Part shown: piece after piece, positions 1-64,000 of the stretch
Position numbering within the stretch: position 1 is the stretch's first letter
How the letters are laid out: every line of letters begins with the position of its first letter
Origin: a virus
Direction: 5' to 3' (one strand)
IMG/VR virus record: IMGVR_UViG_3300044729_001198
Span: 122,632-186,631 of that record
Length of the DNA: 64,000 bases
The notes under the pieces: generated by a model
What the model was told of the DNA's origin: nothing
The model's database searches: none
The model's input: the letters and a program-made list of their open reading frames with translations, nothing else
Translations under genes and position numbers: made by a program

Positions 1-407
1 ACAAATGCAGGTTTATTAGTTACTCCTCCAAAAAAAGGAACATCAACATCGTTATGACACAAGACACCATCGCTATCTATTAGTTGTTTATAAAACCAAG
101 CCATAGATGTAAATGACTCATCTTGCCAGTCCCATTGAATACTTTCTTGCATCACATAAACTTTTCCACAGAAAGGCTTTATTTTTTGAATTAAATCAAC
201 TTGATTTATAGCAAGATGCTCTCTATTCTTTTCTTTTGGTATAATCACAATACCAACATCTATGAAATATGGAATTTCCGGCGTATTAAAGATTGGGATG
301 TGAATTGCATCTAAAGCACATACCCAAGCTTGGTCAGTTCTCATATTTGGATTATTTCGTGGAACTTTTCCAAAGTAACCACCTTCAGTAAAAAATGCTA
401 TTTTCAT
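1..407 (-). CDS. Partial CDS (runs off window), probable glycosyltransferase-related protein
   Basis: Manual translation from ATG at 407: MKIAFFTEGGYFGKVPRNNPNMRTDQAWVCALDA..., open to the window edge; ATGA overlap with the stop at 404; MKIAFF start is typical of GT-B enzymes; glycan cluster context. Confidence 0.55.
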   Translation of the reverse strand, partial: MKIAFFTEGGYFGKVPRNNPNMRTDQAWVCALDAIHIPIFNTPEIPYFIDVGIVIIPKEKNREHLAINQVDLIQKIKPFCGKVYVMQESIQWDWQDESFTSMAWFYKQLIDSDGVLCHNDVDVPFFGGVTNKPAF

Positions 408-973
408 ATGTGTTGTAATGTAGTGTAATAATTTGTAACATTCGGATGAAAGTAACTAACTTTACAATCAAATAAGGATTCATCGAGATATACAACTCCA
501 CCACAACCACTTATATATTCGGTTGCTGAAAAATGTTTACATATGTCTGCAAGCCGTTGTGAGCTTGACGATGTGATTCCTAACTCTGATGACCTGACCA
601 TGGGTGTTGTTATACCCAATGCAGTTCTACAATATTCAATACTAGCAATGTTTACGTCAACGAGAGAAGTGTGTGAGTATATATCTGAAAAGTCTATTCC
701 AAAATTGGTTTGTAACTTATTTAGGATTACACGTTTCCATTTTGGATTTTGACTAACGAAAATATCCTTGATTAGTTTTGAATTTGCGTGTTGTTCCAAC
801 TCAATAGTAAACCATTCATCTACACCATTTTTATTAAGAAACTTATTTCGATTCTGAAAGTTATTTTTTGTGTATTGAACATCGTCTAAAATTACAAATA
901 AGTCAGCCGATTCCATTTTTTGAAAGAATCCCATGTAGGGGAAATGTTCAGGTTGATGTATTGTTATTTTCAT
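404..973 (-). CDS. WbqC-like family protein
   Basis: N-terminal IHQPEHFPYMGFFQKM..D.FVILDDVQY and YISG.GG..YLD motifs of the WbqC family. Confidence 0.85.
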   Translation of the reverse strand: MKITIHQPEHFPYMGFFQKMESADLFVILDDVQYTKNNFQNRNKFLNKNGVDEWFTIELEQHANSKLIKDIFVSQNPKWKRVILNKLQTNFGIDFSDIYSHTSLVDVNIASIEYCRTALGITTPMVRSSELGITSSSSQRLADICKHFSATEYISGCGGVVYLDESLFDCKVSYFHPNVTNYYTTLQHI

Positions 974-1587
974 CGAGATAATACCATTAAAAAGTCAAAT
1001 TTTGATTTGTGTATTAAGGTAACATTTTCAGTTACCGATAAGGCAATCTCTAATGTAGATGATGGTGAGAAATACTCAATATTAGTGCTTCTTATAGAAG
1101 CCCATGTGCTTGGAAAATTTACCATAACAACATCAGAACAATCATACATACATTGTAGATATTCTTTTAATTTAGTTGGATGGTCAGCAGGTCCCCCTTG
1201 ATTTCCAGCAACTCCAGATGAGATTGCTAAATCATACTTTTTGTTAATCTTTGATTCTAAAATATCCGATACCTCAAACGAATGTTCTTTGTAATTTTCA
1301 GATGCAATTTTAACAAACTCATCATTTATATCAATACCATGATATGACTTACAATTATAACCAAAATCAAAGAAAGAACCCCAGCCACAACCAAATTCAA
1401 TAATTGACTTATCCGAAAACGGAATAATTGAATTCATAGCATCATATCTAAACTTCGCAGAAGTGCCATCAGCTGACCCCCATGTCAGAGACCTATAGTC
1501 TCCAACTCCATATGTTTTTAAAGACTCAGCGTACCAAGTCATCATTCTTTCACGTTGATTCATATTTAAACAATTATAGAAACCCAA
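970..1587 (-). CDS. Class I SAM-dependent methyltransferase
   Basis: IIEFGCGWG motif I, YHGIDIN motif II, KYDLAISSG. Confidence 0.8.
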   Translation of the reverse strand: MGFYNCLNMNQRERMMTWYAESLKTYGVGDYRSLTWGSADGTSAKFRYDAMNSIIPFSDKSIIEFGCGWGSFFDFGYNCKSYHGIDINDEFVKIASENYKEHSFEVSDILESKINKKYDLAISSGVAGNQGGPADHPTKLKEYLQCMYDCSDVVMVNFPSTWASIRSTNIEYFSPSSTLEIALSVTENVTLIHKSKFDFLMVLSR

Positions 1588-2252
1588 TCTACCTTACCAA
1601 TATACGAATTAATTTTATAACATCCAAGCCCACCAACAATTTTATGTAAGGGAATGTATGGTTCTCGTTTAGAATGGTCGGTGAAATACATACCACGAAG
1701 CCACGAACTTTCATTACCAATTAAATTAACACCAGCGTTCTTTATTTCGTTTGCCAAATCCACTCTCTTTATAAGATTAGATTGAATTGTTGGTTTTAAC
1801 TCATCAAACGTATATAGTGGTAAATCCATCATTTTATTTGAAAATACAAACCCACCTCTACCAAAGTTTAACCATTTGGATTTATTTGTAGATGAGACCA
1901 CAATGTCAGCATATTTACCCAACCCAACCAGACCATGACATTGACTTAAATCTTCGATTATTTTTAAAGACGTGTGTTCTCTTATGGTTTTAACATCAGC
2001 TCTGATACCAAACATATGTGGTATGATGATAGTATCATAGTCGTCAGCAACACTTAACACATCTTTGACATCAATTTGTAGGTCAAAATCACAATCAGAC
2101 AAGTAGTAATCACAATTGGTTTGTGTAACTGCTGTCAATATGTCAGTGCAAGTGTAGGATGGTATAATTACTTTTTTAGAATCTAACTCTTTCAAAGCAA
2201 TTATTAAAGCATCCGTACCGGATTTAGTTTGATATGTATATTTTTTATACAT
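1566..2252 (-). CDS. DegT/DnrJ/EryC1/StrS-like PLP aminotransferase (short form)
   Basis: SGTDALIIAL, VIIPSYTC, IIIPHMFG, IIEDLSQCHG, K.L..G.GG motifs; only 228 aa. Confidence 0.75.
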   Translation of the reverse strand: MYKKYTYQTKSGTDALIIALKELDSKKVIIPSYTCTDILTAVTQTNCDYYLSDCDFDLQIDVKDVLSVADDYDTIIIPHMFGIRADVKTIREHTSLKIIEDLSQCHGLVGLGKYADIVVSSTNKSKWLNFGRGGFVFSNKMMDLPLYTFDELKPTIQSNLIKRVDLANEIKNAGVNLIGNESSWLRGMYFTDHSKREPYIPLHKIVGGLGCYKINSYIGKVDWVSIIV

Positions 2253-2902
2253 TAGCGAACAATTTTTAAAACATTAAACGCTTCAGCATATTTAACACCC
2301 GACTGACTACCTCTGAATTTTGCTAATGTTTCAAGATTGGATATCATATCAAATCCATGACATTTGAATTTTTCTATCTGACTCCGGTGTTTTAGACACC
2401 CTTGAAGTTTGTAGTCAAATGACTCTGTGATATCAACATAATAGTTAGCTACAGGATATGTCGTAGTAATTCTTGGAAGTGGGACTTGTTCATAACAAAG
2501 TACATTTTTAACCAAACGGCCAGCAGCCATTGTAGCAGAAAGAGTATTAATGTGGTCTTGATGAGTATCACCACCCCAATGGGTATAGATAATATCTATA
2601 TTACGTTCTTTAATGATTTTTTCAAGGAACGCTACTGATTGATTATCAAATGGAACTTTAGTATCTTGAAATGGTCCAAGAATTAATTCAGCACCAATTA
2701 CATCAGCAGCCAATTTTGCTTCAATAATACTTTGAGAACTATCTCGTGTTACTTCTTGAGTATGAGCATCTTTAACATCACTTTGGGTCATTACAACCAT
2801 AGTCACATTATCACCATCATTGGTGTGTTTTTTTAGTGTGCCAAAACACCCAAATTCAATATCATCGGGATGAGCACCGATTGCTAAAATATTATAAGAC
2901 AT
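2252..2902 (-). CDS. PIG-L/LmbE family N-deacetylase
   Basis: LAIGAHPDDIEFG, IYTH...D.HQDH motifs; start moved to ATG at 2902 (MSYNILAIG). Confidence 0.85.
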   Translation of the reverse strand: MSYNILAIGAHPDDIEFGCFGTLKKHTNDGDNVTMVVMTQSDVKDAHTQEVTRDSSQSIIEAKLAADVIGAELILGPFQDTKVPFDNQSVAFLEKIIKERNIDIIYTHWGGDTHQDHINTLSATMAAGRLVKNVLCYEQVPLPRITTTYPVANYYVDITESFDYKLQGCLKHRSQIEKFKCHGFDMISNLETLAKFRGSQSGVKYAEAFNVLKIVR

Positions 2903-3857
2903 CTTTCCAACCTTTAAATTTATAATATGGGTGAAATAAATTAGCAAGATTTTGACTACTTGCTTCATAAGCCTTCTTATACCAAGAATGTTGTTCTCTT
3001 AACAAGCCCGTGTTTGTTGGGTCTATACCAACCTCACCTAAAACATTTTTACGCTTCGAATGGTGTTTTCTATTATGAACTAACAAAATATTTCTGATAA
3101 CATATTGTGGTATATTACCCAACAATTTTTGGGTCATCATCATAAACGCGGTATCTTCATGTACAAAGAACATACCTTTAGGAATATTAGCACCTGATTT
3201 GATAACTTCCGATGATATTACTAACCCACACCCGTTAAATTTATGTTGTGGTAAAACTACAACATCTAAATTTTCAGTTTCTTCATTTATAGAATCCATT
3301 TCGGATTCAGACATGGTGTAGCGTAATGACCACCAATTTTCAGTATCACCTTCTATAAAAGGTTTGGTTGTGAATTTCGGATGTTCCAATAATTTCCAAG
3401 AATCATCCCACATTTTACACCCACCAAAGAACGAAAGGTATTTTGGAGTTTGGTCTTTAACTTGCTGATGTAATTGGTCAAGTATAACGAACATTTGTTT
3501 TGGAGCCAGCATATCAGACTCACCCCAAATCAGAACATCAGCCGACTCACAATATCTTTCATTAAAATCCCTACGATAGTCTGCGATTGAATATAAGGTT
3601 GAGTGAGTTGTTATGTTTACAGAATAACCATCACGTTTCATATATTCAAATTCCGTGATTATTTTATTTAAAACCCATTCAAATTCATAATCTTTACCAT
3701 CAAATTTTTCAAGAAGTTGATTTGTAATCAATGCAAAGTCTACTTGTACTTTTGATTTATCATACAATTTTATAGAAGAGCGAATTGATGAGATATACTC
3801 ATCAATAATTTTCACCTCATACCATTGTACTAAACATCCTATAGCAAACTTTGTCAT
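2892..3857 (-). CDS. Putative GT-A fold glycosyltransferase
   Basis: VLIWGESD, FNGCG, FVHED and late H motif; cluster context. Confidence 0.45.
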   Translation of the reverse strand: MTKFAIGCLVQWYEVKIIDEYISSIRSSIKLYDKSKVQVDFALITNQLLEKFDGKDYEFEWVLNKIITEFEYMKRDGYSVNITTHSTLYSIADYRRDFNERYCESADVLIWGESDMLAPKQMFVILDQLHQQVKDQTPKYLSFFGGCKMWDDSWKLLEHPKFTTKPFIEGDTENWWSLRYTMSESEMDSINEETENLDVVVLPQHKFNGCGLVISSEVIKSGANIPKGMFFVHEDTAFMMMTQKLLGNIPQYVIRNILLVHNRKHHSKRKNVLGEVGIDPTNTGLLREQHSWYKKAYEASSQNLANLFHPYYKFKGWKDVL

Positions 3858-4366
3858 AGTATGTATCCCGTGTTTTCATCAAGAGCGAACCATGGTCTAC
3901 CAACGTGTTCTGAAACTTTAATCATCAAAGCACGTTCTGTATGTCTATTTATATCATCAAATACCATTGGTACTGATGTATTAAACATATCAATGTGTTT
4001 TAAAAAACCACCTCGACCAAACATACCATTTGGACCATCTATTAGAATTAAATCATAATGTTCTGGCAATTTACCAACTAACATTGAGGGGTCGTACCAA
4101 CCAATTTGGCGTTCCGAATGTTCTCCTGGAAGTTCGGGAGAAGTCCACTCCGAATTGTAGTTTTTAATTGGAGCGTAAATGTACGTTGAGTCATATTTAT
4201 CAATCCACTCTTTATAATTTTCAATTGAGTACATCGTATAGTGTCTACTCAAATAATCAGTACCAATACCACTACCGAATTCTAATATAGTTTTACCCTC
4301 TGGTAAAATCTCTTTAATAAAATTGTAACAGGACTCTTGGATAGCCCATCCACCTAATTTACTCAT
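3854..4366 (-). CDS. SAM-dependent methyltransferase-like protein
   Basis: ILEFGSGIGT, DLILIDGP, VFDD motifs. Confidence 0.65.
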   Translation of the reverse strand: MSKLGGWAIQESCYNFIKEILPEGKTILEFGSGIGTDYLSRHYTMYSIENYKEWIDKYDSTYIYAPIKNYNSEWTSPELPGEHSERQIGWYDPSMLVGKLPEHYDLILIDGPNGMFGRGGFLKHIDMFNTSVPMVFDDINRHTERALMIKVSEHVGRPWFALDENTGYIL

Positions 4367-4991
4367 GCCAAATAACTTTTGTAATTACACCTTCAAAATC
4401 TTCTAATATTCTAAATTGTTCATTGTAACGTCTACGTCCAAAATTGTGACCGACCCCATGCCCAATTCCTTTAACAAGTTCTATGTGGTTTTTGCTTAAT
4501 GCCAAATCAACAGCACGTTTTACGTTTTCCCTATGAACATTACAACCATAATCATCAAACACAATATAACATTCTGAAGAACAATTCATACCAACAGCAC
4601 GATTCAAGTCTGATATTACTTGGTCATATTGATGACCAGCATCTATTAAGAAAACTGAAATCTCATCCTGTATGTTTAACAACTGATTTGAATATAAATC
4701 GAAATTATGATAAACTATATTCGTTCGGTCATTATTCAATTCCTTAGCAGATTCATTTTCATTATGGTTTATTGTATGAACTTTGTCAAATAAAAATGAT
4801 AATATACGGGTAGTTTGTCCTTTATGAGTTCCAAACTCAACACATACTTTATCTTCAAATCCTTTAAAAAAGTCCCACAAATCAGTTTTGAATTTGAATG
4901 ATGTGGTTGAGAGGTTCTGGTGTTTATCTTCACCAACCTCTATTAATAGTTCTTCAATTGTTTTCATATAAATGTTTATAAGTTTTTTCAA
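4359..4991 (-). CDS. Class I SAM methyltransferase (Methyltransf_24-like)
   Basis: VEFGTHKGQT, IDAGHQYDQV, IVFDDYG motifs. Confidence 0.7.
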   Translation of the reverse strand: MKKLINIYMKTIEELLIEVGEDKHQNLSTTSFKFKTDLWDFFKGFEDKVCVEFGTHKGQTTRILSFLFDKVHTINHNENESAKELNNDRTNIVYHNFDLYSNQLLNIQDEISVFLIDAGHQYDQVISDLNRAVGMNCSSECYIVFDDYGCNVHRENVKRAVDLALSKNHIELVKGIGHGVGHNFGRRRYNEQFRILEDFEGVITKVIWHE

Positions 4992-5718
4992 TCCAATATT
5001 GCGATGATGGTGGCGTACCAGCGTTGTAATGACTCACATACCCATAACGAGTATGTAACATATCATCACCCAACACTTCAAATCGCATCATGTCTTGCAT
5101 ATTCCACTCGTAACCTAAAACTTTGTAGTCGTGTGGAATGTCACGATTTACAAAGAAGTTAAATACAGGTTGGTCGTTCCCAACACAATATGTATTTTGA
5201 ACCCAAATCAATTTATCACGATTTTCTTGATAAAAATTATGGATTGATTTAAATAACTCTTTGTGTTTTTTGTTGAACACCATAACCCCTGAATTAAAAT
5301 AATTGTAATAAGGGAATGTAAACCCATCAAACACAAACTTTGAATAGTTTTCAATACTACGACATACCCAATCCATATCACCATAATTTCTAACAGCTGT
5401 AAATTTATGGTCAGTCAACTCAAAAATATTTGGAGCATCAGGTGTAACGATGGTATCGTAGTCTACATATAAAACTTGGTCGTAATCAATCTCATTAGCC
5501 TCAAGAATATCAAGAATATACATTTTAAACCAATTTGGTTTCATCCATTCAATATCCATCAAAGGTTGGTCTAATACAAAAATATCACACCCCCATCGTT
5601 CCGCATAACTTTCCCAAGACTTTATTGACCACTCAAAAGCCCCCTTGAGAGTGTTTCCACCCCCTTGGAACTTTTTATCATGTTCTATGTTTATAAGAAA
5701 AATTATGTTTTTAGCCAT
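4954..5718 (-). CDS. GT-A glycosyltransferase (GT8/GT34-like)
   Basis: VLYVDYD (DxD), YFNSGVMVFN, NDQPVFN, SHYNAG. Confidence 0.75.
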   Translation of the reverse strand: MAKNIIFLINIEHDKKFQGGGNTLKGAFEWSIKSWESYAERWGCDIFVLDQPLMDIEWMKPNWFKMYILDILEANEIDYDQVLYVDYDTIVTPDAPNIFELTDHKFTAVRNYGDMDWVCRSIENYSKFVFDGFTFPYYNYFNSGVMVFNKKHKELFKSIHNFYQENRDKLIWVQNTYCVGNDQPVFNFFVNRDIPHDYKVLGYEWNMQDMMRFEVLGDDMLHTRYGYVSHYNAGTPPSSQYWIEKTYKHLYENN

Positions 5719-6493
5719 TGTACATCTCTTTTACGATATCCCATGTTTGTTTCATCAGAGAGTTTCGTTGTTTTCTATCAAAGCCGGAAAACTTCCATAA
5801 GTTACCATACTTGATAAAGTAAGGAGTCTGGTCTTCTTTTAACTGCCAATTGTGAGAAAACCAATTAAATCGATTCATGTGATTTACGTTAAATGAGTTG
5901 GGTAACTCAAACCTAAAATCTACACTCATAGATTGTAACATATAATTGTATACGGGCTGGTCAGTCCCACGACCAACACTTGACTCTAATATACAAATTT
6001 TCTCATAGTTTTCCAAATAAAAATCCTTTAAATTATTTAAAAATTCAATGTGTGATTTTGTAAATATTTGGAAACCACAATCGATATATTTTTTTAAATC
6101 AAAGTTTACATTTGGAAATAAATCATAATACCCACCAATTCCTTGAGACAACCATCTAACGTTTTCGAGAGATTGAAACGTGCTCAATCCATCAAAAGTC
6201 ATATTAAAAAAATTAGGAGAATCCCAACGAATCATATAAGAGGCATCAACAACAGCAACCTTATTCCAATCCAAATGTGAAAGTTTTGATTCTAAATCAA
6301 ACCACCGTGTCCAAGTTACTTTATGTTTGGTAGTGTCCCATTCCGTGGAATCGTATTCGTAAAACTCTACACCATTTTTTGTACACCAATGTTTCCAAGT
6401 GCTTTTAGAGTATTCAAAGTATTCGAACCCACCATGTTTTTCCATAGTGTTTTCATTAGAACTTTTAACCCCAACCCAATATACTACATTCAT
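5711..6493 (-). CDS. GT-A glycosyltransferase, paralogue of the adjacent gene
   Basis: VAVVDA, YIDCGFQIF, TDQPVYNY align with the adjacent GT. Confidence 0.65.
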   Translation of the reverse strand: MNVVYWVGVKSSNENTMEKHGGFEYFEYSKSTWKHWCTKNGVEFYEYDSTEWDTTKHKVTWTRWFDLESKLSHLDWNKVAVVDASYMIRWDSPNFFNMTFDGLSTFQSLENVRWLSQGIGGYYDLFPNVNFDLKKYIDCGFQIFTKSHIEFLNNLKDFYLENYEKICILESSVGRGTDQPVYNYMLQSMSVDFRFELPNSFNVNHMNRFNWFSHNWQLKEDQTPYFIKYGNLWKFSGFDRKQRNSLMKQTWDIVKEMYNG

Positions 6494-6556
6494 AAATAGC
6501 TAATAGATAAATTGAAAATTTTCTTTATGACACACGTCTCGTTCCCAAACATTCGT

Positions 6557-7168
6557 TCACGATAGGGTATCGTAGTAATCGTTTTGTTGTTCTTGTCTTT
6601 CAATGGTTTTATCATGGAATAATGATAATTCTAACATCCATGGTAAGTTTGAAATCGTCTCATATCCTTCGAGTCGTTCGTGTACTTTGTTAATCCAACG
6701 AATTGACTCTTTGTTCTTGTAGATTCTCCATTGCGGGTCGGGCCAATTAACCCAACCATGTTCGTTTACATTCCAACCCCATTTCTGAATATGGTCTTGT
6801 GTCAATCCTTCTACCGTGTTTACTCGTGGTACAAGGATTACATCAACATCGTTGGATTCAAGAATGTCTGGTAGATTAGCCAATAGTAATGGGTTGGGTA
6901 CTTCATCTGCGTCAATCTGAAAAATATAATCACCACTACAAAGTGATGTTAATTTGTTTTTCCAATCACCAAAGTGGCCATCAAATGAATCTGAAGTAAC
7001 ATTGATATTGTTAGATTCTAACCATTCGTGGATTTCTTGGAATCCGTTTTTGTTATCAAACAAAACTACAATCTCATCTTCATCACGTTTTCCCTCGGAC
7101 AAGAAACTGATAAGTCGTTGAATCTCTTTCAACTCTTTACATACTGTAACTGCGTAACTGATTTTCAT
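6557..7168 (-). CDS. Glycosyltransferase family 2
   Basis: ISYAVTV, EIVVLFD, DYIFQIDADE, WPDPQWRIYKN, VHE. Confidence 0.8.
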   Translation of the reverse strand: MKISYAVTVCKELKEIQRLISFLSEGKRDEDEIVVLFDNKNGFQEIHEWLESNNINVTSDSFDGHFGDWKNKLTSLCSGDYIFQIDADEVPNPLLLANLPDILESNDVDVILVPRVNTVEGLTQDHIQKWGWNVNEHGWVNWPDPQWRIYKNKESIRWINKVHERLEGYETISNLPWMLELSLFHDKTIERQEQQNDYYDTLS

Positions 7169-7172
7169 AATT

Positions 7173-7628
7173 TTAATCTATTTGTTCTCGTTCTTGTTCC
7201 GAAGCCACTCTATCAAATTTACCATATTTGTAATTGTAGATAATAATTGATGTAATGTTTCGTTCCACAAAAGTCCTATATCCCTCACTCAACATCTTTC
7301 GTTTGATTTCGGCCATATAAAATTGTTTAGAACTCTCGTTAATTTGTAATTTAGTCAAGTCCAACTTTTTTACTTTTGAACTTGTACTTTTAATCTCGGG
7401 ATATTCTTCCGCTAATTTTTCAAATACATTTGGTTTGATGTGCTTTAAGTCGATACAATGGAAATACTCCATATACTTGGGCTGTAATACGAATACAAAA
7501 TATTCTTCAATATCACCCGATACCTTTTTGTATCTCACTTTAGCAACCATACCCCTTTCCAATTTACTTTTTGAAATCGGAGTGGGGTCGGTCATTCTAA
7601 CTCTATGTTGACTTTTAAAATCAGCCAT
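7173..7628 (-). CDS. Hypothetical protein, weak resemblance to T4 gp2-like DNA end protector
   Basis: ORF fits the gene train; G(M)..(F/V).Y...Y..FV..P..F.(G/C)I.L.(H/Y) pattern only loosely recalled. Confidence 0.3.
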   Translation of the reverse strand: MADFKSQHRVRMTDPTPISKSKLERGMVAKVRYKKVSGDIEEYFVFVLQPKYMEYFHCIDLKHIKPNVFEKLAEEYPEIKSTSSKVKKLDLTKLQINESSKQFYMAEIKRKMLSEGYRTFVERNITSIIIYNYKYGKFDRVASEQEREQID

Positions 7629-8898
7629 TTACTTTTTTCAATTTAGGTAATTGTAAAGTCACTTGTTGTGGACCTTTACCTACGTTATGTTTTTGTAAAA
7701 TTTCACCAAGCAGTTCGGTCATGTTCCGAATTGTAAAATTGTCTTTGACAAACTTACGATTTTTTCTTGACATTTCCAAACATTTACCATGGTTTTCATA
7801 AATATATTTTAAGGTATTAGAAACCTCATTATAATTGATTGTAAACCAATTAGAATCTTTGACCAACCAATCGTTAGCAGCTGATGGGTGGATTTGTTCA
7901 AGATTCCCACCTACCAAGAAGTTGTATTCTTTATGTAAGAAATCTAAATGACCACTCCAATTTGAAGTCAAAATAGGTTTACCACTAACACAAGCCTCTA
8001 ACAATGGTCTACCAAACCCCTCACCTCGTGTTAATGAAACGTGAGCCTTTACTTTCGAATGGTTATATAATGAGTTCATCTCATCATCAGTCAAGTCACC
8101 ATCTACAATATAGATATTAGGTAGGTTTTTAGAATCAACCGTTGACTTGATTAAATCAATACGTTTACGAATTTCATGTACATTTGTAATTGATGGAGCC
8201 ACAATCGATGTCTTCAGAATCAGAGCGGGCTTTTTAGTTTTGTTTTTAAAACTTTCAAGAAACGTTTTAACCAAACCACTTACATTCTTTCGGTCTTGCA
8301 TAAATTCACCGGGTAACCAATGACCAACAAATAAGAAAGCAAAGTCTTCTTTTACCGAACCCATAATGTCATCTACCGACCTATGTACTGGCTTTTTATT
8401 ATCAAAGATATTTTCGTCAAATCCTTCGAACAAAATTTCAACTGGTTTTTCTAATTTCAATTCACCAATTTTTTGTTTGGTTTTTTCATCTTGTTTATCG
8501 TATGTAACCTCAAGAGTTTTCTTGGAGTGATTAGATGAAACAATAGTCAAATCCATTCTATTACAACCTTCGATAAACGCTGGACTTGCTGTATCAGTTT
8601 CAATAACAGCACTAACACCTATATTAAAATGACCAACTGACTGAAACTCATTTGGAATTGTAATCTGAATCCAAACATCCGGCTTTTGTTGAATTGATGT
8701 TATCATTCTTGAAATTAAATCATTGTCGATACCATCAGTAAGAGCCGTTTGAGGTGTATTTCCCCAACGTTGTGGTAAAATCTTAACATCCCACTCATCT
8801 TTTTTTACTTCGATAAGAGAACGTACAAAGTCTCTCGAACGAGACCCATATCCACTTCGAGTTGCGATTGGGCAACTAACTATACATAACTTTTTCAT
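7621..8898 (-). CDS. GT-B glycosyltransferase (GT4)
   Basis: SGYG, FLFVGHW, RKNVSGL, RGEGFGRPLLEA, GKP. Confidence 0.85.
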   Translation of the reverse strand: MKKLCIVSCPIATRSGYGSRSRDFVRSLIEVKKDEWDVKILPQRWGNTPQTALTDGIDNDLISRMITSIQQKPDVWIQITIPNEFQSVGHFNIGVSAVIETDTASPAFIEGCNRMDLTIVSSNHSKKTLEVTYDKQDEKTKQKIGELKLEKPVEILFEGFDENIFDNKKPVHRSVDDIMGSVKEDFAFLFVGHWLPGEFMQDRKNVSGLVKTFLESFKNKTKKPALILKTSIVAPSITNVHEIRKRIDLIKSTVDSKNLPNIYIVDGDLTDDEMNSLYNHSKVKAHVSLTRGEGFGRPLLEACVSGKPILTSNWSGHLDFLHKEYNFLVGGNLEQIHPSAANDWLVKDSNWFTINYNEVSNTLKYIYENHGKCLEMSRKNRKFVKDNFTIRNMTELLGEILQKHNVGKGPQQVTLQLPKLKKVNG

Positions 8899-10313
8899 GC
8901 TTTATAAATATCAAATCGTTTACGAGGTTTCCAATTTTGGAAACAATCTTCAAATGCTTCGATGAACTTGTCACCCATTGTTTCGGATGCCATATCACCA
9001 TCACCAACAACCCACTCATGACCACGTTGACCATAAATTTCTAACCTATCTCTACCATATGAAAATGTAAGGTTTAGAGCGTTAGCTACATCATGAAAAT
9101 CACATCGGTCATCAAAGATATACGGAGTCATCGGCGAACCCTGCAATGACCTGTTACTTGGCCAGACAGGAAAAGCCCACACACCATAAGATATGTCATC
9201 CGAATTCGACCACTCTCTATGGTTGTGTAGAGACCCGATTTCTACATAATCTTCGGCTGTTATTTGTTTACCAAACAATTCAAAACCACATTGGTCTTGT
9301 AGTCCACCGGTGACATTAACAATGATTGGAGTTCCGGCTCGTAGAGCTTCACATGAAGCCAATCCAAATCCTTCGTTAGAACCAATATTAAGAATAATAT
9401 CACCTGAATTATAATATAGATTTAATTCTTGGGTTGTCATTGGTCCGTTTGTGAATTTGTAATCACCAAACTTACCATTCCATTTGATTACTTCAGGAAT
9501 ATCAGTTCCATGTTCCGATACTTGTTCGGAGTGTATGAACAAACATACCTTTTTATCTTGATTCGTTTCGGCAAATTCATTAAATGCAAGAATTACATCT
9601 CCTGGAGATTTTCTACGAATGTTTCTATTGTTCCAAAGAACTACAAAGTCATATTTGTCAAGGTCGTATTTTTTCTTGAATTCAATCAACGATGTGTCAT
9701 CACTTGGAACTGGCTTGAACATTTTAGAAACACCATGTGGAATATACTTGTATGCCCAATCTTCTTTAGGCATTCCATACTTTTCCAATACACGTTTGTT
9801 GATACCATAGGTTTGTTTTGATATTGAAATCAATTGGTCACAACTTGCATAAAACGGAGCGTTCCACATTGGGTCTGGCAAATCATCCCAAATGTTGTAG
9901 TAAATAATTGGTACAAATTGTCTTAACTCAAGCTCCATGTCATACAACCACCCCCAAAAACGTGGGTCAGTAAAGTGCATGATGGCGTCGGGCTTTTCAA
10001 TGTTGATTAGTTCTCTGATAACTTCAGGACTACCATATCCGGTATGAGCATAAATTTTAACACTACCATCTTCGATTCCGGCTTCTTTACAAGCATCTTC
10101 AGAAACATCAAATACCTTACCATGGTCTGGATGTTTTAAAGCAGCTCCCAACTGAACCCAATCATACTTGTGTAGACTTGAGATGACAATTTCTTTTGAT
10201 TGAGTGGCAATTCCACTATGTAGCCGTAGGTCGTCTGACAATAAAAGAATCTTCTTTTTCTTTTGACGATTCGGGTCTACCTTTTTAAGTTTAGGTAATT
10301 TTAATTCTTGCAT
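8895..10313 (-). CDS. GT-B glycosyltransferase (GT4)
   Basis: SGIA, IPHGV, NRNIRRK, NEGFGLASCEALRAGTPII. Confidence 0.85.
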   Translation of the reverse strand: MQELKLPKLKKVDPNRQKKKKILLLSDDLRLHSGIATQSKEIVISSLHKYDWVQLGAALKHPDHGKVFDVSEDACKEAGIEDGSVKIYAHTGYGSPEVIRELINIEKPDAIMHFTDPRFWGWLYDMELELRQFVPIIYYNIWDDLPDPMWNAPFYASCDQLISISKQTYGINKRVLEKYGMPKEDWAYKYIPHGVSKMFKPVPSDDTSLIEFKKKYDLDKYDFVVLWNNRNIRRKSPGDVILAFNEFAETNQDKKVCLFIHSEQVSEHGTDIPEVIKWNGKFGDYKFTNGPMTTQELNLYYNSGDIILNIGSNEGFGLASCEALRAGTPIIVNVTGGLQDQCGFELFGKQITAEDYVEIGSLHNHREWSNSDDISYGVWAFPVWPSNRSLQGSPMTPYIFDDRCDFHDVANALNLTFSYGRDRLEIYGQRGHEWVVGDGDMASETMGDKFIEAFEDCFQNWKPRKRFDIYKA

Positions 10314-10329
10314 ATCGTAACTCTTTCTA

Positions 10330-10336
10330 ATAAATA
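10330..10336 (-). promoter_or_regulatory. Putative late motif TATTTAT upstream of the glycan island
   Basis: Same motif as upstream of the structural genes. Confidence 0.5.
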
Positions 10337-10344
10337 TAGAATTG

Positions 10345-10806
10345 TTATTGTATAAATGTTGCTTTTTTGTTGTTTCGTTCTAATACACGTTTAAAGTGAT
10401 TGAACTCACTTCTTGGAATTTCTCCAAAGTAAATAATCTTATCAGCATTCCAAACTATAGTGTCGTACTGATGTAATTTTTGTGTAGGATGAAATGGTTT
10501 TTCATAGTATTCATCGGTCATACCACTGTAAAGATTCATTGGAGTGTGTGCAGGATTGTATTCAATATACTTGATACCCATTTCCAAACTAAACTTTCTA
10601 ACGTGCTTTTCGATACCATTCTGATTACCCCTACTCATAATGATTAGGTCATCATTATATTTTTGTTTTAGTTTAAATAGCATTTCTTTTAGTTCACCAC
10701 GAGTTTCGTATTTCTCGCTACCAATTAGTGCTACCTTCATACCCTTATCTTTCTTGAATCTATAGTTAATCTTCACCTTTACGGATGTTTTTGGTTTTCT
10801 TATCAT
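10345..10806 (-). CDS. SLOG superfamily protein (DUF2493/YspA-like)
   Basis: KVALIGS, IMSRGNQNGIE, IVWNADKIIYF. Confidence 0.6.
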   Translation of the reverse strand: MIRKPKTSVKVKINYRFKKDKGMKVALIGSEKYETRGELKEMLFKLKQKYNDDLIIMSRGNQNGIEKHVRKFSLEMGIKYIEYNPAHTPMNLYSGMTDEYYEKPFHPTQKLHQYDTIVWNADKIIYFGEIPRSEFNHFKRVLERNNKKATFIQ

Positions 10807-11369
10807 TGAAACTTTTCTTTTAGTTTACGGTCCTCAATAACTTGCTTCAACATAACAACGTAGTTACCAGCCTCAGCGTAACTATTACCTAAATATCTAA
10901 AATAGTCGTCTTCACTACCGATACCCGATAGGAATCTACATTGGTAAAATGCGTAGTCATATACCGACTCTTCCCAAGAATCATAATATGCGTGATTGTT
11001 TTTAGTACCTTTTGCGGTATTAACACGAGACATTGCCTGTTTCATTCCAAACAAGTTATTGTTCTCTTTAAAGATGTGTGATTTGAAATCACCAGTTTCC
11101 AAAATAGATTGTGCCATTACAATATGTGGAAATTTAATCTTTAACTCCTTCATCAAACTCACCAACTCTTCTTCTTGAAATGGCTCGGAGTTCATGTTAA
11201 CAAGAACTACATTTTTTTCAAACCTTGATAAGTTTGTTATGTTCTGATACCTACCAATTAGGTATGAGGTTAAAGTAAGACCAGTCATCATTCCGAATAG
11301 AATGAGTGAGGGTTTTACCAACTTAACTCGTTTAAATTGTAGTCGTTTTTTGTCGTACTTGTAAATCAT
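10803..11369 (-). CDS. Glucosaminidase-family peptidoglycan hydrolase with N-terminal hydrophobic anchor
   Basis: AQSILETG, NNNLFGMK, YDSWEESVYDY, YAE motifs; hydrophobic LILFGMMTGLTLTSYLIG near the N-terminus. Confidence 0.8.
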   Translation of the reverse strand: MIYKYDKKRLQFKRVKLVKPSLILFGMMTGLTLTSYLIGRYQNITNLSRFEKNVVLVNMNSEPFQEEELVSLMKELKIKFPHIVMAQSILETGDFKSHIFKENNNLFGMKQAMSRVNTAKGTKNNHAYYDSWEESVYDYAFYQCRFLSGIGSEDDYFRYLGNSYAEAGNYVVMLKQVIEDRKLKEKFQ

Positions 11370-11385
11370 ATATTTGGTTTATTGA

Positions 11386-12333
11386 TTACGATTTTAACCT
11401 CTCTGCTTTTACACAAAGGTCGTGATTATCCTTGAATGGACAATATTTACAATTCTTATTCTTTTCACCAGCAGTTGCTTCAAACACACCATCAGTTCTA
11501 TATGAACCATCATCGTTAAAAGCACTCTTAACAAATGACTCAAAATTGTTACCGATTTGTTTGAGGGTCACACTGCCAGCAGCAGGTTCGAATTCTTGAA
11601 TTCGACTCTGAGCAAACATAACTTCTTCGTATAACTTACGTTTAAGAATGAAGTATTTTACTTGGATGTTCTCAATGGGATATCCGTATTGTTTGGAAAA
11701 GAACTTCTTGTATAAAACCAACTGAGCGGTTTTTGTTTTATCAGCTTTCTGATATTTGTTCCAACCATTTGTTGAGGTCTTGATGTCAAGGATTACCATG
11801 CGGTTCATAGTAACATCCTCAAATACCAAATCAAGGAATCCCTTCATCATTACATTTTCGTTGGTCTCGGTTGGATAATAAATCGGCAACTCAACACCTA
11901 CAAGTTTATAGTGACGTGTACTGAAATACTCACCACGTTTCTTTTGTAAGAAGTTTAGGATTTCCACACCATCTTGGTAGAACTCATTCATTTCTTCACG
12001 AGAGGTGAACTTGACACCATATATAGCCATAGCTTTTTTGTATTCTTTGGCCATATTGTCCCTCAACATGGTGTTCAAGTCCATCTCCTCTGCCTCTTTT
12101 ACACTATCGCTGTAGATAACCTTTAGCCAGTCTTGAACAACCTCGTGCATAGCAGTACCAAAAATCAAATGTATAGATGATTCATCTTTCTTATGACCAT
12201 CCATATACGTCAGTTTCCATTGTTTAGGACAATTAGCCCACATGGTGTATTGAGAGTAAGATACTTTAGAGTGTTCTTTCTTCTCTTCGTATGTTGGGAA
12301 ATTGAATATGTTGGAAACGACTGATTTTTTCAT
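11386..12333 (-). CDS. PD-(D/E)XK nuclease (RecB/Cas4-like exonuclease)
   Basis: SYSQ..CP, FGTAMHE, GFLDL, ILDIKTS, QLVLY, C-terminal CKYCPF...C. Confidence 0.85.
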   Translation of the reverse strand: MKKSVVSNIFNFPTYEEKKEHSKVSYSQYTMWANCPKQWKLTYMDGHKKDESSIHLIFGTAMHEVVQDWLKVIYSDSVKEAEEMDLNTMLRDNMAKEYKKAMAIYGVKFTSREEMNEFYQDGVEILNFLQKKRGEYFSTRHYKLVGVELPIYYPTETNENVMMKGFLDLVFEDVTMNRMVILDIKTSTNGWNKYQKADKTKTAQLVLYKKFFSKQYGYPIENIQVKYFILKRKLYEEVMFAQSRIQEFEPAAGSVTLKQIGNNFESFVKSAFNDDGSYRTDGVFEATAGEKNKNCKYCPFKDNHDLCVKAERLKS

Positions 12334-12338
12334 CTATA

Positions 12339-12370
12339 CAAATATAATAAATTTTTGGCAGACTGCCAAA
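12339..12370 (-). promoter_or_regulatory. Bacteroidota-type housekeeping promoter
   Basis: TTTG-N20-TATATTTG upstream of the nuclease. Confidence 0.75.
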
Positions 12371-12381
12371 CTTTTAGGGAA

Positions 12382-12795
12382 TTATTTTCCCCACTTACCT
12401 CTCTGAACGATTTGGGCGATAATACCATACACCGATAAATCTTCGTATGTGTCTTGGATAGACTCACCCACCTCATCCGGCTGTCCTAAAACAACCATTT
12501 GTTTTAATCTTTGAACCTTGTCATTGATTCTAAACCACAATCCGGTCAAAGACAATCTAACCTCATCTTGAGTTTGGAGTGCTGTACCAACCGAAATGTT
12601 ACCCGGTCCATAGTTTCTTTGTTTTTTACAAAATGTAATATACATCTCGTCCAAAATATTTTTAAACTCTTCAGTAGTTTGTGGATAGTTTTCTTCACAA
12701 TACGCAACAGCGCTTTGTTCTGGTCGTGATTCTGATGTGTAGGATTCGCCCTTCCACTCTACCTTTGTCGTTGCTTCTTTAATTACTTCAGCCAT
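12382..12795 (-). CDS. DUF1599 / nucleotide-modification-associated domain protein
   Basis: KKQRNYG, R..DK..RL, ESIQDT..DL..YGII pattern. Confidence 0.7.
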   Translation of the reverse strand: MAEVIKEATTKVEWKGESYTSESRPEQSAVAYCEENYPQTTEEFKNILDEMYITFCKKQRNYGPGNISVGTALQTQDEVRLSLTGLWFRINDKVQRLKQMVVLGQPDEVGESIQDTYEDLSVYGIIAQIVQRGKWGK

Positions 12796-13238
12796 TTTTG
12801 TATTTCTTCTTTTTTGATTCCGTATTTTTGTATGATTTCTATCACTTCCGATTGTGGTAAAATCTCAAGATAATCCATTACCTCACGAGATGATACATTA
12901 AAATGAGTACACAACCACTTAATGATGTTCTCATTCCATTTGTTATCATCTTTACCTTTAACGTATTTATCAAAGCTTTTTCTCTTTGGTAGAACATCTA
13001 AATAAAACTTGTAAACTTCACGAGTACCCATGTTACCAATGGTAAATTTCTGATACTCATTCACAAGCTCCAAGTAATCCATGTTCATGGATAGGAAGCG
13101 ATTCACCATAAACGGCGAAAATGACTTCCTATCCATTTCGGACAAGGATTCCCATGAAGTTTTTTGGTAGGTTAACCCACCCAAATGGTCGAATAGAGAT
13201 TTTGCCTTAATCGTGGCAGTATCACTTTTCTTCGCCAT
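12783..13238 (-). CDS. gp62: Clamp loader small subunit (T4 gp62-like)
   Basis: FSPFMVNRFLSM...YKFYLDVLPKRKSFDKYVK; position beside the RFC subunit; start set to MAKK. Confidence 0.7.
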   Translation of the reverse strand: MAKKSDTATIKAKSLFDHLGGLTYQKTSWESLSEMDRKSFSPFMVNRFLSMNMDYLELVNEYQKFTIGNMGTREVYKFYLDVLPKRKSFDKYVKGKDDNKWNENIIKWLCTHFNVSSREVMDYLEILPQSEVIEIIQKYGIKKEEIQKWLK

Positions 13239-13494
13239 TTTCGAATAGTTCTTTCGGTGTAAACTTTGGATGTACAGTACCACACTCATTACAAATTACA
13301 ACCGGAATTGGAAGCAATGACGCTTGACCGGTTGGTGATTGTAGTGCTGGGACTTCTTTGTACATAGTTACCTCACTAAAGAAGATACCTTCACAATTAG
13401 GACATTCAACTGTTTTTAGTTTGAATGGGTCTAACTGCATTTTCATTTGTTCGGGTTGCTTTTTACCCATTTCGATTACTTTACCTTTTGCCAT
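13222..13494 (-). CDS. Zinc-ribbon protein
   Basis: CPNC...CNEC. Confidence 0.6.
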   Translation of the reverse strand: MAKGKVIEMGKKQPEQMKMQLDPFKLKTVECPNCEGIFFSEVTMYKEVPALQSPTGQASLLPIPVVICNECGTVHPKFTPKELFENGEEK

Positions 13495-13495
13495 T

Positions 13496-14410
13496 TTAGA
13501 TACTTGTTATAATATTTAACATCATCGCCATCACGTTAATTTCTTTGTCTACTACCATTGAGTCTTTGTATTGACCATCTGCGATGTTTAGAATAGTCTG
13601 ACCCACTTTGTTGTTAGCGTATTCATCAACTCGGTCGTACAACAAACGATACAACGGAGTGAAATCTTTTACACCCGAATCTGCAATGATTTGACGTACA
13701 CTTACAAATTTAGATTTAGCATCACCATTACCTTGAAGAACCTTGACAACCTCTTCAGCATAATTCGCCTGAATTGTGGATTGTTTGTCGATTACTAACT
13801 TCTTGTTGATGACTTGTCGTTGAGCTGCGTTTAACACCCTACGAATGTCAGGATATCCACTATTAACAAGAACAGCAAGGTCCGACATTTCAAACTCAAC
13901 ACCTTCAGTTGTTAGAATATCATTCAATCGTTTTGCAACATCCTTTTTTGATGGTGGTGTAATAGCAAACGTTTGACAACGTGATTGAATTGGGTCGATG
14001 ATTTTTTCGACATAGTTACACGTCAAAATGAATCGGGTCGACTTACTAAAAGTTTCCATCAAATTACGGAGAGCTGCTTGAGCATTTGGTGTCAAGTAAT
14101 CAGACTCATCCAAAATAATGATTTTCCACTTTCTGAATCCCATTGATGAAGCGAACCCACGGATTTTGTCACGAACCGTGTCAACGTTGTTCTCATCAGA
14201 TGCGTTGATGTACATGACATCACAATCAATCTGATTTGTAATGATTTTAGCCAATGTGGTTTTACCCGTACCGGCTTGACCATACAACAGCAAATGTGGT
14301 ACGTCTTCGTTCTCAATGTAGATTTTTACTTTCTCAAGGATATGTTCGTTTCCGACATAACCTTCTAACGTATCGGGTCTATATTTTTCAACCCATAATG
14401 TATTACTCAT
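13496..14410 (-). CDS. gp44: Clamp loader AAA+ subunit (T4 gp44/RFC-like)
   Basis: WVEKYRP, GQAGTGKT, NASD, ILDESD, SRC; start at 14410 (ATGA overlap). Confidence 0.95.
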   Translation of the reverse strand: MSNTLWVEKYRPDTLEGYVGNEHILEKVKIYIENEDVPHLLLYGQAGTGKTTLAKIITNQIDCDVMYINASDENNVDTVRDKIRGFASSMGFRKWKIIILDESDYLTPNAQAALRNLMETFSKSTRFILTCNYVEKIIDPIQSRCQTFAITPPSKKDVAKRLNDILTTEGVEFEMSDLAVLVNSGYPDIRRVLNAAQRQVINKKLVIDKQSTIQANYAEEVVKVLQGNGDAKSKFVSVRQIIADSGVKDFTPLYRLLYDRVDEYANNKVGQTILNIADGQYKDSMVVDKEINVMAMMLNIITSI

Positions 14411-15597
14411 CTTCCTACTTCGTTTAAATACTTTTCTTTTGCGGCTTCCCAAGACATACCAATAATATCAAGGTAAAATAATGGTTCTGGTTTTATACGA
14501 CCCTCTTCGTGTAGTTTCTCATAACGAGATACTGCCTTCTTTTTCCACCAATTCATAGTGTATTCATCGCCTTTAGCAAATTTGTCTTTTAATACCAATT
14601 GGTCTTCGGTGATTTCATTTCGGAGAAACTCATTACCATTCTCATACATTTGAGCAAAGTATACACCCCTCTTAAATCCATGTTGATATTTAGAAGATTT
14701 GATACCAAGCTCCTTGAATATCATATTAATGATTTTTTGTTTTACTCCGGTAGCAGGTCCATCGACATTTGCCTTTTCAGCAGTTTGTCTTGCGTATTCT
14801 TCCGGCTGATTTTCCTTCATCCAATGATGCCATACTTCATATACCGAATCATCTGGTTTAGTAGCAACCTTACCTGCGGACTCACCAAGTGTTTTGAAGT
14901 GTGGGATGCCATTGTATTGTGAATGGATTCCATACAAAGATGTAGTACCGACAGCAATCAAAGTCTGACCATACTTTTCTTTCCAATACTTTCTTACGAT
15001 TGGTGATGTAGCCATACAAGCAATCAACTTACCACCCAAGAAGTTGTATCCCAATGGTTGGGTACATACAATAGTAGTAGCAATTGTTGTATGATTTAAT
15101 TTACCATCTTTGTATTTGTTGTCTTGAGTCCACCCAATATAAGCATCCCTTACACCCAAAGAGGTGACATCTGAACCTAACGAAATCATACCTAATACCT
15201 TACCACTAACTCGGTCTTTAACATAAATCTTGACATTACGACCGGGATTGGCTGAAAAAGCCATGGTGTGAATTAGTTTACGGATTTCAGTCCAACGAGT
15301 CGATTCTTTAGAATCATCAACAATCTCTACATAGGGTTCGAGTGCCATAACCTCTTTTATAGTTTGTTCTTTATTATAGATGTCAGTTGGCATCCACAAA
15401 GAATCAATATAAGTAGCCATAGCAGCCTTCCTCTTCATTGAGGATGGTAGGTCGGAATTCCACTCTTCCCATTTCTTGTAAAGAGTTTGTTCTTCAACAG
15501 ACATAGAAGAAAGGTAGTCCATATTATCTATGAACTTTTTCTTTTCAGCCGTGTAGTCGAACTCCGGTTTCGCTGGTTCAGTATCCCAAAAACTCAT
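14407..15597 (-). CDS. DUF4338/DruA-like protein (putative GNAT-like fold)
   Basis: NPGRNVK, GKVLGMISLGSD, RD.YIGW, PLGYNFLGGKLIA, TTSLYG..SQYN motifs recalled from DUF4338. Confidence 0.65.
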   Translation of the reverse strand: MSFWDTEPAKPEFDYTAEKKKFIDNMDYLSSMSVEEQTLYKKWEEWNSDLPSSMKRKAAMATYIDSLWMPTDIYNKEQTIKEVMALEPYVEIVDDSKESTRWTEIRKLIHTMAFSANPGRNVKIYVKDRVSGKVLGMISLGSDVTSLGVRDAYIGWTQDNKYKDGKLNHTTIATTIVCTQPLGYNFLGGKLIACMATSPIVRKYWKEKYGQTLIAVGTTSLYGIHSQYNGIPHFKTLGESAGKVATKPDDSVYEVWHHWMKENQPEEYARQTAEKANVDGPATGVKQKIINMIFKELGIKSSKYQHGFKRGVYFAQMYENGNEFLRNEITEDQLVLKDKFAKGDEYTMNWWKKKAVSRYEKLHEEGRIKPEPLFYLDIIGMSWEAAKEKYLNEVGR

Positions 15598-16292
15598 TAC
15601 TTAATCTCTACTAAATAGTAATTAGATTTAAACCCATCATGTTCGAATGCAACATGAGCAAGACCTTGAGACGAAATCTTCAAAGAAGATGCTTTTGCAC
15701 CTCGGTTAGCATTCAAGATTTCTTTAAGGTATTTAGCCGAGAATGAAATTGGTTCAACGTCAGATACACAAGTACACTCAACGTTGATGGAAATTCGGTT
15801 CGAGTTAATTTTAGAATATCCCAAAATAACCTCACCTTTGTTACCCTTACACTTAAATGTAAATGTGTCGGAGTCACTCAAAGCACCTTTTGATTTGATG
15901 AACTTACCAACGAACTCATCGTCAAGTGTAACGTTTGAACCAAACTCCGGAAGAGTTTTCAGTTCAGGAACTACAGGAATTACTGACAAGTCAGCCAACA
16001 TATAGTTTACAGACGTACCATTGTCTGAAAATACTAATGATGCCTCACCTTGTTCTACTTTGACGTTTGAATCCAAAACACCAAGAAGACCTTTTAGTTG
16101 TGAAGTCGTGTAAACACCAAACTCACCATTTGGAAATTCTTTCTCTTCAGTCTCAACACTACCCAATAGGGTTTTGTCATCGGAGATGAATCGAACAGAC
16201 ATTCCTTCATCAGTTGAGTTGATTTTTACGGATTCAACCTCACCACCCAAATTGTAACGGGCTACAAACCCTTCAAATGAACTTTTTTTCAT
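15597..16292 (-). CDS. gp45: Sliding clamp (T4 gp45-like)
   Basis: Size, FGVYTTSQL..LL, FSAKYLK motifs; next to the clamp loader. Confidence 0.75.
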   Translation of the reverse strand: MKKSSFEGFVARYNLGGEVESVKINSTDEGMSVRFISDDKTLLGSVETEEKEFPNGEFGVYTTSQLKGLLGVLDSNVKVEQGEASLVFSDNGTSVNYMLADLSVIPVVPELKTLPEFGSNVTLDDEFVGKFIKSKGALSDSDTFTFKCKGNKGEVILGYSKINSNRISINVECTCVSDVEPISFSAKYLKEILNANRGAKASSLKISSQGLAHVAFEHDGFKSNYYLVEIK

Positions 16293-16312
16293 GTTTTTAT
16301 TTTTTATTTAGA

Positions 16313-16344
16313 CAAATATACGAAATTATTTTGAATTATCCAAA
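16313..16344 (-). promoter_or_regulatory. Bacteroidota-type promoter
   Basis: TTTG-N20-TATATTTG upstream of the sliding clamp. Confidence 0.75.
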
Positions 16345-16947
16345 CCATTGGTGGATTTTTTGCTTTCTTTTTTTGAATCGGTAAATGTAAATGTTCTTTG
16401 TAAGGGTTTCCACATACTTAGCACTTCCATCATCCAATGCGTTTTTCAATTCAATAGCAACGGGCTTTAGTTTCCCATTGTGTTTGTTTCTTAAAGTTTT
16501 GTCGTGATACCTACGACCATTCCACATAATAACCCTTCCGGCTGAAGTTTCACCTACACATTCAAAGTTTGTAGCTTTATAAACCACACCTTCATGTCCA
16601 AATGTTTTATCAGCATATGAGATTATCATTTCTAAATCAGTATTTCGTTGTAACCACCGAAGCGTCCAACCTATGAAATAAGATTCAGTATTCTTTGGAG
16701 TATCATCAATACACACGAGTCGTTTTAACTCCAAAATCTTTGATGGATTGTTGGTGTACTTTTCAGCAACCCCAACCATACCCAACGACCCATACACCAT
16801 AGCACCAATCATAGTATCACCATCCATCAACTTAAAGCAATATGAAATGTGTAATCCATTCATATTTTTTGAATAGTGATGAGTTTCCACAAATTTTACA
16901 ATCTCACTCCGTGGACATAATTCTACTATGTAATTGGTTACACTCAT
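16336..16947 (-). CDS. Mom-like GNAT DNA-modification protein (copy 1)
   Basis: HYS, GAMVYG, LELKRL, NTESYFIG, ISYAD..GHEG.VYKATNF. Confidence 0.75.
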   Translation of the reverse strand: MSVTNYIVELCPRSEIVKFVETHHYSKNMNGLHISYCFKLMDGDTMIGAMVYGSLGMVGVAEKYTNNPSKILELKRLVCIDDTPKNTESYFIGWTLRWLQRNTDLEMIISYADKTFGHEGVVYKATNFECVGETSAGRVIMWNGRRYHDKTLRNKHNGKLKPVAIELKNALDDGSAKYVETLTKNIYIYRFKKRKQKIHQWFG

Positions 16948-17150
16948 TAATTTGTTCGATTGTTGAACTCGTCCTCCAACATTTCATTAATTTTTTCAAT
17001 GGTGTACGCATTTTGTAAAACTGAATCTAACACATCGTACGCGCCATCCTCCGAAATATCACCATATCGGTGGACATCATCGGTGTGCCAGAGATTATCT
17101 ACATAGTAACCATGTTCTTTTAATACTTGTTTTGCTTGTTCAATATTCAT
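16947..17150 (-). CDS. Hypothetical acidic protein
   Basis: Fills the gap between PolB and Mom1; likely start MNIEQ at 17150. Confidence 0.5.
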   Translation of the reverse strand: MNIEQAKQVLKEHGYYVDNLWHTDDVHRYGDISEDGAYDVLDSVLQNAYTIEKINEMLEDEFNNRTN

Positions 17151-17160
17151 ATCATTCAAA

Positions 17161-19683
17161 TTAAAATCCAAAAAATTGTGATGCTTTTTCAAGATTTGGG
17201 TTTGGTTTATCCCAACCCATAGCATCGTAGAAGTCGGTAATCTTGTTTTCCAACTCTTTTTCCCAAATCAAGTCCACATCGATGTGTTGACGAATCATGT
17301 CTTCAATTTGAGTTGGGTCGTTATGACCGGTGAAAGCCGTTGCCTCAATTCCAAGTGGGTTCTTTTTAAGATATACCCATTTGATTTTATCACCATCCTT
17401 CATAGGTTCATATTTGTAAGGAGCATCAAAGAATTTCAACAATCGATTGTACGTTATAGCAGCCTTAACGTGTGCTGGTGTACCTTTCTCAAACTCATTC
17501 AAAGAATATACGTTTCGCTTCTTGATATACTTTGACATATCTTTCACAGCAGAGTTCTTTGCGATATCCACGAAATTTTGGTCTGACATCTTGTCTTTGA
17601 ACTCAATAATCTTTGCGTCAATTTCTGATTTGTTAACACCTTTTAGGATATCCAACAACACAGTCTCCATTACCTTTTTAAAATATGTTGGGAATGATGA
17701 CCTACGAACATCCAATCCTTTTACATCCATCTTATCACACGGAACAGTATTGTCGTTGATAATCCATTGAGCATATCTTTTCTTTGATACCCAAAATCCA
17801 CCTTTTGCAATAGTTTCTTGTTTGATGTCAAATCGGTGAGAATTCACATTGAACAATTTTTTAGACATTGTGTCATAGACCTTGTTGATGTGTTCTTGAA
17901 CTTCTTTAGCTACCGACAAAATAGCGGGAACCATTTGTTCATCGGATGTGGGGTCAATATCTGGATTTCTGGCTTGAACCAATGGTAGTGCTTGATAAAA
18001 CACGGAGTCGGTATCGGTATACACGTTATAGTCTCCATCCTTACCAATGATTTTTGTGTAGTATTGGTTAGCTATCTTTTCAGTAGTCTTAATTACAGTT
18101 TGACCGGTGATAGTGGTAGCTTCAGCATTATCCACATCGTAGAATCTAAACGATGGTAATCCCAATACCCCATACAATGAGTTCAACATAATCTTTTGAA
18201 CTAACTGACGTTGGGAATAAAATTTGTAAAGGTCGGTCTTACCTTCCTTACCATATTGTTTTTCCAACTTTCGATACTCAACACGTTTATCAAACCACAC
18301 ATTTAAGATTTCAGGTATAACCCCAATCTTGTCTTGGGTGTATAAAACACCATTTGATGAAATTGAATAGTTAGATTCTTGGATTAGCTTTTGAAACTGT
18401 TCTTTATTCAAAGGTGGATATTGTGTACCATTTTCTTCGACAATTACATAAGACTCAATCATGTCTTTCATATAATCCTCTGAAGAGAATGATTTTAACT
18501 TACCAATCTTGGTTTCGGGGCTAACATTCAATGTCATAATGATAGATGGATATAGAGATGTCAAGTCCAAGTCATATACCCACTTGTAAAGACCAGGTTT
18601 TGGTTCTTTAACATAAGCACCTGTAAACTTTTCTTCACCATCAGTACCATCCTCATTTTTATCAGCTCTATGAGGTTTGTCAGGAGCAACACGGCCGCTC
18701 CTACGCAAGAACGTCAAGATAGCACCTTCTAACCATTTTGATGAGAATAAGAAATCTTCATAGAAAACGTGACCGGCGTGACAAATCGCTTGAGCAAGTT
18801 CAATGAACTGAAGTTTTTTATCCATGTCTACCACCAACTCAACGTCAACCAAGTTGTACTCAATGAATTTTTCAATGTCATCACGGAACAATTGGTCAAG
18901 ATTACCCTTGTATTCAATTTTACCACGACCCAATACGATATTAGCGATGGTGTCCAATCGATAGTTAGGGAATTCTTGGTAGGTAAAGTTTTTGTAGAGA
19001 GCCAAGTAGTCCAAACAACTCACCCCAGCAATGATATAACGATTACGATATTTGTTGTACCCAATCTTACCAATAGGCGATAGTTTGTTTGCCATTCGTT
19101 CACCCACAACATTCTTGAGTCGATTGTACAAATATGTAATATCAAAGTAGTCAATATTCCAACCCGTTACAATTGTTGGATTAATTTCTTGCCACTTGTT
19201 TAAGAATGATACCAATAGGTCTTCTTCAGTATCGAATGAACGAACCTCGGCTCCTTTAATACGTTTGTTAATATTACCACCCTTACTTACAACATATACA
19301 AAGTAATCGTTTGTAACCGAATCATGTCCTGCGATTGATGTAATCTCATTTTCAGCTTTATTGATATCTGGAAGACCAGAATTCATCTCAACCTCAATAT
19401 CGAATGTCAAGACTGTATGACCTGTAGATACTTCATCTGAATCGCCATACTCGTCAATCAAGAAACGAGTTACCTCGTTCACATCAGATTCGTATAGTTT
19501 TAGATTATCTTCTTTTTTCCAAAAGTTTATCTTTTTAAGACGCTCTCCGTGAATAGAAGTAAAAGCACCACTCCCATCTCTAACATAAGCATATCTACGG
19601 TACTTACTTGTAAAATAACCCTTTTTGTCATCCCAACAATGGATGATACTTTGTTCCTTATCATAGTATACATTTTGATACAT
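17161..19683 (-). CDS. gp43: Family B DNA polymerase (T4 gp43-like)
   Basis: Exo FDIE, GWNIDYFD, YNLVD; pol DLTSLYPS, K..LNSLYG, YTDTDS. Confidence 0.97.
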   Translation of the reverse strand: MYQNVYYDKEQSIIHCWDDKKGYFTSKYRRYAYVRDGSGAFTSIHGERLKKINFWKKEDNLKLYESDVNEVTRFLIDEYGDSDEVSTGHTVLTFDIEVEMNSGLPDINKAENEITSIAGHDSVTNDYFVYVVSKGGNINKRIKGAEVRSFDTEEDLLVSFLNKWQEINPTIVTGWNIDYFDITYLYNRLKNVVGERMANKLSPIGKIGYNKYRNRYIIAGVSCLDYLALYKNFTYQEFPNYRLDTIANIVLGRGKIEYKGNLDQLFRDDIEKFIEYNLVDVELVVDMDKKLQFIELAQAICHAGHVFYEDFLFSSKWLEGAILTFLRRSGRVAPDKPHRADKNEDGTDGEEKFTGAYVKEPKPGLYKWVYDLDLTSLYPSIIMTLNVSPETKIGKLKSFSSEDYMKDMIESYVIVEENGTQYPPLNKEQFQKLIQESNYSISSNGVLYTQDKIGVIPEILNVWFDKRVEYRKLEKQYGKEGKTDLYKFYSQRQLVQKIMLNSLYGVLGLPSFRFYDVDNAEATTITGQTVIKTTEKIANQYYTKIIGKDGDYNVYTDTDSVFYQALPLVQARNPDIDPTSDEQMVPAILSVAKEVQEHINKVYDTMSKKLFNVNSHRFDIKQETIAKGGFWVSKKRYAQWIINDNTVPCDKMDVKGLDVRRSSFPTYFKKVMETVLLDILKGVNKSEIDAKIIEFKDKMSDQNFVDIAKNSAVKDMSKYIKKRNVYSLNEFEKGTPAHVKAAITYNRLLKFFDAPYKYEPMKDGDKIKWVYLKKNPLGIEATAFTGHNDPTQIEDMIRQHIDVDLIWEKELENKITDFYDAMGWDKPNPNLEKASQFFGF

Positions 19684-20816
19684 TATCCGTTTAGTTTTTT
19701 ATGTAATTCTTGAATCATCTTGTCTTCGTTCAAAGATAGCTCCATTGCTCTTTGAAGTGACAATTTGTCTTGTTCTTGTCTGAATGTGTCATCATCCAAC
19801 ATTTTATCTAAATACGCAAAGAATTCTTTCTTGGTCTTAAAGAACATTCCGTTTGGGTCAATCTCATAGTAACAATCAGATTCTTGCCAAATCATTGGAG
19901 TTCCGTTCATCATACAATCCGTACCACTAACCGACCACCCATAGTTGGTTTGTCTCATCTGAACCCCAACCTTACAATTCTGAAGTCGTTGATAGTATTC
20001 GTGTTTTGGAACTTTTGTGTTGTCAATCCACGAGTGTGGAGCGTCACCTACTAATTGTGGAATCCAAACATTGAAGTCTTGTCGTTGTGTACGATACTCT
20101 TCCATCAATTCAATAAACTTTGGATATCCTTTGTATGCGGCCGCTCGATGGTTGAATACGATGGTATTTTCTTTTGAAAGTTTTACATCACCAACTATTT
20201 TATCTTGAGGTACACCCAAATTCCATACCTTTAAAATACCATCTAATTTTTGAACAAACTCATGGTTAAAAGTCTCCATTGCCTCATTTAAAACTCTATC
20301 TTTTTGGTCTTGGGTGTTAAGATAACAGACATCCATTTGTGATACTCCAAGGATTTCTATTGGTAACCACAACCATTTAGCTTTTCCAGCTCTATTGTCA
20401 GGCCCATTACATGACTTCATTTCCCACCAATGACAATAACCTACAATTTTAGTGTCCATTGATTTCTTGTATCTACCCACTTGCGGCCAGTCCGGTAAAT
20501 GTGAGTAGATTACATCATAATCAATGTCTTTCAGTAGGTTGATTAGTTTTGGAGATGGGAATGACCTCTGATTCATCATATCACCGGGAATATCAATCTG
20601 ATGTTGCTTGACGTTTGGCAAGTTCAACTTCTTACTGATTTTACCACTTGGCATGAGTATGTTCCAATAATACTCACCATATGATTCTAATGCTTTGATA
20701 TGATTATGTATCACATCTACAAAAGAATCTTTATCAATATTAGAAGAGTTGGTGATGTTCGGTATCACCAACACTTTCCGTGCTTTATTATAATCTATAC
20801 TATCCCAAAAACTCAT
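19683..20816 (-). CDS. GT-B fold glycosyltransferase coupled to PolB (possible DNA glycosyltransferase)
   Basis: IVFNHR...YKG, Y..L..CKVG, YGWSVS..D.MMNGTP; TAATG overlap with polB. Confidence 0.6.
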   Translation of the reverse strand: MSFWDSIDYNKARKVLVIPNITNSSNIDKDSFVDVIHNHIKALESYGEYYWNILMPSGKISKKLNLPNVKQHQIDIPGDMMNQRSFPSPKLINLLKDIDYDVIYSHLPDWPQVGRYKKSMDTKIVGYCHWWEMKSCNGPDNRAGKAKWLWLPIEILGVSQMDVCYLNTQDQKDRVLNEAMETFNHEFVQKLDGILKVWNLGVPQDKIVGDVKLSKENTIVFNHRAAAYKGYPKFIELMEEYRTQRQDFNVWIPQLVGDAPHSWIDNTKVPKHEYYQRLQNCKVGVQMRQTNYGWSVSGTDCMMNGTPMIWQESDCYYEIDPNGMFFKTKKEFFAYLDKMLDDDTFRQEQDKLSLQRAMELSLNEDKMIQELHKKLNG

Positions 20817-20820
20817 TTAC

Positions 20821-20852
20821 CTAATATACAAAATAATTTTTACATTTACAAA
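20821..20852 (-). promoter_or_regulatory. Bacteroidota-type promoter
   Basis: TTTG-N20-TATATTAG upstream of the GT-PolB operon. Confidence 0.65.
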
Positions 20853-21260
20853 TCAGACCATTGGAAATCCAACAGCTGAATTTGTCGTTGAACGATATTG
20901 TGGTGCGTTTGAACTCCAACCTTTTGAGTGATTACTAAAAGGCCGGCTACCAAATGAATTAGCTACCATTGGTGACGGTTGTCCAATACTATCCCAACTA
21001 CTTTCAAACTTTTCAACAACAGTACCCTCTTTAAATGTAATCGTTGACTCATCAAACGAATCTAACATTTTCATAGATACTTTACGAAACACATTCTTCC
21101 GCTCTGGCTTAATTACTTCAATGAATAAAAGTGAACGTACTTTAACACGACATACTTTTAAATTCATTGAGAACAATACACCTTTAACAGGTATAACCAC
21201 CTTTACAATTTTACCTTGAAGTTCTGATAATTCCATACTCATCATATTATTACTATACAA
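20853..21260 (-). CDS. Hypothetical protein with its own promoter
   Basis: ORF fills the gap; host-type promoter overlaps its 5' end. Confidence 0.5.
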   Translation of the reverse strand: MYSNNMMSMELSELQGKIVKVVIPVKGVLFSMNLKVCRVKVRSLLFIEVIKPERKNVFRKVSMKMLDSFDESTITFKEGTVVEKFESSWDSIGQPSPMVANSFGSRPFSNHSKGWSSNAPQYRSTTNSAVGFPMV

Positions 21261-21289
21261 AGATAAGGAATTAATTTGACATATACAAG
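21258..21289 (-). promoter_or_regulatory. Bacteroidota-type promoter
   Basis: CTTG-N20-TATCTTTG. Confidence 0.65.
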
Positions 21290-21294
21290 CCTTT

Positions 21295-22089
21295 TTACCA
21301 AAAGTTTACTTTATTTTCCGGCTCGTAAGTTTCGTATCGTTCTGCCTTTGGTAGAATATCATTGATATCTTTTGGTGGAGTTTCACATGGGTGTTTCAAA
21401 GAATTCAACAACTTTTTCTTTTCAGACTTGTTCGTTGGTAGAATTTGAATGTATCGTAGTTTGGACATTTCTTTTCTACGCCAGAACTCTTTATACCCAT
21501 CCTTACCAATTTCAGTTTTGAGGTGTTCCAAGTTATGTGACCCCCAACGTGAGAATACAGTCCGTGAATGAATGTACTGACCATCCTCACCTTCCAAACA
21601 AATTCCATAATTTGGCATTAATTGTATTTTGTTTGTATCTTGAAATAACCAATTCGTAGCACGATAGATACCACCCAAGTGACCTTGGAACGGGTCTGAA
21701 TATGATAGTAACATTTTGATATTTGGAGCGTGTTCTCTCATCCACTTAAATGTTTGACCCAAAGCGTATGATTCAATATTAGACCCATACCCATCGTGAA
21801 TGAACAATCGAGTCAACTCTAAACATTGGTCATTACCCAACCCATCAATTATTGAGGTTACAGCCGACCTGCCAACAGGAAATCCATAGACAGCAACACC
21901 AATCAGTTTTTCATCATTACCAAGAATGTCTTTCTCATCGGTTTTGTAAAACACACCCAATGCGTATCTACACATGGTCCAAGCGTGCGAATAGTGATAC
22001 GTTACAATCATATCTTTTGCAATCGCTTTGTTAATCTCACGAATTGATACTCGTGAGGTGTCCACATAATGTTTATTTTCCTGTTTCAA
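21295..22089 (-). CDS. Mom-like GNAT DNA-modification protein (copy 2)
   Basis: HYSHAW, GVAVYG.P, LELTRLFI, NIESY, SYSDP.QGH.G.IY.ATNW; TTG start at 22089 gives MKQENKHYVDTSRV, which aligns with the copy 3 N-terminus. Confidence 0.75.
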   Translation of the reverse strand: MKQENKHYVDTSRVSIREINKAIAKDMIVTYHYSHAWTMCRYALGVFYKTDEKDILGNDEKLIGVAVYGFPVGRSAVTSIIDGLGNDQCLELTRLFIHDGYGSNIESYALGQTFKWMREHAPNIKMLLSYSDPFQGHLGGIYRATNWLFQDTNKIQLMPNYGICLEGEDGQYIHSRTVFSRWGSHNLEHLKTEIGKDGYKEFWRRKEMSKLRYIQILPTNKSEKKKLLNSLKHPCETPPKDINDILPKAERYETYEPENKVNFW

Positions 22090-22699
22090 AATTAAAAAAA
22101 TGAGAATGGGTAGTAGTTGAACTTTCGATGAAACTAGCCAAAAAGTCATGTAGTTTATAGTATGGTTTAACGATATTAGACCATTTATAATTTACTTCTT
22201 GATGCTGTACATCTTTGTCACATTCAATCTTGTCGTTGTTTACAAAAATTACATTTTCAATACCAGCAGGTAACATTCTTAAATATTTTGAATTTCCTGT
22301 ACATAAAACACCTTTACTGTCTTTCGTAATCACAATATATTTTATACCCATTTTATGGTATCTCTCAATGTGTAGAATGGAAGCATATGCTGAATTGTCT
22401 TGGAATGATGATTTTGATGATAGTATAAGTTGAACTTTTCCAAATGGGTCAATCAATACAAAATCAACATCGGGAATATCACCATTCCATGCAATTTGTT
22501 TAAAAATTTCACTTGTTGGTTTTGTACTACCTATGTGTACAATATCCCATCCGGAGTACCACCTTAAAATTCTCGTAACATCATCAACGAGATATTTTTC
22601 AAGAGCATCGCCTCTTAATTTAAGAATAGAACCTAAATGGCTCATTGCGTCTTTTTCTTCGGGTTTAATTAAATCGCCTAATAATTCTACTCCTGTCAT
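22073..22699 (-). CDS. Putative type II restriction-endonuclease-like PD-(D/E)XK protein
   Basis: RGDALEKYL, IPDVDFVL, LILSSKSSFQD. Confidence 0.5.
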   Translation of the reverse strand: MTGVELLGDLIKPEEKDAMSHLGSILKLRGDALEKYLVDDVTRILRWYSGWDIVHIGSTKPTSEIFKQIAWNGDIPDVDFVLIDPFGKVQLILSSKSSFQDNSAYASILHIERYHKMGIKYIVITKDSKGVLCTGNSKYLRMLPAGIENVIFVNNDKIECDKDVQHQEVNYKWSNIVKPYYKLHDFLASFIESSTTTHSHFFNFETGK

Positions 22700-23451
22700 T
22701 TTACAATTGGTTCTAATTTATGTATCTCTTCTTCAAAGACCTCACTTACTTTTGGATATGGTAGTGATGGATACTTCAATGTATCAAATATACGATTTTT
22801 TTTCGACTTATCCAAAATATAAACATATCTATGTTTCCTTGGTTCTTTTTTAATCCAAAATGGTTTATCTACCATTTCTTGTATTTTTGTAGGATTGTTT
22901 GTACCATATCTAACAAACGAAGTTCTACTATGATGCCATTCATCGGTTTCATCCCATTTGAATGACCACGAATCATTGGGTCGGATTCTATTACCTTGAT
23001 ATATCCAATTTGTAGACTGATACACAGTACCCAAGTGTCCTACTTTAGGGTCTGAATATGATACCAATGCTCTAATGTGTGGTACGTTTTGACGTAACCA
23101 TTTAAAGGTCTGGCTTACAAACCAACTTTCAATGTTACAACCATAACCATCAAATACAAATAGTCGGGTCAACTCAAGGACTTCAGTTCGGTCAAGAAGT
23201 GGAGAAATGGATTGGCCGGAGTGTCTACCTACAGGATCTCCATAAGTAGCAACTCCGACCAACTCTTCATTTACACCACTAAAAAATTGATGTTCACTTT
23301 CTGATTTGTAAAATAACCCAAGAGCATAAGATACCTTTGTCCAAATACCACTATAGTGATTGTTTACAATGATATCTTTTGCAATTGATTTTGCGATAGG
23401 TCTTACCGAAAATTTACTTATGTCAGAATAAAGTTTACCTTCAACTTTCAT
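22696..23451 (-). CDS. Mom-like GNAT DNA-modification protein (copy 3)
   Basis: HYSGIW, GVATYG.P, LELTRLFV, NIESWFV, SYSDP..GH.G.VYQ.TNW. Confidence 0.75.
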   Translation of the reverse strand: MKVEGKLYSDISKFSVRPIAKSIAKDIIVNNHYSGIWTKVSYALGLFYKSESEHQFFSGVNEELVGVATYGDPVGRHSGQSISPLLDRTEVLELTRLFVFDGYGCNIESWFVSQTFKWLRQNVPHIRALVSYSDPKVGHLGTVYQSTNWIYQGNRIRPNDSWSFKWDETDEWHHSRTSFVRYGTNNPTKIQEMVDKPFWIKKEPRKHRYVYILDKSKKNRIFDTLKYPSLPYPKVSEVFEEEIHKLEPIVK

Positions 23452-23656
23452 ACGGCCAGTTTAGGATATGAGTCCAAGTTTCACCTTTAACAATCTTACG
23501 GATGTTTGCAGGAGAAACGCCATGATTTCTGGCAAGGACTTTAATATTCCTATGACCAATAGCCCATAGTTTACGAATTGCTTTAACTTGCTCTTCAGTA
23601 AGTTTATGGGCTGGGTGTGATTCTCCTCGTAACGACATCCTAAACCTTTTCATCAA
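23441..23656 (-). CDS. Stand-alone HTH protein (like the C-terminal DNA-binding domain of HNH homing endonucleases)
   Basis: GE.HP.HKLTE.QV..IR...LA..HGVS...I.KI..G.TW.H. Confidence 0.65.
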   Translation of the reverse strand: MMKRFRMSLRGESHPAHKLTEEQVKAIRKLWAIGHRNIKVLARNHGVSPANIRKIVKGETWTHILNWPYES

Positions 23657-24080
23657 ATTCTATTTGCATCTGACCTTCGCCACTTTTCCAAGCATCATGA
23701 ATAATCTTATCGATGTTTGGTTTAAAGTAGTTAGGTCCTTTCATAACTTTTCCATCTTCACGATAGATGGGTTTGCCATCCTCACCCAACTTTGACATAT
23801 TTGACCGATGGACTTCATCAAATATGGTTACGATTGTATCTTGCATACCATGAACTAACATAGTTCCCAACAAAATGTAAAGTTGGTCAGCAAGAGCATC
23901 AGCAATACCAACTGGGTCATCATTTTGATTTGCTTCGAGATATTCATCCAACTCTTCCTTACCAAGTCGGTATCTTAATTGAGCAAGTTCATCCGATTGA
24001 GCACAGGGTGATTTTTCAATTGGGTGTCCAAATACACTATGGAACTCTTTAAGTTGTTCTAATTGTTCTATCATAACCAC
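23640..24080 (-). CDS. MazG-like/PRA-PH nucleoside triphosphate pyrophosphohydrolase
   Basis: EELDE, DALAD..Y, EVHRSNMSKL, REDGK..KG. Confidence 0.85.
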   Translation of the reverse strand: MVMIEQLEQLKEFHSVFGHPIEKSPCAQSDELAQLRYRLGKEELDEYLEANQNDDPVGIADALADQLYILLGTMLVHGMQDTIVTIFDEVHRSNMSKLGEDGKPIYREDGKVMKGPNYFKPNIDKIIHDAWKSGEGQMQIEFDEKV

Positions 24081-24111
24081 TAATATACGAATTTATTTTT
24101 AATTTTCCAAG
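24080..24111 (-). promoter_or_regulatory. Bacteroidota-type promoter
   Basis: CTTG-N20-TATATTAG at the start of the MazG-HTH-Mom-REase-Mom unit. Confidence 0.6.
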
Positions 24112-25331
24112 ACATTTGCTAAATTTTTTGCGTCTACGATGTTATCCTCTATTGAACAATATGTCCAAGAACCATATCTACCTATGGAGTATATTCCCAA
24201 TTTATTATAATCTAAACACCAACTATTATATAGTTGTTTTGATTCTTTTGTAATATGTACATATGCTGGGTTCATAACTAAAAACTGATAATCAACGAGG
24301 TCATGAGTATCAACAATATTTACACGTTCTAAATCTTTCAGAACCATTTTTAACAAAACACCCTCATCTATAAGTTGGGTTTCAGACAAACCAATCTCAA
24401 CATATAAACTCATTTTTTCATGTCCCAAAATATTATTGTAAAACCCAACTCTGTAAAAAACCTCTGAACCCGGAAAGTATCTCCAATGTGTTTTTATAGA
24501 AGTACCTTTGTCAAATCCTAAATTAAAAACAGCTACCTTATTAGAAGATAGATTATCAAATTTACGATTGGATAATTTTAAAAGATTTTTAAATGGAATT
24601 GTACTTACAAGATTTTCAAATTGAATCTTTTCTCCTGAATTTGTAGTTACAATCTTATCATCATAGTCTATCGATGATATTGTAGTATTTAATTGAATCT
24701 TTGATTCATCTACCCGTTTTAGTATAGATTTTATATACTCGTAGCTACCACCGGTTGGATATATGAACGTGTCATTGTATGATTTTGATTTTTTCGAGTC
24801 TCGTAACTCATCGAAGCTAACCATTTTTGGAAAAAACCGACCCATAGAATCGGATTCAAGTTCATCGAGATTACAAGCATATAATTTTTCATTATACGGA
24901 ATTACAAACCTATCACAAATAGCAGCACCAAGGGATGATTTAACGTATGATTTAAATGTAGAATTATCAATCTCTTTACATTTTTCCAAGTCTTCCAAAC
25001 ATTGATGATATTCAGCATTACTTAACTGATGAATGTTATGTTGAAATGGAAAATCTATAATTTGATAGTTGTAGTAAATATCAGTAATTTTTTCAACTTC
25101 TAACAAATCACATTCTATGTTTTCTAAAACATAGTTTTTAATTTCTTCGTTTTTAAAGTGAAAGAAATGACCAGAATAATCCCAAACATAATCACCTCGC
25201 TTTTCGGTTTTGCAATAACCACCAAGTTCGGAGTCTTTTTCTAAAATGAGATAATCTCTCTTTGACAAATACGAAGCCAAAGAGAGACCGGTCACCCCAC
25301 CACCGATAATTAGTACATCAGTTTTTTTCAT
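24099..25331 (-). CDS. FAD-dependent oxidoreductase, UDP-galactopyranose mutase-like
   Basis: IIGGGVTGL, GGYC, HFFH, PYNEKLY, GRYGSW.Y. Confidence 0.65.
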   Translation of the reverse strand: MKKTDVLIIGGGVTGLSLASYLSKRDYLILEKDSELGGYCKTEKRGDYVWDYSGHFFHFKNEEIKNYVLENIECDLLEVEKITDIYYNYQIIDFPFQHNIHQLSNAEYHQCLEDLEKCKEIDNSTFKSYVKSSLGAAICDRFVIPYNEKLYACNLDELESDSMGRFFPKMVSFDELRDSKKSKSYNDTFIYPTGGSYEYIKSILKRVDESKIQLNTTISSIDYDDKIVTTNSGEKIQFENLVSTIPFKNLLKLSNRKFDNLSSNKVAVFNLGFDKGTSIKTHWRYFPGSEVFYRVGFYNNILGHEKMSLYVEIGLSETQLIDEGVLLKMVLKDLERVNIVDTHDLVDYQFLVMNPAYVHITKESKQLYNSWCLDYNKLGIYSIGRYGSWTYCSIEDNIVDAKNLANVLEN

Positions 25332-26484
25332 CCAATTTGTTGTTGAAATGTTTTAGATTGTCAAAAAGTCTATCTTTTGAAGATTCAAACTCTGAATCGT
25401 TTAATATTTCTAACAAATAACCAATACCTTCTTCATATCTACCAGTCCAATAGCAAGAAACAGACAATTCATCATTTATGTACTTACCATACGCTTTTTC
25501 ATTAATAAACAAAATGTATTTTGATTTTGCATTATCAAGGCTTAAAGTATGAGCTTTACTCAAATAGCCATAAGCAAGTTCCCACTCACCGATAGAATTT
25601 AAATATCCACCCAAAGTCAAATATGGTTCGGCTCGGTCTGGAAACAAGTTTATGGCAGATTCCATTTCTACAATAATTTCATTCAAATTACTTTGCAGTC
25701 TCATAAGACATACCGAACTTCTCATATGAGCCTCAAATACTTCTTCAATCCATACATTTTTTAATTTTAGATACAATCGATTCCATTGTAACGCTTCACG
25801 ATACATACCATAGTCCATGTAACTTTGGGCTGTATAAAATACAGACCGACTATTCAACTCATCAGGATCATTTACCAAAGTATCCCAAAATTGCTTTTGC
25901 AATCTTTCAGCATCATACAAATACTTTTTAGGGTCAAATGCTCGAGAACCAATACCTTCACCTGATATATAAAATCCGCCATTTGACAAATCTCCGGTTG
26001 TATAATTTGGCTTGTCTAAATTCTTGATTGTAGTATGAGCTACACCACAAAATTTCCAACTATGATTACCATTAAACATAATCAATGCTTTCCATTCTGA
26101 AGTACCACGTTTTACAGGAATAAAATAAGCGTCTCTAAAATCTATTGAAACATCATCAAAAACTTGTGCAAATTGAAAAGAAAAATCACCTACCAATAAG
26201 TCATCAGCATCAAGATGCATGATATAGTCGGCTTTACCTTTAGAACGCTCCATCATCAAAGTTTTATTGTGGTCAAAGCCCACCCACTCATCTTCATGTA
26301 ATTCGCCGGGAATATTTCTATCTTTAAAAAATGATTTTACAAGTTCTATTGTTTTATCAGTAGAGCCGGTGTCACACACAATCCAATAATCGATGTGGTC
26401 AGCTACTGACTCCAATGTTTGTAAAATACAATGTTCTTCGTTTTTGCACATTGTAGCAAAAACTATAGTTGGTTTTTTTATCAT
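25318..26484 (-). CDS. GT2 glycosyltransferase with TPR repeats
   Basis: MCKNEE, DTGSTD, LDADD; helical C-terminus (FY.AQSY, PDRAEPY). Confidence 0.8.
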   Translation of the reverse strand: MIKKPTIVFATMCKNEEHCILQTLESVADHIDYWIVCDTGSTDKTIELVKSFFKDRNIPGELHEDEWVGFDHNKTLMMERSKGKADYIMHLDADDLLVGDFSFQFAQVFDDVSIDFRDAYFIPVKRGTSEWKALIMFNGNHSWKFCGVAHTTIKNLDKPNYTTGDLSNGGFYISGEGIGSRAFDPKKYLYDAERLQKQFWDTLVNDPDELNSRSVFYTAQSYMDYGMYREALQWNRLYLKLKNVWIEEVFEAHMRSSVCLMRLQSNLNEIIVEMESAINLFPDRAEPYLTLGGYLNSIGEWELAYGYLSKAHTLSLDNAKSKYILFINEKAYGKYINDELSVSCYWTGRYEEGIGYLLEILNDSEFESSKDRLFDNLKHFNNKLDEKN

Positions 26485-26487
26485 AAC

Positions 26488-26724
26488 TTATGGGTTTAAA
26501 TATTCAGATTCCGACTTTACTCCAACAAATCTTTTAGTTTCTACTCCGTTTTCCAACAAAATTACAGTTGGAATATTTCTTACATTATATTGTCTGGCCA
26601 AATCAGGTTGGTCATCTACAATTACCTTTCTAACAGGTATTGTATTATTGACTCTATCCATAACAGGACCTAACATTTTACAGGGCCCGCACCAAGGGGC
26701 GCTGAAATACAAATATTGTCTCAT
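26488..26724 (-). CDS. trxA: Thioredoxin
   Basis: WCGPC, IPT. Confidence 0.9.
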   Translation of the reverse strand: MRQYLYFSAPWCGPCKMLGPVMDRVNNTIPVRKVIVDDQPDLARQYNVRNIPTVILLENGVETKRFVGVKSESEYLNP

Positions 26725-26727
26725 AAT

Positions 26728-28512
26728 CTATCCATCACAACTTAAACAATCAGGGTCAGTAGCACGACTGGCGATATCACCACGAAGTACCGATTCAGTT
26801 CTCATATAATAAAGGGTTTTGATTCCCTGCTTCCAAGCCTCCATGTGTACTTGGTTAATCCACTTTGGAGTTGCTTGTTGTGGGAACGCAAGATTCAATG
26901 ATACAGATTGGTCAACATATTGTTGACGAATTCCAGCTTGTTTGATTAATTCTAATTGATTGATTTCTTTGAATGTTTTGTATACATCTTTAACCCAATC
27001 AACTTCTTTATTATCAATATTAGTTTGAGAAATGTCTTGGATGTTGAGTAACTTACCATTAACAAATCCCCAATTATCTAATTCAACAATATCTTGAACC
27101 GAACCACCATCTTGTAGAATCTTATCCCAAGTATCTTTATTATTGATACCAATTTTACGGAGAACTCGTTCCAATTCGGGGTTCTTACGAATGAATGTAC
27201 CTTTAGCCGTTTGTTCAGTAAATACGTTAGCAGCCCATGGTTCAATTCCAGCAGATACATTACCACTCAATTTTGAGTTTGATACAGTTGGAGCAATAGC
27301 CATCAAGTGAGTATTTCTCATACCAGTACCAACACACCATAGCGGTTCACCATATTCTTCAGCCATATCCCTACTTGCTCTTTCGGCTTCAATACGAATG
27401 CCAGAGAAAATTTTACGAGTTTCAAATTGAGCAGGTAAACCTTCAAAGGACATACCCTTTTGTTGTAAGTAAGTATGCCATCCGAGAACACCAAGTCCAA
27501 GAGCTCTACCCTTTTCGGCTGAACGAACTGAATTCTCAAATCCTCTCATGTTTTTAGCTCTCTGAATGAATTCTTCTAATACACCATCCAAAAACCAAGT
27601 TGCGGTGTAAATTAGGTCGGTATCTTTCCATTCATCATATTTAGCCAAATTTACTGACGATAAACAACAAACAAACGAATGTGATTCATCAGTATGTAAT
27701 GTAATTTCAGAACAAATATTAGTCATAAAGACTTTCAACCCATTTTGTTTATATGCCTCTGGATTTTGTTTGTTTACATTACCTTTAAACATGATATAAG
27801 GTTCACCAGTAGCTTTTCGTTTCTGAAGTACCTTACCCCACTTTCGTCTAGCTTCAGCATCACCCTCTTCAAGTTTTCTCATAAACTTATCACCGATAAC
27901 AACACATTGATGTAGGTTTAGTGATTGACGATTCACATCACCCTTTGGTTCACGGATTTCAATCCACTCATCAAAGTCACCATGCTCAATGTTTAAATTG
28001 ATTGAAGCAGCTCCTCTACGAACTGAGCCTTGGTTTGTAGCAAGAATCGTTGAGTCGTAGATTTTACAAAAAGGAACTACACCATCAGATGTACCATTTC
28101 CGGTTATTTTTGACCCAGCAGACCGAATCATATTTACACCAAGACCAACACCACCACCATGTTTGGCAAGTAGCATCATTTCAAGGTTTTTTGCCCCAAT
28201 TTCTTGAATGGAATCACCCACGTCAATACCAAAACAAGAAATCGGTAGACCCCTATCAGTACCAGTATTGGAAAGGACAGGAGTAGCAAGATTAAGCCAC
28301 CCGCGCCAAATATAATCAAAAAACTTACTAGCAAGTTGAGGTTTACCCAACCTACGGGCAACAGCGGTCGATACGCGCCAGTAAGCGTCTTTTGGGGTTT
28401 CTCCGGCAAGGAGATATCCCTTTGAGATTGTTTTAACATAAATTTCGGTATTACCCCAGGTTGGAAAGTCTACTCCGAGCTCCCAACCCAATTCTTCTCC
28501 ATGATTTTTCAT
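26728..28512 (-). CDS. nrdA: Ribonucleotide reductase class Ia alpha subunit (no ATP cone)
   Basis: SCFG, TNICSEI, VCCLSS, APT, TLYY, C-terminal CLSCDG. Confidence 0.95.
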   Translation of the reverse strand: MKNHGEELGWELGVDFPTWGNTEIYVKTISKGYLLAGETPKDAYWRVSTAVARRLGKPQLASKFFDYIWRGWLNLATPVLSNTGTDRGLPISCFGIDVGDSIQEIGAKNLEMMLLAKHGGGVGLGVNMIRSAGSKITGNGTSDGVVPFCKIYDSTILATNQGSVRRGAASINLNIEHGDFDEWIEIREPKGDVNRQSLNLHQCVVIGDKFMRKLEEGDAEARRKWGKVLQKRKATGEPYIMFKGNVNKQNPEAYKQNGLKVFMTNICSEITLHTDESHSFVCCLSSVNLAKYDEWKDTDLIYTATWFLDGVLEEFIQRAKNMRGFENSVRSAEKGRALGLGVLGWHTYLQQKGMSFEGLPAQFETRKIFSGIRIEAERASRDMAEEYGEPLWCVGTGMRNTHLMAIAPTVSNSKLSGNVSAGIEPWAANVFTEQTAKGTFIRKNPELERVLRKIGINNKDTWDKILQDGGSVQDIVELDNWGFVNGKLLNIQDISQTNIDNKEVDWVKDVYKTFKEINQLELIKQAGIRQQYVDQSVSLNLAFPQQATPKWINQVHMEAWKQGIKTLYYMRTESVLRGDIASRATDPDCLSCDG

Positions 28513-28518
28513 AACTTA

Positions 28519-29535
28519 TTAAAATATATCAGACCAATCTTCACCCTCACCAGCCTTCGAATAATCGGTAGGTCGTAGAGCAAAAAAGTCGGTATGTGTT
28601 AAGCCGCCAGTCAAATGGTAAAACCATTCTAATTGTTCAGCTGATTCTTTATCATATTCAAAATAATCATCACCACCGGCAAATGGATTGTATCCAAGTT
28701 CAGCGAGTTTTTCATTTAGTCTCTGATTGATAAAGTTTTTTAGGTCGTCTTTTTTAAGATTTTCAAGGTCACCCATTTCAAACATCTTGTCGATGTAGTT
28801 GTGTTCTAATTTCTGAATTAAACGAGCAGCTTCATAAACTTTAGGTTTAACGGACTCTAATAATTCAGGATACTCATCACACATATGTCTGAATAGTTGA
28901 CATCCCATTTTTGAGTGTAACGATTCATCACGAACCGACCACTTCATTTGTTGACCAATACCTTTCAAAAGATTTCTCATTTGAAACGAATAAAGTACAG
29001 CAAATGATGAGTATAATGATACTCCTTCAGCAAAAGCGGAAAATACAGCCAAGGAACGAGCAACGTCTTCACGAGCTTCGGAATTCCATTTCAAGTCTTC
29101 GGGTGTATAATCAGCCGTTGTATTAATTAAAACTTCGAACTTTTCAGCAGTAGCAGATTCATGTAAGAACGCTTCAAAATCCTCAAGTCCGAGTGTTTCG
29201 TTTAAATACGAATAAGCCGTAGCATGAATGGTTTCTTGCGAACCAAACATCATAGCCATTTGTTTAATTTCATGTTTAGGAAACCATTTGGTAACCATAC
29301 CAGTCCAATAGTCAGATACAGCACACTCGGTTTGAGCAAATCCTAATAGGATATTACCAACCAAGTTTTTTTCCGAAACTGACAAATTTTCATTCCAATC
29401 TTTTACATCACCTTGCATCGGAATTTCCGTGTGCAACCAGAATGCTTGTGCTTGTTTCAACCAACCTTCAGTATAGTATTCAGTATACTCAAAGGGTTTA
29501 AATGGTATACGATTATCAAATAGCGCCATATACAA
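28519..29535 (-). CDS. nrdB: Ribonucleotide reductase class Ia beta subunit
   Basis: FW...E, E..H..AY, EG, RDESLH. Confidence 0.95.
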   Translation of the reverse strand: MYMALFDNRIPFKPFEYTEYYTEGWLKQAQAFWLHTEIPMQGDVKDWNENLSVSEKNLVGNILLGFAQTECAVSDYWTGMVTKWFPKHEIKQMAMMFGSQETIHATAYSYLNETLGLEDFEAFLHESATAEKFEVLINTTADYTPEDLKWNSEAREDVARSLAVFSAFAEGVSLYSSFAVLYSFQMRNLLKGIGQQMKWSVRDESLHSKMGCQLFRHMCDEYPELLESVKPKVYEAARLIQKLEHNYIDKMFEMGDLENLKKDDLKNFINQRLNEKLAELGYNPFAGGDDYFEYDKESAEQLEWFYHLTGGLTHTDFFALRPTDYSKAGEGEDWSDIF

Positions 29536-29587
29536 CTCTCCTTAAATTTTTGTTCATTTTTTCTAATTGGGTGATTATATATAGGTG

Positions 29588-30946
29588 TTAGAAATCCATC
29601 CCACCATTGATTTCTTTATATTTTTGTAACAATTCTTTTCTTACTAAACTCTCCCCACCTTTCATCTCTTTTTGTGTTTGTTTACCATCAATGGAAGCGT
29701 CATCAAATATCTGAATTTGACCATTTGAGAAGTTTGCTTTCGATGGGAAAGTCATACCATCAGGTCCAAACCGATTCTTAATAACGTGCCATCGACCAGT
29801 ACCACTTAACTTATCTTCAATCTTACGAGACAATGAAATTACAAAGTCAGCAGTCATCATTTTTGAGAATGAACCTGCGATTTTAGTACCTGTAATAATG
29901 TCATCTTCTGCCCCACTACGATTGATTTGAGATGCCGTGTAAATTGGGACTTCATATTCACCAGCCATACCACGGAGGTCTTCGATAATTTCTTCTAACT
30001 CTTCGTGTCGTTTTTCTTTGGACGGCCCTCTTAACAAATCAGCATAATCTACAATTACAACATCAGGACGCTTTCCTTGTAGAATCATTCTATCCAAGTG
30101 AGCTCTTAACGAGGTTACACTGGCAGTCTTGGTAGGGTAATACTTTACAATTAGGTCACCCTTTACGGACTTGACCATTTTGTCTACTTCCTCTCGGTTA
30201 AATTTTAGGTTAGCGACAGGTATGCCCGTTAAAACAGCATCATATCTTTGACCAACGTAACCTTCATTTAATTCCAATGTATAGTGGGCTACCGTCTTAC
30301 CTTGTTTCATAGCATTAACACCAATGTTAATTAATGACCAAGATTTACCAATTCCCGGAGGAGCAGCAAACATTACAAGTTCACCCTTACCAAAACCACC
30401 TTGTGTAACATCATCAATCACTTTCCAACCAGTAGATACCACGTTTCTAATTGTGTCTTCGTATCTAACATCAATCATTGTTTTGTAATCATGACCAATA
30501 TCTTGTGATTGACCTGATTTCATAGCATCATCAATCTTTTTCTTGATTGTATCGTATTTACCTTGTTCGAGTAATGATACTGAATCGAGAATAGCGTTCT
30601 TGATTGATTGATTTCTACAAAACTCTACCGATTGTTCTTTTACATAGTCTAAATCCTCGCTTTCAAGATTAGTCCAAGCGGATTTTAAAGTATCAACAAT
30701 TGAAGTCTTTAAAACATCACGTTCAACCGAATTAATCTTTACCTTCAGTACATCGAGGGTTGGTAACGTCTCATATGTGTCCATATAGGACATTATTTCC
30801 TTAACCAACCACTCCGATGCCTCTGAATCGAAATATTGTGGTTTAAGGATATCAAACACCTGTCTGGTAAAAACTCTATCACCAAGTAAGGATGATATAA
30901 CTTTTATCTGAAATGTGTTTGAGAACTTCGTTCCGAATTTTTCCAT
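29588..30946 (-). CDS. gp41: DnaB-like replicative helicase (T4 gp41-like)
   Basis: APPGIGKS, YTLE, IVDYAD, ASQINR, KNRFG. Confidence 0.92.
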   Translation of the reverse strand: MEKFGTKFSNTFQIKVISSLLGDRVFTRQVFDILKPQYFDSEASEWLVKEIMSYMDTYETLPTLDVLKVKINSVERDVLKTSIVDTLKSAWTNLESEDLDYVKEQSVEFCRNQSIKNAILDSVSLLEQGKYDTIKKKIDDAMKSGQSQDIGHDYKTMIDVRYEDTIRNVVSTGWKVIDDVTQGGFGKGELVMFAAPPGIGKSWSLINIGVNAMKQGKTVAHYTLELNEGYVGQRYDAVLTGIPVANLKFNREEVDKMVKSVKGDLIVKYYPTKTASVTSLRAHLDRMILQGKRPDVVIVDYADLLRGPSKEKRHEELEEIIEDLRGMAGEYEVPIYTASQINRSGAEDDIITGTKIAGSFSKMMTADFVISLSRKIEDKLSGTGRWHVIKNRFGPDGMTFPSKANFSNGQIQIFDDASIDGKQTQKEMKGGESLVRKELLQKYKEINGGMDF

Positions 30947-30950
30947 AAAC

Positions 30951-30981
30951 CAAATATACGAATTTATTTTCTATTATCAAA
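30951..30981 (-). promoter_or_regulatory. Bacteroidota-type promoter
   Basis: TTTG-N19-TATATTTG upstream of the helicase. Confidence 0.72.
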
Positions 30982-32019
30982 ATGATTTTTAAGATTTGTG
31001 TCCAAGCTTGTGAATGAATTTCTCAACCACGAGTCCACATTAGCAAATGCGGTGTACAATTTATCGTACATGAACATTTTCTTGAACTCAACTAAATCAA
31101 GAGCAGGTCTATGGTCATCCATAATGGCTCTAACATTTGATTTAATTGATGATGAGATTTCAGGGTCTCGTAACTGCATTAAGTCGTAATTTAAAGTTAT
31201 TGTATCTTTAGATTCTAACAATTTCTTTGATAACTTTTCATCACATTCAGTAGAACACCCATCCAAAAACCCATCCAGAGATAATTCTCCATTATTCAAG
31301 AATGTCATTTTTTGAGAAATGGTTTTTTCACCAATACCCTTAACTCCTGATATATTATCCGAAGCGTCTCCGGTTATAACCCTATAAAATACCAAGTTTT
31401 GAGGTATAACACCATACTCTTCTCGTACCAAAGCCTCATCATACATTTTTTTCTTGGTAGAAGCCCAGACGTTAATTCGTGGGTTTACCAATTGAAGAAA
31501 ATCTTTATCAGATGATACAATTGTTACTTTTTCTTTGAAGTAATGTACAGCAAGATATGCTATAATGTCATCTGCTTCAACGTGGTCTATGTAAGTTATA
31601 GTGATTGGTAGAACTTGTAGATATTCTATGAGTCTTGCAAATTGTTTTCTCATAGAGGCTGATTGGTCTTCTAAATCCTCATATCCAGCAAGTCTATTTA
31701 ACTTGGTCAAGCCAGTACGACCCTCTTTGTATTGTTTATAAACTGATTTTCTACGATTAGAACCACCTTTACCATCGAACACAATAACAACACGAGTTGG
31801 TTTAAGAGTTCGGATGGTAGCAGCGGTGGACAGTAAGAAACCTGTCACACCACCACAATGTTCACCATCATCATTTAAGGCAGGAACTGCACCAAAGACT
31901 CGAATGAACTGATTCAGTCCATCTATGATTAGAACTCTATCGTTTAACTCTTCAGTTTTTACTTCACTATGTTCCTTTTCTACTTCTTTGAGCAGTTCTT
32001 TATACCTATTAATCATCAA
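30964..32019 (-). CDS. 5'-3' exonuclease / flap endonuclease (T4 RNase H-like)
   Basis: IIDG, VFDG, YK..R, EADD, SSDKD, GD.SDNI.GV.GIG.KT. Confidence 0.92.
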   Translation of the reverse strand: MMINRYKELLKEVEKEHSEVKTEELNDRVLIIDGLNQFIRVFGAVPALNDDGEHCGGVTGFLLSTAATIRTLKPTRVVIVFDGKGGSNRRKSVYKQYKEGRTGLTKLNRLAGYEDLEDQSASMRKQFARLIEYLQVLPITITYIDHVEADDIIAYLAVHYFKEKVTIVSSDKDFLQLVNPRINVWASTKKKMYDEALVREEYGVIPQNLVFYRVITGDASDNISGVKGIGEKTISQKMTFLNNGELSLDGFLDGCSTECDEKLSKKLLESKDTITLNYDLMQLRDPEISSSIKSNVRAIMDDHRPALDLVEFKKMFMYDKLYTAFANVDSWLRNSFTSLDTNLKNHFDNRK

Positions 32020-33145
32020 AATCAGTTAATTCAACATTATCAATATTAGCTTCTTCACCTGCCTCTTTGTAAGACATAATGTATGTGTCACAAATTTGTT
32101 GGTAAATCGTCTCCTTTAACTCGGGGTCACTTGTAAGCGTTTCTTCAAAGTTTTTAGCTTGGAACTTAATTTCTTCACCTGTAATTTTGTTAACATAGGT
32201 GTACCAAGCCCCACTTTGATTTACAAGTTTGTAGGTCTTCATCATTTCCAACCAAGAACCATAATTATCAATACCACTATCAAAGTAGATATCATAATCA
32301 ACCGAACGTAGCGGTGGCCCCATTCGATTCTTGATAACTTGAGCACGAGTTTTGATACCAACAACTTGTTCTACACCACCAACTTTAGCTTTTAACTGGC
32401 CCATTTGTTTCAATCGAAGTCTACATGACGAGTGGAATGCAATTGCCTTACCACCACTTGTTGTCCATGGGTCACCAAACGAGACTCCCATACGAGTACG
32501 AAGTTGGTTTGTAAAGATTAATGAGATACGTTCACGGCCAATTAGGTTTGTGACTTTTCTCATAGCCTTTGAAATGATAATTGCCTTTTGAGTTGCATAA
32601 CCGGCTTGGTCATAGTCGGCTGAAATCTCAACCTTTGTAGAAGCACCAGCAACGGAGTCAACTACAATGGTAACCAACTTTTTCTTGTCACCATCAGCGG
32701 CTCTAACTGACTCGATAATTGAATCAATTGCTTCAAAGATGTCTTCAACGGTTTCCAATGGAACGTATAACATCTTACGAATGTCCACTCCAATTGCTTC
32801 AAGAAATTCTTGGTTTAGAGCATTTTCGGTGTCAATGTAAACACCCAACCCACCTTTACGTTGCGTATCAGCAATAGCATGAGCCGCAAGGAGTGATTTA
32901 CCACTACCTTCTAATCCTGTAATCTCGGTAATACGACCTACTGGCAAACCACCATGGGGTCTATTAGAGATAGCCAAGTCCAACATAGGAGAGCCGGTAG
33001 ACACCCACTCATCCAAATCGGTGGGTGTCTGTTCCGAGCCATCCAAGAAAAAAGCGACTTTGTGAGCCGATTTGAATTTCTTGTTTAGATTGGTAGCGAG
33101 GATTGACGATAGTTCATCACGAACTGAATCTTTCTTTCCTGCCAT
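32009..33145 (-). CDS. recA: RecA/UvsX recombinase
   Basis: GLEGSGKS, YIDTENA, IVVDSVA, FTNQLR, GGKA..F, KNR. Confidence 0.93.
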   Translation of the reverse strand: MAGKKDSVRDELSSILATNLNKKFKSAHKVAFFLDGSEQTPTDLDEWVSTGSPMLDLAISNRPHGGLPVGRITEITGLEGSGKSLLAAHAIADTQRKGGLGVYIDTENALNQEFLEAIGVDIRKMLYVPLETVEDIFEAIDSIIESVRAADGDKKKLVTIVVDSVAGASTKVEISADYDQAGYATQKAIIISKAMRKVTNLIGRERISLIFTNQLRTRMGVSFGDPWTTSGGKAIAFHSSCRLRLKQMGQLKAKVGGVEQVVGIKTRAQVIKNRMGPPLRSVDYDIYFDSGIDNYGSWLEMMKTYKLVNQSGAWYTYVNKITGEEIKFQAKNFEETLTSDPELKETIYQQICDTYIMSYKEAGEEANIDNVELTDFDD

Positions 33146-33148
33146 AAA

Positions 33149-33919
33149 TTAGTCGTTGAAAAGGTCGTCAAATGCTTCTTTTACACTGGCAGCACCACTT
33201 ACTGATTTAGGTGCTGATTCAGATTGTGTTGGTACTTCAGCAGCAGGTTCTGCTTCGTCAGCAACTTGACCAGTCTCTAACCATTGTTCAAGCATCTTAT
33301 TCATTTCTTCATAAGAAACTTTCTTAAACATTGTAGACAAGTCAATTTGGTCTTTACACAATTCAAGGATGTTTTTATCCTCTGAAACGGGAGTTGTGTT
33401 TGGTTTTACACGAATGTAAGTTTCTGGGTAAGATTTACCCACGTCAGCAGCCGACTTGAATTCTACAGTAATGTCACGGCCGGTCATAGGGTCGGTCAAA
33501 TCACCATAGTCAGGGTCAGCGAAGAATGCCAACAATTCTTGATAAACTTGTTTACCAAATCCCCAAAACTTAACACCTTCAGATTCTTCACCACGAACTA
33601 ATACAGGAACGTAAGTACGCATCTTTGGAGTCAATTTTTTAGAAAGATTCCAATCATCACGATTTCCGGTAGCCTTCAATTTTTCAGCAAACTCTACCAA
33701 TGGGTCAGCCCCACCATGAGAAATTGGAGATAGAACATTTTTACCACCAAAATCAAAATGGAAGTAAAGTTCAATAAAAGGGTTAGCGGGATTGTGGATG
33801 TAAGGAAGAATCCTAATTTGTTGTTTACCAGGTTGTGGTTTCCACAAGTTGTCAGTCTTTGTTACTTTGGTCTGAAGACTGTTCAGACGGTTTCGGATTG
33901 CATTTAAGTCAATAGCCAT
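33149..33919 (-). CDS. gp32: Single-stranded DNA-binding protein (gp32-like)
   Basis: LWKP, IRILP, KFWGFGK, DPMTGRD, acidic tail AFDDLFND. Confidence 0.8.
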   Translation of the reverse strand: MAIDLNAIRNRLNSLQTKVTKTDNLWKPQPGKQQIRILPYIHNPANPFIELYFHFDFGGKNVLSPISHGGADPLVEFAEKLKATGNRDDWNLSKKLTPKMRTYVPVLVRGEESEGVKFWGFGKQVYQELLAFFADPDYGDLTDPMTGRDITVEFKSAADVGKSYPETYIRVKPNTTPVSEDKNILELCKDQIDLSTMFKKVSYEEMNKMLEQWLETGQVADEAEPAAEVPTQSESAPKSVSGAASVKEAFDDLFND

Positions 33920-33958
33920 AATTTACCTTTTTTTATTTGTTAATTGTTAAACTTGTCA

Positions 33959-33990
33959 CTAATATACAACATTTGGGTGACAATTCCAAA
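33959..33990 (-). promoter_or_regulatory. Bacteroidota-type promoter
   Basis: TTTG-N20-TATATTAG upstream of ssb. Confidence 0.65.
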
Positions 33991-34030
33991 TGTATTTCAA
34001 AAAATATTTTTCAATGTTCAGTTTTTGTAG

Positions 34031-34060
34031 TACCTACTGGTATAATACCTACTGGTATAA
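34031..34060. repeat. Perfect 15-nt tandem duplication TACCTACTGGTATAA x2
   Basis: Read directly; intergenic. Confidence 0.9.
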
Positions 34061-34074
34061 ATATCAAGATACAG

Positions 34075-34464
34075 TTAATTAACGTCAATTATCCTGAATA
34101 AAGATGTCTTGAGTATCTTGTAACCATCACCATCGGTTAAAATTACAGCATTTCTATAATCATTCCAATGTATTTGGTAATCCTTGTCAACCATACCACC
34201 ATTCAATTGTGATATTAGTCTATTCAAAGCATTTATAGTATACATGGTGTTTGTTTCTTTTTTACGATGAACCATGATGGTATTTGGTAAAAATGAGTTT
34301 GTAGAAGTTGGCATGATGTTATAACTTACAACCAATTCCTTCGATGGGTCTAACTTCAGTATGAATATTTTTTTGCTAAACAACTCAAATGATGACTGAA
34401 TAGTATTGACCACATCTTCAAATGTGGATTCGTTTGTAAATGTACACAACAACTGCGTTCTCAC
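34075..34464 (-). CDS. Hypothetical phage protein
   Basis: Intact ORF (MRTQLLCTFT..., HRKK.TNT.YTINALN) in the gene train. Confidence 0.6.
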   Translation of the reverse strand: MRTQLLCTFTNESTFEDVVNTIQSSFELFSKKIFILKLDPSKELVVSYNIMPTSTNSFLPNTIMVHRKKETNTMYTINALNRLISQLNGGMVDKDYQIHWNDYRNAVILTDGDGYKILKTSLFRIIDVN

Positions 34465-34478
34465 TCATATCTCCCAAA

Positions 34479-36368
34479 TTATTTTGAATATACTTGTTTA
34501 TTAGCAGTTTCAAGTGTTTTAGCAAACCTCTTATCTAACTGCATTTCAAATTTTATCTGACCACCATATCCAACACCATCTTCACGAACAACAATTGTAG
34601 CCAAAGGAATTACCTTACCATCAAGGTCAGCTTTATAACCCAAATATGGTGGATTGCCATCTTCAGCAACTAACTTTTCTTTGATTTGTTCAAAGTCAGA
34701 CGTTCCAAATATTTTCTCCATGACTTTTTTATCAAGTGAGTTTGGACCAATAGCCATAGTCTCTTCACCATCTGAAACTGATTTTAGTGGGAACTCTTTT
34801 TTAATTTCTTCCAACATCCCAGCTTTCATTTTGGGATTGGTTACAATTGCTTTAACGGATTCGGCTTGGAACTTACGATGTGTCTCATCAACTTCTTTCA
34901 TGTAAGCTTTAGCATCAGCATTACCAGAATCAGCGAGAGCCTTAATACCCTCTAACACAACTTTCGACTTACCTCTACTACCACCACCCTTTGACAAATC
35001 AGATAAGGCTTCATTAAATGATATTTTTTTGGACTTCATCGTATCAACCAAAGATTTAACGGATGGGTCGTTTGAATCTATCAATTTTTGAATGTCATTT
35101 GAAAATTTAGAACCAACTTCAGTAAGACGTTTTCTTTGATTTGATGAGTATACCTTTTGGTTGATTTCGTCTGGCAAATTATCATCCCATTCGGAAAATT
35201 TACCAGCACCTGAATTCAAGAAGTTTACCATTGTAGATTTTTTCAATGAAACCTCATCTAAAATTTCGCTACCATCTTTTAATTTGATTTTAGCGTACAT
35301 ATCACTTGAAAACCCTTTGTTCTTATTGTAATTTTTCAAACCAAGAGCTTCTACCTCTTCTTTGGTATCCCATGATGTTGCTACAATTTCAGCACCCGGA
35401 TATTGTGAGCCAATTCGGTTTAATATAGCTTGCCTATTATTCTTTGCGGCTTGAATCCAACTCTTTGTAACAATACGACTACCTTCAGTTTTCATTCCAG
35501 GATTATTCTTAATCAGAGCCGTTTCATGTGCTGATAAAGCATCGGTCAACTTTGTAAACTCATCATTGGTCATTGATGTACCCATCATGGTCATCAATTC
35601 TCCAGCTTGAGCTGATATTTGTCCGGCTCCTCCAGGAATATCACTAAAGTGTGACCACTTTGTAGCATCACCAGTCGGTCTCGTATTCATCATACGTTCA
35701 AGAGCCTTCATATATCGTTTTGGGAATTTTGGATTAGAAACCAAATCTTCAGGAAGTTTGAATGCATCCGGTGGAGTTGGATTTGCTAATTTTGCGTTCT
35801 TTTTTGCAAAGTCATCATCGTTTGGAATCATGTCTTGACTAAATGCCTTCGATTCTAATGAATTTGTTTTTATTAAAGTCTTATCCTTACCAGAAATAAT
35901 ACGTTCTTCAGAAGCAGGTTCACCCTTTGGTTCATCCGCATCATCGGATGGGGTTGCCTTTTGCTTTGCCTTTTCAACATCATCTTTAGTAGCAGGGTCT
36001 TGTGTTTGTGGATTTAATTGTTTTACTTGATAAACCGAACCTGACTTTTTATTCTTTACCCAAGTTTCTTCATCGAGGTCTTGTTCTTCAGATTTCTCGT
36101 TGTACTTATCACGTTCAAGAGCTGTCATCATACCCAACTCGATTGTCTCAACATCTTTTTCACCAGCAGGTTCTTCTTTTTGAGCATCTTTGGGCAATCC
36201 ACCACCCTCTAATAGAGTTTTTACATACTCATCAGCAAACTCATAACCAAAACCTTCAGCCAAAACTTTATGCAATCCCATTAGTGAAGTTTCACTATAA
36301 GGGTTGGTCAAATCTATACCAACTTGAGACCACCATTTTCTGACTATTTTTTCGAACAATTTCTTCAT
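34479..36368 (-). CDS. Large late-expressed protein with possible PD-(D/E)XK motif
   Basis: 629 aa; SSDMY...EVSLKK; late motif immediately upstream. Confidence 0.5.
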   Translation of the reverse strand: MKKLFEKIVRKWWSQVGIDLTNPYSETSLMGLHKVLAEGFGYEFADEYVKTLLEGGGLPKDAQKEEPAGEKDVETIELGMMTALERDKYNEKSEEQDLDEETWVKNKKSGSVYQVKQLNPQTQDPATKDDVEKAKQKATPSDDADEPKGEPASEERIISGKDKTLIKTNSLESKAFSQDMIPNDDDFAKKNAKLANPTPPDAFKLPEDLVSNPKFPKRYMKALERMMNTRPTGDATKWSHFSDIPGGAGQISAQAGELMTMMGTSMTNDEFTKLTDALSAHETALIKNNPGMKTEGSRIVTKSWIQAAKNNRQAILNRIGSQYPGAEIVATSWDTKEEVEALGLKNYNKNKGFSSDMYAKIKLKDGSEILDEVSLKKSTMVNFLNSGAGKFSEWDDNLPDEINQKVYSSNQRKRLTEVGSKFSNDIQKLIDSNDPSVKSLVDTMKSKKISFNEALSDLSKGGGSRGKSKVVLEGIKALADSGNADAKAYMKEVDETHRKFQAESVKAIVTNPKMKAGMLEEIKKEFPLKSVSDGEETMAIGPNSLDKKVMEKIFGTSDFEQIKEKLVAEDGNPPYLGYKADLDGKVIPLATIVVREDGVGYGGQIKFEMQLDKRFAKTLETANKQVYSK

Positions 36369-36380
36369 AAATATAAATAT

Positions 36381-37607
36381 CTAAATACTTACCTTAACCA
36401 TATCTTTGTAATTATCACCAACTTCTACTTCAGTAGGATATCCACCAATTTCCATTATAGACTTAATTGATTTAATGTATTCAATACCATTATCAGGATG
36501 TACATCAAATAAAATTGAGTCATATGTGTATAGAACTGGCAAAGACCTCGACTCATGGAGTTTGGACAATTTGTCGATTATAATTATGTTTCTTTCAGTC
36601 TCAACCGATTGTAGAATATAGTTAAATAGTTTATTTTTGTTTAAATCATCAGACCATACAATTTTTCTATTTAATATAGGAGTCTCTACATAACCAATGG
36701 TTTTAAATTTACCCCACAAATATTCTATGTACTCTGATACTTTTTTGAAAAATGGAATGTGTATGTATTCTTCTTGAACACCCCCATATAATTGTCGGAA
36801 TGTAATTGCTTTTGCAGTAGAATCGTCAACTCCATACTGATTAGCCAACCACTTATGAGCTTTTATATCCAATGGTATATCCACGTCAATTAATTTACCA
36901 ATAAGTCTAATATGGTAACCATCAAAGTCTAACTGATATAGTTTACCATTTTCAAATCTTGATACAAATCTCTTACGAGTGTCACCATCCTTTTTGAGAG
37001 CAGCATAGTTAATACCACCAAATGCGTTGGATGGTCGTGATGTGGTTGTTAAGAAGTTGTAGTTTGTATATTCAATACCATCTACAGTATTTATACCATT
37101 TTTTTCAATATAGAACAAAGACTTTGGATATAGCTGTGCAAATCTTGAAGTCGCATTTTGAGACCACAAGTTTTTCCATTTTAAGAACTCCTCATAGTGT
37201 TTCCAAATAGGAATGAGGTCGTTTGCCCTTGGAGCTTGTCTACGTCTGAATATTGTATATATAACACCTTCGTCTACTTCATAATCTTTAGCCGAATGAA
37301 ACAATCCTGCCTCAAAGTCATATATATTAGAAGTATCACCTTTATAATGGTATAAAAAGTCTTTTAGTTTGTATACAAAGACTCGTTTGAACTCTGAAAA
37401 GTCTATATCATTTGAAACACATTCAGAGTCAATGTTGTGATAGTTTATAAACAAATCAATAACCCCATCCGATACCATGATTGATGATATACGCGTTTGA
37501 GCCGAATGTTTATTCAAACTTGATAATATGGGGTATACAAATATAGAATCCCTTGAAAGGGATTGAATACGTTTTGCCAATCGTTCGTTGGTGTCTACTA
37601 ACCTCAT
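36381..37607 (-). CDS. Family A DNA polymerase-like protein (compact)
   Basis: Motif A LDFDGYHIRL, motif B AKAITFRQLYG, NYILQS, motif C YTYDSILFD. Confidence 0.75.
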   Translation of the reverse strand: MRLVDTNERLAKRIQSLSRDSIFVYPILSSLNKHSAQTRISSIMVSDGVIDLFINYHNIDSECVSNDIDFSEFKRVFVYKLKDFLYHYKGDTSNIYDFEAGLFHSAKDYEVDEGVIYTIFRRRQAPRANDLIPIWKHYEEFLKWKNLWSQNATSRFAQLYPKSLFYIEKNGINTVDGIEYTNYNFLTTTSRPSNAFGGINYAALKKDGDTRKRFVSRFENGKLYQLDFDGYHIRLIGKLIDVDIPLDIKAHKWLANQYGVDDSTAKAITFRQLYGGVQEEYIHIPFFKKVSEYIEYLWGKFKTIGYVETPILNRKIVWSDDLNKNKLFNYILQSVETERNIIIIDKLSKLHESRSLPVLYTYDSILFDVHPDNGIEYIKSIKSIMEIGGYPTEVEVGDNYKDMVKVSI

Positions 37608-37613
37608 ATGTTA

Positions 37614-37644
37614 CAAATATACGAAAATTATTTCATATATCAAA
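37614..37644 (-). promoter_or_regulatory. Bacteroidota-type promoter
   Basis: TTTG-N19-TATATTTG upstream of the PolA-like gene. Confidence 0.72.
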
Positions 37645-37714
37645 GAGTATTCAAAAGTTCTTGATACTCTTCCCACTCGTCCGCTTGGACTTCGATATCT
37701 CTATATTCCCACAT
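37640..37714 (-). CDS. Putative 24-aa acidic microprotein
   Basis: MWEYRDIEVQADEWEEYQELLNTL*; fills the gap; AAGGT upstream. Confidence 0.35.
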   Translation of the reverse strand: MWEYRDIEVQADEWEEYQELLNTL

Positions 37715-37717
37715 ACC

Positions 37718-38035
37718 TTAATTGTAAACTTCATCAAGCACTTGTTCAAGTTCGGACATCAGACCCTCAACCACAAAGGGTTCACTAAACTCAACCTCAT
37801 GTGAGATGTACTCAAATCGTTCAGCAACCGTGTTTTGTTTTGCAATCAAACTTTTGATAGCAGTCAACAGGTGTTCTTGTGGGGCGTACATCATAGCATC
37901 GCTGTCAATGGGGAAGATAAAGTCAAAACCACCCTTGGGTTTCCAATAAGGAGTTTCACCAAAACCATCAGGCCCAACGTTGTAGTTTTCGTAATACTGA
38001 CAACTCACTCGTACATTAACTTCGTTATAATTCAT
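37718..38035 (-). CDS. Small hypothetical early protein
   Basis: Intact ORF in the early gene train. Confidence 0.6.
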   Translation of the reverse strand: MNYNEVNVRVSCQYYENYNVGPDGFGETPYWKPKGGFDFIFPIDSDAMMYAPQEHLLTAIKSLIAKQNTVAERFEYISHEVEFSEPFVVEGLMSELEQVLDEVYN

Positions 38036-38050
38036 ATTTTTTATTTTTTA

Positions 38051-38335
38051 TTATCCAATTACTTCCAACAAAGACATAGCCACATTATAAGAGTGACGAC
38101 CACTAATACTCACAACACTAGCGTTCTTTTGTTTAATATTACGAACGATGAACGTTTCAGTCGGATTAATCTTTGGGTGTTTAATTCGAACGTTATCACC
38201 CACCTTGAGTGAATGTTTCATCTGATAAGCCATCATCGATTGTTTTGACTTAATGACTTCGATTACAAGTCGGTTGAGGTTTTTGAGCTCCTCGATGCTC
38301 ATTCCGTTTAATTGATTATAGTTCATATCTCTCAT
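38051..38335 (-). CDS. Small early protein (KOW/SH3-like)
   Basis: LKVGDNVRI...; host-type promoter directly upstream. Confidence 0.55.
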   Translation of the reverse strand: MRDMNYNQLNGMSIEELKNLNRLVIEVIKSKQSMMAYQMKHSLKVGDNVRIKHPKINPTETFIVRNIKQKNASVVSISGRHSYNVAMSLLEVIG

Positions 38336-38354
38336 TGATTACAGAGTAAAGATA
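38323..38354. repeat. 32-nt exact repeat (second copy 39080-39111)
   Basis: tcatatctctcattgattacagagtaaagata at both sites. Confidence 0.9.
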
Positions 38355-38378
38355 CAATAAAGGTTTGACATATACAAG
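38347..38378 (-). promoter_or_regulatory. Early promoter
   Basis: CTTG-N20-TATCTTTA. Confidence 0.6.
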
Positions 38379-38398
38379 CCCCCAATGTTATCAAATTG

Positions 38399-38626
38399 TT
38401 AAATCTTGTTTTTGACCTTGTAAGAAAATAGGTATCCACAATCATCATCGTAGATGTCATCTTCTATTACAATGTAGTCCGATAGAATTTGCTCTAACCT
38501 TTCAAGGTCAGTTCTACGCCAGTATCCAAATCGTAGATAAAAGTCATTGTCTCCACCGATTACACGACCGGTGTTGAACTCACCCAATTCAGTTTGGATT
38601 TTATTTAAAATAGCTTCGCTTAACAT
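38399..38626 (-). CDS. Small hypothetical protein
   Basis: Intact ORF in the gene train. Confidence 0.55.
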   Translation of the reverse strand: MLSEAILNKIQTELGEFNTGRVIGGDNDFYLRFGYWRRTDLERLEQILSDYIVIEDDIYDDDCGYLFSYKVKNKI

Positions 38627-38808
38627 TCCGTTTTATTAAAATATTGTTCACGTTCTTTATATGAGTAATAATAATGTAACAATCGATTGTAAGTCCAATG
38701 TTTTTCAATGTGTTTGTTTGTGGCTGTATTATTAAAACCACCTTTTACACCAAACTCATTAAACAAAGCGTTGATGATATCTTCTCTACTTTCAAATCTA
38801 ATTCTCAT
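38620..38808 (-). CDS. Small hypothetical protein
   Basis: Intact ORF in the gene train. Confidence 0.5.
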   Translation of the reverse strand: MRIRFESREDIINALFNEFGVKGGFNNTATNKHIEKHWTYNRLLHYYYSYKEREQYFNKTEC

Positions 38809-38813
38809 ATCTT

Positions 38814-39092
38814 TTATTTTTGTTTTCTTTGACCTAATCTGCGTGTACCATATTCGACAGTGACAGCCGTGAATGAAACCTCATTTTCAAAGTTATACTT
38901 ATCAAAATGAATAAAGCCTTCTCGTGTCATTCTTTCAACAGTGTTTCCGGATTGGATACGCTCGAACGTAGCCTCATCAACTATCATTGTATCTCCTGCA
39001 TGGTACTTCACTGCTTGTCTATTATATCCGGCAGATTCAAGGATTTCTTTCTTAACTACTAATTTAAATTCTTTGTGTGTCATATCTCTCAT
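38814..39092 (-). CDS. Small early protein
   Basis: Host-type promoter directly upstream. Confidence 0.6.
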   Translation of the reverse strand: MRDMTHKEFKLVVKKEILESAGYNRQAVKYHAGDTMIVDEATFERIQSGNTVERMTREGFIHFDKYNFENEVSFTAVTVEYGTRRLGQRKQK

Positions 39093-39103
39093 TGATTACA
39101 GAG

Positions 39104-39135
39104 TAAAGATAATGTAATAAATTGAGATTTCCAAA
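39104..39135 (-). promoter_or_regulatory. Early promoter
   Basis: TTTG-N20-TATCTTTA. Confidence 0.6.
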
Positions 39136-39155
39136 TAATATTTGTTAACAAATTG

Positions 39156-39725
39156 TTAAGATTTTAACCATTCGGTTAAGTTTTTGACATACTCTGATAT
39201 CTTGGGCATTGTGTTTTCAGTCTCAAACAAGATTCTACGATTTGTATCAATTACACCACGTTCGATGTTGGTGTCATTTAATGGTCCTGTGATTTTCCAA
39301 GCAAGTTTTACTTTTATAAAATGCTCTTTATCAGCCTTACCATAGTTTTCAAGATTAACTTCGCTTATGTAATCTGAAGTACGTCTTTTTACAAAATATC
39401 TATAGAAATATCCACGGTCATAGTCCAGTTGAGTTGGTGTTTGTTTACTGTAGTTAGCAAATGTAAACTTTTTTGGAGTTTGAGCAACAAGGCCATCATA
39501 TTCAAACTTTTTCTTGTTAGCTTCTTCAGACATATTCACATATGGTATCAGTTTTTTCGAACGACCTCTAACATACGAGGATTCCGTAAATACTTCGTTT
39601 GTGGTGTATGTATGATACGCGCCTTTGAATTCAGTACCATCTTCCAACATCCACTCTTTTCCAGCGGTAAATCTCCCACCGAGAATTTGACCTTGAGGAT
39701 AATATATTTTCTTTCTACCTGCCAT
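39156..39725 (-). CDS. Hypothetical baseplate-region protein
   Basis: Last gene of the tail operon; stop/start overlap with the upstream gene. Confidence 0.5.
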   Translation of the reverse strand: MAGRKKIYYPQGQILGGRFTAGKEWMLEDGTEFKGAYHTYTTNEVFTESSYVRGRSKKLIPYVNMSEEANKKKFEYDGLVAQTPKKFTFANYSKQTPTQLDYDRGYFYRYFVKRRTSDYISEVNLENYGKADKEHFIKVKLAWKITGPLNDTNIERGVIDTNRRILFETENTMPKISEYVKNLTEWLKS

Positions 39726-41428
39726 TATACATTAACCATCATATATCCAACAACTGTAGTTTCCCACATACCATCTTCTTTTACTGAATGTTCAATTTCA
39801 CCGACTACAAAATATGTACTACCACCATTGTAAGCAGCAGGTAATGGTGTAACTTGAAACTTTTGGTAAAACGCTACTCCCGGCAAACCATCAAATGTCA
39901 AGCTCAAATCAATGTTGTATCGTAAAGATACATTTTTTACACCAGTCTCTTTACTTAATACATATTTTCTTAACGTGGTTTTAAAATCCGAAGCACCTTC
40001 AGCTTTCCAAGAACCTTCACCGATTTCCTTTATTTTACTTTCAACAGATGAGGCTGGGCTTGGTCCTTTTCTTTTAGATTGTGGTTTGGCTTTACATCCT
40101 TTAAAAATATTATCAGCGGCGCCTTCTGGAAAAGTACCACCACCACCTGCGAAAGCAATAGCAGCCATTTCAGGATCCATATTACTTGACATATTAATAC
40201 CTTTAATTGGGGAATCAATTCCAAGCAAATTTATAGTAGTACCACCCGAGCTCTTTTTTACGTCATTTAATTTATTTACAATATTATATTTTTTAGGATT
40301 ACTTGGCGTTGGGATTATAGCACACGAAGCAGCACCACCAGTACATTGGTCTATTTCAGCTAATACTCTTTGTAAAAATGAATTTGCTGTATAACTTGCT
40401 TCTCGGGTCTCTTTAGATTTAGTTAACAACTCCTTTTCAAGGTCTAATAATTTACCAGTAGAAATATAGATGTCATTTACATCACCAAATGTACCTTCAA
40501 ATCCACTAAAATCATTTTCACTACCATAATTACCACCCTCGCCCGGTAACATCACAGCCATCATATCAGCAGATTTTAATAAGGATAGAGTTTGATACTT
40601 AGCAGTACACACAAAATCAAAACCGTTACCCATCACCTCATTGTTTAAAAAGTCTATAATTTTTCTAACCTGAACATAACTAACGTAAACCTCATCAGCC
40701 GAACCGAATGATATTATAGAGTCAATAAACCCAGCCTCTTTTTGTAAAGTAGCTATACCAAATCCATTAATAGATTTACCAGTACCCTCTGATGGTAAAT
40801 TACCACCATCAATAGTACCATCATCCTCACGAGTCAAACCAAACGCCTCGTCACATTGGTCTTGTAATTGCTTTATTATAGAATATGATTCCGTAGAATT
40901 TTCCGCATCAGCACTGGCTACTCCAGTTTTAGCAGGGGTCATAGCGAAAGCACCAGCAGCCGATGACTGACCAAGCGCTTTACCCGTACATGAAAATGAA
41001 CCATCCGAATTATACGACCATCCGAAATCATAAATTCTGGCGTTAGATATTGAAATCTCACCACCAGTATTCCAACCAAATTTTACGTTGATTAAATTTC
41101 CAGGAATCATAAAAGCTTGTGACAATTGGTTTAAGTCATCAATCGTATAACAGGTATATGTAAATTCAATTTCCCATAAAGCAACATCGGTTATATCACC
41201 ACCACCTTGGTTTTTAGTAGTTACCGAATTTAAATATGGCTTTGGTCTACCATAAACAGAACCATAACCCGATCCAGGGTTCATTAATAAAGCAGGACCA
41301 CCACCACATGAAAATTGGTCGTTTTCACCACTAAATTGAACGGTAGCATATGCTCTACGTTTATATCGTTTAGCATCTCCCGTTGGGGCTGTTGGTGTTG
41401 GTAAACTTCCTGCGTCAAATATAGACAT
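39725..41428 (-). CDS. Putative baseplate hub protein
   Basis: Position after the LysM-like gene; C-terminal L.L..DG..G...YQ.F.V..LP..Y....YFVV.EIEH.V....WET pattern. Confidence 0.5.
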   Translation of the reverse strand: MSIFDAGSLPTPTAPTGDAKRYKRRAYATVQFSGENDQFSCGGGPALLMNPGSGYGSVYGRPKPYLNSVTTKNQGGGDITDVALWEIEFTYTCYTIDDLNQLSQAFMIPGNLINVKFGWNTGGEISISNARIYDFGWSYNSDGSFSCTGKALGQSSAAGAFAMTPAKTGVASADAENSTESYSIIKQLQDQCDEAFGLTREDDGTIDGGNLPSEGTGKSINGFGIATLQKEAGFIDSIISFGSADEVYVSYVQVRKIIDFLNNEVMGNGFDFVCTAKYQTLSLLKSADMMAVMLPGEGGNYGSENDFSGFEGTFGDVNDIYISTGKLLDLEKELLTKSKETREASYTANSFLQRVLAEIDQCTGGAASCAIIPTPSNPKKYNIVNKLNDVKKSSGGTTINLLGIDSPIKGINMSSNMDPEMAAIAFAGGGGTFPEGAADNIFKGCKAKPQSKRKGPSPASSVESKIKEIGEGSWKAEGASDFKTTLRKYVLSKETGVKNVSLRYNIDLSLTFDGLPGVAFYQKFQVTPLPAAYNGGSTYFVVGEIEHSVKEDGMWETTVVGYMMVNV

Positions 41429-41439
41429 AACTAATCCAA

Positions 41440-41736
41440 TTATTGATTTAACGTGTTATATAGGTCAATTATTTCAAAATGATTTGCTGGAATTCTAATT
41501 TGTTTTCCGATTGGCACGACAAGATTACCATATCCAATATTATTAGCTCGTGCGATTATCCACCATAACGTAGAGTCCAGATAATATTTATTTGCTAATA
41601 AATCCAATCTATCACCAACCTGACCTGTTATATAAATATCATTTTCAGTTGGTTCAATTTCAGGATATAATACAGTTTTACGGAATCGCTTTCCGTTCTT
41701 GTCTTTTAAAATTTCTATGTCAGTATATCTTTGCAT
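41440..41736 (-). CDS. LysM-like baseplate wedge protein (gp53/tail X-like)
   Basis: GDRLDLLANKYY.D.TLWWIIA.ANN...G.QIRIP. Confidence 0.7.
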   Translation of the reverse strand: MQRYTDIEILKDKNGKRFRKTVLYPEIEPTENDIYITGQVGDRLDLLANKYYLDSTLWWIIARANNIGYGNLVVPIGKQIRIPANHFEIIDLYNTLNQ

Positions 41737-41747
41737 TTTTTACCTTA

Positions 41748-44132
41748 TTAATACATAGCTAATGTAGCACCAACTGAAACATCAATACCTATTGGTTTTT
41801 CATGAGCAATATCCCAGCTGATTTCATCAGGAACAGTATAAGTAAGCGATGTTATAAATCCATTTTTATCGATGATACTTCCAATTTTTATTTTGATAAG
41901 TTGTCCGGTGTAATATTGACCACCGATGTTTGGTAATGTATAATTTGATAAAGCTTGTAATTTTTCGTATACAGTTTTAAGTTCCGGTTCGGCCATAGCA
42001 TATACTTTAAAATTGAATGATACAGTGCGTTCAAACGACTCGTACATATAAACCGGATATGGATTTCCAGGATATTTAACATTATTCCAACTTGGTGACC
42101 AGTTATCAGTAATTCCATTTAAAGTGGCTCTAAATTGTGTACTACCGATTATAAATTTAATTAAATCGTTTTCTTCTGGAAAATTAAAAAATCCAGCCTT
42201 ACCATCCCAACCTACACGTTTTTTTAAGTTTCTATTTTTAAAATCCTCACTTGATGCTCTATTTTTTGTATTTGTATTTTTAGAGGCTAATCTGAAATCA
42301 TTAAATGCTGATATTGTATTACCATCAGCATCTTTACCACTAGCAAATTTTTTAATTGTACCATATGACAACATTTCATAGTCAGCAATATCAGGACTGC
42401 CGGCTATAAATCCATCGGACTTTAATAGATTTTTTTTACGTTCTAAACTCGATGGAGCTACACCCGGAGTTGGCTTACCATCATTTGCATCATCAATTGG
42501 AATGGGTGAGTTTTCTTCCGTTTGAGATATAAGTTTGCTCTCAAAATTATCAGAATACTTTGTAGGTGTGGATTCTACAATACGACTAGCAACTCCAAAT
42601 TGTTTCTTTTCAGCATCAGTTACAGGGATTGTAGTTTTATATGTGAGCCCATCAGCGTTAACAGGCGCATCAAGTGGATTAAATTTTTGTTTAAAACTTG
42701 ACATTGGTGATACACCACCACCTGCTATAAAATCACCATAAAGTTTACCAGCATTTTTAAATGTGTTTATGGTACGAGTTGTATTTGTAACACCAATACC
42801 ATAGAACGAATCAAAACCACCTCGTAAATCGGTTTTTAATAATGGACTACCCAATAATACTTTACGATAAACACCAACCAATTCAGGCCCATTTGTAAAT
42901 AAATTTGTGTATCTAAATGTATCATCGACCGGCAAAACTCCAGCTCGTGGGAACTTTAATCCCAAATGTTGAGTTCCTATATTTGCTAATAGATTTATGG
43001 GAGTCCAAGTTTTTCCGTATCTTTGACTTCGTTGCATACCAACTTGTTTCAACGACCAAATAATACCACGAGGTGTTAATAACATTTGTCCAATTCTCAC
43101 AACATCTATAGCAGCCCTTGTAACGGCTGTAACAGCACCACCTCTGATAAAAGACAATCCACCAATACCATAATTAAATGGTTCACCTTTTTTGGTTTGA
43201 ATGCCGGTAAGAATAAGTGGATGTTTAATAAACCAATTGTTATACGAATCTTCTTTGAGGTTATATTTGTTATACAATCCCTTTAGTTTAGAATCAGTAT
43301 ACGATTTACCCAATCCGTTATCGAGGTCTTTAGTAACACCATAATTAGTAGATTTAAATAACCCATACAATGAATTATTTTTGAATATAGTTTGTGATGG
43401 GTCTACACCTGTAAACTTTGATTTAGTGTCGACTTTTTGTGAGAATCCAATCGCCTTATCGTTTTTGAAAAAGTCAACTCCAATGTTTGTATTCCAAATC
43501 GTAGTCTCACCTTTAAACTTATCACCTTGAACAACTAAATTAGGTGTAGTTTCACCTTTAAATTGTTCGTCTTGATTTGTAGGAATTGGAGTTACTTCAC
43601 CTTTAAACTTGTCACCCTGTGATACACTATTTGTAGTGGTTTCGCCAAGAAATTGTTGTACAAATGTAAATGGCTTTGGAGAAACTTCACCAAGAAATTG
43701 TTTTACAAACTTAAAAATCTTTGGTTCGTTTTCGCCCTTGAATTTTTCAGTATTGTCATAAAGTTTAGGGTCAGACTGGCCTTTAAATTCTTCAGTATTA
43801 TCGTATATGGTTGGAGTAGTCTCACCTTTAAACTTTTCAGTATTATTATATAATGTGGGGTCAGTCTCACCTTTAAACTTTTCTGAATTGTTATATACAA
43901 TCGGAGTAGTTTCCCCTTTAAACTTTTCAGATTGGTCAACTGGCTTTGGAGTTACACCACCTATCAGTTCAGGTTGTACAGGTCGATTCGGAGAAGACAC
44001 ACCATTAGCAAGACTCTCTAATGGAGTCGTGTTTATTTTAGTATTCACATCAACCCTTGGTTTATCCACTAATGGTTTATCAATGGGTTTTCTGAATTTA
44101 GATAAGTCTGATTTTAAGTCTATCAATGCCAT
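41748..44132 (-). CDS. Baseplate/tail-tube initiator-like protein with N-terminal repeats
   Basis: C-terminal FRA.L.GI.D..SP.W....Y.G....Y.Y..FER.V.F.F; 15-aa repeats. Confidence 0.55.
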   Translation of the reverse strand: MALIDLKSDLSKFRKPIDKPLVDKPRVDVNTKINTTPLESLANGVSSPNRPVQPELIGGVTPKPVDQSEKFKGETTPIVYNNSEKFKGETDPTLYNNTEKFKGETTPTIYDNTEEFKGQSDPKLYDNTEKFKGENEPKIFKFVKQFLGEVSPKPFTFVQQFLGETTTNSVSQGDKFKGEVTPIPTNQDEQFKGETTPNLVVQGDKFKGETTIWNTNIGVDFFKNDKAIGFSQKVDTKSKFTGVDPSQTIFKNNSLYGLFKSTNYGVTKDLDNGLGKSYTDSKLKGLYNKYNLKEDSYNNWFIKHPLILTGIQTKKGEPFNYGIGGLSFIRGGAVTAVTRAAIDVVRIGQMLLTPRGIIWSLKQVGMQRSQRYGKTWTPINLLANIGTQHLGLKFPRAGVLPVDDTFRYTNLFTNGPELVGVYRKVLLGSPLLKTDLRGGFDSFYGIGVTNTTRTINTFKNAGKLYGDFIAGGGVSPMSSFKQKFNPLDAPVNADGLTYKTTIPVTDAEKKQFGVASRIVESTPTKYSDNFESKLISQTEENSPIPIDDANDGKPTPGVAPSSLERKKNLLKSDGFIAGSPDIADYEMLSYGTIKKFASGKDADGNTISAFNDFRLASKNTNTKNRASSEDFKNRNLKKRVGWDGKAGFFNFPEENDLIKFIIGSTQFRATLNGITDNWSPSWNNVKYPGNPYPVYMYESFERTVSFNFKVYAMAEPELKTVYEKLQALSNYTLPNIGGQYYTGQLIKIKIGSIIDKNGFITSLTYTVPDEISWDIAHEKPIGIDVSVGATLAMY
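43501..43928 (-). repeat. About ten tandem 45-nt (15-aa) repeats, consensus EKFKGET.P..Y.N.
   Basis: Read directly from the translation and the repeated ctcacctttaaactt on the plus strand. Confidence 0.9.
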
Positions 44133-44140
44133 TATTTACC

Positions 44141-46306
44141 TTACTTCATCTGGTCACGATAACCTTGCATTCTCGTGTTCTTCTTGTTCATTTCCGTAAC
44201 AACTTTGTCGTTGATGACTATCTGAATTGGCTGTCCTTGAATATCAGCTCTCAAACCTCTAATTTCTTCGAGTAACGGGTCGGAGTCTTTTTTACCACCA
44301 CCCGAAGATGACTCTTCCGATGAACCACCACCAAGACCAAGAGCACCCGTAATTAATGGTAGAGCCGCAGCCAATATAAGAAGTGTTGGTAAAAATAAAG
44401 TTACTGCCGCAAGTCCAATTGATAATCCTATTAAAGACAATCCTAATAATCCAAATATACCAGCCAAAGCAATAAGACCTGGAGCAATCATTACCAACGC
44501 TGTAAGTTGAGTTGTTAACTCACCCATCATTCCAAATCCAACAGCAATTTCTTGAATAGCTTTACCAAGTACAAATAGAGCGGCTGCGATTATCAACATA
44601 GCAGCAGCACCTGCTATAATAGCAACAGCACCCACACCACTCATCATTATAGCACCAACGAGAGCAAGAGCCCCAACAAGTGCTAACATTGATACTACAG
44701 CCATAGCGATAGCACCCCAATCAACCTTCATGAATTCTTGAACGGCTTTTGCAAATACAAATACGGATGCAGCCACCAATACAAGAGCAGCACCACCCGC
44801 AAGTAATTTTTTGGCATCAATCTTGGATATAGCATCAGTCATACCCTTCATCATACCACCACCCTTTTCACCACCACCCGGCACTTCCGGAGCAGCAGGT
44901 TTCTTACTTTTAAAGAGGCCTCCAAGTTTATCTGTACCTACTCCGAGATTTTTCATAAGACCCACCGATTGAGCCAAAATGGGTAATGCTGACATCATAG
45001 CACTACCAAATCCCATAGCACCTTCTTTTATTTTGTTATATGCTTTTGCACCAGTTTCACCAAATGTAGATACTTCTTCGTTATGTTGCTGTTGTTTAGT
45101 CAACATTTCAGTAATACCATCAGTAGTCATACCAAATGCATCAGCATACGCTTTTTGTTGCATTGGTCCGAGTTTTCCAAATTCTTCGGCAGAACCAACT
45201 TGTTTTGTTAGTTCTTCACTTAATTTGGAATAATCTCCGGTAGTTTGAGCTATCATAGCAGCTTCTCGGATTGCCTGTGAATTTATATCTTTACCTGTCA
45301 TTAAACGCGCCTTCATTTCAGCTCGTAACGAACCTTCAATATCTAGCACATTTTCAGATACCGATTTTAACATATCCATTGACTGACCATGTTTTTTCAA
45401 CTCTGCTGTTTTCTTAGCAAGCAGTTTAATTTCTTCCGAGGTTTTACCAACCATTAAACTTGCGTTTTGACCCATCTCTTTAAATACAACAGATGCATCT
45501 ACACCAGCATCTTGAGCTATAGTTTTAATGTCAGCCGTTAATTCGGCAGCATTACCACTTGCATCTTGTAAAATAGAGTTCATCTGAACAGCACCAGCAC
45601 CATCACCCATCATTGCAGTAAGTTCGGTTACGTTTTTCAACATATCAGATGTTATCCCATGGGTACTTCCATAATATTCGCCAGTAGCCCTTGCGGCTTC
45701 AGCTACTGCTTCAGCACCATACATAAGACCGGTCATTGAAAAACTAGCAGCCGTAACTTCCCCACCAACTCGTGCAGCTTCACCTGCAGTAGTACCCATA
45801 TGTGTGTACATTTCCTTAGCGAGACCGACCGTAGACTCAAATGCGGTTGTTATCATTTCCGCACCTTTTTTAGCTACCATCATACCAAGACCAAACTTTA
45901 TTCCGTTTTTAAACATTTCGGATGAAAGTCCAACCGATTCTAATAAACTATCTTTTGTACCATCTGCCAAATCTTTCAATTCTTCAGATTTGTCTTTTCT
46001 CTTTTTTTCTATTTTTAATAGTTTTTCAGTATTTTCGATACGTTCTAACAAACTTTTAGCAAGTTCTTGGTCAGTATCCCAATATTCTTCTATTATTTTT
46101 TGTTTTTCTTCAAGAATTCCGGTCAGTTTGTCTTCTAAAGTTTTTTGTTCACTTAAAGAGCTTGTCATTTCTTTAACAAGCCTACCCTCTTTTGTTCTTA
46201 AATCAAGATTTGCTTTTAAAATTGCAGAAAGATTCATCTGAACTTGTTGTTCAGCTTTCATCGCATTTACACGAGATTGTGTGTCTTTTCTTTCTTCAGA
46301 AGCCAC
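44141..46306 (-). CDS. Tape measure protein
   Basis: Coiled-coil, Ala/Gly-rich, hydrophobic segments; downstream of the tail chaperones. Confidence 0.8.
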   Translation of the reverse strand: MASEERKDTQSRVNAMKAEQQVQMNLSAILKANLDLRTKEGRLVKEMTSSLSEQKTLEDKLTGILEEKQKIIEEYWDTDQELAKSLLERIENTEKLLKIEKKRKDKSEELKDLADGTKDSLLESVGLSSEMFKNGIKFGLGMMVAKKGAEMITTAFESTVGLAKEMYTHMGTTAGEAARVGGEVTAASFSMTGLMYGAEAVAEAARATGEYYGSTHGITSDMLKNVTELTAMMGDGAGAVQMNSILQDASGNAAELTADIKTIAQDAGVDASVVFKEMGQNASLMVGKTSEEIKLLAKKTAELKKHGQSMDMLKSVSENVLDIEGSLRAEMKARLMTGKDINSQAIREAAMIAQTTGDYSKLSEELTKQVGSAEEFGKLGPMQQKAYADAFGMTTDGITEMLTKQQQHNEEVSTFGETGAKAYNKIKEGAMGFGSAMMSALPILAQSVGLMKNLGVGTDKLGGLFKSKKPAAPEVPGGGEKGGGMMKGMTDAISKIDAKKLLAGGAALVLVAASVFVFAKAVQEFMKVDWGAIAMAVVSMLALVGALALVGAIMMSGVGAVAIIAGAAAMLIIAAALFVLGKAIQEIAVGFGMMGELTTQLTALVMIAPGLIALAGIFGLLGLSLIGLSIGLAAVTLFLPTLLILAAALPLITGALGLGGGSSEESSSGGGKKDSDPLLEEIRGLRADIQGQPIQIVINDKVVTEMNKKNTRMQGYRDQMK

Positions 46307-46317
46307 TTATACCTCTT

Positions 46318-46536
46318 TTATTTAAACCAAGGGTCGTCTTTGGTAGAATTATAATCAACAGGATCTATGTTGTATTTTTTTAACAACTCTTTGTAACGAG
46401 GGTCGTTATTTAACTTTTCAAATTCTTTTTCTTTTTTCTTTTGCTTTATAGCATCTATAAATTTACCAATAAAACTTTCGCTAAGGCCTTTTGACTTTAG
46501 AAGCTCTGTAAGTTTTGATGTTTTGATAGTACCCAT
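46318..46536 (-). CDS. Hypothetical basic protein
   Basis: Late motif upstream. Confidence 0.55.
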   Translation of the reverse strand: MGTIKTSKLTELLKSKGLSESFIGKFIDAIKQKKKEKEFEKLNNDPRYKELLKKYNIDPVDYNSTKDDPWFK

Positions 46537-46569
46537 TGATTACCTCATGTTATATCCTATAAATATAGA

Positions 46570-46595
46570 AATACCCAACATTTCCGTTGGGTATT
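46570..46595 (-). terminator. Intrinsic terminator-like hairpin
   Basis: aatacccaac-6nt-gttgggtatt, a perfect 10-bp stem at the end of the gp51-like gene. Confidence 0.7.
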
Positions 46596-46875
46596 ACTTT
46601 CTTCTTGAAGCTGCTTTAATTTTTGCAGATTCTTTATCATGTAGTTTTTTCTCTTCTTGTTTGAACTCTATAATTTTTGTGATGTAAAACTTACGAGCCC
46701 ATACAGGCATATTGTAAACATCACCAAAATTAAACCCACCATTTCCATGGTAAATTAGTTCAAAAATGTGAGTATGTAAATGTTTTCTATAATCAAGATT
46801 TAGGCCAAAAAAAGGTAACATCCATAGGGAGTACCATTTCTCTCCTTCCCCCGGTCTCTTCAGATACAAATTCAT
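46594..46875 (-). CDS. gp51-like tail assembly chaperone C-terminal ORF (probably frameshift-fused)
   Basis: Y...LH..IF.L...G.GGF.F.DVYNMP.W.R.FY; overlaps the upstream gene at a U7 run. Confidence 0.6.
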   Translation of the reverse strand: MNLYLKRPGEGEKWYSLWMLPFFGLNLDYRKHLHTHIFELIYHGNGGFNFGDVYNMPVWARKFYITKIIEFKQEEKKLHDKESAKIKAASRRK

Positions 46876-47662
46876 ACATCAAATCGACATCAGGAACAAC
46901 TTCATTAATATACGCTCTGAAAGCCTTTGAGTCTACCGCAAATAATTCGTTGTCTACGAAATGATTAATAACCTTCTGTTCATTCTCACCATCAACCGAA
47001 AGAATCATATTTTTCAAACGAGTTGTTAACTCTCTCGAAGTATCGTCTTTTAACTTACGATTAGCACGGGCCAATTCTTCAATTTGGTGTTTAACTTTAC
47101 GTTCTTTTGATTCGGTCATAGCCATAAATGTAATTTTACGACCTGAACGTGGTAATGTGAATTCGAATTCATTCTTATGAAGTTCCACTTGAGATGAACC
47201 ATCATATTCTTTGTTTTCGAATTGTGTTAAATCGATTACGTCTTTTTGTTTCTTACCACTAAAGGGGTCTTCGATTTCAACTTCGTAATCTTTACCATAT
47301 CCCAAAACTCGAGCAGCAATCATGATTGCGTTTTTGTCACCAGTCACCAAATCTACATACTTGATTGGATGTCCTTCACCATTTGAGATAATCAATGATT
47401 GAAACAATCGGTCCAAAACTGAACCATCTTTAATGTATGATTGTGTAGTAAGAATATCCTCTTCTTTAGCGGTCATGTATTTCATTTCCACTTTACCACT
47501 TGATAATGGGTTTTCTTTAGGATATAAAAGCCCCTTTGATGGGAGCTCAATAATTTCGGTTGGGAATTTGTAATCACGAACTTGATTAGTTTCGTATTGC
47601 TGTTTCGCCTGATTAACCATGTCCTCATTGGACATTTTGTAGTCGTCTTGTAAATCTACCAT
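46793..47662 (-). CDS. gp26-like baseplate/tail assembly chaperone
   Basis: IELPSKG..Y, YMTAKEEDIL, L..GDK.AI...AR...YG, FFWP end. Confidence 0.7.
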   Translation of the reverse strand: MVDLQDDYKMSNEDMVNQAKQQYETNQVRDYKFPTEIIELPSKGLLYPKENPLSSGKVEMKYMTAKEEDILTTQSYIKDGSVLDRLFQSLIISNGEGHPIKYVDLVTGDKNAIMIAARVLGYGKDYEVEIEDPFSGKKQKDVIDLTQFENKEYDGSSQVELHKNEFEFTLPRSGRKITFMAMTESKERKVKHQIEELARANRKLKDDTSRELTTRLKNMILSVDGENEQKVINHFVDNELFAVDSKAFRAYINEVVPDVDLMYEFVSEETGGRREMVLPMDVTFFWPKS

Positions 47663-47681
47663 AACCTATTTCTTTTATTTT

Positions 47682-47930
47682 TTAAATTTGTTCGAATGAA
47701 TAAACACCATCCACATAAACTAACTTATATTCAACTTGCGGGTAGTCTAATGGAAGTTCTAATTCAACCGAAACATAATCGTAATCATTAGTATCCCATC
47801 CACCTGTGGGTAAATTCCATTCGGTTGTAGCTTCATCAATTGTAAATGCGGTATCACCTACAGATACAAACTGTCCGATACCATTAGCATAAACTACACC
47901 ATTGTCTGTTTTTCGTCTAACTATATTCAT
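47682..47930 (-). CDS. Small acidic late protein
   Basis: Own late motif at 47951. Confidence 0.55.
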   Translation of the reverse strand: MNIVRRKTDNGVVYANGIGQFVSVGDTAFTIDEATTEWNLPTGGWDTNDYDYVSVELELPLDYPQVEYKLVYVDGVYSFEQI

Positions 47931-47983
47931 ATGTTCTCCTTTTATTCCTATATAAATATGTAACTCAAAACTTTTTAAAACAA

Positions 47984-48009
47984 AAAACCCCTCGAATTAG
48001 AGGGGTTTT
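47984..48009 (-). terminator. Intrinsic terminator after the tail tube gene
   Basis: aaaacccctc-6nt-gaggggtttt stem, with a U-run on the minus strand. Confidence 0.8.
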
Positions 48010-48028
48010 CTCATTTTGCAGTCGTAAA

Positions 48029-48517
48029 TTAGTATTGTAAGATAGCGTAATCGTAAGTCAATGTTAATTCAACAGTTGCTAAATCTTCACCAGCGTAATC
48101 CATATCAGAGAATTTTGCACTCTGAATAAAAGCACCTTTCAATGTCCATTCTTCAACTTTATCACCAACAGGTCCTAATGAGTTAAATGTAATATCTTTT
48201 TTGTAGAAGTCAGCATAACCATCACGGCCGGTTACTGACTCGTGGTGTAAACGAACCCACTCCATTACAGCTTGAGCAGCAGATGGGACTACGGGGTCAT
48301 AAAGAGTAACTGACAAATCTTGCCATTCTGAACGACCTTTGATATATCTACGAGTGTTGATATGGTCAATTGTAATTTTACCATTCTGAATTTCAGGTCT
48401 AGCAGCGGTCTTCACCAAGTACGCAGGGATACCCTCGATGTACATAATGAACCTATTTGACATTTTAGGTTCAAAGTTGGTGAACATTATTTCATTTGGG
48501 TCTAACAAATTTGCCAT
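48029..48517 (-). CDS. gp19: Tail tube protein (gp19-like)
   Basis: EPK..NRF, G...W..L.VTLYD, EEW.L.GAF, L..DYA. Confidence 0.88.
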   Translation of the reverse strand: MANLLDPNEIMFTNFEPKMSNRFIMYIEGIPAYLVKTAARPEIQNGKITIDHINTRRYIKGRSEWQDLSVTLYDPVVPSAAQAVMEWVRLHHESVTGRDGYADFYKKDITFNSLGPVGDKVEEWTLKGAFIQSAKFSDMDYAGEDLATVELTLTYDYAILQY

Positions 48518-48562
48518 TTATATTTCTCCTAATTCTTTCTAATAAATAGTGTTATCTTAAAA

Positions 48563-50896
48563 TTATGCCCCTGGGAACGTAGCGCCAGTTGGAAGAATGT
48601 TGAAATCGAGTACGATAAATTCAGCAGTCTTCGTAGGTTGTAAGTAAATTTCACCTACCATAATGTTTCTATCGATAACATCTGGTGTGTTGTTTGTGTC
48701 ATCCATCACCACTTTGAAAGCGTAAAGACCATTTCTTTGTTGGATTGATTCCAAGTATGGATTTACGATTGATAAGAAGCGATTTCTTGTAGCAGCGGTA
48801 TTTTGTTCGAATACCAAGTATCTTGTAGAGGATGCGATGTATTTCTTAACAGCAATTAACAATCTACGAACGTTAATTCTATCAAGAGCAGATGGTTTAG
48901 CTTGTAAGGTCTTTTGACCAAATACAGTAGCACCTTGTCCAGGGAATGTAGCGATTGGGTTGATACGACCTTCGTATAGTGAATCTCTTTCATCGTGAGT
49001 TAAACGAGTCTTAACTTCAATAACGTTTGTCAAACCACCACGATTCAAACCTGCGGGAGCGTACCACTCAGCACCAACTGAATCGTTGAAAGCAATAACA
49101 CCAGGAAGAACAACACTTGGTGGAACCCAGACTGGCTTATTCTTGTCAGTATCAAGGATTTTAACCCAAGGGTGGTAAGTAGCAACATAATTCGAGTCAA
49201 ATGAAGTCAACGTGTTTACAGCAGTAGCGATTGTATCACCATAAGCAGCCGTATCCATCACAAAGAAACAATCTTGTCTATCTTCACACATATCCTTAGC
49301 GTATGTAGTAACTGAAGAGTGTAATCTATGTAACAAACCTGGAATAACAACCATGTTAATATCAAATTCATCAGGGTTTGAAATTGCGTTGATAGCTTTT
49401 CTCAAAGCAACAGTACCACTAGCAGTAGCAGATGAACAATCCAAACCTTGAGTGTTTCCAGCAACAATATTAGTTCCGGTGTAAACTACTCGGTTTGGCT
49501 CCCATCCATCAAAACCACCTTGGAAAGGTACGATGAATTTTTTGTAATCAATATTACTTGTTAACGATACAGTACCTGAACCTGATTGACAAGTTGCCAA
49601 ATCAAATGCATTACCAACCACCTCGGTATTAGCATCCGGAGTTGGATTCAAGAAGTTTAAGTTATCAGTTGTAGCGAAATCAAATGAGTAACCAAAGAAC
49701 ACTTTAGAGTTGTAAACACTATCCAAAGATTGTGTAGTTACATAAGTTGGTTCTGGTAAAGTATAACCACTATGAAGTGGTGATGTTACAGCAGCAAATC
49801 CAAATGGAACTAAAGTTGAATCAACAGCACCATTTTTAACATCATCAGCAACTTCAACACGAATGTGAGCTGATGTGTTAGGATAATCACCATTGAATAC
49901 TAATTTACCTGTAGATTCTACAGTAACGTATCTATCACCAATAACTCTTGCGATGAAATTTGGAGAGTTCGGGTCAAGGTTAACATTTGTAAATTCTTCT
50001 ACAATATTAGGTCTAGCATCGGTATCTTGTACGTTTTGACCAAAGATAGAATAAGGAACTTTAGAAGTATCGACTCTACGAACTTGTACAGTGAATGTAC
50101 CAAATTCAGAACCTGGAACTTCAGAAGCAGGTTTGATGTCACGGATACCAATTTTGAATTCGTAGTTTGTAGCATTACCATGTGATAATGTATGGAACTT
50201 AAACAAGTTAGTAGCGACACCACCAACTTTTTGAGAAACGATATAAGGAGTAGATGCTTCGGAGTAAGCTTTAGTGTAATCGGTGTCGAATTGTACAACT
50301 GATACTTTTGCGTTCTCACCAGTAGCAAATGATTGTGACTGGAATGTTGAGAAGTTTAAGTAAGTGTAAGCAACTTTAGATGACTTTGGAGCGAATCCAT
50401 AAAGTTTTGTAAAGTAGTTATCCGAGGTCGGATTCATAGAAGCTGAAGTAGCAGTTGAACTAACCAAACTACCAGTCAATGTCAAAACAAAAGCAGATGC
50501 ACTTGCAGCAGCATCAACACTTGATAAATCAAAGTCACCACCATTTGTGGTTGTAGTTGGGTGAAGTACAGCAGCAACCTTTACACCAGCTGAAGATGAA
50601 ACTACTAAAGCAATTGGTTTAGCAGTGTATCCATCAGCACCTAATACTCTAACGATAGTAGCATTAGAAGCGTCTTCTAAATATGATTGTGCGGTATACG
50701 GGAGGTATGAATCTTCAGTCAATCCTCCAAACTTTTGTTGGAATTCATTGAAAGACTCAACCTTCGTTGGTACGAAAGCAGGTCCCTTTATAGTTTGTCC
50801 TATAAGAGCTCCACCTATCTCAGCAATACCCGCAGGTAAGAACGAAAGGTCTTTTTCTCTTGTGAATACACCAGGACTTACAATTCTTTCAGCCAT
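48563..50896 (-). CDS. gp18: Tail sheath protein (gp18-like)
   Basis: SPGVFTRE.D, G...KGP, WYAPAG.NRG, FGQKTL, RINVRRL, P.K.AEFI.L.F. Confidence 0.95.
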   Translation of the reverse strand: MAERIVSPGVFTREKDLSFLPAGIAEIGGALIGQTIKGPAFVPTKVESFNEFQQKFGGLTEDSYLPYTAQSYLEDASNATIVRVLGADGYTAKPIALVVSSSAGVKVAAVLHPTTTTNGGDFDLSSVDAAASASAFVLTLTGSLVSSTATSASMNPTSDNYFTKLYGFAPKSSKVAYTYLNFSTFQSQSFATGENAKVSVVQFDTDYTKAYSEASTPYIVSQKVGGVATNLFKFHTLSHGNATNYEFKIGIRDIKPASEVPGSEFGTFTVQVRRVDTSKVPYSIFGQNVQDTDARPNIVEEFTNVNLDPNSPNFIARVIGDRYVTVESTGKLVFNGDYPNTSAHIRVEVADDVKNGAVDSTLVPFGFAAVTSPLHSGYTLPEPTYVTTQSLDSVYNSKVFFGYSFDFATTDNLNFLNPTPDANTEVVGNAFDLATCQSGSGTVSLTSNIDYKKFIVPFQGGFDGWEPNRVVYTGTNIVAGNTQGLDCSSATASGTVALRKAINAISNPDEFDINMVVIPGLLHRLHSSVTTYAKDMCEDRQDCFFVMDTAAYGDTIATAVNTLTSFDSNYVATYHPWVKILDTDKNKPVWVPPSVVLPGVIAFNDSVGAEWYAPAGLNRGGLTNVIEVKTRLTHDERDSLYEGRINPIATFPGQGATVFGQKTLQAKPSALDRINVRRLLIAVKKYIASSTRYLVFEQNTAATRNRFLSIVNPYLESIQQRNGLYAFKVVMDDTNNTPDVIDRNIMVGEIYLQPTKTAEFIVLDFNILPTGATFPGA

Positions 50897-50969
50897 TATT
50901 TTTCTCCTAATATTCTAATTTTGGTTTTCCTTAATAATAAATACACAAAAAATTAGGGAAACGAGATAG

Positions 50970-51251
50970 TTATTTTTTAGGAACAAAGGTATTTGTACTT
51001 ATATCGTACTCACCCTCTCCATATTTTTCTTTTAATGCTTTAGAAATTTCATCTTGTGTCTTCATTAATTGTAAGTATTCACCATACAATGTAGACTTTT
51101 GTGATTTTAAAGTTTCAAAGATTTGTTCTAACTGATAAATTTCGAGTTCTATCTCACCCATTTTTGTTGTAGTAAACAAAACTTGTTCTTGAAGAGCTTG
51201 AACCTTGTCAGACTCTTCTTGTGTAAATTGAATAACTGTTTTTTCTTCCAT
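50970..51251 (-). CDS. Small coiled-coil protein
   Basis: Heptad-rich; ends KYGEGEYD.ST.TF. Confidence 0.55.
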   Translation of the reverse strand: MEEKTVIQFTQEESDKVQALQEQVLFTTTKMGEIELEIYQLEQIFETLKSQKSTLYGEYLQLMKTQDEISKALKEKYGEGEYDISTNTFVPKK

Positions 51252-51285
51252 AATATTGTTAGTTTACTATATAAATATCTAATTT

Positions 51286-52101
51286 TTAGACATCACCACC
51301 TAATTTTGGGTTTTCACCCCAAGAAATCTTTCCAACTGAAAATCTTCTTTTTGTATTTGGCGTTGTACCCTTATATTCTGGCACAATATACGCTTTTGCG
51401 GTCAATCCTATAGTTGCCTTTGAAATTCTATCTTGACTCATCTCGGCCATAGTCTCAAATGAATACGAATCACCTTTGATTACAAATTTATATCTCTCAC
51501 CAAAAGATTGTCCTTGGAAATAGATTATTTGTTCTACTATTTTATTTACTTGTTCCATGTAATCACACCAAACCACAACCTCATACTCTAAATTGACATA
51601 ATCAGGTCTAGCAACAGCCACATATTCTTTTACAGGTTGTTGTCCTGTCAAGATTGAGAATTGGTCATATCTATTGGCTCGTGTATATTTACGTTCGAAC
51701 ATTTGTTCAGCATCTTCAGAATTAGCAACTTTTAATTTTGACAATTCCGTGTTTATTGATAAGTTATTTCGTTTGAATGAAATCACGGGTGTTAAAATCA
51801 TCCCATTATCATCTCTCATGAAACCATCACGTTGAGCACTTGCCCATTTTTCAGGAGAAGCATACATAACAGGTACTGGTATAAATCTACCACCATCTTC
51901 TACCAAAGGTTTAACATCTAATTCTAAAAAAGACTTGAACGCAAGGTCAATATCGTAAATACCAACCGATACGTTTTTTAAATCATCATTATCTCTACGA
52001 GTTTGATTTGCCTTATTTAATTTAGGGTCTAAACTTGTAGAAGATTGAGTCTGATTCAGATTCGGTTTGTTTGGGTCTGATGTTCTAAATTTTGTAGCCA
52101 T
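51286..52101 (-). CDS. Tail completion/terminator protein (gp15-like)
   Basis: VP..YASPEKW, P.I.F.R; position upstream of the sheath. Confidence 0.65.
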   Translation of the reverse strand: MATKFRTSDPNKPNLNQTQSSTSLDPKLNKANQTRRDNDDLKNVSVGIYDIDLAFKSFLELDVKPLVEDGGRFIPVPVMYASPEKWASAQRDGFMRDDNGMILTPVISFKRNNLSINTELSKLKVANSEDAEQMFERKYTRANRYDQFSILTGQQPVKEYVAVARPDYVNLEYEVVVWCDYMEQVNKIVEQIIYFQGQSFGERYKFVIKGDSYSFETMAEMSQDRISKATIGLTAKAYIVPEYKGTTPNTKRRFSVGKISWGENPKLGGDV

Positions 52102-52631
52102 TATAATCCCATCGGTATAGTGTTAGAATTTGAATTTGAATTACCAAATCGAGTTTCTACCAAATTTAGTGTAGTGTGTCGTGTAACGTGAGCATCACAT
52201 ATAAGTGATACTGAATAACCTTGAATTTCACCACCATCCCAATGGTCTGGATTTTTACCAGCAAAGAATTGAGCTTCATTGATTGAATCGATTTGAAAAT
52301 ACTCACCCATCCAATCTACAATATCACCAACTTCAGGATAAATGTCTTTATCATCCTTTAATGTGTCTTTCAAGAACTTAAATATTGCTGTTCTTGTATA
52401 TGACTGACCAAAATCATCCGAAACTTGGTCGATGGTATTATACTCAATCAAACATGGAACTTTTACAGGATTGTAATAAACTTTATCTTTACCCTCACCA
52501 TATACATTTACATTGGTGTCAGATATCACAAGTTTATAGTAATACACTTCCGTATCAATAATATCATTGATAAGTTCTTTGTTTAGCGTTCTAAACAAAC
52601 TCATGTCTCTTTGACCGCTGAATAATGCCAT
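52101..52631 (-). CDS. Neck protein (gp14-like)
   Basis: E.I..I...VYYY, PEVGD.V.W...YF.I. Confidence 0.65.
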   Translation of the reverse strand: MALFSGQRDMSLFRTLNKELINDIIDTEVYYYKLVISDTNVNVYGEGKDKVYYNPVKVPCLIEYNTIDQVSDDFGQSYTRTAIFKFLKDTLKDDKDIYPEVGDIVDWMGEYFQIDSINEAQFFAGKNPDHWDGGEIQGYSVSLICDAHVTRHTTLNLVETRFGNSNSNSNTIPMGL

Positions 52632-52634
52632 TGG

Positions 52635-53798
52635 TTATCCTATATAAATTGCTCTTGGAACTCTAGCAAGTGTTGATTCTAAAAATTCAGCCTCATCACG
52701 TTTTGCTTCCATTAATGCTCTTTTTGAAACGGCTTCCAAAGTTTCTTTTAACTCGGTTAATAGATTTTCTTTTTCAGTAGAAGCCTCACCTCTTAAATCA
52801 GCACCATCTAAAGTAACATCAGCCCCAGGAATTGGAATAGCGGAGAATTTAGCTCTAACAGCACCCAACATTTCTTTAGCCAATGCTAATGTGTATTTAG
52901 TAATCCATTGTCTACCAGCAGCGTTAATATCTGAATATAACAATCTCAAGAACGGAGCGTTTGATAAATCACTAACAACATTTGATGCCATTGCAGGATT
53001 ATTACCTTCACTATTTCGTGTATATTCAAAGTACACTTTTGTTCCAGTATCAGTTGATGTTGGTAATGGGAAAATCTTAATACGATTATTAACTAATTGG
53101 AATGAGTATTGTGATTTACGAATTTGGTCATTAAATTCAATTGCTTGTAAACGAAGTAAATCATCATACATCGGTTGCATCATAAACGATACGCCTGGTG
53201 AGTAATTACCCCATCCAAAAGTCTCCATCATTTGTTGTGAACCAAGACCAGTTCCGACAAATGGGTCAAAATAACGAGTAATTGCAGGAGGCGCCTCATG
53301 AAACACCTTACGGATTGTAAGACCATCGGAAACTGAACCAGATTCAAGTGATACTACACTTGCATTCTTTAAATCATAAATTTGTTCACCACCAACTAAC
53401 GTAAATGAACCTGTATAGTATGTTAATCTACCACCACTCTTTGCTTCAGTACCATAATCTTTTGCGATATTCACAACAGAACTCAAATTAGAATTAAGTT
53501 GTGTATTTCGTAAGTCAGCTGAAATGTTTGACCCTTGTAGTGAGAGCATACTTTCTCTCGTTCTATATAGGTTAACTTGTGATGAGTATTCATTGGTAGC
53601 TTCTTCAAAACAAGCAAAAAAGTTTATATCTTGTAATTCAATATCAACGATGGGATATCCCAGTCGTTTTGCGCACCACCCAGCCACCTTTGGAGCATCT
53701 GACCTGAATTGTGAATCAGAATCAAAAAATCCGAAAGGAGTGGAACTTCCACTTGTGAATGTCGCTGCGCCTGTCCAAATTGGTATGTTAACTGCCAT
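52635..53798 (-). CDS. Neck/head-tail adaptor (gp13-like)
   Basis: RLGYP..DIEL, WI..YTLAL.KE.LG..R.KF..IP.PG..VTLDG. Confidence 0.75.
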   Translation of the reverse strand: MAVNIPIWTGAATFTSGSSTPFGFFDSDSQFRSDAPKVAGWCAKRLGYPIVDIELQDINFFACFEEATNEYSSQVNLYRTRESMLSLQGSNISADLRNTQLNSNLSSVVNIAKDYGTEAKSGGRLTYYTGSFTLVGGEQIYDLKNASVVSLESGSVSDGLTIRKVFHEAPPAITRYFDPFVGTGLGSQQMMETFGWGNYSPGVSFMMQPMYDDLLRLQAIEFNDQIRKSQYSFQLVNNRIKIFPLPTSTDTGTKVYFEYTRNSEGNNPAMASNVVSDLSNAPFLRLLYSDINAAGRQWITKYTLALAKEMLGAVRAKFSAIPIPGADVTLDGADLRGEASTEKENLLTELKETLEAVSKRALMEAKRDEAEFLESTLARVPRAIYIG

Positions 53799-53827
53799 TT
53801 AAAAACTCCATAAGGGTGTTATCTCTA

Positions 53828-53835
53828 TATAAATA
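53828..53835 (-). promoter_or_regulatory. Putative late motif TATTTATA upstream of the neck genes
   Basis: Recurs at 36372, 46558, 47951, 48541, 50936, 51270, 58131. Confidence 0.6.
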
Positions 53836-53845
53836 GTAACACACT

Positions 53846-56212
53846 CTATCTTTCACTATTTTTCATAAAAGATACGATAATATAACGAGTTCCGTTTGTT
53901 ACGGCTCTAGCACCATGTTTGTGAGTTATGTTTCCAGGGTGTATAGTACAATATCCAATTGGTGATTTTACTAATTGTTTTTGTCTTCTAAACCAAGTAC
54001 CACCACCATCATATTCGTCTAAATCTGAAAGTTGTACAAGACAAGTTATGTCGGATGAGTCGTGGTGTATAGACAAGTGTCCTTGTGCATTTGGGGTATA
54101 TTTAGCCAAAAAGTTTTCAGATTGCATAGAAGTCCAACCCCGACCCTCAAGGGCCCAAATGTAAGTCGAAAACTTCATAACATATTCACGGAGAACATCC
54201 ATATAAATGTCATTCATGTCAATCACATTTAATAACATATCGGTTGTTGGGTAATTTTCATGCCTATCAACAGTCCAAGAATTAGCGTATTCGGCCTCTT
54301 CACGAATCATTCTACAAAACTCTTCAGTAAACAATGGAAATGTAAAACAATTATCAAATGGTTCATCGGTTATCAAATCCCATTCTTGTGTTCTAGCGGA
54401 ATATGATATAAATCTATTTTTCCATTCAATTGGGTTTTCATAATAAGTGTAAAGTTCGGGATGTAATTTCATGTTTAAATGAATAGTTTCGGTTGTAGAT
54501 TTTATTTGACTATGACCTTGACTTATTAATTGTGTTCTTAATGAGTAAGCATTTACATCTGACTCAATAGAGTTTAAATCATTTCGATTTGGATGTATTG
54601 AATATGTACATATGAAAAATTCATCTAATGGTATAATATTGTTTTGTAAGTTTTTACTCAACATTTTTTCTATACCATTTTTACTCAACATATAAGCATG
54701 GGTGTTGTAAGATGGATATGGTTTTACAATTTCACCCAAACCGATTTCAACATCATCTCCCGGTGACAATTTATTTCTACCAAGATACATCAAGTCCCAA
54801 TCGGATGGTAGGTCATCTATGATATATGGGGATAACTGACCATGAACCATGAAGTCCTCTTCAAGAACCAATATATTTTCATGACCACTTTCTTTTGCAA
54901 GATTCCAAACTTGGAGATGTGATAAAGCACAACCAATCTCTCCGGGCAGAATAGGTCTATTATACCATTTATTTGTAGATTCTATTTTCCAATTGGTAAA
55001 TACTGACCAATCTCCATCGTAAATATTTAAATTACTACCATCAACTGCTCTATGAATATGAATAACGCTTCGAGGGTCTAATCCTAATTTATTAATTTCA
55101 GAAACCCACCTATCGTAGTTATTAAAATTCTCGGATAACCCAATCACATATACACAATCTATTTTGGTGTATCGCTTTGGTTCATCTATCACACTATACC
55201 ACTCATTAACACGAACATCCCATGTATTTTTTAAAGCATATTCTCTTGCGTTTTTTAAATTGGTTTGTTGTAGTGATTTGTTATTGTGTAAATCCACAAA
55301 TGCTTCAAAAAACTCATTATTTGATGCATTATGACTTACAAGTTTAGCTTTACCATTTAATAGATTCAAAAGATTACCGGAATCAGTTGATACTATTTTT
55401 ACACCACCAAACATCATTTCAAGAGCAGTTATACAATAGGTTTCTTCATACTGACTTGGATATAACCAATATTCAGCCGAATTTATCAAATTGTATAATT
55501 CCATTTTCCCCAAAGCGCCAATAAAATGAACCCCTTCTAAAACTTGTTGATAAGAGTCATAAACATCCAATGCATATGGTGGGGTTGCTACCCATAAGGT
55601 AGCGTCTGGTAACATATTCTTTATGTTTGGCCAGATTTCTAATAGATTTGACAAACCACGTTCAGCTGATGATGTATACACAAACTTATTTGGGACTTTA
55701 TCAACCGAATTCATTAAAAAATCAGTCGTTGATATTGCGTTTGGTATTACACGAATACGACCTCTCATTTGTGGATATTTTTTTTCTAAAATGGCGGCCT
55801 GATATTCAGATACACAAATGAAGTTAGTTATTTCTAAACTTGATAAGTAGCCCAACCCATCATTCTCTAAAGTAACACCATTCCACCATGGATAAAAGTC
55901 AAGATTATGTAACCAAAAATATGATTTATCAAAGGTTATATTTCTTGATTTCAATTCTACTAAATAGTGTATATAATTTGTGGCAATTACAACATCGTAT
56001 TGTGAATTTGATTCCAATTCGCTGTATTCACAATATTTGACATTATCTATTGTAGAACTTATAAGGTCACCACATATGGTAACGTCATGGGAACGTGCCA
56101 TAATTTCTGCAAGTTTCATTACAGCATATTCCGACCCACCGATACCATTTTCGTACCAAGTGTTCCAATTCCATTTTTCTTTTTGATATCCTACTACAAA
56201 TAATATTTTCAT
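53846..56212 (-). CDS. Tri-domain enzyme: GT4 + GT25 (COLGALT-like) + PLOD-like 2OG-Fe(II) lysyl hydroxylase
   Basis: GIGGSE, YTSS..RGL, ET.CI.A.E (GT4); AVDG, GEIGCALSH, VLEED, WDLMYLGR (GT25); FPLFTE, YPT.D, HHDSS, GGGT.F, HPG..TH.H, GTRYI.VSF (LH). Confidence 0.85.
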   Translation of the reverse strand: MKILFVVGYQKEKWNWNTWYENGIGGSEYAVMKLAEIMARSHDVTICGDLISSTIDNVKYCEYSELESNSQYDVVIATNYIHYLVELKSRNITFDKSYFWLHNLDFYPWWNGVTLENDGLGYLSSLEITNFICVSEYQAAILEKKYPQMRGRIRVIPNAISTTDFLMNSVDKVPNKFVYTSSAERGLSNLLEIWPNIKNMLPDATLWVATPPYALDVYDSYQQVLEGVHFIGALGKMELYNLINSAEYWLYPSQYEETYCITALEMMFGGVKIVSTDSGNLLNLLNGKAKLVSHNASNNEFFEAFVDLHNNKSLQQTNLKNAREYALKNTWDVRVNEWYSVIDEPKRYTKIDCVYVIGLSENFNNYDRWVSEINKLGLDPRSVIHIHRAVDGSNLNIYDGDWSVFTNWKIESTNKWYNRPILPGEIGCALSHLQVWNLAKESGHENILVLEEDFMVHGQLSPYIIDDLPSDWDLMYLGRNKLSPGDDVEIGLGEIVKPYPSYNTHAYMLSKNGIEKMLSKNLQNNIIPLDEFFICTYSIHPNRNDLNSIESDVNAYSLRTQLISQGHSQIKSTTETIHLNMKLHPELYTYYENPIEWKNRFISYSARTQEWDLITDEPFDNCFTFPLFTEEFCRMIREEAEYANSWTVDRHENYPTTDMLLNVIDMNDIYMDVLREYVMKFSTYIWALEGRGWTSMQSENFLAKYTPNAQGHLSIHHDSSDITCLVQLSDLDEYDGGGTWFRRQKQLVKSPIGYCTIHPGNITHKHGARAVTNGTRYIIVSFMKNSER

Positions 56213-56213
56213 G

Positions 56214-57506
56214 CTATTTCACTATGTAATTTAAAACTTGTTCACTCTCACCAAATTTTGTATAATCCATATCATCTTGAAATTTCCAAGAATGGCCATC
56301 GGACTCATTCCAACACCAATCATCTTTTCCAAGCTCAAGGATTCGTTGATGAATAAATGGGTCGTAATAATCTTTTATTAATCTAGCCCTACGATTAATA
56401 TCGGTTGAATTATTATCTACTGTCGAATCACCATTATTATATTGTACATATAACATTTTTTTAAGGTGAATTATTCTTGTATGTAAAAATGTCTTTACAA
56501 TTAATTCAAAATCATCAGCTACCGAAATATCTCTACTATGTCCTCTGATTTCTGAATATGTATCTCGTCTCCAAATACGGCAATGGTTTGGCATACCAAT
56601 ATTGAATCGTATTGATTTCGGATTTATATCAGGATAATGGTGTACCAACCAATCTTGACCATCAATATTTTGCCATGTGTGTCCTGCATAACCCCAATCA
56701 AATTTATTTTCCGGATGACCATACCAATCGTCACCTATATAACCATATTGACGTGGTGCTCCATTTTCATAAACCTCGGTTACATCCGTATATATAAATC
56801 CAGCATCTTCATGTTGCCATGAGGCATGTAATACTTCTTGTAAACAAGTTGTTATCAAAGTGTCATCATGGTCAAGTTCTACTAACCACTCACCATTACA
56901 TAACATGGCAGCTCTATGTTTAACCTCACCAACATTACCACCACTATTTGGTGACATTCTATATGGTTTTACTCTATAATCTTCGTCAGCTATAGTTTTT
57001 AGATATTCCCACGTTTTATAATCACCTTCAGGTGAATCATCAACGACCACCCATTCCCAATTTGGATACGTTTGGTTTTTTAAAGATTCATATGTTCTGA
57101 ATATACGTTCGTTGGTTTTGTACGTTGGTGTGAAGATTGAGAATATAGGCGTTTCTCTATTTCCAAATACTTCTTTTTGAGACCTACAAGCCCAAAACGT
57201 TGATTGACATACAATATCATTTGCAAGAACATTGTCAGCTGGAATTTCAGTATATGTAAAAACTTTTGACATCACAAATGTATGGCTGGTGAATTGATAA
57301 ACTTGTCCATTTCCCGGCCCAATTAATATAATGATGTCCGGCTTATGTTTAGCAAAATCTGATTTAAAATTACAAGCACAATCGTATGAATATATTTTTA
57401 CAAATTCATATAAATTTTCTTCGTGATATACATCAGATTTTAGTGTTATCTCACCAAATCTATTCCAACCATAAACCAAAGCAGTTGGCAAACTCGTTTT
57501 TCTCAT
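56214..57506 (-). CDS. GT2 glycosyltransferase with N-terminal extension
   Basis: FSIFTPTY, WVVVDDS, VELDHDD, ADDFEL; start set to MRKTS. Confidence 0.82.
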   Translation of the reverse strand: MRKTSLPTALVYGWNRFGEITLKSDVYHEENLYEFVKIYSYDCACNFKSDFAKHKPDIIILIGPGNGQVYQFTSHTFVMSKVFTYTEIPADNVLANDIVCQSTFWACRSQKEVFGNRETPIFSIFTPTYKTNERIFRTYESLKNQTYPNWEWVVVDDSPEGDYKTWEYLKTIADEDYRVKPYRMSPNSGGNVGEVKHRAAMLCNGEWLVELDHDDTLITTCLQEVLHASWQHEDAGFIYTDVTEVYENGAPRQYGYIGDDWYGHPENKFDWGYAGHTWQNIDGQDWLVHHYPDINPKSIRFNIGMPNHCRIWRRDTYSEIRGHSRDISVADDFELIVKTFLHTRIIHLKKMLYVQYNNGDSTVDNNSTDINRRARLIKDYYDPFIHQRILELGKDDWCWNESDGHSWKFQDDMDYTKFGESEQVLNYIVK

Positions 57507-57507
57507 A

Positions 57508-58113
57508 TTATCTATATGGTTCTCCACCAACCCAAAGTACAAATGATTTACGAGTACCTTTAGTTACGGGTTTGACTCTATGTAAATAAAAAGATGGGAA
57601 TATCACAACAACACCCTTACCCCTTGGAGCTTGAGTGGCTCCAGCTCCCAACATAAATTCTAAATCACCACCCTCATACTCATCTGGACCTGAAAGTTGA
57701 ACTGTTACTGATACTTTTCTTTGATTCTGAATTCCAATACCACAATCCATGTGCCAATCGTAGTGACCACCACCTTCGTAATATTCGGTATATTGAATCC
57801 GTTCTCGCATATGAGTCAAATCAAGTTTCCACATAAATTGATTTGCTTCAGAAATCATATTATGTAATTTAGAATACACCCATTCCCACTTTTCATTTTG
57901 TGGACACCATTTTACTGATGATTTTCGATAAGTCTCATTCTTTCGGCTAACGTTGTCTTGACCAATAGCAGCTTCTTCAAACTTTAAATCTGAAGTCAAT
58001 TCTTCGATGGTCTTCAACTCTTCAGGTGTAAACCCTTCGTGAAACCAATAATAATTTGTGTAATTCACATCCAAACGATGTGGGTCTCGGTCAAATTTAA
58101 ATCCATTTTCCAT
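57508..58113 (-). CDS. 2OG-Fe(II) dioxygenase (prolyl-hydroxylase-like)
   Basis: YDWHMD, RK.S..VQLS....YEGG.L, FPSF..HRV.PVT.G.R.S.V.W. Confidence 0.88.
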   Translation of the reverse strand: MENGFKFDRDPHRLDVNYTNYYWFHEGFTPEELKTIEELTSDLKFEEAAIGQDNVSRKNETYRKSSVKWCPQNEKWEWVYSKLHNMISEANQFMWKLDLTHMRERIQYTEYYEGGGHYDWHMDCGIGIQNQRKVSVTVQLSGPDEYEGGDLEFMLGAGATQAPRGKGVVVIFPSFYLHRVKPVTKGTRKSFVLWVGGEPYR

Positions 58114-58130
58114 AACTTATATTCTTTTAA

Positions 58131-58138
58131 TATAAATA
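58131..58138 (-). promoter_or_regulatory. Putative late motif TATTTATA upstream of the oxygenase-GT2-GT/LH cassette
   Basis: Intergenic; same motif as other late sites. Confidence 0.6.
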
Positions 58139-58153
58139 TGGAATCTAAACTTA

Positions 58154-61100
58154 TTAGAACAAATATTTGTAAGTTTCTACAATCCAAACACGGTCACCAT
58201 TTACCCAACCATGTTTTTTGAATGTTAATTTTTGTAAAGAATTATCCCACTCAAAATAACCACCAGCAAGTTCATTACCCTTATCGCCTTTTGCATTTGT
58301 ACCACCTTGAGCGCCTTGGTTACCTTGACCCCCAACAGCACCATCATACGTTCCTTCAGGAGCAGCGGGAGCGGAACTTCCTTGAGCTCCAGTAATACCC
58401 TTTACACCTTGAGCTCCTTGAGCGCCAGTAGCACCAGCAGCACCTTGAGCACCTTGGTGACCTGTATTTCCCTTTGTACCTTGAGCGCCTTGAGGACCAG
58501 TAGCACCAGCAGCACCTTGAGCGCCTTGGTTACCCTTTGTACCAACAGCACCTTGAGCACCTTGAGCGCCGGTAGCACCTGCGGAACCCTGAGCTCCTTG
58601 AGCACCAGTAGCTCCTTGAGCTCCTTGAGCGCCAGTAGCACCAACAGCACCCTGAGCGCCTTGGTTACCCTTTGTACCAACAGCACCTTGAGCACCTTGA
58701 GCGCCGGTAGCGCCCGCAGCACCTTGAGCGCCGGTAGCGCCCTTTGAACCAGTAGCACCTTGAGCCCCTTTTGTTCCATGGATACCGTTAGGAGTTTCAG
58801 TTATGGATAGGCCTGTGAAATATCTCCAAGCGCCGGTTGTTCCTGATGGAGCATATCCAACGTACCAATGATGTTCTCCGGTTGCGTCTGCTGTGGACGT
58901 AAATGAATATTTCTTTCTATACCATGTTAGTGTAGTACCAAGTTCGGATGAATATAAATCTTTTTGGTCTATAATTGTTCCATCTTCTACACCAGTAGAA
59001 AAGTGACCACCACCACTAGCAAATTGCCTCATGTGGAACATACCATAATTTGCACCACTACCAGCCCAGTTTACATCGTAAGCTACCCAAATTTCAAGGG
59101 TATATGCAGTAGATGGTTTTACAAAAAATTCAGTAACTTGATATTCAGCAGCACCAGAGCTATCTTGTCGAAGTACATAAGCAGAATTAGCCGATTGTGG
59201 ATTATTAGATAATCCAAATGCTTGAGTAGTAGCATTATGACCCGTATAATACAAGTCTATATTGTTAGCAGCACCAATTGCAGCAAAGTTAGGGTCTAAC
59301 ACTTTATTACCAGCATAACCTTGAGCACCTTGAGCACCTTGGTTACCGGTGTTTCCTTTAGGACCTGTAGCACCTGCGGCTCCTTGAGACCCCTGATTAC
59401 CTTGTGCTCCAACATTTCCGGTTGAACCAATACCACCACCTGAACCAATAAGTCCGGTAGCCCCTTGAGCACCTTGTGAGCCGGTAGCCCCTTGAGCCCC
59501 AGTAGCACCTGCGGCTCCTTGAGCACCCGTAACTCCAGTAGCACCCGTATTTCCTTTTGGTCCAGTAGCACCTGCGGCCCCTTGAGAACCAGTAGCACCC
59601 TGACCCCCACCTACACCTGTATTTCCTTTAGCACCCGTAGCACCAGCAGCTCCTTGAGAACCAGTAGCACCTTGAGAACCTTGAACACCCTTGTTTCCTT
59701 TAGCACCAGCAGCACCACCACCACCACAATAGAAATCTAAATAGGTGTTATTATTTGATGTACCATATGTAGCATTATCACACGTTAAATTTGTAAGAAC
59801 AATTGTGAATCGCTGATTACCTGAATCATATGTATTGGATACAACTTGGAATTCACCAAATGCTGGGTCTGGAAATCCTTGACCAATATCAAGTCTACAT
59901 CCATTATTTACCGTGATTAAATATGAATATCTATCCGTACTGGTAAACCAAGAATATCTACTAACAACTATAGTAGTTAGTGAACATGAATTTGTGTTAT
60001 TAAATGATATTTGACCAGTACCAACCGCACCGGAAGTTGCTTGCCAATAAGTTGATAAGGTAGTTGGTGTTGTTCCCGGAGCACCTTGAGCACCGGTAAT
60101 TCCTTTAGGGCCCGTAGCACCTGCCGCTCCTTGAGACCCCTGATTACCTTGTGCTCCAATGGTTCCAGTAGGACCAACTCCCCCACCCGAACCAATAAGT
60201 CCGGTAGCACCTTGAGAACCTTGTGGGCCGGTGGCTCCTTGTGGACCAGTAGCACCAGCAGAACCTTGTGAACCGGTAGCTCCTTGTGGGCCGGTAGAAC
60301 CCGTGTTTCCTTTAGGACCTGTAGCACCAGCAGCTCCTTGAGAACCTTGAACGCCAGTAGCACCTTTCGGACCTTGAGCGCCAGTAGCACCTGCCGCTCC
60401 TTGAGGACCTGCGTTACCTTGAGCACCTATAGCACCAGTAGCACCCGTATCACCACTTCCACCTAAAATACCTTTTGAACCTTGTGGACCTGTTGCTCCC
60501 GTACTTCCTTTTGAACCAGTATCACCAGTAGCGCCTTGTGGACCTTGAGGGCCGGTTGGGCCTTGAGGGCCAGTTGGGCCGGTTGGGCCTGTATTACCTT
60601 GAGAACCAATCGGACCTAATGCACCTGACCTACCAAGTTCAGATGTATATTGATACCAAGTACCACCACCCGATTCAGATGGACGTTTCCAAAAGACTCT
60701 CATACCTTCACCACCACCATATTCTTGAGTTCTTACCAAAAATGAATAAGCAGTGCCAGCGGTTAATGAAATTGTACCTGTAGTTGTTCCCAATGCTGGA
60801 GTACCTCTACCACCATAAAATGATGCTACAATAGTTCCATTAATAAATAAATCAATTGAGTCATCGGATTCCGCTGTAAAAGTATATGTTCCGGTTTCGG
60901 ATGGTATAAACGTCCCCCAAGCTCTAACGGAAAAGAATTCACCTGAATTTGGAACACTTACCCCAGCACCAGTCAATGTAGTATAGGATGTCCAATCAAG
61001 AATTGTTGCGGCATTTACAATACCTTGTGAGTGTAATGTTGAATTTGTATATGCAGCATCGAAGAACTTACCAAAGTCATTTGAGTTTGTTGGATAAACA

Positions 61101-63622
61101 CCATATTGTGATGTAGAACCATTTCCGGCATGAGTTGACCATACTTGATAGTTTAAAGTAGCAGAACCAAACGCAGTACCCTTTTGACCTTGTGGGCCAG
61201 TACCACCTTGAGCACCCGTTGCGCCAGTAGCTCCTTGTGGGCCAGTAGCCCCTTGTGGGCCAGTAGCCCCTTGAGCTCCAGTAACACCAATATCTCCCTC
61301 TCCACCAGTAGTACCAACAGCACCTGTAGTTCCTTTTGCACCCGTACCACCTTGAGCGCCCGTTGAGCCGGTAGCACCTTGAGGGCCGGTAGCACCTTGA
61401 GGACCTTGAGGGCCAGTAGCTCCTTGAGGACCTGTAGCTCCTTTATTACCCTGTGGACCTTCACCACCTTGACCACCAGTAGCACCAGTAGTTCCTTTTG
61501 AACCAGTCCCACCTTGTGGACCTTGTGGGCCAGTTCCACCTTGTGGGCCGGTGGCACCTTGTGGGCCGGTGGCACCTGTAGAACCTTGAGCGCCGGTAGC
61601 ACCTGTTGGACCAGTACCACCTTGTGGACCTTGTGGACCAGTACCACCTTGAGCTCCGATAGCCCCTTGAGCTCCAGTAGCACCTTGTGGGCCAGTTGGC
61701 CCAGTACCACCCTGAACGCCTTGAGAACCTTGTGGGCCGGTAGCCCCCTGTGCTCCTTGAGCTCCTTGGTCACCAGTTATACCAATAGCACCATAATTGT
61801 TACACCACTTTACATCTTGTACAGCAGCATTACCTGAATAAAACGATGAATCTAAATAGAATGTTGCGCCAGCACCATGGTTTACACTTCGTCTGATAAC
61901 ACCATCTAAAATATAATGTACATACTGACCATCGTAGTATATAGCAAATGTAGTTACACCATTTGTGTATCCAAATGATAAATCGGTTACAAAGTTACAA
62001 CTCTCATAAATTTGAACACCACCACCGGCATATGGATACCATGCGTAATCTATAGAACAATAAGAAGCATCAGCAGCAGGGTCGGTATTTAAACCAACCA
62101 TTTTATATGTGTAGTTTGTAGATTTAAATTCTACATATGCGCCAGCGCCATATCCTAAATCAGAATATACACCACCACCCCAAGAACCAGCACCTTGTTT
62201 TGCAAATGATTGAACAGCTGTATTGTTGTTTGTTATTGCGACTGCTTGTCCGTTGTTAGTTGATGGATACGAACATCCCTCATATCCTTGTGGACCGGTA
62301 GCTCCTTGTGGACCAGTAGCGCCAGTACCACCTTGTGGACCGGTAGCACCAGTAGCACCTTGTAACCCCTCTCCACCGAAATCACCTTGTACGCCAGTTG
62401 GGCCTGTAGCACCGGTGGCGCCTTGTGGGCCTGTAGCACCTTGTGGGCCAGTAGGGCCTCCGTTACCACCAAATCCGGTGATACCTTTCGGACCTTGTAC
62501 ACCAATTTCACCTTGTGGTCCGGTTGCTCCAACTGCTCCGGCTGGACCCGTAGAACCACCACTACCTTTAGTACCCTTGAGACCAGCAGGCCCTAAAGCA
62601 CCTTGAGCACCAACAGCACCGGTTGGTCCCGGAGGTCCTCCAGAACCACCAACACCTACAGCACCTTGAGCTCCCTGCGGGCCGTTTGCTCCTTTTGGAC
62701 CAACAGCACCTTGAGAACCGCGTGAACCGGTTGGACCTGTAGAGCCGGTAGCACCCTTTGCGCCAGTAGCTCCAGTTGGACCAGTACCACCTTGTGGACC
62801 AGTACCACCTTGTGGGCCAGTAGGACCGGTATTACCCGTAATACCTTTTGAACCTTGAGGGCCGGTTGGACCTGTCGATGTATCAGGGTCACCACTTGGA
62901 CAAGCACCACAACCACCACCGAAACAAGATTGAACGTTACCATCGATATTACCACCGTTATTATAACCTGGAGGTATACCATCGAAACGGCCAAATTCTT
63001 GAACTTGATAGCAACATCCATCATCCATAGTGACAGCATCACCACAAGCACACCAATTGTCTATAGCATAATATTGAGCGGTAGAATTACTATCATATAC
63101 GTTTGAACAACCCGGGTCACATGCGTTTAATAGCCAATAACACGTTGAATTATGTACTATATATCCATTCAGTATATAAACGTCATCTGGTTCTATACCA
63201 ATTTTATGTAAGATTTCTGAATTAGTATCAGTATATGCGTCTTCGAGTAATTCTTCTGATAAAGAACCACTTTCATATTTTATTAGATAGTCACTACCTA
63301 CTTGTAAATCTTGTGATGATTTGAATCTATATGTGTTGGTAGAATCTTTTACAAGAATTTTTTTACCATATCCAACTGATAACGAGTCGTTGAATACCGC
63401 AAATTCTTCAGCAGTAGAACCACTTGTATTAAATACAACTGAAGCTGAAGTTATCTGAATTTCACTTAAAGAGGAACCTGTCCAATTTGTTGAAGATATT
63501 TCAGAAAAGTCAGTTCCAGATAAATGGACTGCTGTTACTAAAGTTCCTGTGGTAATGTTCTGAAGTTGTTCAGAACCACCACCCCATAAATTGACTAATT
63601 GATTCCCTTTAAATCCTGACAT
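58154..63622 (-). CDS. Giant collagen-like fibre protein with N-terminal Hint domain, Cys-rich segment and interspersed globular (PA14, lectin/CBM-like) domains
   Basis: Five G-X-Y blocks; PA14 F..R..G......G.YTF...SDD...L.I; Hint C-terminal block LNGYIVHN|S. Confidence 0.88.
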
Positions 63623-63635
63623 ATAACCTTTTTAA

Positions 63636-64000
63636 TTAGTATGCTGAACCACTTAAATACATATGAACCACATATGTGTTTCCACCATTGTTAAATGTTA
63701 AATACCCACGAGTTGCGTTCCACGAAAGTCCCGGAGATACACCACTAATCAAAGTACCAAGAGCAGCATCGCCCTTTTGACCTTTAGCACCTTGAGCGCC
63801 GGTAGCGCCGGTAGCACCTTGAGCTCCTTGAGCTCCAGTAAAGTTTGAACCAACAGCGCCTTGAGCTCCTTGAGGACCTACAGCACCTTGAGCACCTTGA
63901 GGTGAAGCACCTTGAGCGCCAGTAGCACCTTGAGCACCTTGAGCACCAACAGCACCTTGAGCGCCAGTAGGAGATGCTCCTTGAGCGCCAGTAGCACCTT
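63636..64000 (-). CDS. 3' end of a second collagen-like protein (partial)
   Basis: Manual translation [14 protein letters not shown]...[12 protein letters not shown]...[29 protein letters not shown]; stop at 63636-63638. Confidence 0.85.

Follow-up and report, generated by a model that had tools for sequence, protein, structure and literature searches.

A candidate collagen-lysine hydroxylation and glycosylation module behind the collagen-like fibre genes of a T4-like myovirus

Introduction

Does a tailed bacteriophage hydroxylate and glycosylate collagen-like fibres of its own making? The question is raised by the 64-kb window analysed here, the final part of the 186,631-bp record of an uncultured aquatic phage, in which two collagen-like genes stand directly ahead of genes for two 2OG-Fe(II) oxygenase-like domains and three glycosyltransferase domains. 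Phage collagens and most bacterial collagens have been described as unmodified (PMC8968730), and the bifunctional Acanthamoeba polyphaga mimivirus protein L230, in which a GT25-like transferase lies N-terminal to a lysyl hydroxylase (LH) domain and for which both activities were shown on collagen peptides, has been called the first enzyme of its kind from a non-animal source (PMC9614988). L230 uses glucose despite its resemblance to GLT25D1, and mimivirus also encodes lysine-rich, proline-poor collagen-like proteins (PMC9614988). A first-pass annotation of the window proposed that this phage modifies its own fibres, and knew of no characterised bacteriophage example; our literature search agrees with it on the latter point, as it found no description of collagen-lysine hydroxylation or glycosylation in phages.

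Organisation of the locus

The collagen-like, enzyme, neck and sheath genes are all found on the minus strand of the window. Read along that strand, the 3' end of collagen-like gene 1 (63636..64000, minus strand; last 120 codons, Pfam Collagen E 6e-8) is followed by collagen-like gene 2 (58154..63622, minus; 1822 aa, Pfam Collagen E 1e-96, PA14) and then by a promoter-like motif, TATTTATA (58131..58138, minus), 25 nt ahead of the start codon of the first of three enzyme genes. These encode a 201-aa PKHD/PiuC-type 2OG-Fe(II) oxygenase, here called OX201 (57508..58113, minus; PF13640, 2OG-FeII_Oxy_3, 54 bits), a 442-aa GT2 glycosyltransferase (56214..57542, minus; PF00535, E 4e-16) and a 788-aa GT4-GT25-LH fusion protein (53846..56212, minus), assigned from Pfam domains and PDB matches, with 1-nt gaps or overlaps between the genes. 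The next copy of the motif (53828..53835, minus) marks where the enzyme unit ends, 37 nt ahead of a head-tail adaptor-like neck gene (52635..53798, minus; phrog_211, E 1e-12), which is the downstream bound of the module and adjoins the fusion gene in all 80 related loci; genes for a T4 gp15-like protein and for the tail sheath lie beyond it. Open reading frames and domain matches thus bear out the layout first described for this region, with two collagen-like genes, a motif at 58131, the oxygenase, GT2 and GT4+GT25+LH genes, and the neck gene. A scan of positions 53700-64000 for terminator-like sites found none, 50,697 phage records gave no match when the enzyme region was compared with them by megablast, and both collagen and LH are missing from the 42 kb examined of Mel-JY01, the closest isolate.

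The motif, TATTTAT[AT], occurs in 47 copies on the gene strand of the whole genome versus 7 on the opposite strand, and 35 of the 47 are located in intergenic spacers, including those ahead of the neck, sheath, tube and portal genes, so that the enzyme unit shares its upstream motif with structural genes. Because the raw count in the window (16 versus 18.5 expected) is not above chance, strand and position alone mark the motif, and the genes that it precedes suggest a late role. The recurring motif, TATTTAT[AT], differs from the T4 late promoter TATAAATA.

Domains of the fusion protein and the GT2 enzyme

Residues 581-783 of the fusion protein match human LH3/PLOD3 (6fxk) with an E value of 9e-31 over the full length of the LH domain, and mimivirus L230 (6ax6) with 2e-19, while PiuC, the best of the other 2OG oxygenases in the PDB, reaches only 0.15. 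Lingula PLOD1 is among the best 150 matches of the domain in 1.84 billion representatives (E 8e-23). The Fe(II)/2OG residues H716, D718, H766 and R776 are invariant across 22 homologues, and the HHDSS and H...R segments align with those of LH3. These matches identify the C-terminal domain (53846..54490, minus; residues 575-788 plus stop codon) as genuinely homologous to PLOD and L230. Enzymes of this family 5-hydroxylate Lys in X-Lys-Gly of collagen chains, and their activity depends on a double-stranded beta-helix fold and on dimerisation.

The GT25 domain (54473..55180, minus; residues 345-580) scores 41.6 bits against PF01755, for which the cut-off is 24 bits, and matches human COLGALT1 (9evj) with an E value of 1e-13, EED aligning over EDD and LDEF over VDEF; judged by this alignment it is a COLGALT1 homologue. 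Enzymes of the COLGALT type have hydroxylysine as acceptor and UDP-Gal as donor (UDP-Glc for L230). The GT4 domain, of GT-B type (55178..56212, minus; residues 1-345), scores 40.9 bits against PF13692 (cut-off 27 bits), 31.7 bits against PF00534 and 27.0 bits against PF13439, the last under its 28.5-bit cut-off. Two glutamates, E257 and E265, are nearly invariant among its homologues, with a spacing that we take to be the E-x7-E motif of the C-terminal half of GT4 enzymes. In the separate GT2 protein, a DHDD motif falls within the aligned region; its gene starts at a TTG (57542) with an ATG (57506) as alternative, and most relatives align from residue 12-15.

Composition of the collagen-like fibres

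The gene 2 product comprises 14 Pfam Collagen stretches and one PA14 domain, its 297 Gly-X-Y triplets being arranged in six runs with globular inserts between them, of which PA14 is one. Gene 1 leaves the window and crosses the record junction, with its remainder at record positions 2-3190, both record ends lying inside a collagen repeat of ~198 bp; the N-terminal part of gene 1, at the record start, matches Pfam Collagen with an E value of 5e-100 and PT-HINT weakly. The 186.6-kb genome holds no collagen-like ORFs besides these two.

In gene 2 the counts at the Y position include Thr (103), Gln (102), Lys (27) and Pro (2), and Lys is never found at X. This bias is marked in the 17,912 triplets of relatives, where Lys occurs 4495 times at Y versus 89 at X and Arg is reversed, with 31 at Y versus 385 at X. 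Target lysines are scarce in the window phage, at 35 of 598 triplets versus ~25% in relatives. Salt bridges of the Lys-Gly-Asp/Glu type were considered as the cause of Lys at Y and rejected, such pairs being unenriched in the window lineage (8% versus 9%); they are enriched in CRP-6-like (34%) and cyanophage (30%) fibres. Proline at Y is nearly missing, with 3 of 608 triplets in the phage itself, where Pro is found at X instead, and 42 of 17,912 in relatives, and canonical prolyl 4-hydroxylation is therefore left without a substrate.

This bears on OX201, for which the first-pass annotation had hinted at a parallel to animal prolyl hydroxylases. We rejected OX201 as a canonical collagen prolyl 4-hydroxylase on the Y-position Pro count, and the parallel is unsupported in its canonical form, OX201 homologues being mostly without the hydroxylase (363 phage records with OX201-type oxygenases versus 11 with an L230-like enzyme). 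The protein matches PiuC (9ghl) with an E value of 8e-10 in its catalytic half, and its 75.6 bits against NF003974 stay under the 143-bit equivalog cut-off, so that its score places it in the PKHD-type superfamily as a member only, and not as a YbiX/PiuC equivalog. Three of three other OX201-type copies examined have no collagen within 9 kb, and the best 120 matches of the homologue search contain only the window lineage. A literature search on PiuC found nothing.

Linkage of hydroxylase and collagen genes

Counting from hydroxylase-bearing loci and not from collagen genes, we found that 69 of the 80 loci of the 187-kb myovirus lineage have a collagen-like ORF upstream in the same orientation (at most 1.6 kb of upstream DNA is present in the remaining 11) and that none has one downstream. 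Small phages resembling CRP-6 have collagen upstream in 68 of 80 loci, and in 51 of 51 where more than 3 kb of upstream DNA is present, two of these phages' loci holding just 12-24 collagen triplets; neck or sheath matches were absent from this group. In the cultured cyanophages S-8S53, S-CAM9 and S-PRM1 the hydroxylase gene is again downstream of a collagen-like fibre gene. In three unrelated phage backbones the hydroxylase gene thus lies just behind collagen-like genes with an abundance of Gly-X-Lys triplets, and since synteny within each phage lineage is kept by descent, these amount to about three independent observations, not about 150.

All phage forms seen are fused to a transferase, as GT4-LH, GT4-GT25-LH or GT25-GT_PLOD-LH, the last being the CRP-6-like and cyanophage form with its PLOD GT domain (PF25342, E 2e-47). 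Among bacterial LH-domain loci, 16 of 17 have no collagen-like ORF in the surrounding DNA that was retrieved (13 with the full 10 kb upstream), and bacterial GT4-LH homologues stand alone among housekeeping genes, so the LH family is not tied to adjacent collagen everywhere. Enzymes occurring independently of collagen genes in relatives had been named as evidence that would speak against own-fibre modification; this is what we see in bacteria, and not what we see in phages.

A proposed fibre-maturation unit

The homologies, catalytic residues and gene linkage are established by these comparisons, and from them we infer what the substrate is, in which order the steps run, which sugars are used and how the phage benefits. 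Because collagen-like genes are followed by true relatives of PLOD and L230, the phage probably decorates its own fibres, which are the predicted substrate, within the bacterial cell; LH and GT25 homology, the Fe(II)/2OG residues and the linkage in three backbones all support this claim of the earlier annotation, which we consider likely to be correct.

Under this proposal the module would be the fibre-maturation unit of a T4-like aquatic myovirus. The two giant collagen-like proteins would be made late, at the same time as the three enzymes of a single transcription unit, and the LH domain, with Fe(II), 2-oxoglutarate and O2, would act before the chains wind into triple helices, converting Y-position Lys of Gly-X-Lys-Gly to hydroxylysine. 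The fused transferase domains would then place sugars on the new hydroxyl group: the first hexose would be attached by GT25, which is kin to COLGALT1 and to the transferase domain of L230, and GT4, perhaps along with the separate GT2, would lengthen the glycan or serve other sites. In the numerous relatives without GT25, the first sugar step might be taken by GT4 or GT2. OX201 would probably add a second hydroxylation to the same fibres, and the end product would be fibres coated with glycan.

Alternative explanations

The enzymes might act elsewhere than on fibre lysines. Lysine hydroxylation could be real while GT4 and GT2 place their sugars on Y-position Thr or on other virion proteins, hydroxylysine serving for cross-linking or hydration. 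Thr, an alternative sugar acceptor at about 35% of Y positions, is indeed the commonest Y residue in both collagen-like genes (103/297 and 125/290 triplets) and takes 4366 of the 17,912 triplets in relatives, glycosylation of collagen-like regions of the Bacillus BclA type is known (PMC8968730), and both GT2, truly absent in 9 loci of the window lineage, and GT25, found in just 5 of its 80 loci, are dispensable in relatives. We nevertheless find this division of labour unlikely, given that no phage form seen has LH without a fused transferase and that in the parallel cases of L230 and LH3 it is hydroxylysine on which the fused transferase acts. Another reading is that the glycosyltransferases, and with them the dioxygenase domain of the fusion, remodel LPS O-chains or exopolysaccharide in the envelope of the host, for instance to block superinfection, and that their position in the fibre region is incidental. 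It has a published precedent in the reading given to glycosyltransferases of the pelagimyophage host-recognition region (PMC7029224). LPS and exopolysaccharide synthesis also typically employs GT2, GT4 and GT25 enzymes, the NCBIfam families that score best against GT2 and GT4 are polysaccharide enzymes (all far under cut-offs), and the solitary bacterial GT4-LH homologues would suit such a role. The LH domain, however, falls in the protein lysyl hydroxylase family (LH3, E 9e-31), for which we know of no activity towards glycans, the match of GT25 is to COLGALT1, the collagen galactosyltransferase itself, the link to Lys-rich collagen recurs in three unrelated backbones and the unit carries the motif seen ahead of structural genes, which together make an envelope function quite improbable.

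It is generally known that phages pair 2OG dioxygenases with glycosyltransferases for DNA (see also PMC2938197), and hypermodification of phage DNA, as by TET/JBP-type enzymes and glucosyltransferases, was considered as well. It was rejected, and we hold it to be very improbable indeed: neither oxygenase has similarity to TET/JBP or matches an AlkB structure, the matches being to LH3/L230 and PiuC, the genes lie within the structural block from fibre to neck, behind the structural-gene motif, and the linkage to collagen would be left without explanation.

Comparison with known systems

L230 is a close parallel: the window fusion likewise combines the two domains in a single chain, with the GT25-like transferase on the N-terminal side of LH, and is co-encoded with Lys-rich, Pro-poor collagen-like proteins. 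Unlike L230, it has an extra N-terminal GT4 (most relatives being GT4-LH without GT25), it is accompanied by a separate GT2 and a PKHD-type oxygenase, and the enzyme genes directly follow the collagen genes; since the host is a bacterium, the chemistry would run in the bacterial cytoplasm. With animal LH1-3/PLOD1-3 and COLGALT1 (6fxk, 8zgc, 9evj) it shares the HxD...H...R residues and a candidate target Lys at Y, but the PLOD GT and accessory domains are absent (the CRP-6 and cyanophage forms do have a PLOD GT), the fusion partners are others and there is no ER. Also unlike in animals, Y-position Pro is wanting in the window phage, which therefore has no 4-hydroxyproline system. OX201 resembles PKHD-type PiuC/YbiX (9ghl, 3dkq) in its catalytic half and differs in context, that of a phage fibre module.

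Proteins of cultured phages, namely gp58 of Roseobacter phage CRP-6 and those of the Synechococcus phages S-8S53, S-CAM9 and S-PRM1, have LH and GT25 domains homologous to those of the window, at 26-30% identity, and are annotated as hypothetical or as 2OG-Fe(II) oxygenase; the available portion of the literature on these phages (PMC6918029) mentions neither collagen nor hydroxylase. Upstream of their genes is a collagen-like tail fibre gene in which 22-26 of 55-99 triplets have Lys at Y, and an OX201-like oxygenase is often next to them. They differ in that a PLOD GT domain replaces GT4, in having no GT2 and in their phage backbones. Because these cultured phages bear the module, the idea can be tested now.

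Hydroxylysine-linked collagen glycosylation is regarded as animal and giant-virus chemistry, of which the phage module is probably an extension. A far wider proposal would be that tailed phages, some of them from marine lineages of very high abundance, carry out the whole of collagen-lysine hydroxylation and glycosylation inside the bacterial cytoplasm with GT4 and GT2 beside GT25, sets of transferases foreign to animals, that OX201-type enzymes add a second hydroxylation, and that phage and bacterial fusions of LH, GT25 and PLOD GT were the source pool for giant-virus and early-animal PLOD/COLGALT, or phages the vehicle of transfer; taken as a whole, we regard it as doubtful. If own-fibre modification is true, a widespread class of phage fibres would be glycoproteins, with implications for how hosts are recognised, for resistance to proteases and for stickiness in seawater. 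Compact enzymes working in a bacterial cytoplasm would then be at hand for hydroxylated and glycosylated recombinant collagen, and the origin of the PLOD/COLGALT toolkit would be open to study in phages and bacteria.

Organisation and genomic setting of the collagen locus

Every gene in the module region lies on the minus strand, and gene calls and domain searches bore out the order proposed in the first-pass annotation, in which collagen genes are followed by a promoter-like motif, an oxygenase gene, a GT2 gene, a fusion gene and the neck genes. The last 120 codons of collagen-like gene 1 occupy 63636-63998, the remainder being found at record positions 2-3190. Collagen-like gene 2 (58154-63622, 1822 aa) comes next, then a 40-nt spacer containing the motif TATTTATA (58131-58138, minus strand), then the gene for a 201-aa 2OG-Fe(II) oxygenase, here called OX201 (57508-58113), a 442-aa GT2 (56214-57542), and a three-domain fusion protein of 788 aa (53846-56212), downstream of which lie the neck genes and then the sheath gene. 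GC content is about 35% generally and rises to 45-49% across the collagen genes.

Completeness of the 186,631-bp virus record, of which the window is the final 64 kb, is estimated at 98%. Both ends of the record interrupt a collagen repeat about 198 bp long, and its final 99 bases are found again at positions 187-285. Circular permutation of the genome is probable, and collagen gene 1 is of uncertain full length.

Four more fibre-sized genes, PhoH and a gp23-type capsid gene are situated upstream of collagen gene 1 in the record. In the closest isolate, the Microcystis phage Mel-JY01 (sheath 57% identical), the neck genes come directly after PhoH, and neither a collagen gene nor a gene for a PLOD-type lysyl hydroxylase (LH) domain is present in the 42 kb examined. 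T4 carries its whisker and short-fibre genes at the corresponding place. Because PhoH adjoins the neck genes in Mel-JY01, the fibre-plus-enzyme block looks like an insertion where T4 has those genes.

By raw count, TATTTAT[AT] is no more frequent in the window than expected by chance, so that the argument for this motif rests on strand and position. Genome-wide, 47 copies are on the gene strand versus 7 on the opposite one, and 35 of the 47 are intergenic, as a rule 10-60 nt upstream of a start codon, with neck, sheath, tube and portal genes among those preceded by a copy. One copy lies 25 nt upstream of OX201, and the next does not appear until the neck gene; the OX201, GT2 and fusion genes overlap or are 1 nt apart, and no terminator-like site was found within 53700-64000. 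We regard the motif, which is unlike T4's TATAAATA, as a candidate late promoter, its late role being our reading of this placement.

Predicted activities of the enzymes

Compared with the PDB, residues 581-783 of the fusion protein match the whole lysyl hydroxylase domain of human LH3/PLOD3 (E 9e-31) and that of L230, the mimivirus lysyl hydroxylase/glycosyltransferase (E 2e-19); after these two, the next dioxygenase reaches only E 0.15. Among 1.84 billion cluster representatives, this domain has 2243 relatives at E <=1e-3 and 85 at E <=1e-30, and an animal PLOD1, that of Lingula anatina, is within the best 150 (E 8e-23). H716, D718, H766 and R776, unvarying across 22 aligned homologues, correspond to the iron triad and the 2-oxoglutarate arginine. 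The middle domain scores above the Pfam GT25 cut-off and matches human procollagen galactosyltransferase 1 (E 1e-13, with EED opposite EDD), while a GT-B domain of the GT4 type, in which two glutamates hardly vary, makes up the N-terminal third. The 442-aa protein, an ordinary GT2, contains a DHDD motif; its N-terminal 130 residues are unassigned. OX201 falls within the PKHD/PiuC-like branch (PF13640, 54 bits; PiuC, E 8e-10) and fails the NCBIfam equivalog cut-offs.

The collagen-like fibres

Counted as runs of four or more Gly-X-Y, the two collagen genes together hold 608 triplets, and no further collagen-like ORF is found in the whole genome. In gene 2 together with the part of gene 1 at the record start (587 triplets), Y is mainly Thr (228) or Gln (219). 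Lys occupies Y in 35 of the 608 triplets and X in none, and X-Lys-Gly sites are thus present; the fibres of this phage are Lys-poor compared with those of its relatives (6% versus 25% of triplets), which weighs against the lysine-modification reading. Pro is frequent at X (133) and stands at Y in 3 of the 608, and since canonical prolyl 4-hydroxylation requires X-Pro-Gly, it would be nearly without substrate here.

Each collagen protein has an N-terminal globular domain of some 150 aa (63149-63622 in gene 2; about 2700-3136 of L249, the record-start DNA, in gene 1; both minus strand), which ends in ...VHN followed by S or T directly before the first Gly-X-Y run. The gene 1 N-terminus weakly matches Pfam PT-HINT at E 2.5e-4 and 21.7 bits, below the cut-off of 27.7, which suggests that these domains are a self-cleaving Hint-like prodomain. 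Collagen gene 2 additionally encodes a PA14 carbohydrate-binding domain (60674-60943, residues 894-983, E 1e-9) inserted between collagen runs, through which its fibre may bind glycans.

Conservation within the myovirus lineage

At E <=1e-5, 444 relatives of the fusion protein are found in the database. Two forms occur among them: one has all three domains (about 790 aa), and the other, which is more frequent, is a GT4-LH protein of about 558 aa, devoid of GT25. A fusion relative is encoded at 384 IMG/VR loci, and the best 80 of these, which were analysed, all belong to a single phage lineage, have neck and sheath genes (sheath 68-94% identical) and show the order collagen, OX201, GT2, GT4(-GT25)-LH, neck. 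Upstream on the same strand, 69 of these best 80 loci have a collagen-like ORF with 12 triplets or more, the remaining 11 offering no more than 1.6 kb of DNA on that side; a downstream collagen-like ORF occurs in none of the 80. OX201 is present in 71 of them, GT2 in 65 and GT25 in 5, and where GT2 is truly missing (nine loci), OX201 adjoins the fusion gene. From these frequencies, the core of the module consists of collagen, OX201 and GT4-LH.

Unrelated phage backbones

Distant matches were found in isolated phages, namely Roseobacter phage CRP-6 and Synechococcus phages S-8S53, S-CAM9 and S-PRM1. Their enzyme, of about 600 aa, combines GT25, a PLOD GT domain (PF25342, E 5e-28 and 2e-47) and LH, a layout that resembles L230 and also COLGALT and PLOD combined, and its gene lies 0.4-1.5 kb 3' of a tail fibre gene with 55-99 collagen triplets, 22-26 of them having Lys at Y. 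IMG/VR contains 197 CRP-6-like loci; an upstream collagen-like ORF is present in 68 of the 80 analysed, and in all 51 that extend more than 3 kb upstream, although two of these have just 12-24 triplets. The neck, sheath and GT2 proteins of our phage have no match in the analysed CRP-6-like loci, and the backbones are therefore unrelated. An L230-like protein occurs in only 11 of 50,697 phage records. In CRP-6 itself, gp59 (9609-10007 of its locus, L084), a gene with a phage tail assembly chaperone domain, sits between the collagen-like fibre and GT25-GT_PLOD-LH genes, which places the enzyme inside a fibre assembly module. Some Uroviricota clusters also bear the automatic ESM Atlas name lysyl hydroxylase/glycosyltransferase (scores <0.9), which serves as a lead only.

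An OX201-like gene (35-43% identical) adjoins the LH gene in 24 of the 80 analysed CRP-6-like loci (of 197), and another (33% identical) stands beside LH in S-8S53, S-CAM9 and S-PRM1, so that the pairing recurs in three backbones. The OX201 family is far wider, with 363 phage records: no collagen ORF lies within 9 kb of the copies in P-SSM4, S-RIM14 and S-CAM1, and that of a 735-kb uncultured phage (44% identical) has neither collagen nor LH within 10 kb. That OX201 forms part of the fibre pathway is a tentative proposal, to which we give slightly less than an even chance; X-position proline is one candidate target.

Lysine placement in phage collagens

Among collagen ORFs from LH-linked loci, Lys is strongly confined to Y: 4495 cases versus 89 at X in the myovirus lineage (17,912 triplets, 89 distinct ORFs), where Arg shows the reverse (31 at Y, 385 at X), and 1178 versus 3 in CRP-6-like fibres. 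The stabilising pair Lys-Gly-Asp/Glu shows no enrichment over background in the myovirus lineage (8% versus 9%) but is enriched in CRP-6-like and cyanophage fibres (34% and 30%). The commonest context of Y-Lys in the myovirus-lineage ORFs is a following Gly-Asn (1744 of 4495), and Lys-Gly-Asn may be a recognition motif. Lys stands at Y in about 6-9% of triplets in the window and in the GT25 loci with upstream DNA (L003, L005, L006 and L007, all of the same lineage), a short L006 fragment reaching 25%; in loci with the GT4-LH form the share is higher, at 25-32%. The set of transferases may thus be tied to the density of Lys sites.

Lysyl hydroxylase-like genes in bacteria

The first-pass annotation held that enzymes occurring independently of collagen genes in relatives would speak against collagen as the substrate. 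This independence is what we found in bacteria, and not in phages: among 17 bacterial-genome loci with an LH domain (Granulosicoccaceae, Chromatiales, Aliishimia, Thiothrix and others), 16 have no collagen-like ORF in the DNA examined, 13 of these having all 10 kb of upstream DNA, and the sole exception is a 24-kb contig of 38% GC that is phage-like in appearance. The three annotated contexts (the bacterial loci L090, L086 and L095) consist of housekeeping genes. Stand-alone genes for GT4-LH or for LH only, which share 42-67% identity with the phage domain, are found on chromosomes of Aliishimia, Granulosicoccaceae and Thiothrix eikelboomii. Pfam Collagen matches elsewhere in the genome were obtained for 5 of 5 LH-bearing genomes searched versus 4 of 14 controls, those of one genome being dubious (Gly-Thr-Asp repeats), and some bacterial collagens are Lys-rich at Y (Aliishimia, 64 of 158 triplets; Thiolinea, 36 of 137).

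Comparison with known systems

A search of the openly accessible literature found no paper on such a module in tailed phages. In the portions of the sources available to us, Iyer et al. (2010; PMC2938197) predicted that bacterial beta-hydroxylases modify collagen-like proteins and noted cyanophage dioxygenase arrays, which they tied to secondary metabolites; a 2022 review describes phage collagens as short and unmodified (PMC8968730); a giant-virus glycan review presents L230 as the first collagen-glycosylating enzyme outside animals (PMC9614988); a pelagimyophage paper interprets fibre-region transferases as LPS modifiers (PMC7029224); and the CRP-6 paper mentions neither collagen nor hydroxylase (PMC6918029).

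The best reading of the locus, which we consider fairly probable on the strength of the gene and protein comparisons, is a phage-encoded module that would hydroxylate and glycosylate collagen lysines. It would be of the same kind as L230 and PLOD-COLGALT, to which the phage adds a GT4 fusion, an extra GT2 and a second oxygenase.
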